In this document: positions 1-29,657 of the stretch, in pieces
Layout: every line of letters starts with the position of its first letter
Position numbering within the stretch: the stretch's first letter is position 1
Assembly (NCBI GenBank): GCA_000388065.2
Contig: KB932211.1
Length of the DNA: 29,657 bases
Reading direction: 5' to 3' (one strand)
Source of the DNA: Fonticula alba ATCC 38817
Taxonomy: Eukaryota; Protista; Nucleariida
Position numbers and translations under genes: made by a program
Notes under the pieces: generated by a model
Databases searched by the model: none
Told to the model about the DNA's origin: nothing
What the model saw: the letters and a program-made list of their open reading frames with translations, nothing else

Positions 1-52
1 CGGGAGGGGGGCGGGGCGGGGAAGCCGGCAAGAGCAAGGGGGCGGCACACAC

Positions 53-907
53 CGGTAGTGCCAGATCTCAGCGCGGGCATCATCAAAGAGGCCATGCGGC
101 AGCAGGTCCACCGGAACCCAGGGCTGCTTGAGGCGGTGGTGTGCCTGCGTGGCGATGGACGTCTCGAAGTTGAACCCGGAGGAGCCTGGTTGCCGGCCGA
201 GGGCGAAGGAGGCGGGTCAGCGAGGTGAAGGGGGTCCAGGCGCGAAAGGGAAGGACATGGAGACGCGGCCGAGGCAGGGCGACCGCGGGCAGGGGAGCAC
301 GTACCCGGAACGTCGGACTCATTCTGCGAGGCGCCGGTCTTGGGCATCTGCTCGACCAGCCAGCCGAGCACGCGTCGGGATTCCGACACGTTGGAGTACA
401 GAAGCTGGTGGTAGCCGAGCTCCCCGCGGAAGCCAAGCTCCTGTGGGCCGGCGGCGACGGGCAACGCGCGCGCGCGCGCGCGGGGGGGGGGGGGGCAACA
501 TACGTCAGCAGGCAAGCAGGCAGCCGGCTGGAGGCCGGGCGGGCAAAAGGGGGCGCCGGGAAGGGGCTCGCACCTTGCAGGCATCGGCAATGGCCGTGGC
601 CACACGATACCGGCTGGCCAGCAGCGGGGGCAGCTTGTTGGGCAGCTCGCCAAAGCGCTTGGGGTTGATGGCCTTCAGGCCGGCGGCCAGGGTCTCGACC
701 AGGTGGTCGGGCGTGATCTGGTCCAGGCTGTTCAGGTCGCCGAGGCTGGGGAGAGCGGGGCGGTCAGCTGAAAAGACGCGAGGAAGAAGGAGAGACAGGG
801 GGAGGGAGATAGCTAGAGACTCGGGGTTAGGTAGAGGGCGGCCAGGGCGTCACGCACCAGCCCAGCGGGCGCAGGGAGACGAAGATGATACCATCGACGT
901 CGTCCAT
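53..907 (-). CDS. CCDC22: CCDC22 (Commander/CCC complex subunit), N-terminal four exons; runs off the left edge of the window inside an intron
   Basis: Minus-strand exons 907-858, 745-574, 440-305, 185-53, all GT-AG and phase-consistent. Spliced product MDDVDGIIFVSLRPLGCLGDLNSLDQITPDHLVETLAAGLKAINPKRFGELPNKLPPLLASRYRVATAIADACKELGFRGELGYHQLLYSNVSESRRVLGWLVEQMPK...RLKQPWVP resembles, from recall, the human CCDC22 N-terminus (MEEADRILIHSLRQAG...INP...SARFRLAMSLAQACMDLGYPLELGYQNFLY...PWVP). Confidence 0.85.
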
Positions 908-1063
908 GGTGGCGGAGGGGCGGAGGAGCGGAGTAGTGAGGTGGTTGGGGGAGGGGGGGGGAGGGGGAGGGGGGGAGGAGATGGCTGCCTGAGCGCTCCC
1001 CCCGGAGCGCTGGCGCCGGGCCGGTCGGACTTCACGGCGCCGCGGATGGGCGCGGGTGCGCCA

Positions 1064-1073
1064 NNNNNNNNNN
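1064..1073. other. Assembly gap (10 N)
   Basis: Run of N abutting a minisatellite. Confidence 0.99.
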
Positions 1074-1225
1074 GGGGGTGAGAGGGGCGAGAGGGGTGAG
1101 AGGGGCGAGAGGGGTGAGAGGGGCGAGAGGGGTGAGAGGGACAAGAGGGACAAGAGGGACAAGAGGGACAAGAGGGACAAGAGGGATAAAAAGGATAAAA
1201 AGGATAAGAGGGATAAGAGGGGTGA
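1074..1225. repeat. 9-bp graded minisatellite in a CCDC22 intron
   Basis: Alternating GAGGGGCGA/GAGGGGTGA, then GAGGGACAA x5, GAGGGATAA, AAAGGATAA x2, GAGGGATAA, GAGGGGTGA. Confidence 0.95.
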
Positions 1226-1328
1226 TAGGAAGAGAGGAAGAGAGAAAGAGAGAGAGAAGGGGAACGTGGGAAGACGCCCGGCAAATAGGGGGACCGGGAC
1301 ATGCGTGTGGAGGTGCCCCAACACATAC

Positions 1329-2738
1329 CATGAAACCATCGCGCTCGGCCTGGAGCTTCTCGTTGATGCGCATATGCGTAGCAAGGCGGGCCTCGAACTT
1401 CTGACGCATGTCGGCCATGCTGGTGGCAGGCAAAGGGGCAGCGAGGACCGCGAAGTAAGGGAAGGCCCCGTAAGTGACCAGGGAAGACACGGGCACATGG
1501 CAAGCACAGGAGAAGGCAAGGACCCCGTACCGGGCAGCGGACTCGGCGATCTGCGCCTCCAGGTTGGCGATGGAGGCCTCCGGATCGGCCAGCAGATCGA
1601 ACGTGCGCTTCTTCAGGAGGTACGCCGCCTCGAGCTTCTCGTTTTCGGTGGTCGCGTCGGCAATCTGCTTCTCGAACTGCGGTGCCGGGCACGTCAGGAG
1701 GGGGGTCAATGCGGGGAGCCAAGCCGGGGCCCCGGCCGGGCGGCTGCAACAAGGGGGCGGGGGGGAACCGTGTCACGCACGTCCTTGATGGCGAGCGACT
1801 GCTCGGACACCGTGGTCTCCATGGTGGAGATGGAGGACAGCAGGCCCTCCAGGCGCTGGCGGAGCTCCTCGAGCTCGGCCTCGCGGCGCTTTTGCAGGTC
1901 CTGCACATTCGAAGAGGGAGGGCAGGCATGGGGGGGAGGGGGAACCGTGCGGTCAGAGGGCTGCCGGCCGGCCGCACAGCAAACGCTGGACAGGCGGAAA
2001 GATGCGAGCAGATGAGGGCCCCGGCACAGGGGGGGGGGGGGGGGGGGGGGGGGCGAGGATGCCCGACGCACCTCCTCGGTTTCGTTTTGGGTGATGGGGT
2101 CGCTGTCCTCCTTCATAAACTGCGCCTGGTACGAGAAGCGAGAGCCGATCAATGAGCGGCCTGTGGCGGGCGAGCAGGCCGGCGAGGACGGGCGTCAGCA
2201 CGGGCGGATGGGCCGACAGGTGGGCGTGTGTCGCGGGGAAAGGAAATGCCGCAGGCGAATGAGGGGGAAAGTGCCCGAGGAGGGGCGCCCCTCCGGCAAA
2301 GGCAAGCACGGCGGGGGATGCGCAGCCACGCACCGGCCGCGGTGGCGGGCTCCAGGCTGCAGCGAATGTGCGCCGCGTCGGCCAGGGCCGTCTTCACCTG
2401 CTGCTGGATGAGATCGCGCACGGCGGCGCGCTTCTTGAGCAGGTGCTCCTTCTTCGACCGGCCGGAAGTCAGCCCAGCGGCGTCCCATTCCTGCTCGAGG
2501 CGCTCGTCGCGCGTCAGCAGCGCGGCCTCGCGCTGGAGGACCGACGTGCCGAGCTGCGCCGGGCCGAGCGCCTGCGCGGTCACCGGCCGGCAATGGCGCT
2601 CCTGATACCGGCGCTGCTCCTTGGTGATGGGGTCCGAGGTGATGAGGATGGTCGGGTCGCCGTAGCCGGCCGGCACGGCCAGCGGCGCAGCCGACAGGGG
2701 AGTGAAACAGTGGACGGAACTGCGGCCGGCCAGGTGTG
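1329..2738 (-). CDS. CCDC22: CCDC22 central coiled-coil exons (partial; starts at an assembly gap, C-terminal exons absent)
   Basis: Exons 2738-2334 (5' end in gap), 2160-2072, 1900-1781, 1676-1531, 1419-1329, GT-AG and in phase. Segments CRPVTAQ, GSRFSYQAQF, DLQKRREAELEELRQRLE and LKKRTFDLLADPEASIANLEAQIAESAARM correspond to CCDC22 PVPTQV, GSRFTHSEKF, ELESLREQLE and LKSRAVELLPDGTANLAKLQLVVENSAQR (recalled). Confidence 0.8.
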
Positions 2739-3299
2739 NNNNNNNNNNNNNNNNNNNNNNNNNNNNNNNNNNNNNNNNNNNNNNNNNNNNNNNNNNNNNN
2801 NNNNNNNNNNNNNNNNNNNNNNNNNNNNNNNNNNNNNNNNNNNNNNNNNNNNNNNNNNNNNNNNNNNNNNNNNNNNNNNNNNNNNNNNNNNNNNNNNNNN
2901 NNNNNNNNNNNNNNNNNNNNNNNNNNNNNNNNNNNNNNNNNNNNNNNNNNNNNNNNNNNNNNNNNNNNNNNNNNNNNNNNNNNNNNNNNNNNNNNNNNNN
3001 NNNNNNNNNNNNNNNNNNNNNNNNNNNNNNNNNNNNNNNNNNNNNNNNNNNNNNNNNNNNNNNNNNNNNNNNNNNNNNNNNNNNNNNNNNNNNNNNNNNN
3101 NNNNNNNNNNNNNNNNNNNNNNNNNNNNNNNNNNNNNNNNNNNNNNNNNNNNNNNNNNNNNNNNNNNNNNNNNNNNNNNNNNNNNNNNNNNNNNNNNNNN
3201 NNNNNNNNNNNNNNNNNNNNNNNNNNNNNNNNNNNNNNNNNNNNNNNNNNNNNNNNNNNNNNNNNNNNNNNNNNNNNNNNNNNNNNNNNNNNNNNNNNN
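2739..3299. other. Assembly gap (561 N)
   Basis: Run of N that interrupts a CCDC22 exon. Confidence 0.99.
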
Positions 3300-5489
3300 G
3301 GGGGCCGGGGCGGGCGTATTAAAAAACAAACCCCGATCCGGTGCCCTGGTCAGCCGGCCGGCCGGATCGTCGGCGCCTGGGGCCCGTGATCCTCCCTTAA
3401 CCGTGGGCAGCTGCCCTGCGACCGCGCTGATTCACCGGCCCCCGTGGGGGCTCTGTGCGAGGCGGGGAGGGGAGCCGGCGGCCGCGGGGTATCTCCGCCT
3501 CCGGCGGGCCCGGCGACCGGCGGGGGGGGGAAGCGTCGCGGGCATGCGCGGGCATGCGCGGGCGGTGCGTGCGCGTGCGCCCGCGCGCCCGTCCGCCTGG
3601 CCCAACCTTGGGCCGAGAATTGCGGCCTGAGGGGGCGCGGTGGTGCCGGGCCGCGGCCCGCGCGTGTGTGCCTCGGGCGTGCGTCAGTCGGCCTGGCGCG
3701 CCTATCGCGGGGCGCCAGGCGAGCTGGCCGAGTAGGCCCGCCAGCCGGGAGAGAGGCATAGAATATCGGGGCGGACCGGGAGAGGCGTGGGGGGAAAATA
3801 GGCTTGCGCGTCTGAGCGCCCCCCGCCCCGCAGCGTCTCCCCCCGCCCCCCGTGGGGCGCGCGCGCCCGGCGGCGCGTGCTTGGATGCGGGGACGCGCGC
3901 GTGCGTGCGCGCTTGTGTGCCCGTGAATGCAGGCGCATGTTATTTTGAGGAGGCGGGGCGGAGGGCGCCGCCGGCGTGCACTCTTGCTGCTTCGGTCAAA
4001 AGTGGCGGGGCGGTGTCGTCATGGCGCCGGTGCCCGGTGCCCGGGGGAGGCCCACATGCCATGGTGCCGGCGGCCGGCGCGCCGCAGGCTGACACACCTC
4101 CGGGCCGCCTGTGGAGGACGGGCCGCCGGCGCCGAGGCGCCCACACACACACACGCACGAACTGACCAGCGCAGGGGGGGGGGAGGGACGGAAACGCTGG
4201 CGTGCAGCACAAAACCGTGTCGCCTGCCGGCCGACCGCCGGGGCGTCTCGTCCGGTCTCGCGGGCCTGGGCGGCCGGCCGGCGTCGCCAGGCACGCCCGG
4301 CACCGGGGGGCGCACTGGGGCCCGGCCCCGGTGGTGAGGTGTGTCCCCGGGGAGGGGGGAGCGGCCAGGCCGGGCCATGCACCGTCGGCGCCATCCGGCG
4401 AGGGGCCACGCGCGCTTGGCGCCCGCACCGGCTTAACGCCGGGTCCATTGCAGGGGCGAGCGCGCGCGCACGGAGGGCCCGCCGCCCCCCTCCCCTGCTT
4501 CGCGGGGGACCCGGGGGCTTCTTCGGCTCGGGGAGGCGGTGCCCCCGGGGCTTGCGGATGTAACCCGGCAGGCGGGCACCAGCCGTGCGCCGGGCGGCCC
4601 GGGCGCACGCGCCGCTCACGCAAGCGTGACCGCGCATGTGCGCGCCGCCGGGTATGGGGCTCGGTGCGCGCGCGCGCGCGCGCGCGTGTGCGGACGCCCC
4701 GCGCACCCGCATGCAAGCTCCCACGGTGTGCACACATACCCGCGCCCAGCTATCGCACGCACCGACACCCGCACACGTCTGGCTTCGCACGCCACCCCCT
4801 ATCCCCCGGTATCCCCGCCGGCGACGCGCACTTTTTTATATTGACACCCATATCTATTGGGGCTATTCCCGGGCCCGCGCACCGGGCGCGCCCAGGCCCG
4901 CGCACAAACAGACCACCGCCAGGGGGCAGCCGCCGCGGAACGGACCACACAGGGAGAACCGCTTTCGGGCCGGAGCCGCGGGATGAATCCGGCGGCCCCC
5001 CCCCCCGGCGCGGTCAGGAGGCCCCCCGGGCGCGCCAGGTGGCCGGAGGGAGGGGGGGCGCAGCGGCAGGGGGACCCACTGCCCTGCGGGTGCCGCCCCC
5101 CCCCCCCCCCAGGGACACCGGCACGGGCGCGCCCTTGTACGGGGCCCCCCGGGCGTCCTGCCAGCGCTGTTGGCGCCCGGCGGCGGCGCTTGCCCGTCCA
5201 GTCACGGCCGACGATCGGGCCGAGCAGGCGGCCCCCCCGCCCCGGGGGGCGGGCCGGCACCGCGAAGGGAGCGCCGCAGCTTTGTTATTGTTCTCTCTCT
5301 GTCTCTCTCTTTCGGTCCCCAGGGATCCGTCCCCCCGCGTCGCCCAGGCATCCGCCTCCCCCCCCCCCCCAAAGGGCGCCAGCCCACCGGCCGCAGCATC
5401 CAACCGGTGGGCACCCCCTCCCCCCTGTCTGCTGGACCCTCCTCCCCTCCAAGCAGCCATCCCCCTCCCCCCTCCCTCCCGGATCCGCC

Positions 5490-5833
5490 ATGGCTCTGGG
5501 TGTCACTCTCAAGGTGGGCTTCGCCCTGCTGGCGGCCTCCCTGCTGGGCTTCGCCTCGCCGGGCGCCGCTGCCGCCGCCACCGACCGCTATGAGGTCGAC
5601 CTGCCGGCCGACTACACCGGCATGCCGGACGGCCTGCCCGCCTACGCCGGCCCCGAGCGCCTGCACCCCGCCGAGCCGATCCGCTCGCACACCGGGTCGC
5701 GGTTCTACCGCGTGCATGTGCAGTCGCAGCGCGACGCCGCGGCTCTCGCCGAGGCGGCCGAGGTGCGTCTGCCCCCCTGATCTGCCCCGCCACCCTCGTG
5801 CCTATGCGCATGCTTTCTCTCTCTCTCTCTCCC

Positions 5834-5877
<44 letters not shown>

Positions 5878-7591
5878 TCGCACTCGCACACACGCCAGGC
5901 CCTCCACCTGGACCTGATGGGGTCGATCGCCGTCCCCGGAGAGATCAACGTCCTGGTCCCGGCCGACTCGCTGGTGCCCTTCCGCCGGCTGTCGCTGCGT
6001 GCCAACGTCCTCGGCGGCCACGCCGACGCCGCGCAGATGATCGAGGCCGCGCGGGTGGAGAATGACCGCGCGCGCTTCGAGTCCTTCGCCACCCTGCAGC
6101 AGGTCGGCATCGAGCGCTTCGGCCTCGGCGTCGACAACGACCCCTGGTACGACGCGTACCACAGCCTGAACGAGACGTACGCCTGGCTGGACGACCTGGA
6201 GGCCGCCTACCCCGCCGGGGGTCTCGTCAGCGTGGAGCGCGTCAGCGCCGGGCGCACCTACCTCGGCAATGACCAGGCCGGCGTCCGGATCAAGGTCCGC
6301 GGCGCGACCCCGCGCAAGGCGGCCGTCATCATCGGCGGCGAGCACGCTCGGTATGTTCCCCCCCCCCCCCCTTCGCTGCTGGCCGCCACTCTTTCGGCCC
6401 GGGTGCGGGGGTGCTTTCGGCTGGCATGCCTCTCGGCTGACGTGTGCTTTTTCCTCCTCCTTCGGGTGCCCCCTCCGCCCCCTCCCAGCGAGTGGGTCAC
6501 CATCCCCACCGTGCAGGGTGTCCTGCAGACCTTCCTGGAGCGCGCGGCCGCCGGCGACCAGGAGATCCTGGAATACCTGAGCAAGGTGCGTTGCGCCCAC
6601 CGTCCGCCTTTCCTCTTGCTGCCCCCCCCCCTCCTGAGCGCGCGCGCGCGCGCACGCGCAGACACCGAGCTGACCCGGTCGCCGCCTCCGTGCTCGCCTC
6701 GCCTGCTTCCCCCCCCCCTCCCTGTCCCAGATTGACTGGCACTTCTTCCCTGTCTTCAACCCGGACGGCTATGACCACTCCTGGACCAGCGAGTACGTGC
6801 ACCTGCCTTTCCCTTGCGCCCCCCATCCCGCGCTTCCTCTCTGCTCCTCCCCACCGCCATGTCTCTCCGGTCATCGCATGCGCGCCTGTCTCGGCCATCC
6901 CCCCCCCCCTCCTTACGCCCATCGGCGGCCTGGCGCCATCATGTGCGCCGTTGGCAAATCCTGACCCCCCGCTCCCCCCGCTCCCCCTCCGACCCATCGG
7001 CGGCCGGGCTGCAGCCGGCTCTGGCGCAAGAACCGCGTCCCCAACAAGGGCTCCGTCTGCGTCGGCACCGACATCAACCGCAACTGGGGCAAGAACTGGA
7101 ACACCGGCGGGTCGTCGCCGCAGCCCTGCTCCGACGCGTACCACGGCACCGGGGCCTTCTCGGCGCACGAGTCGCGCAACATGAACAACTACCTGATGGC
7201 CCTGCAGCGCACCGGCGTCCATGTCCTGTCCTTCATCGACCAGCACGCCTACAGCCAGCTGTGGATGTATCCCCCTGGCTTCACCTGCTCCGAGGTGACC
7301 CCGGAGCATGACCTGCTCGAGGCCGTCGGCACCGCCTGCGCGGACGCCATCTACCAGGCTGGCTTCCAGACCGTCTACAAGGCCGGCACCATCTGCCGGA
7401 TCATCTACCAGGCCAGTGGCGGGTCCGTGGACCACACCTACTACAACCTGGACATCCCCTTCTCGTATGCCATCGAGGGCCGCGATGTCGGCCGCCACGG
7501 GTTCGAGCTGCCCCCGGCCCAGATCCGCCCTTCGGTCATTGAGACCTTCGAGGCGTACCGCGTCCTGGGCCGTGCCTTCCTGGACTACTAG
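5490..7591 (+). CDS. Secreted zinc metallocarboxypeptidase, family M14A (carboxypeptidase A-like) with signal peptide and propeptide, ~486 aa
   Basis: Exons 5490-5762, 5899-6350, 6489-6585, 6731-6792, 7015-7591. Hydrophobic N-terminus; GGEHAR|EW (HxxE, split by an intron); FNPDGY; LWRKNR; GTDINRNW; DQHAYSQ (third Zn ligand); IYQASGGSVD; catalytic Glu in SYAIEGRD. Confidence 0.92.
5816..5877. repeat. (CT)n-(CA)n compound microsatellite in carboxypeptidase intron 1
   Basis: Direct reading. Confidence 0.9.
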
Positions 7592-8339
7592 TCGCCCGGC
7601 GGGCCGCGCCAGCACATGCGCTGTGTATGTGGGCATATGTATACATGTGTGTGTGTGTCTGTGTGTCTGTGTGCCGGGGACAGCGGCTGCAGTGGCGGCG
7701 GTGAGTTGAAGCTCGGGCCTCCCGCCCGAGCGTGATCGGGCCCCCGTCCTTTCCCCCCCCCCCCCCCCCCGTGCACCACATTTCGCCTCTTGTTGTCTCT
7801 GCGCACCGCGCCGCGTGCACGCGCATCCCCTCTCCCCACATCTGAAGGGATCCCACCAAATGCATTCTCGTTCTCTCCTTCATTCATTTTTTTTTCTTGG
7901 ACGGCCGAGGGGGGGGGGGGGCACTTTGCGGTGTGCCTCGTCCCGGGGCCTTTGCGCGCTAGACCGGCGGCCGTGGAGCGTGCCGGGCGATCGGGAGATG
8001 CCAATGTATGGGCTGGTCGGAGGTCCCGGCGAACGGCGAAAGCCGCTCCTGGCACGATCGCTGCGGCGCCCTCCGGGGTCGGATCTCGCGCGTGTGCGCG
8101 CGCGCGCGCGTTCCTGCGCGCTTGCCGGGGCGGGGGCAACAGGGCCGCGCAGCCCGGGGGCAGAAATGCGCCCCCGCCGGGGCCAAGTGCTCTCCGGACT
8201 GGAGCCATGCCCAGTCCCCTCCTCCCCTCCTCCCCCCCTCCTGCTCCCTCCTGCTCCCTCCTCTCCTTTGTCAACAGCACCCCACACTTGCGCCCGCCCG
8301 CCCGCCCGCTCCCCCCTCCGCCCTCGCCCATCCGCCGTC

Positions 8340-9054
8340 ATGGTTGACCGCCAGGAGCTGCCACCCGCCGATGCGGAGCAGTACATGTCCAAGGTGCGCC
8401 ATGTGTTTGCATTCGACCGCCGGCCAGGGGGCCGCTACTCACACGCCCTTCGCCGCGCGGGCACCCGGCAGCTGGCCTTGATGGTGTCGCTGCGCAACCA
8501 GCTGGTCACCATGATCAATGACATCACCGACCGAACGTCTTCATCCTCCCCCACGCCGGTGGCCATCTCCGAAGAGGAGAGGGCCAATGTGGCCCGCATT
8601 CGTCAGGCGGTACGTCGCGTGTGCCGTTGCCTGTGCCGTTGTCTGTGCCGTTGTCTGTGCTGTTGTCTGTCAGGATGTGCCTTGCGCATTTGTGGGACAT
8701 CTGGCCCTTGGGAAGCATCTTCTCCAGGCCACACGGCCCCCACCATGGCAGGGCCCGGGTATCTCCCTCTCTCTCCTGTCCCATGGGCGGAGTGCGCACG
8801 ACCTCCGGCAGGAGCAGGCGCCGGGCAAAGAGCGAGCCGCGATTGTTGGAGCGAAGCGCAGCTCCTTGCACGCCGGCACTCTCCAGCGGGGCGCCGTACG
8901 CGCCGGCCCCCGGCACATGCACCCGTGTGGGCATGGCGTCGCGCCGTCGTCGGCCTTGTGCCGGGCAGCACGCACCCCTGCGGGGGCCCTCCTCTTCCCC
9001 CCTCCCTCCCCCTCCAGGTTGCCGGTCCCTGGCCTCTTCCTCTGACATAGTCGC

Positions 9055-9085
<31 letters not shown>

Positions 9086-9530
9086 CGCTCCCCCCCCCTG
9101 CTCCCCTGGCTTTCCTCGCCCGCTGCCCCGCCGGCATGACGGGTCACAGCTCAGCCAGACGGACCAGCTCATCCAACTGTCGCCGCCCCTGCCGAAGATG
9201 GTGCATGGGGCCCTGTGGCCGGCCCTCCCCACCGGGCCCGTGTTCCCGGCCAGCTCCCAGATGCCGGCCCTGTATGTGGAGAAGCTGCACCAGTACCAGG
9301 CCTTCCTGGTGGGGCTGGGGCACCGGTGCTTCGGCGTGGACCTGGCCGTCAGCCATCCGCTGGTGGTGGCCAACTACAGCCCGGGCGGTGTCATCTCGGT
9401 GGCCTACTCCGCCGGGCATGGGATTCAGGCGCTGGCGGCGTCGCGACCGGCCGCACCGGCGGCAGCCGCCGCCGCCGCCGGGGCGCACGTCGGTGCACAG
9501 CCCGGCCCCGGGGCCCCGACGTCCCCAAAT

Positions 9531-9562
<32 letters not shown>

Positions 9563-10445
9563 CACTGCGGCGGCGGTTGCCGCTGCCGCTGCCGCTGCGG
9601 CGGCCGCCGCTTCCCGAGCGGCCCCCCCCGCGGCCACGGCGGCAACCCCCGCCGGCACTGCGGCAGCGGCGGCGACGGCCGGCGCCCAGCCCGGCGCCTA
9701 CCAGCCGTCGGTGGCGGCCGGTGTCCCGCGGCCCGCTGCCGGGCAGGTCCCCCGGCCGGCCCCTCGTGTACGTGCATCCGGCGCCTTCTTTTTGTTGGCG
9801 TGGGGCTTTGTTGCGTCCCTTTTGGCGGCCCGTCCTGACGACTCACCTGGTCTCCCTGTGTTTGTCCCTGCCGCGGGGGTGGTGGTGGGGGGCGCCCTCG
9901 GCACACCCCCCACGCCTGTGCGTACCGCGGCACCGCACGTAGGCCCTCATTTCTAAGACCAAGCTCCAGGAGATCGTCCAGTCGGCACATCCGAATGCCA
10001 CGCTGGATCGCGTTGTGGAGGAGGCCCTCGGGTCGCTGGCCGAGGATTTCCTGGTGCAGGTGATCACGCAGTCCTGTCGGCTGGCTCGCCATCGGGGCAG
10101 CCTCACCCTGACGGCCAAGGACGTCCTGCGGCCGCTTCGTGCGTGGCTCATGCCTCCTTTCCGTTCTTCTTGCCGTTCTTCTTGCCGTTCTTCTTGCTGC
10201 TGCTCTTGCTCCTCCCATTGCGTCGCCCGGCGCCAGCTGCCCCGATTGCCCAATCACACGCCCACACTCACACATGTGCCCATCTGTGTGCGCGCGCGCG
10301 TGCGTCCCGCTCGGCAGGGCAGCACTGGAACATGGACGTCCCGGGGTATCCGGTGTTGGCTACCTTCACGCCGCACCAGCAGCCGGCCGACGCGGAGCAG
10401 GGGCCAGCCGGGGGGGCCGGAGGCGCGCCGGCCGACAAGAAGTAG
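8340..10445 (+). CDS. TAF12: TFIID/SAGA subunit TAF12 (C-terminal histone fold) with a long N-terminal extension including a polyalanine tract, ~377 aa
   Basis: Exons 8340-8393, 8472-8609, 9150-9767, 9943-10138, 10318-10445. Exons 4-5 give ISKTKLQEIVQSAHPNATLDRVVEEALGSLAEDFLVQVITQSCRLARHRGSLTLTAKDVLRPLRQHWNMDVPGY, matching the recalled TAF12 pattern LTKKKLQDLV...DVEEML...ADDFI...ACQLARHRKS.TLEVKDV...QWNMWIPGF. The first three exons are less certain than the histone-fold exons. Confidence 0.85.
8621..8668. repeat. 12-bp tandem repeat x4 in TAF12 intron 2
   Basis: GTGCCGTTGCCT, GTGCCGTTGTCT x2, GTGCTGTTGTCT. Confidence 0.9.
10159..10206. repeat. 12-bp tandem repeat x4 in TAF12 intron 4
   Basis: TTCCGTTCTTCT, TGCCGTTCTTCT x2, TGCTGCTGCTCT. 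Confidence 0.85.
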
Positions 10446-10471
10446 CCCTCCCGGCGGGCTTGCCGCGGCGC

Positions 10472-11006
10472 NNNNNNNNNNNNNNNNNNNNNNNNNNNNN
10501 NNNNNNNNNNNNNNNNNNNNNNNNNNNNNNNNNNNNNNNNNNNNNNNNNNNNNNNNNNNNNNNNNNNNNNNNNNNNNNNNNNNNNNNNNNNNNNNNNNNN
10601 NNNNNNNNNNNNNNNNNNNNNNNNNNNNNNNNNNNNNNNNNNNNNNNNNNNNNNNNNNNNNNNNNNNNNNNNNNNNNNNNNNNNNNNNNNNNNNNNNNNN
10701 NNNNNNNNNNNNNNNNNNNNNNNNNNNNNNNNNNNNNNNNNNNNNNNNNNNNNNNNNNNNNNNNNNNNNNNNNNNNNNNNNNNNNNNNNNNNNNNNNNNN
10801 NNNNNNNNNNNNNNNNNNNNNNNNNNNNNNNNNNNNNNNNNNNNNNNNNNNNNNNNNNNNNNNNNNNNNNNNNNNNNNNNNNNNNNNNNNNNNNNNNNNN
10901 NNNNNNNNNNNNNNNNNNNNNNNNNNNNNNNNNNNNNNNNNNNNNNNNNNNNNNNNNNNNNNNNNNNNNNNNNNNNNNNNNNNNNNNNNNNNNNNNNNNN
11001 NNNNNN
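10472..11006. other. Assembly gap (535 N)
   Basis: Run of N. Confidence 0.99.
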
Positions 11007-11040
11007 TTTTTTTTTTTTTTCACCCTTTTTTTTCCTTTTT

Positions 11041-11380
11041 GTGAGCCCTCCTACGGCCCGAGGCCCGGGGCGGTTCTGCCGGTGGAGCACCTCAATATAA
11101 CTGCCGTCTACAATGGGAGAATGTTTGCCGGGCGCGCGCGGACTGGCCGCCCGGGTCCGGTGCCGGCGGGCCAGCCCCTGACGAGCCGGCGCATTCTGAA
11201 CGAAGGAGATGTCAGACTAACAACCCTCGGCCCTGGGGCAACCCCCGCGCGACCAACGGGCGGGCTGGGCCGGCTTCCTTCGTGAGCCTTCGGGAAGGGG
11301 CTGCGTTTGCGCGGGGTAAGTCATCGCAGACCCGACTCCAGAACGGCGACTATCGAGGGCCAACGGTGGCGGAGCCCTGC
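11041..11380. ncRNA. Candidate structured non-coding RNA or other functional island, family and strand unknown
   Basis: Higher-complexity sequence without homopolymer runs, several complementary segments, flanked by a T-rich tract. No family motif convincingly matched. Confidence 0.2.
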
Positions 11381-11655
11381 CCCCGCGCGCGCCGCCTGTG
11401 TTCCCCGGGCCTCGGGGGGGGCGCCGGCCACCCTGGCGCCCGGGTGGGTACATGGTCTGTTGCGCCACTGATGTTTGCGCGCGCGCGCGCGCGTGCGCGC
11501 ATGTGTGCGCGCATGTGTGCGCCGGGCACCTTCCCCGGTGTGCAGGGCGGCGCCTTTCCGCGTCAAGCGGGGTGGGGGGGCCGCCCGGAACGGCGTGTGT
11601 CTGCGGTGCTGGCTGGCCCGCGCGCGCGCCTTTGCCGGCGTGAGCATTCCGCGGG

Positions 11656-12131
11656 NNNNNNNNNNNNNNNNNNNNNNNNNNNNNNNNNNNNNNNNNNNNN
11701 NNNNNNNNNNNNNNNNNNNNNNNNNNNNNNNNNNNNNNNNNNNNNNNNNNNNNNNNNNNNNNNNNNNNNNNNNNNNNNNNNNNNNNNNNNNNNNNNNNNN
11801 NNNNNNNNNNNNNNNNNNNNNNNNNNNNNNNNNNNNNNNNNNNNNNNNNNNNNNNNNNNNNNNNNNNNNNNNNNNNNNNNNNNNNNNNNNNNNNNNNNNN
11901 NNNNNNNNNNNNNNNNNNNNNNNNNNNNNNNNNNNNNNNNNNNNNNNNNNNNNNNNNNNNNNNNNNNNNNNNNNNNNNNNNNNNNNNNNNNNNNNNNNNN
12001 NNNNNNNNNNNNNNNNNNNNNNNNNNNNNNNNNNNNNNNNNNNNNNNNNNNNNNNNNNNNNNNNNNNNNNNNNNNNNNNNNNNNNNNNNNNNNNNNNNNN
12101 NNNNNNNNNNNNNNNNNNNNNNNNNNNNNNN
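11656..12131. other. Assembly gap (476 N)
   Basis: Run of N. Confidence 0.99.
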
Positions 12132-12727
12132 GGGGGGGGGGGGGGGGGGGGGGCAGTGGGCGGAGGGGCACACGGGGGGGGGGGGGGGTGGAAGGTAAGC
12201 TGTCGCGCGCGGCCCCCCCCCCCGCTCCGCCCCGGTCGCGCGCGTTGCCCCGGCTCATGCGCCGGGGGCCCGGGAACGGGTGCGTGTTCTCCGGCGGTCG
12301 CCAGCCCGGCGTGGTGCGACGGGACACCCTGCTGCGTGGGGGTGGGGGGCGCTGAGCCATGCGGTCCGCCGCAGGGCGCCCGTCCCGCCCCCGAGGACGG
12401 CCGGGGGGGGGCGGGGGGGAGGGCGGGGGGCACATCCGCGCGCGCGCGCACTCGCCCGGGGCTCCCGCGGTCCCGGGACGACAAGCGCCCCCTGGAGCCG
12501 GCGAAAGCTCCTTCTGGCGGGCCCTTGGGTCTGAAGCCCGTCTCGGGGGCTGCCTGGCCCGGGGCGCGTGTTCCCCCCCCCCCCCCCCCCCCTTCAGAGG
12601 CTACGGGGTCCCGCGCGGGCCTCTGGGCGTGTGTATGTTGCGCGCGCATACGTGCGCGCATGTGTTGTGCCTGTGTGTCCGGGGGCGGGGGCCGGCACGG
12701 GAGCCGTGGTGCGCAAGGGCTTTTTTG

Positions 12728-12734
12728 TATAAAA
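12728..12734 (+). promoter_or_regulatory. TATA box upstream of NAP1
   Basis: TATAAAA in a GC-rich context ~230 nt upstream of the NAP1 ATG. A possible 5' UTR intron (GTACAT at ~12799 to CAG at 12920) lies between. Confidence 0.6.
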
Positions 12735-12961
12735 GCACCCGCGCCGCCGGACGCCTCCCCCAGGCCGTCCCCCCACCTCCCAGTCTGTTTTTTTTGATGT
12801 ACATTTCCCCTGCCTCTTCCCCCCCCCCTCCTCTGTCCTTCCCCCCCCCCTCCTCGCGTGCGCTCGCCGGTCTCTAACCTCGCCGCCACCCTGTGTCCGC
12901 CGTCTGTGCCCCCTCTTCAGAGCAACTTGGTGGATACATCCCTCCCGAACAGCCAATCACC

Positions 12962-14280
12962 ATGCCCATTGAGCAGATCACCAGCGACACCGAGTCCATG
13001 GCCGGCGACGTCCCCATGTCCCCCAACCTCTTCCACACCATCTCCGCGCTGGAGAGCCTCCAGGCCAAGCGCAACGAGCTGGAGGCCCAGCTGCGCCTGG
13101 AGATCTTCAAGCTGGAGTCCGAGTACCAGAAGAAGTACAACGAGCTCTACGAGCGCGTACGTGCCGCCGCCGCCACACACACACACACACACACCACACG
13201 CTCGTGGTGTGCTTGTCGCGCCCTCCCCCAGTCTCCCCCCTGGGCCGCTCTGCTCCTTCTCGAGCCACTGACCCTGCCCCTCCCCCATACCCCCCCCCCG
13301 GCCGGCGCACACACACAGCGCACTGAGATCATCTCCGGCGCCTCCCACCCCACCGAGGAGGAGCTGAAGTTCGTCGGCCCCTTCGCGCAGGACCTCCTGT
13401 CGATCGACGCCGTCAAGGACGCCCTCTCGGCCCCCTTCGACCCGGCCACCGCCGAGGGGATCCCCAACTTCTGGGCCCAGGTCCTGAACAACCACCCGAT
13501 CCTCAGCGACCTGATCAACGACGAGGATGCCGAGGCTCTGGAGTTCCTGACCAACATCACGGCCGACTACGACGCCGAGAAGCTCTTCTACTCGGTGACC
13601 TTCCACTTCTCGGAGAACCCCTACTTCACCAACGAGACCCTGGTCCGCACCTACTACCTGACCAATGACAACTCCCCGAGCAACACCTTCATGCGCCCGC
13701 TCCGCGCCACCACCACCCAGATTGACTGGAAGGACGGCAAGAACCTCATCGAGGAGGCCAGCCCCGACAGCAGCCAGGGGTCCTTCTTCCAGTTCTTCTG
13801 CGACTCCCACATCGGCCAGGTCATGGACGAGGACATGGACTCCGATGATGAGGGCTACGCCTCCATGCAGAAGATCATCCAGGACCGCATGAGCGAGGAC
13901 TTCCAGATGGGCGAGCTCATCCGCGAGGACATCGTCGGCTGCGCCATCGACTGGTACTCCGGCTATGCCCTGACCTACACCAACTACGTGCGTCTGATGC
14001 CGGCCTCCTCGCGCCCCTGCTGTCTCTCTCTCTCTCTCTCTCCCTCCCCTTTGCCCATGTCCCCGGTCTCTAACGCGCCCATTCACCGGTGCTTTCTCTC
14101 TCTCTTCCCCCCCCCCCCGCGCACACACAGCTCGACGACGATGAGGAGGAGTACGACGAGGATGACGAGGAGTACGATGAGGACGATGAGGACGACGACG
14201 ACGAGGATGAGGACGACGAGGACGACGACGCCGCCCCCGCCGGCGAGCAGGCCCGTCCCACTGAGTGCAACCAGCAGTAA
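12962..14280 (+). CDS. NAP1: Nucleosome assembly protein 1 family histone chaperone, ~337 aa
   Basis: Exons 12962-13156, 13319-13987, 14131-14280. Motifs RTEIISG, GIPNFWAQVLNNHP, DAEALEFLTNI, FHFSENPYFTNETLVRTYY, IDWKDGKNL, SFFQFF, EDIVGCAIDWYSG; acidic tail; terminal ECNQQ (CaaX-type, like the CKQQ of animal and plant NAP1). Confidence 0.95.
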
Positions 14281-15130
14281 GTGGACCCTCGCATGTGCAT
14301 GTGCGTGCGTGCGTGCGTGCGTGCACCCCCCCCCCGGTCGTCTGCGCCCTCCTTCCCTCCCCCTGTGAGGAGGGAAATGGGCTTTTATGCCCCTTAGAGG
14401 GGGCAGATGGGCGATGTCGGAGGGGCAAGGCAGCCTGCTCTCCTCTCTCCCTCTCCCTCCCCCCATGCCGCGAGAGGAAAGTGAATGTCCTCTGCGCCGG
14501 TGTGCGTGCACGCGCACCGGGGTGTGCCCAGGCCATCTCGCATGTATCCCAAGATTGCACCACATGCCGTCCGATCAGTCGGAGGGAGGGCGGGGGCGGT
14601 GTGGGAGGACCGCGCATGCGCGCGCGTCGCACACGTCCGCCCGCCCGCCCCTGTCATTTGCGGGAGAGGGAGAGAAAGTTCGCTTTTCCCCATCACCCCT
14701 CTGCTCTCTATATACACCCCCTCTCACACACATACACCCAATACATATACACATAAACACGCCACCCGCCCGATGGTTGTCCTGCCGGCCTCCCTTCTTC
14801 CCCCTCTCTCTCTCTGTTGCTGTATGCTGGGCGGGGGTGCGGATGCGGCGCGGCCAGGGGAGGGCAGGAGGATTTATGTTTGTATTTTTGTGTCTTTTCA
14901 TTTCCGAACGGGGATGTTCTGGGTCCCGGGGGAGAGGGGGATAGAGGAGGGACAGCACACTTGTCGGGGGAGGCGCCGCGGGGGCTCCTCCCTTCGGCCA
15001 AGGACAACACGCCACAAGGTCTCCCAGAGGGGGGGAGGGAGGCATGGAGGAAAGGCGCTGGAGAGCCGAGAAGAAAGGCCCGGAGGGGATGGGAACCGGG
15101 GAAGGGACCGGGGTGGCGCCGGCACGCCCA

Positions 15131-15989
15131 TCAGAGCAGGGCAAGGGTCATCTGGTCCAGGACCTCCGGGGCGGCACCGCTGGAGTTCAGCAGCTTCTGG
15201 AAGTCCTCGAAGTTGATGAGACCATCCTGGCATCGGAGAGGGGGGGGGGGATGCGTGAGAGGGCAGAAGCGAGGGAGGGAGAGAGAGAGAGAGGCAGAAT
15301 GAAAGGAGGCGAGAGCAGAGTGCGCCGATTGTGCCCGGCCGGGCACAATGCACGGCCACACGCACCCCGTCATGGTCGCCGGAAATCATGGCCCGATCGA
15401 CCAGCTGCTGCAGCTGCACCGGGCCCAGGTTGTCGCCGACCATGGTGCGAAGAACGCGGAACAGGTCGCCGGGGCTGATGAAGCCGTCCCGGTCGACGTC
15501 GTACACCCGGAACATGAACTCCAGCCGCTCCAGGTGCGTCCCGCGGGTGCTGAAAATCTTGAGTGCCTGTGGGTGGGGATGGGGGGAGGGGGCGAGGCCG
15601 GTGTGCGGCCCGGGAGGGTCAGAGGAGGGGAAGGGAAAGAGGAGGCTGGGGGAGGGGCAAACACGGAGGGAGGGGAGAGCCAGAGGGAGAGGAAGGGGAG
15701 GGCCAGAGGGGCTGCGCACCCGCGCGAACTCGGCGAAGTCCACATCGCCGCCACCGTCGGCGTCCAGGACCTGAATGATCCGCCGGGCAAGGGGGTTGGT
15801 CGAAACGCCAGCCACCGCGGCAAACTCCTCGTGGTCCACGGCGCCGGAGCCGTCGGCGTCCAGGCGCCGGAAGCGAATTAGCGCCCGAGTGAGCTCCTCG
15901 TTGGTGAGGCCGACGTCGCGGGAGAGGGAGTCCAGGGAGGCGGCCTGGTCCTCCTTGTTGGCCAGGAGCTGGGACTGGTGTGCGCCCAT
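15131..15989 (-). CDS. CNB1: Calcineurin regulatory subunit B (4 EF hands, N-myristoylation signal), ~188 aa
   Basis: Exons 15989-15720, 15566-15366, 15226-15131. MGAHQS (MGxxxS); RFRRLDADGSG; NPLARRII; FMFRVYDVDRDGFIS; MVGDNL..QLQQLVD; DHDGDGLINFEDF. Confidence 0.92.
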
Positions 15990-16010
15990 GGTGTGTACGT
16001 GCGTGCGGGG

Positions 16011-16074
16011 GTGCGGGCGTGCGGGCGTGCGGGCGTGCGGGCGTGCGGGCGTGCGGGCGTGCGGGCGTGCGGGT
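16011..16074. repeat. 8-bp tandem repeat (GTGCGGGC)x7 plus one variant, immediately upstream of the calcineurin B start codon
   Basis: Direct reading. Confidence 0.95.
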
Positions 16075-16690
16075 GGGAACGGGGTGAAGAGGGCGCTGGA
16101 GGGGAGGAGGGAGGAAGCGGATCTGCATGGATCCGCTGCACCGGGCCCCGGGTGTGCCGGCGTAAAAAAAAACTGGCCTCATTTTCCGGGGGCCCAATCT
16201 GGCAAGGGGCGGGGGGACTCGATCTTCCAGTGCGCTCCCCGCTCCCCTGCAGGCGGGGGAGTCCCCGGGAGCTCCCACACCAATACCGAAGGAGGGGGCG
16301 GGGGGGCGGGGGGGCGGGGGGGCGGGGGGGCGGGGGGCGGGAACTTCCTCTCGGGCGAGGTGGCCACACTCGGACGGGGAGCGGCGTTCGCCGGCGGTTC
16401 GACCCTCACCCCCCGGGCGCAGGCATGCCGTTCCCGGAACACCACCGAGGCGAACATCCTCTCCAGGGCCGCCCCCCCCCCCCAGACACACACACACACA
16501 CCCGCCGGGCCCCGGCCTCCGGGCGCGGGGGGACGGCCGACCCCGATCACTTGTTGGCCGCTGGTGCGCCGGCGCCCGGGAGATGTCCACACGGGGCGGG
16601 AACGCCCGGGACCCGGTCAGGGATATGCGCTCGCCCTCGAGGATACGCTGCCCTCCGCCCGCCCAGACGTTTGGGCGCGCACGCAGCCAG

Positions 16691-16725
<35 letters not shown>

Positions 16726-17332
16726 TGCACGCACGGCACGCACGCGCCCGGCCCCAGGCGACGGACCGAGGTCTCTGTCCAGTTCGCACGGCAACGTCAG
16801 CCCACATTCTCCGCAGCCCGCCCCGCCCGCGTCCCGGCAGACGCGCGCGCAGCCAGGCCACTCTGTTCGCGGCAACCGGGGTGCCGCCGCCAACGGGGCC
16901 GGGGGGGGGCGTAAGAGCGTTGACAAAGGACAGGATGTGCCAACGTACCGGCGCTTGGTCCGTGTGCTCCTCTTCCAGAACAGCCAGGCCCACCCCTCGA
17001 TCTCCGGCCTGCCCGATGGAGGCAGGGGAAAAGTCCCGCGCTTCGGGGGAGGAGCGCCGCCCGGTGCCGTCGTCGCCCTTCGCGATGAGATAGAGACGGA
17101 AGGTGTGTGCACGTGTGTGGGCGTTCGCGCACACAGGAAGAGGGTGGATAGGGAGAGTGTGTTTATGTCTTCGTGTGTCTCTGCGTGTGTGCGTGTGCAT
17201 ATATGTACATTGGGGTGTGAAAGGGAGGACAAGGGGAGGGGGCGGGGGACAGAGTGCGAGGGGAGGTCTAAGAAGCCTCGCGTGTCCGGGACGAGGGGGG
17301 CTTGCGCCAACATGGGCGCCAAGGGGCCGGCC

Positions 17333-17858
17333 TTACCGCGGGCCGCGGAAGAGGGCCAGGTAGTCATCGACGGTGGGGGGCTTGACCTTGGTCTTGGGAG
17401 CGGCATGGCTGACGTAGGGCTTGAGCTGCGCGCGGGGACCATCAGGCGAAGGAAGGGGAGCAGGCGTGTTAGGAAGAGCGTGATGGCCAAGACACATGCA
17501 ATGCCAGCCGGCCGCCCGTGGCAGGGACAGGGCCGGTGGCGGAGGACGCACCGCGAAGCCGTTGAGGTCGGGCACAATGTACTGGGTGATCTTGGTGAAA
17601 TCAACGCGGAAGCGACCTGAAGGGGGGAGGGTGTGATAAAGGAGCCGTCAATAGGCGGCTGAGAGGAGCGTCTGTGCGCACAGACACAGCTGTATAGAGA
17701 TACAGACGTATAGAGATACAGACGTATAGAGATACAGACGTATAGAGATACAGACGTATAGAGATACAGACAGACACACGGGGACACACGGGGACACACG
17801 GGGATACACGGGGATACACGGGGATACACGGGGATACACGGAGACACCCGAAGACATA

Positions 17859-17910
<52 letters not shown>

Positions 17911-18109
17911 CAAGCGCGCGAGCCACCATACATAAAGGGCAGACGAGACACAAACAGAGGAGAGGACCAGCCTAGAACGCACCCTTGTTGTCGACCTTAC
18001 CGACAGAGTGGGCGCCAACACCCTTGTAGAAGTTGCGCGGGCCATACTTGGACAGGAGAGGACGCCGGGAGGCGCCGCGGACGAAGTTGACCACGGTGCT
18101 GAGGAACAT
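17333..18109 (-). CDS. MRPL41: Mitochondrial ribosomal protein mL41 (MRPL41 / yeast MRPL27 family), ~94 aa
   Basis: Exons 18109-17983, 17616-17552, 17425-17333. Product MFLSTVVNFVRGASRRPLLSKYGPRNFYKGVGAHSVGKVDNKGRFRVDFTKITQYIVPDLNGFALKPYVSHAAP... carries the family motifs RxPLxSKxGxxxFYKGxG and YxVPDLxxFxLKPYVS. Confidence 0.88.
17692..17908. repeat. Compound 16-mer/10-mer/dinucleotide satellite in MRPL41 intron 1
   Basis: GTATAGAGATACAGAC x5 (17692-17771); GGGACACACG x2 and GGGATACACG x4 with variant flanking units (17772-17860); (CA)24 (17861-17908). Confidence 0.95.
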
Positions 18110-18742
18110 GGTGAACGGGGGGGGGTGGGGGGGGGAAAAGAGGCAAAAAGGGCGGGGAGGGAGGGGGGGAGAGAGAGGAGCTTTGTGGCCGGGTGCAGAC
18201 AGGCAGCCCGGGATCGCCCGCAAAAGCAGCCCTTCAATGCCAGCTCTCCCGGCATGCTGAGCGCCGGAGAGGGGCAGATCCGCTGGCGATCTTGCTTCGC
18301 CTCGCCGCGGATGACGCCCCCCAAGCCCGGGAGGGAGAGGACCCTGTCCCTCGAGAACGCGAGCCGGGGACCAAGAGGGCGGCTGGGCCCAGGGGAAAGC
18401 CGCGGCCCGTCCCAGCCTTTGTGTGCGGTGGTTTGGGCGCGTGCGCGTCGCGGGGCGGGCGCCGGGGCGGTCGGAGCATCCTTGTCTCGTGACCCGCGTG
18501 GAATGCCATTGCCGCGTCAGGCGCCGCGCTCCATGCCGCTGTTCTGTAGCCCTCGATCCCGGGGGCCGAGCGCTGGCACCCGGCGGGGACCCGGCACTGC
18601 CCGGCTTCCAGGCGCGTCTAGAAGGCCCGACCGTGTACCGGCGCGTGCTTGGTGCTTCGGGGCTCCTCTGGCACAAGCGCGCATGTGCGCGTGCCCGCTG
18701 GTCGGAGTGGGCACTTGGGAGTAGTGCGGAGGCGGACGCGCC

Positions 18743-18744
<2 letters not shown>

Positions 18745-18781
<37 letters not shown>
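18745..18781. repeat. Poly-G tract (37 nt) followed by further G-runs to ~18812
   Basis: Direct reading; lies between the divergent MRPL41 and HSP104 genes. Confidence 0.9.
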
Positions 18782-19505
18782 CGGGGGGGGCGGGGGTGGG
18801 GGGGGGGGGGGGGAACAGCTTCTTCCCTTTTCCTGTGCGTGTGTGTCTGGGGCTCGTCGCCCTTTGTCACACCGACCCCCGCTGTGCGGTGGGGGGAGCG
18901 AGGCCGGGAGCGGCGCGGATTTTTGGTGTTTTCCCCTCGCGTGTGTGGCCGCCGGCCCCCGAGCTCTGAGCAGTTGTTGTCTGTATGGAACCCGGGGTTT
19001 GGCTGCCCATACGCCCGCGCGCGTGTGTGGGGGGGGGGATGCGTGTGTGTATCTGCGTGCAGGCGTGCGGGCGGGCGGGCGTGCGGATGTGTAGACGCAT
19101 GTGTGTGTAGAGAAGTGATCGTGATCCCCGACGCGGCGGCCTTTCCGAGGCGCGCCCGCCGGCTGCGCGGCCACCAGGCCGAGAAGAATCCCCGCTGGGG
19201 TGCGGAGAATTACCCGGCGCCCGGGCCGCGGGCCCCCTGGTCGCCGCCGATCGGAGGGGGATTGTCGCCCCCCCCGGGGGGGGGGGGGGGCCGGGCCGGG
19301 CCGGGCCGGGGCAGGACGCGATCTTGCCACAGGTGTGCACGCTGACCTCCGTGGCCGGCGGTGCTTTCCTTGGTGGACCGCCTCGCCGCTCTGCCGGCAC
19401 CGGGTCACCTCTCCCCCCGGTGGGCCGATCACCCCCCACCCACACACCATGATCGGTCCCCCTGCCCCCTGTCGTGCCCCCGGGCCGAGGGCCAGCGGGG
19501 CCGAC

Positions 19506-19512
19506 TATAAAA
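19506..19512 (+). promoter_or_regulatory. TATA box upstream of HSP104/101
   Basis: TATAAAA ~430 nt upstream of the ATG, followed by a pyrimidine- and AC-rich leader. Confidence 0.6.
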
Positions 19513-19934
19513 GGACCCCCCTGTGGCGCCTCCTCCCCAGGTAGCTCCAACCCTGAACATCTCCCCCCTCAGCATACATACACATTTGTTACATCCCACA
19601 CGCACTCTCCCCTCTTTCCCCCTCTTGCGCGGAGGCACACTCCTCCTCCTCTCCCACTCCCATCTCCTTTTTTTTCACCCACACACCCCAAGCACAAGCA
19701 TCGACAGGTACCTACCTACCTACCTGCCTACCTGCCCGCCTGCCTACCAGCGCCCCGCCCCCGCCACCTCTGCACGCCATCCCCGCCCCGGACGCACACA
19801 GCCAACTTACACACACACACACACACCTACCTACCACGACACAGGCAGCATAAGGATCAAGAACTCGCTCCAGCCCCTCTGCCCCCACAACAACAACACC
19901 ACCAACAACAACCCCCCTACAAAGACACGCAGTC

Positions 19935-22900
19935 ATGTCGTTCATGAACACCTTCACCAAAAACTCCCTCAGCGCGCTGGAGTCGGCCCAGAACCTGGCG
20001 CGCGGCCTGCAGCACTCGGTCATCCAGCCGGTGCACCTGGCGGTCATCCTCTTTGACCAGCGCGAGGCCCAGCGGGCCAACCCGATGGCCGGGTCCTCGG
20101 AGGCCGGGTCGGCGGACTTCAGCCTCGGCCCGGCGCTGGTCGAGCGCGCCGGCGGCGACTTGGACCTGCTCAAGGGGTCCCTGCGCCAGCTGCTAAAGCG
20201 CATCCCCTCGCAAACCCCGGCCCCGGTGCAGGTGGAAGTGGGCCCGCACCTGCTGGCGGTCCTGCGGTCGGCCAACAACCTGCGCATGCAGCAGCAGGAC
20301 TCGCACACGGCGCTGGACCACCTGGTGCTGGCCCTGGCCGGGGCCGACCAGTCCCCGGGCGCGGCCAGCCCCGGGCAGAGCGCCGCCGTGCGCGACGTGC
20401 AGGAGGCCCTGCGCGGGGCCGGCATCACGGCCGCCAAGCTGACCGAGGCGGCCCGTGCCACGCGCGGCTCGCGCAAGGTCACCAGCGACATGGACGATGC
20501 CAACTTCGAAGCCCTGAAGAAGTACGGCGTGGACCTGGTGGAGCGCGCCTCCAGCGGCCACCTGGACCCGGTCATCGGCCGGGATGACGAAATCCGCCGA
20601 GTCATCCGGGTCCTCTCGCGCCGGACCAAGAACAACCCCATCCTCATCGGCGAGCCGGGTGTCGGCAAGACGGCCGTGGTGGAGGGGCTGGCGCAGCGCA
20701 TCGTGCGCGGCGACGTGCCGGACGGCCTGCACTGCCGGGTCATCTCCCTGGACATGGGTGCCCTGCTGGCCGGGGCGTCGTATCGCGGCGAATTTGAGGC
20801 CCGGCTGAAGGCCGTCCTGCAGGAGGTCAGCGATGCCCGGGGCCGGGTGATTCTCTTCATCGATGAGATCCACACGGTGCTGGGGGCCGGCCGGAGCGGC
20901 GACGGCGGGGCCATGGACGCGGCCAACCTGCTGAAGCCGATGCTGGCCCGTGGCGAGCTCCGGTGCATTGGTGCCACCACGCTGGAGGAGTACCGGAAGC
21001 ATGTGGAGAAGGATGCGGCCTTCGAGCGGCGCTTCCAGCCGGTCCACGTGTCGGAGCCCACCATCCCGGACACCATTTCCATCCTGCGCGGCATCAAGGA
21101 CAAGTATGAGTCGCACCATGGTGTGCGGATTGCCGATGCGGCGCTCGTGAGCGCGGCCCAGCTCGGCGCCCGGTACATCACGCAGCGCTTCCTGCCGGAC
21201 AAGGCCATCGACCTGCTGGACGAGGCGTGTGCCAATGTCCGCGTGCAGTTGGACTCCCAGCCGGAGGCCATCGACAAGCTGGAGCGCCGGCAGCTTCGCC
21301 TGGAGGTGGAACTGGCCGCCCTGGAGAAGGAGGAGGCCGGTGACCAGGCGGCCCGGCAGCGTGCGGACGCCGTGCGCGCCTCGCTGGCCAGCATCCAGGA
21401 GTCGCTGGCGCCGTTGCGCGCGCGCTACGAGGCCGAGCGCGGCCGTGTCGACCAGATGCGCACCCTTCGCCGGAAGCTGGACGAAGTGTACCAGAAGATG
21501 GAGGAGGCCGAGCGCAATCGCCAGACCGATGTGGTGGCCGACCTGCGGTACGGGGCCATCCCGGACTTGCGGGCGCGCCTGGAAGAGCTGAGCACCCTGG
21601 AGGAGGCGGACCGCAGCGCGCCGGCATCCCCGGGCGGCGCCGGCACTCCGGCCGAGGCGCCCATGCTCAGTGAGACCGTGGGGCCGGACCAAATTGCGGA
21701 GATCGTTTCCCGGTGGACCGGCATCCCGGTGTCGCGGCTGACGCAAACCGAGCGCGACAAGCTCCTGCACCTGGGGGAGAACCTGCACAAGCAGGTGATC
21801 GGCCAGTCGGAGGCGGTGGACGCCGTGGCGGCGGCCGTGCTCCGGTCGCGTGCCGGGCTTTCGCGCGAGCGCCAGCCGGTCGGGTCCTTCCTCTTCCTCG
21901 GGCCCACCGGTGTCGGTAAGACCGAGCTGGCCAAGGCCCTGGCGCGGGAGCTCTTCGATGACGAGTCCAACATCGTGCGCTTGGACATGTCCGAGTACAT
22001 GGAGCGTCACAGTGTGGCCCGGCTGATTGGCTCGCCTCCGGGGTATGTTGGCTATGATGATGGTGGCCAGCTGACGGAGGCCGTGCGCCGGCGGCCCTAC
22101 TCGGTGGTGCTCTTCGACGAGGTGGAGAAGGCCCACCCGGATGTGTTCAACTCCCTGCTGCAGGTGCTGGATGATGCACGCCTGACCGATGGCCGGGGGC
22201 GCGTGGTGGACTTCTCCAACTGCGTGCTCATCATGACCAGCAACCTGGGCGCCAAGCATCTGTTTGACAGCTTCCGCCAGGGGGCGGGCGATGGCACCGG
22301 CACCGGCACCGGCACCGGTGGCGGCCTGTCGAAGGCCACCCGGGAGAAGGTGATGGACGCCGTGCGCGGGCACTTCCGCCCGGAGTTCCTCAACCGCCTG
22401 GATGACATCGTGCTGTTTGCGCCGCTGCGGACGGACGAGCTGCGCCAGGTGGTTCGCCTGCAGTTCGGCTCGGTCGGCCGGCGCCTGCGTGATCGGAACA
22501 TCGAGCTGGTCATCGAGGATTCGGCCTGCGACCTGGTCCTGGCCGAGGCGTATGACCCGGCGTACGGGGCCCGGCCGCTGCGCCGGTACATCGAGAAGAA
22601 CCTGGTCACCGAGCTGTCGCGGCAGCTGGTGGCCGGGGTCCTGCACAATGACCAGCGGGTGGCCGTGGCCGCGGAGCCTGGCGCCCGGCGCTTTGCCTTC
22701 CGCGTCCTGGCGGACCTGGCCCCGGCCACCGGCGCCGGCCGCGGGGGGCGCGATGTCGACGACGACGACGACAGCACCATGGACCTGGTCGGTGGTGGCA
22801 ATGGCGCGGTCGGGCGCAAGGGCGTCCCCGGCGGTGCCCGGCAGCACCATGCGGCCAAGCGCCAGAACACCGGCGGCGGCCGCATTGAGTCCCTCAGCAG

Positions 22901-22964
22901 CGATGACTTTGAGGACCTGAGCGGCGACGAGGACAGCCACATGGAGGTGGACTCGCGTCGCTAA
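19935..22964 (+). CDS. HSP104: Cytosolic Hsp100/ClpB-family disaggregase (Hsp104/Hsp101), 1009 aa, no introns
   Basis: Single ORF with an in-frame upstream stop at 19851. N-domain; NBD1 [28 protein letters not shown]; M-domain DLRYGAI; NBD2 [42 protein letters not shown]. No organellar transit peptide; acidic C-tail. Confidence 0.97.
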
Positions 22965-24451
22965 AAGGGGGGTGGGGCAGAAACGCGTGCGCACGGCCAC
23001 GCGCGCGCGCTGCATCCCCCTCTCTCTCCCCCCCCTTTTGGTGTGCAGGGCTTTCTCCCTCGGCGCGCGCTCCACGCCTGCTGTGACAGCGCGCGGGAGT
23101 TTTTGGAGGAGCCGAAAAGAGAGCATGCCCATCGCATCCGCATCGCATCCGCATCGCACCGAGAGAGCGCGCGCGCGCGATGACACAACACTGGTGGGCA
23201 TGCGCGGAGCCCCCTCCTCCCTCTCTCTCTCTCTCCGCGCCGGCGGTTGCCGCCTCGCCCCCTTTGCCTTGCCCCCCTTCCCCTCCTCCTCCACTTCTTC
23301 AACATCCTCCTTCACATATACACCCCATATATTTTCCCCTGTGCTGCCAACTGCGGGGCCTCTCTCCCTCTCCCTTCTCTCAGTGCCCTAGAGAGAGGGA
23401 AAAGAACTCCCACACACATGCAAAATAGACACAGATATCTCAGAAAAGAATCCTCTCAACAAAGACACATGATGCGCCGCGCGCCCCGGGGGTGGTCCTC
23501 TCTCGCGGCGACATGCTCTCGGCCCCTTTCCCCTGCCTGCCTGCTGGTCCTCCCCTGGTGGCTGCCTCTGTCGCCCGCCCGGCCGCCTGCCGTGATCGGC
23601 GTGCGGAAGGGCCCCGGCAGGGGGGGGGGGGGCCAGACAAAAGTGGCGGCGGTGGGACCACATACGCATGGGCACAGACCTGGCCGACGCCGCGGGCGGG
23701 GGGCCTCCAGGGGCGAGGAAGACACCCTCCCCAAACACCAGACAGGGGGGGAGGAGGAGGAGGAGGAGGACAGGCCGGGGAAGGGGCCGACACCGAGCGG
23801 CCACGCATGCTGTGTGCGCATGCACGCGCACTGATGGGTATCATATTCGAGGTGTATTTTGTGGGACGCTCTCCCCGAAGAGAAGGGGACAGAAAAGGGA
23901 CGATAGATGCATGTGCGTGTGGCAAACAAACAACGACAGTGTGATGTGACGCGCGGACGGCTCGCCTCGGCGCGCTAGAGAGAGGGGGGAGGAGGGGGGA
24001 AGGGGGAGATATGCCTGCCCCAGGCAGAGGGGCGGGGGAAGGAAAGAGAGAGAGAGAGAGAGGCAGCGCGAGGTGCGAGAGGCGGAAGAGGAAGAAGAGG
24101 GGAGCTTCGCTTTGACGGCCCACACACCACCCATACACAGCCCATGCGGCGGCGAGCACGCTCCTGTCCATTTGAACCCGGCTTGGGGCTCTCGTGCGCG
24201 CGTCATACACTTCCCCCCTGCGTCACCCGGCTCTCGTGAGCGTGCCCCGAGAGGGAGGGAGGGAGAGAAAGAGAGAGAGAGAGAGAGAGACACACACACA
24301 CAGAGGCTGAGGAAGTGTGTTGCGCGCGACGAGAGGTGTGTTGGCATGTGTATGTGTAGGTGGGTGGGCATGCGCGCGCGTGCCCTGCGCGGCCGAGCGC
24401 CCCCCTCGGCCCCACGGTGCATTCGTCGCCTTCCGCGCGTGGCAAGTGCGC

Positions 24452-25431
24452 TTAGCAGGCGCAGGAATCGCCGCCGGAGGGGGGGTTGTCCTCCAGGCGG
24501 ATGTTGGTGCTGAAGTCGCTGTACCTGCGGGGGGGGGGGTGCGACGGGGCGGGCGCACACACGAAGGGCAGACGGAGGGAGGGAGGGAGGAAGGGTCAGA
24601 GGATGCGAGGAGCGCGGCAGAGGGGCAGCCAACCAAGAAGAAGGGGGCGGGGCCCGGCGCGGCGTACGGGTCGGCGACGGGGTCCTGCTCGAGAGCCTTG
24701 CGAGAAACGGTGAGGAAAGCCTGCTCGACGTTGAGGTTCTCACGGGCCGAGGTGGGGAAGTAGGGGATGTTGAACTTGTTGGCACACCAGGCCTCGGCGC
24801 GCTTGGCCGTGACCTCATGCTGGTCCTGGGGGTAGTCAAACTTGTTGCCGAGCACGACGAAGGGGAAGCGGTTCGGGTCGCGGGGGCTGGCCTGGATGAG
24901 GAACTCCTCGCGCCAGGAGTCCAGGTTGTCGAAGCTCTTGGCACTGGTGACGTCGAAGACAAGGGCGCAGCAGTCGGCACCGCGGTAGAAGGCCACACCG
25001 AGGGACTGGAAGCGCTCGAGGCCGGCGGTATCCCAGATCTGAGGGGGGGCGGAGGGGGGGGGTGGGCGAGGGGCGAGGGGGGAGGTGAGTGGCCGGGCAA
25101 AGGGGACAGGAGGACGGGGGAGGACTGGCGTACCTGCATGGTGACGTTGCGGTCGTCGATGCAAACCTCCTTGGTCAGGAAGTCGGCACCGATGGTGGCC
25201 TTGTACTGGGTGCTGAACTTGCGGTTGACATACTGGTTCATCAGGCAGGTCTTGCCGACACTGCGGGGGTGGGGGGGGGAGGGGAAAGGAGGGGGCCTTG
25301 TCAGCGGCGGCGGGGAAAGGCGGGGGGAGGGAGGGGGGGTGGCACAAACCCGGAAATACGCCCGGAACACGAACGTACCCAGAGTCCCCGAGGATGATGA
25401 TCTTAAGAAGGAGCTTCTTGCGGGAGGACAT
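24452..25431 (-). CDS. RAB7: Rab7-family small GTPase, 207 aa, with Leu67 in place of the catalytic Gln
   Basis: Exons 25431-25379, 25260-25134, 25038-24668, 24524-24452. [22 protein letters not shown]; [14 protein letters not shown]; [21 protein letters not shown]; [11 protein letters not shown]; GNKFD; TSAR; terminal CAC (CxC geranylgeranylation). Confidence 0.97.
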
Positions 25432-27203
25432 TGTGAGGTGGAAAAATCACTGTCATGACGGCGGGGAGGAGGGGAGGTGTCAGGATCGGGGCGGCGCGCG
25501 GGGGGTGCGGAAGCGGGAGGTCGGGGAGAGGGAGGCACAGGAGCCTGCAAGCCGGACGAGGGGGGGGGGGGGGGAAACGAGGTGCGGGCAATGGGTCAGT
25601 CAGATGCGTCCGTCTGGAGGGCGGGGGGAAGCAACACAAAGGGAGGGGGGGAGACAAAAGAGACCGGAGTCGAGGACCGTGGACACACCTGAGGAGAGGC
25701 GGAGGAGGCAGGCCCGGAAGGCGGGATGCATGTGTATGTGTGCGTGCTGGGGGGGGGGGGCTCGGGGCGGACGCGGGAGGGAGGGCGAGCAGCAATGGAG
25801 GTGTAGGCGGCGACGCGAAGGAGGATAAGGAGGGGGGCGGGCGGCAATATCGTGGCCGTGTGGGAGCGCGAGGAGGGCGCGTCCCGTGCGAACGCTAGCC
25901 AGCCACGATATGTAGGAGAGGGGGCGGAGAGGGGGGGGGGAGCGCGGCAGCAGGGAGAAGGACACAGGAAGGGAGATGGGGACAGAGAGAGAGAGGGGGG
26001 GGAAAGGAGGAAGGCGGGGCGGAGACGAACAAGAGCAATGGAAAGGGGGGAGGATCCTTGATTGATGCCGGGTGTTCCGCCGGCGGGGGGGGGCGGGGCC
26101 CGCGAGGCTGGCCGAAAAAACAACAACACCTCCCCGCTCCTGGCCCGGGGACACAGAGTGTGGGCACACGCGCCGGGAGGGGGCGACTGTTCTGGCCGGG
26201 TCGCACTGGGGGGCGCAGGGGGGCGGAGGCAGGACATCTCCCCCCCCCCTCTGCCTGCGGGGAGGGGGGAAATAATAACACTCTGTCGTCGTGGTCCCGC
26301 CGGCCAACCGGGGACGGCCGGCCGGCCCGCGTCTCGCCCCGGGCAATACGGCTGAGAGGCGGCCATGCTCGACGGGTGGGGGCCCCCTCTCGCCCCGGCA
26401 GGAGCGACCTCCCCAAAACCAGGTACACCAGGGCCGTCCCCGGGGGCATGTTTGCCGGTCTTCGGCCGGGCCGCAGGGCGGGAGGGGCCCCACGCCGGGG
26501 TCCGCGAGTGCCCGGAAAACAATGGACCGGAGTGCACCCAGTCCGAGGACGCGGGGGGGGGGGGGGGCGAGCCCGCCCCGCTGCCCGTTTGGGGAGCCGG
26601 GGGCCGCACCCCGGCCCATGCGCCTGCTCGAAGCAGGATCACCGCGCGCCGGAAGGGTGTGTCCCCCGGTCCGCCGGCCCGGCCGGGGGAGGCCAGGCGG
26701 AGGTCCGGCGCGTCCGCCACGCATGATGACACGGCCGGCGGGGGGGGGGGGGCAGCGTGGCCGTCCGGCGCTCGGCCGCTTCGGGCGTCGAGCCCTGTCC
26801 TCGCGGGTGATCGGGCGCGCTTGTGAGACGGTCGAGGCTGGGCGGCGGGGCCGCCCCCGGGGGCCCCCCCCCCCCGGCGAAAAAGGATATCTTGCCTCCC
26901 CCGCGCCGGCGGGAGGGAGGGAGCGCCGCAAGATGCGCCTGGCAGCATGCCGTGACGCCGGGCGCCGGCTGGCTGTCGAGCAAGTAACCCTATCTCCCTG
27001 GGCGCGCCCCGGCAACGGGCACACGCCCCGCGGCACCGCCGCCGGGGACGAGACACCCCAGGCCAATGTGCTCCTGCGGCGTCCCCGCCGCTCCCCCGGG
27101 CGCGTACCGGGGTCAGGTGGGCCGCCCCCCGGCGGCCCGGCCGGCGGCCGGCCGCACTCGGGATGGCCTTATGTGTGTGTGGGGGTGTGCGCTCGCGGCG
27201 CGC

Positions 27204-27205
<2 letters not shown>

Positions 27206-27289
<84 letters not shown>
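27206..27289. repeat. Poly-C tract (84 nt)
   Basis: Direct reading; length may be an assembly estimate. Confidence 0.85.
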
Positions 27290-27290
<1 letters not shown>

Positions 27291-28172
27291 CAAAAAAACA
27301 CCCCCCCCACCCACAACACACCCGCGCCCGCCCCCCCCACCCCCCCGCCCCCCGCCCCCCCGCCCCGCCCCGCCCCGCCCTCCCGCACGCACGTACATGT
27401 GCATGCCGCTGAGGAAAAAAAACCCGCACGCTAACAAGGCCGGCGGTGGCGACCACACCTCCGGGACGCGGCGCTCACATGGGGACGCGCACGCCCGGGG
27501 CCTATCTCGCCGGAGTCGCGAGCGTGCGCTCGGCCGGCCTCCAAGCCAGCCAATTGCGCGATACCCCCCCCACTCCTGCCCTGCCCCAGGGGGGGGGGGG
27601 CGGGGGGGGGAGGGCAGACGAATGCCATGTCACCCGGGGCGCATACGGCCGGCCCGGGGGCCGTCTCCCCGGGCGGCGGGCCTCCTCGGCCTCGGGCCGG
27701 GAGGACCGCCGGCTCGGTCTCCCGATGTCAGAAGACCGCACGGTGGGGCCCCCCCCCCCCCCTCGACCGGGGCGATCTGCCGCGCGGGGGCCCGCTCTCT
27801 CGGGGCGGCTGCTGCGCCTGCCGGGACCTTTGTGTGCGCAGCAAGGCAACCAGGGCGGGGGGGGGGGGGGCGGAGGGAATGGGCCGCGCCTCCCCCGCGC
27901 GCCCCGGGGTAGACGCCCCTGGGGAGAACCTGGTCAGCGCACCTTGTCGGGGGAACACATATAGCGGGCTGGGGGCGGGGCAAAAATATCGCTGCCGCTG
28001 GTGGGCGGGGTCGTGTTGTCGGCGAGCCCTCCCCCCCGCCACCCCCCGGAGCCCGGGCGGAGGGGGAGAGACGGCCGGTTGACCGGCGCATCGGCCCCCC
28101 GGGCCCGGCGGGCCCCGCGGCCCGACTCGGCCCGGCGCACACAGGCCGGAGGACTGGACAGACAGCGCGAGG

Positions 28173-28194
28173 GCACCGGAGCGCGCTCCGGTGC
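28173..28194. repeat. Perfect 22-bp palindrome
   Basis: GCACCGGAGCGCGCTCCGGTGC is its own reverse complement. Confidence 0.95.
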
Positions 28195-28367
28195 TGCGAG
28201 GACCGAACATAAAAACGCCCCTCTAACGGCTCGCCCCGGCCGAGAAAACAGATCGCCCGCTCCGGCCCCCCCCCCCCCCCCCCGAGCTCGACCGGAGAGA
28301 GGGCGACGGAAAGGGCTCACCCCTCCACGGCCACGCATCGAACCCGCCAGCCATGGAGCCCCGCCGC

Positions 28368-28409
28368 CGCGCCAGCCACCGCGCCAGCCACCGCGCCGGC
28401 CGCCGCGCC
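28368..28409. repeat. 12-bp tandem repeat (~3.5 copies)
   Basis: CGCGCCAGCCAC x2, CGCGCCGGCCGC, CGCGCC. Confidence 0.8.
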
Positions 28410-29657
28410 CCACGGGGTCCGCCAGCGCGCCGCGGTCGCGGTTCTCACTCGCGCCTTGCCTGGCTGCGCGCCGCTCTCGACACGCACACGCCTACGCCCA
28501 CCTACTCCCAGCACACACGCACACACGCACACACACACACAAACGCAGAAGGAGGGCGGGGTTTCGCCCGGTCTGGGGGAGAACCCCCCTGCCCCCGGCG
28601 GCGGGGAAGGTTGGCCCGGAGAAAACCCCGGCCTGGCCTCGTGCACACTTTTGCGTGTGCGCCGGCGCATTTCCCCGATGGCGCGGCTATCATGTGCGGC
28701 TTCCTGAAGAGTTCCCCGGGGCGTGGACGGTGGTGGTGTGATCGATCGGTGGCAGGGTTCCGGGAGCAGGGGTCCTCGCGGGCAGGGCAGGGCAGGGCGA
28801 CCCGCAGCCAAGCAGGGTGTGCGTATTTTTGGGGCGAGATCGGTCGTGCCCACGGGCGCGGCGCCGCTGGCGCCCGGCGACCCGCCGCGCACGAAAGCAC
28901 CCGCGCACTGCCTTTGCCCATTGCCCGGCATCCCCTGCGGCGAGGCTGGTAACCCCCGCCCCTCCCCCGTGTGGATGCCCCCCCCCCCCCTTCCCTACTT
29001 CGTGTACAGGGGCAGGGCACCGGGGCTCTTGCCAACGGGGCAGCCGTTTCCCCCCCCCCCCCCCCCCCCCCCGGCGGGGCGTATGGCTCCGGGGCGGGGG
29101 GGGGGGGGGGGGGCGAGCGGCCGGGCCGGCGCTTGCGCGGGGACGCCTCGATGGGGGAAGGGGCTTTTCCCTTGGGGGCGGCGGCAGCGGGCGCCACAAA
29201 GCCTCGGGCCCAACGGCAAGACGTGCGCCGGCGGCTCCATTTTTCCGTCCCCCCCCCCCGGTGCACCCGCGCGTCTGGTATGGACGGTGACGCAGTATCA
29301 CCGGAGGGGGAATAAAAGGGCGCCTGCTCCTCGGGCCCCCCACATACACATGTGGCGCGGTGTGTAACGCGGCCAATATTAATCCGGCCATTTTCGGGCG
29401 CCCGGCGCCCCGGCACCGCGCCCCATGCGCCGCATCCCGGGCGGCTTTTTCCCACACGCCCCAGGCGCCCGGACGGGGGGAGGGGGCCGCCCTTCCCCTG
29501 CTCCGGAGGGGTGGGGATCGTCACGTCCCCTCCATTGCGTGAAGGCGGGGGCAGGTGTGGGCAGGCCAACGCCGCCGTGCGTGGGGCATTTTCATGCGGG
29601 GGCCGGTCGGGGCGAGTGATCTCCGGCGTTCAACGGGCAGGCGCGCCCGGGGGGGGG

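What the first reader, a model, noticed from the sequence alone, without database searches (positions are those of the whole stretch)
25018..25020. Rab7 naturally carrying the GTP-locked Q67L substitution
Seen: the spliced Rab7 reads [20 protein letters not shown]. Counting from the start Met, the Leu is exactly residue 67. Its codon is CTC, two bases from CAG/CAA, so one miscalled base cannot explain it. The rest of the gene is intact (open frame, canonical introns, CxC tail). Established: DTAGQE Gln67 positions the catalytic water, Rab7 Q67L is the standard constitutively active laboratory mutant, and Rab25 is a natural DTAGLE Rab. Inference: this is either a specialised, slowly hydrolysing Rab7 paralogue (for example for phagosome, contractile-vacuole or developmental trafficking), or this lineage's Rab7 depends wholly on the Gln finger supplied in trans by TBC GAPs.
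Basis: partly seen in the sequence, partly recalled or inferred. Interest (0 to 1): 0.82.

Follow-up and report, generated by a model that had tools for sequence, protein, structure and literature searches.

The report
Natural Leu67 Rab7 in Fonticula alba
The slime-mould-like amoeba Fonticula alba strongly expresses a normal-looking Rab7 (the switch protein of late endosomes and lysosomes) that naturally carries the Q67L change used in laboratories to slow GTP hydrolysis, so this lineage probably switches Rab7 off through helper GAP proteins alone.

Summary
The window is Fonticula alba scaffold KB932211.1. A minus-strand gene with four coding exons (24452-25431) encodes a 207-aa Rab7 identical to XP_009497596.1. 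Residue 67 is Leu, codon CTC at 25020-25018.

- **Not an error.** RNA contigs from two samples are spliced exactly as modelled and show no differences from the window. A soil metagenome and an unrelated 2025 DNA run carry near-identical contigs. Their only listed difference is a synonymous change in the neighbouring Gly66 codon.
- **Rare.** Of 309 Rab7 proteins inspected, 305 have Gln. The other three Leu cases form an oxymonad clade (Monocercomonoides Rab7a1 and Rab7a2, and a Blattamonas protein). All 79 metagenome Rab7 loci where the motif was found have Gln.
- **Switch regions otherwise canonical.** The guanine-pocket motifs G4 and G5 carry a cluster of unusual substitutions (NKFDYP, and SAR in place of SAK), two of them at human CMT2B disease positions.

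"GTP-locked" is not shown. Rab25 has the same motif and still hydrolyses GTP. Yeast Ypt7 Q68L stays GAP-sensitive and nearly wild type in vivo. My best reading is a working, probably sole, Rab7 whose inactivation depends on the trans fingers of TBC GAPs. I could not scan the genome for a second, canonical Rab7. This scan had not noted the feature elsewhere.

The parts
25018..25020 (-). Codon 67, CTC = Leu, at the position of the switch II catalytic Gln (DTAGLE instead of DTAGQE)
   Evidence: Sequence; numbering; unchanged in RNA and environmental contigs; aligned to human Rab7 residue 67
25379..25431 (-). Coding part of the first coding exon (Met1 to the first two bases of Gly18; start of the P-loop GDSG). 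The exon continues as 5' UTR up to 25449.
   Evidence: RNA contig joint 25260/25379 and coverage up to 25449
25261..25378 (-). Intron 1 (118 nt, GT..AG)
   Evidence: skipped in RNA contigs of X5 and X7
25134..25260 (-). Coding exon 2 (residues 18-60: rest of the P-loop GKT, switch I)
   Evidence: Pfam Ras, E 4.8e-11
25039..25133 (-). Intron 2 (95 nt, GT..AG)
24668..25038 (-). Coding exon 3 (residues 61-184: switch II with Leu67, G4, G5)
   Evidence: Pfam Ras, E 2.5e-29
24525..24667 (-). Intron 3 (143 nt, GT..AG)
24452..24524 (-). Coding exon 4 (hypervariable tail, CAC prenylation motif, TAA stop). The 3' UTR continues below 24452.
   Evidence: RNA contigs continue to 24400 and beyond
25450..26030 (-). 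Probable 5'-UTR intron (581 nt, GT..AG). The upstream non-coding exon begins at 26031.
   Evidence: The X5 RNA contig's 27 loose letters after 25449 match window 26031-26057 (sequence). The flanking dinucleotides read GT..AG on the minus strand. This rests on one contig only.
24829..24846 (-). G4 motif region, N125-K126-F127-D128-Y129-P130. F127, Y129 and P130 are found in none of the 122 other full-length Rab7s compared. Y129 aligns with human L129, a CMT2B site.
24742..24756 (-). G5 motif region, P155-T156-S157-A158-R159, where the consensus is E-T-S-A-K. R159 aligns with human K157, a CMT2B site.

Best explanation
This is the real, highly expressed and selectively maintained Rab7 orthologue of Fonticula alba, most likely its only conventional Rab7. 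The cis catalytic glutamine of switch II has been replaced by leucine through at least two nucleotide steps (CAG > CTG > CTC). Shown: the gene is intact, correctly spliced and abundant in RNA. Leu67 is present in independent environmental DNA. All other switch I and switch II residues, the P-loop, NKxD, the S-A of G5 and the CXC tail are canonical. Inferred: the protein still cycles. Its intrinsic GTP hydrolysis is probably lower than that of a Gln67 Rab7, and inactivation depends on TBC-domain RabGAPs, which insert their own Arg and Gln fingers, so the Rab's own Gln is not chemically required. The unusual guanine-pocket residues (NKFDYP, H134, P155, SAR) may retune nucleotide affinity or exchange to fit a slower hydrolysis step. 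That last point is speculation.
For: Identity and structure of the gene.
Expression and exact splicing with 0 differences in two RNA samples, and Leu67 retained in soil and other DNA runs with only a synonymous neighbouring variant.
Rab7 identity: all 119 other best hits are Rab7/Ypt7, and the best solved structures are human Rab7 (E 2e-94).
Constraint: residues 61-84 match the Rab7 consensus at 23 of 24 positions (Leu67 is the only deviation) and residues 33-48 at 15 of 16. GC3 is 0.89 and Leu67 uses the gene's commonest Leu codon.
No in-paralogue: no other Fonticula-named protein appears in the top 120 of either search made with this protein, and no second Rab7-like contig was laid from either RNA run at 85% likeness, although a foreign Rab7 fragment was laid from X9.
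Mechanistic plausibility: TBC GAPs supply both Arg and Gln, and the Rab's Gln only contacts the GAP backbone (PMC3919270). Ypt7 Q68L is GAP-stimulable and nearly wild type for Vps10 sorting unless GAPs are deleted. Rab25 with natural WDTAGLE retains GTPase activity. A natural Leu67 Rab7 clade persists across two oxymonad genera.
Against: I could not scan the F. alba genome or proteome, so a second, canonical Rab7 is not excluded. In oxymonads the Leu67 proteins coexist with other Rab7 paralogues (PMC6759080). For Rab1 and Rab35 the Gln mutation strongly reduces TBC-GAP-stimulated hydrolysis, so GAP dependence cannot simply be assumed for Rab7 here. I did not look at any F. alba TBC GAP. The protein sits on a long branch (terminal branch 0.53 against a median of 0.07), which would also fit relaxed constraint or a new function. 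No biochemical data exist.
Confidence: 0.6

Rival explanations
1. It is a specialised, slowly hydrolysing Rab7 paralogue that works beside a canonical Gln67 Rab7 encoded elsewhere in the F. alba genome, as in oxymonads. It would serve one branch of the endolysosomal or phagosomal pathway.
For: The only other natural Leu67 Rab7s found (M. exilis Rab7a1 and Rab7a2, and a Blattamonas protein) come from a lineage with nine conventional Rab7 paralogues. The protein has a long terminal branch and divergent G4/G5 regions.
Against: No other Fonticula-named Rab7 appears among the top 120 hits. No second Rab7-like contig was laid from either RNA run. Its contig word depth is high in both RNA runs, though depth is a poor measure of expression. 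From general knowledge, fungi and most unicellular opisthokonts have a single Rab7. None of these points is a genome-wide test.
Confidence: 0.25
2. It is a truly GTP-locked, non-cycling Rab7. Activity would be set by expression, GDI/GEF-controlled membrane delivery, phosphorylation or turnover rather than by hydrolysis, in the manner of Rnd or RhoH proteins.
For: Leu at the catalytic Gln is the classic hydrolysis-impairing change. The best PDB match is the engineered human Rab7 Q67L. In Rab1 and Rab35 the Gln mutation also blunts GAP action.
Against: Ypt7 Q68L is still GAP-stimulable. Rab25 with the same motif hydrolyses GTP. Endosome maturation and retromer carrier release need Rab7 inactivation, so a locked sole Rab7 should be costly.
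Confidence: 0.1
3. Sequencing or assembly error, RNA editing back to Gln, or a decaying pseudogene copy.
For: None beyond the rarity of the residue.
Against: Two bases separate CTC from CAG or CAA. RNA contigs from two samples are identical to the DNA. Independent environmental DNA has the same codon. The frame is open, the introns are canonical and the switch regions are canonical. No assembly gap lies near the gene.
Confidence: 0.02

Closest known systems
Canonical Rab7 / Ypt7 (human RAB7A, yeast Ypt7)
   Same: About 70-77% identity over the G domain and the same length. Switch I and switch II are identical to the consensus except residue 67. It has the CXC tail, and its best hits among sequences and solved structures are all Rab7.
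   Different: Leu instead of Gln67. It has NKFDYP where the consensus is NK(I/V)D(L/V/M)(E/D), plus H134, P155 and R159 (SAR for SAK). The terminal branch is long.
Engineered Rab7 Q67L / Ypt7 Q68L 'constitutively active' mutants (PDB 1T91, 1YHN, 8ZQ3)
   Same: The switch II sequence [13 protein letters not shown] is identical, and this is the top PDB hit.
   Different: Those are laboratory point mutants in a wild-type background. Here the change is natural, fixed and accompanied by guanine-pocket substitutions. The literature shows the yeast mutant is not truly locked.
Oxymonad Rab7a clade (Monocercomonoides exilis Rab7a1 and Rab7a2; Blattamonas nauphoetae 'yptV5')
   Same: These are natural conventional Rab7 proteins with the same [13 protein letters not shown], retained across two genera.
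   Different: They belong to a lineage with nine conventional Rab7 paralogues and keep SAK in G5. They are only 62% identical to the F. alba protein. The tree pairing of the two (support 0.84) is most likely long-branch attraction, because the organisms are unrelated.
Rab25 (Rab11 subfamily)
   Same: It has a natural WDTAGLE motif.
   Different: It belongs to a different Rab subfamily, is an animal-specific paralogue that exists beside Rab11a and Rab11b, and is reported to retain GTPase activity.
CMT2B disease alleles of human RAB7A (K126R, L129F, K157N, N161T/I, V162M)
   Same: F. alba differs from the Rab7 consensus at the positions aligned with L129 (Tyr) and K157 (Arg), both in the nucleotide-base pocket. 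Disease alleles at these sites cause GEF-independent fast nucleotide exchange (PMC10527268).
   Different: The residues are not the same ones (Tyr rather than Phe, Arg rather than Asn). K126, N161 and V162 are conserved in F. alba. No kinetic effect is known for the F. alba residues.

Membership tests
Rab7/Ypt7 subfamily of Rab GTPases | Ras-superfamily G domain with G1 (GxxxxGKT), switch I Thr, G3 DxxG, G4 NKxD and G5 SA(K) | tested here: met
   Pfam Ras E 2.5e-29 and 4.8e-11 on the exon translations. GDSGVGKT, T40, DTAG, NKFD and TSAR are read from the sequence. The G5 Lys is Arg.
Rab7/Ypt7 subfamily of Rab GTPases | Closest relatives are Rab7 proteins rather than another Rab subfamily | tested here: met
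   The top 120 hits that carry a functional name are named Rab7/Ypt7 or generically as small GTPases. The best solved structures are human or rat Rab7, then Chaetomium and yeast Ypt7. No formal tree with other Rab subfamilies was built.
Rab7/Ypt7 subfamily of Rab GTPases | C-terminal double-cysteine prenylation motif (CXC) | tested here: met
   The protein ends in C-A-C.
Rab7/Ypt7 subfamily of Rab GTPases | Switch II catalytic Gln (DTAGQE). This is conserved in the family but is not a criterion for membership. | tested here: not met
   Leu67. 305 of 309 Rab7 proteins and 79 of 79 metagenome loci where the motif was found have Gln.
Rab7/Ypt7 subfamily of Rab GTPases | Function at late endosomes or the vacuole; activation by Mon1-Ccz1; binding of HOPS and retromer | not testable with these tools
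No localisation or interaction data.
GTP-locked (hydrolysis-dead) small GTPases | Intrinsic and GAP-stimulated GTP hydrolysis both abolished, with the protein mostly GTP-bound in vivo | not testable with these tools
   Only the residue is known. Precedents argue against assuming it: Ypt7 Q68L is GAP-stimulable and Rab25 is active.
Sole-copy orthologue (as opposed to a specialised paralogue) | No other Rab7-clade gene in the same genome | tested here: inconclusive
   No other Fonticula protein in the top 120. No second Rab7-like contig in two RNA runs. No relevant note in this scan. None of these is exhaustive.

The most novel reading that the evidence does not exclude
Fonticula alba runs its entire late-endosome, lysosome and phagosome pathway on a single Rab7 that lacks the cis catalytic glutamine and has a remodelled guanine pocket. 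It would be a natural, free-living experiment showing that the Rab's own Gln is dispensable in vivo, because TBC GAPs supply the chemistry in trans. It would also predict co-adapted GAPs and altered nucleotide kinetics.
Probability: 0.5. Interest if true: 0.62.

Novelty: new variant of a known kind. Interest (0 to 1): 0.5.

Why it matters
The Q-to-L change in switch II is the standard tool for making Rabs 'constitutively active', yet biochemistry has questioned what the Rab's own Gln actually does, because TBC GAPs bring their own. A free-living organism that has fixed this change in a conventional, abundantly expressed Rab7, together with an independent oxymonad clade that did the same, gives natural test cases:

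- Is the cis-Gln needed for Rab7 function in vivo?
- Do the cognate GAPs co-evolve with the change?
- Do the accompanying guanine-pocket changes compensate, including those at positions mutated in human CMT2B neuropathy?

If a canonical second copy exists, the finding becomes an example of paralogue specialisation, which is of more modest interest.

Tried and rejected
**Second Rab7 in F. alba.**
- No tool scans this eukaryotic genome.
- Two protein searches with P0001 (exon 3; residues 56-97) listed no other Fonticula protein, but only 120 of more than 4000 hits are shown each time.
- The best unnamed Logan hits, P0002 and P0003, come from other samples. P0003 is AT-rich. P0002 sits in a 59% GC contig with different neighbours. 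Such loci cannot be used to look for F. alba runs.

**Close relatives, to date the change.**
- The metagenome scan found only Rab7s at 77% identity or less, all with Gln where the motif was found (79 loci; none in L052).
- The EukProt hits I resolved are Amoebozoa, not nucleariids.

**Literature.**
- 'Fonticula' plus 'Rab7' gave two papers, neither discussing this protein.
- The supplement listing F. alba GTPases is not held.
- 'DTAGLE' plus 'Rab' gave only Rab25 papers.

**This scan's notes.** Nothing on another Rab7 or on TBC GAPs. The search by sequence was blank, which means nothing.

**Readings rejected.**
- Sequencing error, RNA editing and pseudogene.
- The low-GC bins at 2-4 kb and 10-12 kb as something biological: they are runs of N.
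- The tree pairing of F. alba with M. exilis Rab7a1 as evidence of common origin: both are long branches from unrelated organisms.

**Not done.**
- Rfam found no RNA family in the window.
- I did not run a structure prediction, because the fold is not in question and coordinates could not be measured.

Full report
**What is there.** The finding lies in a minus-strand gene. Reading the reverse complement of 24380-25460 and joining four coding exons gives a 624-nt CDS and a 207-aa protein. The exons are 25431-25379, 25260-25134, 25038-24668 and 24524-24452, separated by GT..AG introns of 118, 95 and 143 nt. Codon 67 is CTC at 25020-25018, inside [10 protein letters not shown], and the tail ends C-A-C. 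The translation is identical to a public protein, 'Ras-like protein Rab-7a [Fonticula alba]' (KCV68029.1 / XP_009497596.1 / A0A058Z194), encoded on scaffold KB932211.1 of GCA_000388065.2. The organism is therefore Fonticula alba, the sorocarp-forming amoeba that is sister to the nucleariids within Holomycota. The exon translations hit Pfam Ras.

**Is Leu67 real?** One read-laying run on 24400-25500 answers this.
- RNA-derived contigs from two samples (X5, X7; assembler depth 346 and 416) skip exactly the three predicted introns (CT..AC on the plus strand) and show zero differences from the window across the CDS. CTC is therefore transcribed, and there is no sign of editing at contig level.
- A 2022 soil metagenome (X10) has pieces 100% identical to intron and UTR sequence of this locus, plus a 151-nt piece across the codon with one difference.
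- A 2025 DNA run of another organism label (X9) has a 391-nt piece with two differences.
- The only difference listed is G>A at 25021, which on the minus strand turns GGC (Gly66) into GGT and is synonymous. The Leu codon directly beside it is unchanged.
- In this gene Gln is always CAG (9 of 9) and CTC is the commonest Leu codon (9 of 16). The shortest path is CAG > CTG > CTC, one replacement followed by one synonymous step. That fits an old, fixed change.
- No assembly gap lies near the gene.

Error, editing and pseudogene readings are effectively excluded.

**How unusual is it?**
- Among the 120 best relatives of exon 3, 119 have WDTAGQE.
- A second search restricted to residues 56-97, which favours proteins sharing the Leu-containing words, brought up one further Leu case, Monocercomonoides exilis Rab7a1.
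- Searching with that protein found Rab7a2 of the same species (82% identical) and a Blattamonas nauphoetae protein (75% identical) with the same [13 protein letters not shown].
- In total 4 of 309 Rab7 proteins have Leu and 305 have Gln.
- All 79 Rab7 loci from metagenomes where the motif was found have Gln.
- Among the 150 best representatives at 50% identity, which reach into divergent Rab7-like proteins, about six lack Gln (His, Val, Thr, Arg, and Leu twice), mostly in multi-domain or very divergent proteins.

A natural Leu67 in a conventional Rab7 is therefore rare but not unique. It has arisen at least twice, in oxymonads and in Fonticula. M. exilis has nine conventional Rab7 paralogues (PMC6759080), so its Leu67 proteins are specialised copies.

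**What else is odd about the protein?** I compared it with 122 full-length Rab7s.
- It departs from consensus residues held by at least 85% of them at V11I, S23C, Q67L, V85A, D104E, R134H, E155P, K159R and A172S.
- Its G4 motif reads N-K-F-D-Y-P. F127, Y129 and P130 occur in none of the other 122 sequences.
- Each rare state that is shared at all is shared with a different single sequence, so there is no hidden close relative.
- By segment, residues 33-48 (switch I) match the consensus at 15 of 16 positions and residues 61-84 (switch II) at 23 of 24, with Leu67 the only deviation.
- The G4 region matches at 8 of 16 positions (the others average 0.73; only 4 of 122 are as low). The G5 region matches at 10 of 14 (the others average 0.91; only 3 of 122 are as low).
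- Mean core identity to other Rab7s is 72.5% against a median of 80.9%. The terminal branch is 0.53 against a median of 0.07, ranking 4th of 123.
- In the alignment to human RAB7A, Y129 aligns with L129 and R159 with K157. Both are sites of CMT2B mutations, which lie in the nucleotide pocket and cause GEF-independent fast exchange (PMC10527268).
- The best solved-structure match is the engineered human Rab7 Q67L (1T91, 1YHN, 8ZQ3), and the second is the L129F disease mutant 3LAW.

The effector- and regulator-facing switch surfaces are therefore under normal constraint, whereas the base-binding pocket has been remodelled. Whether that compensates for Leu67 is inference only.

**Mechanism.** The established background, taken from papers read here, is as follows.
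- In TBC-GAP/Rab complexes the GAP supplies both the Arg and the Gln. The Rab's Gln only contacts the GAP backbone.
- The effect of mutating it differs between Rabs. In Rab5 and Rab33 the mutant has low basal hydrolysis but remains GAP-sensitive. In Rab1 and Rab35 GAP stimulation is much reduced (PMC3919270).
- For the yeast Rab7, Ypt7 Q68L has reduced GTPase activity but keeps considerable GAP stimulation. Cells carrying it sort Vps10 almost normally (5% against 2% mis-sorting) unless Gyp3 and Gyp6 are removed (bioRxiv 10.64898/2026.01.23.701266).
- Rab25, with natural WDTAGLE, is reported to retain GTPase activity (PMC3039820).

These precedents make the most likely reading a working Rab7 with low intrinsic hydrolysis whose switching-off depends on TBC GAPs. 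'GTP-locked' is therefore an over-statement.

**Sole copy or paralogue?** I could not settle this. Three points favour a sole copy:
- No other Fonticula-named protein appears in the two top-120 lists obtained with this protein, which argues against a recent in-paralogue.
- The two RNA runs yielded no second Rab7-like contig at 85% likeness, although the same call laid a 69-nt piece of a foreign Rab7 from X9.
- Contig word depth is high in both RNA runs, though depth is a poor measure of expression.

Against: only the top of long hit lists is visible, contigs drop rare transcripts, and the only other natural Leu67 Rab7s are paralogues. I put the sole-copy reading at roughly two in three.

**Gene structure extra.** The X5 RNA contig continues past 25449 with 27 letters that match 26031-26057. 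The skipped 25450-26030 has GT..AG ends on the minus strand. This indicates a 581-nt intron in the 5' UTR, supported by one contig.

**Novelty and score.** The protein has been public since the genome release under a routine name. I found no paper noting Leu67 in Fonticula or in oxymonad Rab7. This scan had not noted it before on other DNA. It is a new natural variant of a well-known protein kind, with a precedent in another subfamily (Rab25) and an unremarked parallel in oxymonads. It gives a clean test of what the cis-Gln does in Rab7, but it does not overturn current understanding, which already holds that TBC GAPs work in trans. Interest: 0.5.

Noticed in passing
P0130, P0361, P0362 (Monocercomonoides exilis Rab7a1 and Rab7a2; Blattamonas nauphoetae KAK2952083.1): An oxymonad clade of conventional Rab7 proteins naturally carries the same [13 protein letters not shown] (Leu67), conserved across two genera. 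The paper describing the M. exilis Rab7 expansion does not mention it in the passages found.
   Followed up: partly
window 24829-24846 and 24742-24756 (minus strand): The Rab7 guanine-pocket motifs are unusual: NKFDYP, and PTSAR instead of ETSAK. Tyr and Arg sit at the positions aligned with human CMT2B sites L129 and K157.
   Followed up: partly
window 25450-26030 (minus strand): Probable 581-nt GT..AG intron in the 5' UTR of the Rab7 gene. It is inferred from the loose end of one RNA contig, which matches 26031-26057.
   Followed up: partly
window 25021: G>A variant in a soil metagenome (X10) and in a 2025 run of another organism label (X9). It is a synonymous GGC>GGT change at Gly66, and it shows that F. 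alba or a near-identical strain is present in unrelated environmental samples.
   Followed up: partly
window 1064-1073, 2739-3299, 10472-11006, 11656-12131: Runs of N (assembly gaps). They account for the apparent low-GC bins in an otherwise roughly 65-79% GC window.
   Followed up: yes
window 19935-22964 (+), 12893-14368 (+), 14898-15989 (-): Neighbouring genes are an intron-free 1009-aa Hsp104/ClpB-type AAA+ disaggregase, a NAP nucleosome-assembly protein and an EF-hand protein. Several other long ORFs have no Pfam match; in DNA this GC-rich, long ORFs arise by chance.
   Followed up: partly
L082 (Logan SRR30518524 contig, 3990 nt): An unnamed GC-rich (59%, GC3 0.85) eukaryotic contig encodes a split Rab7 with Gln67, 71% identical to the F. 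alba exon 3 product, next to RasGEF and F-box genes. The organism is unknown.
   Followed up: no
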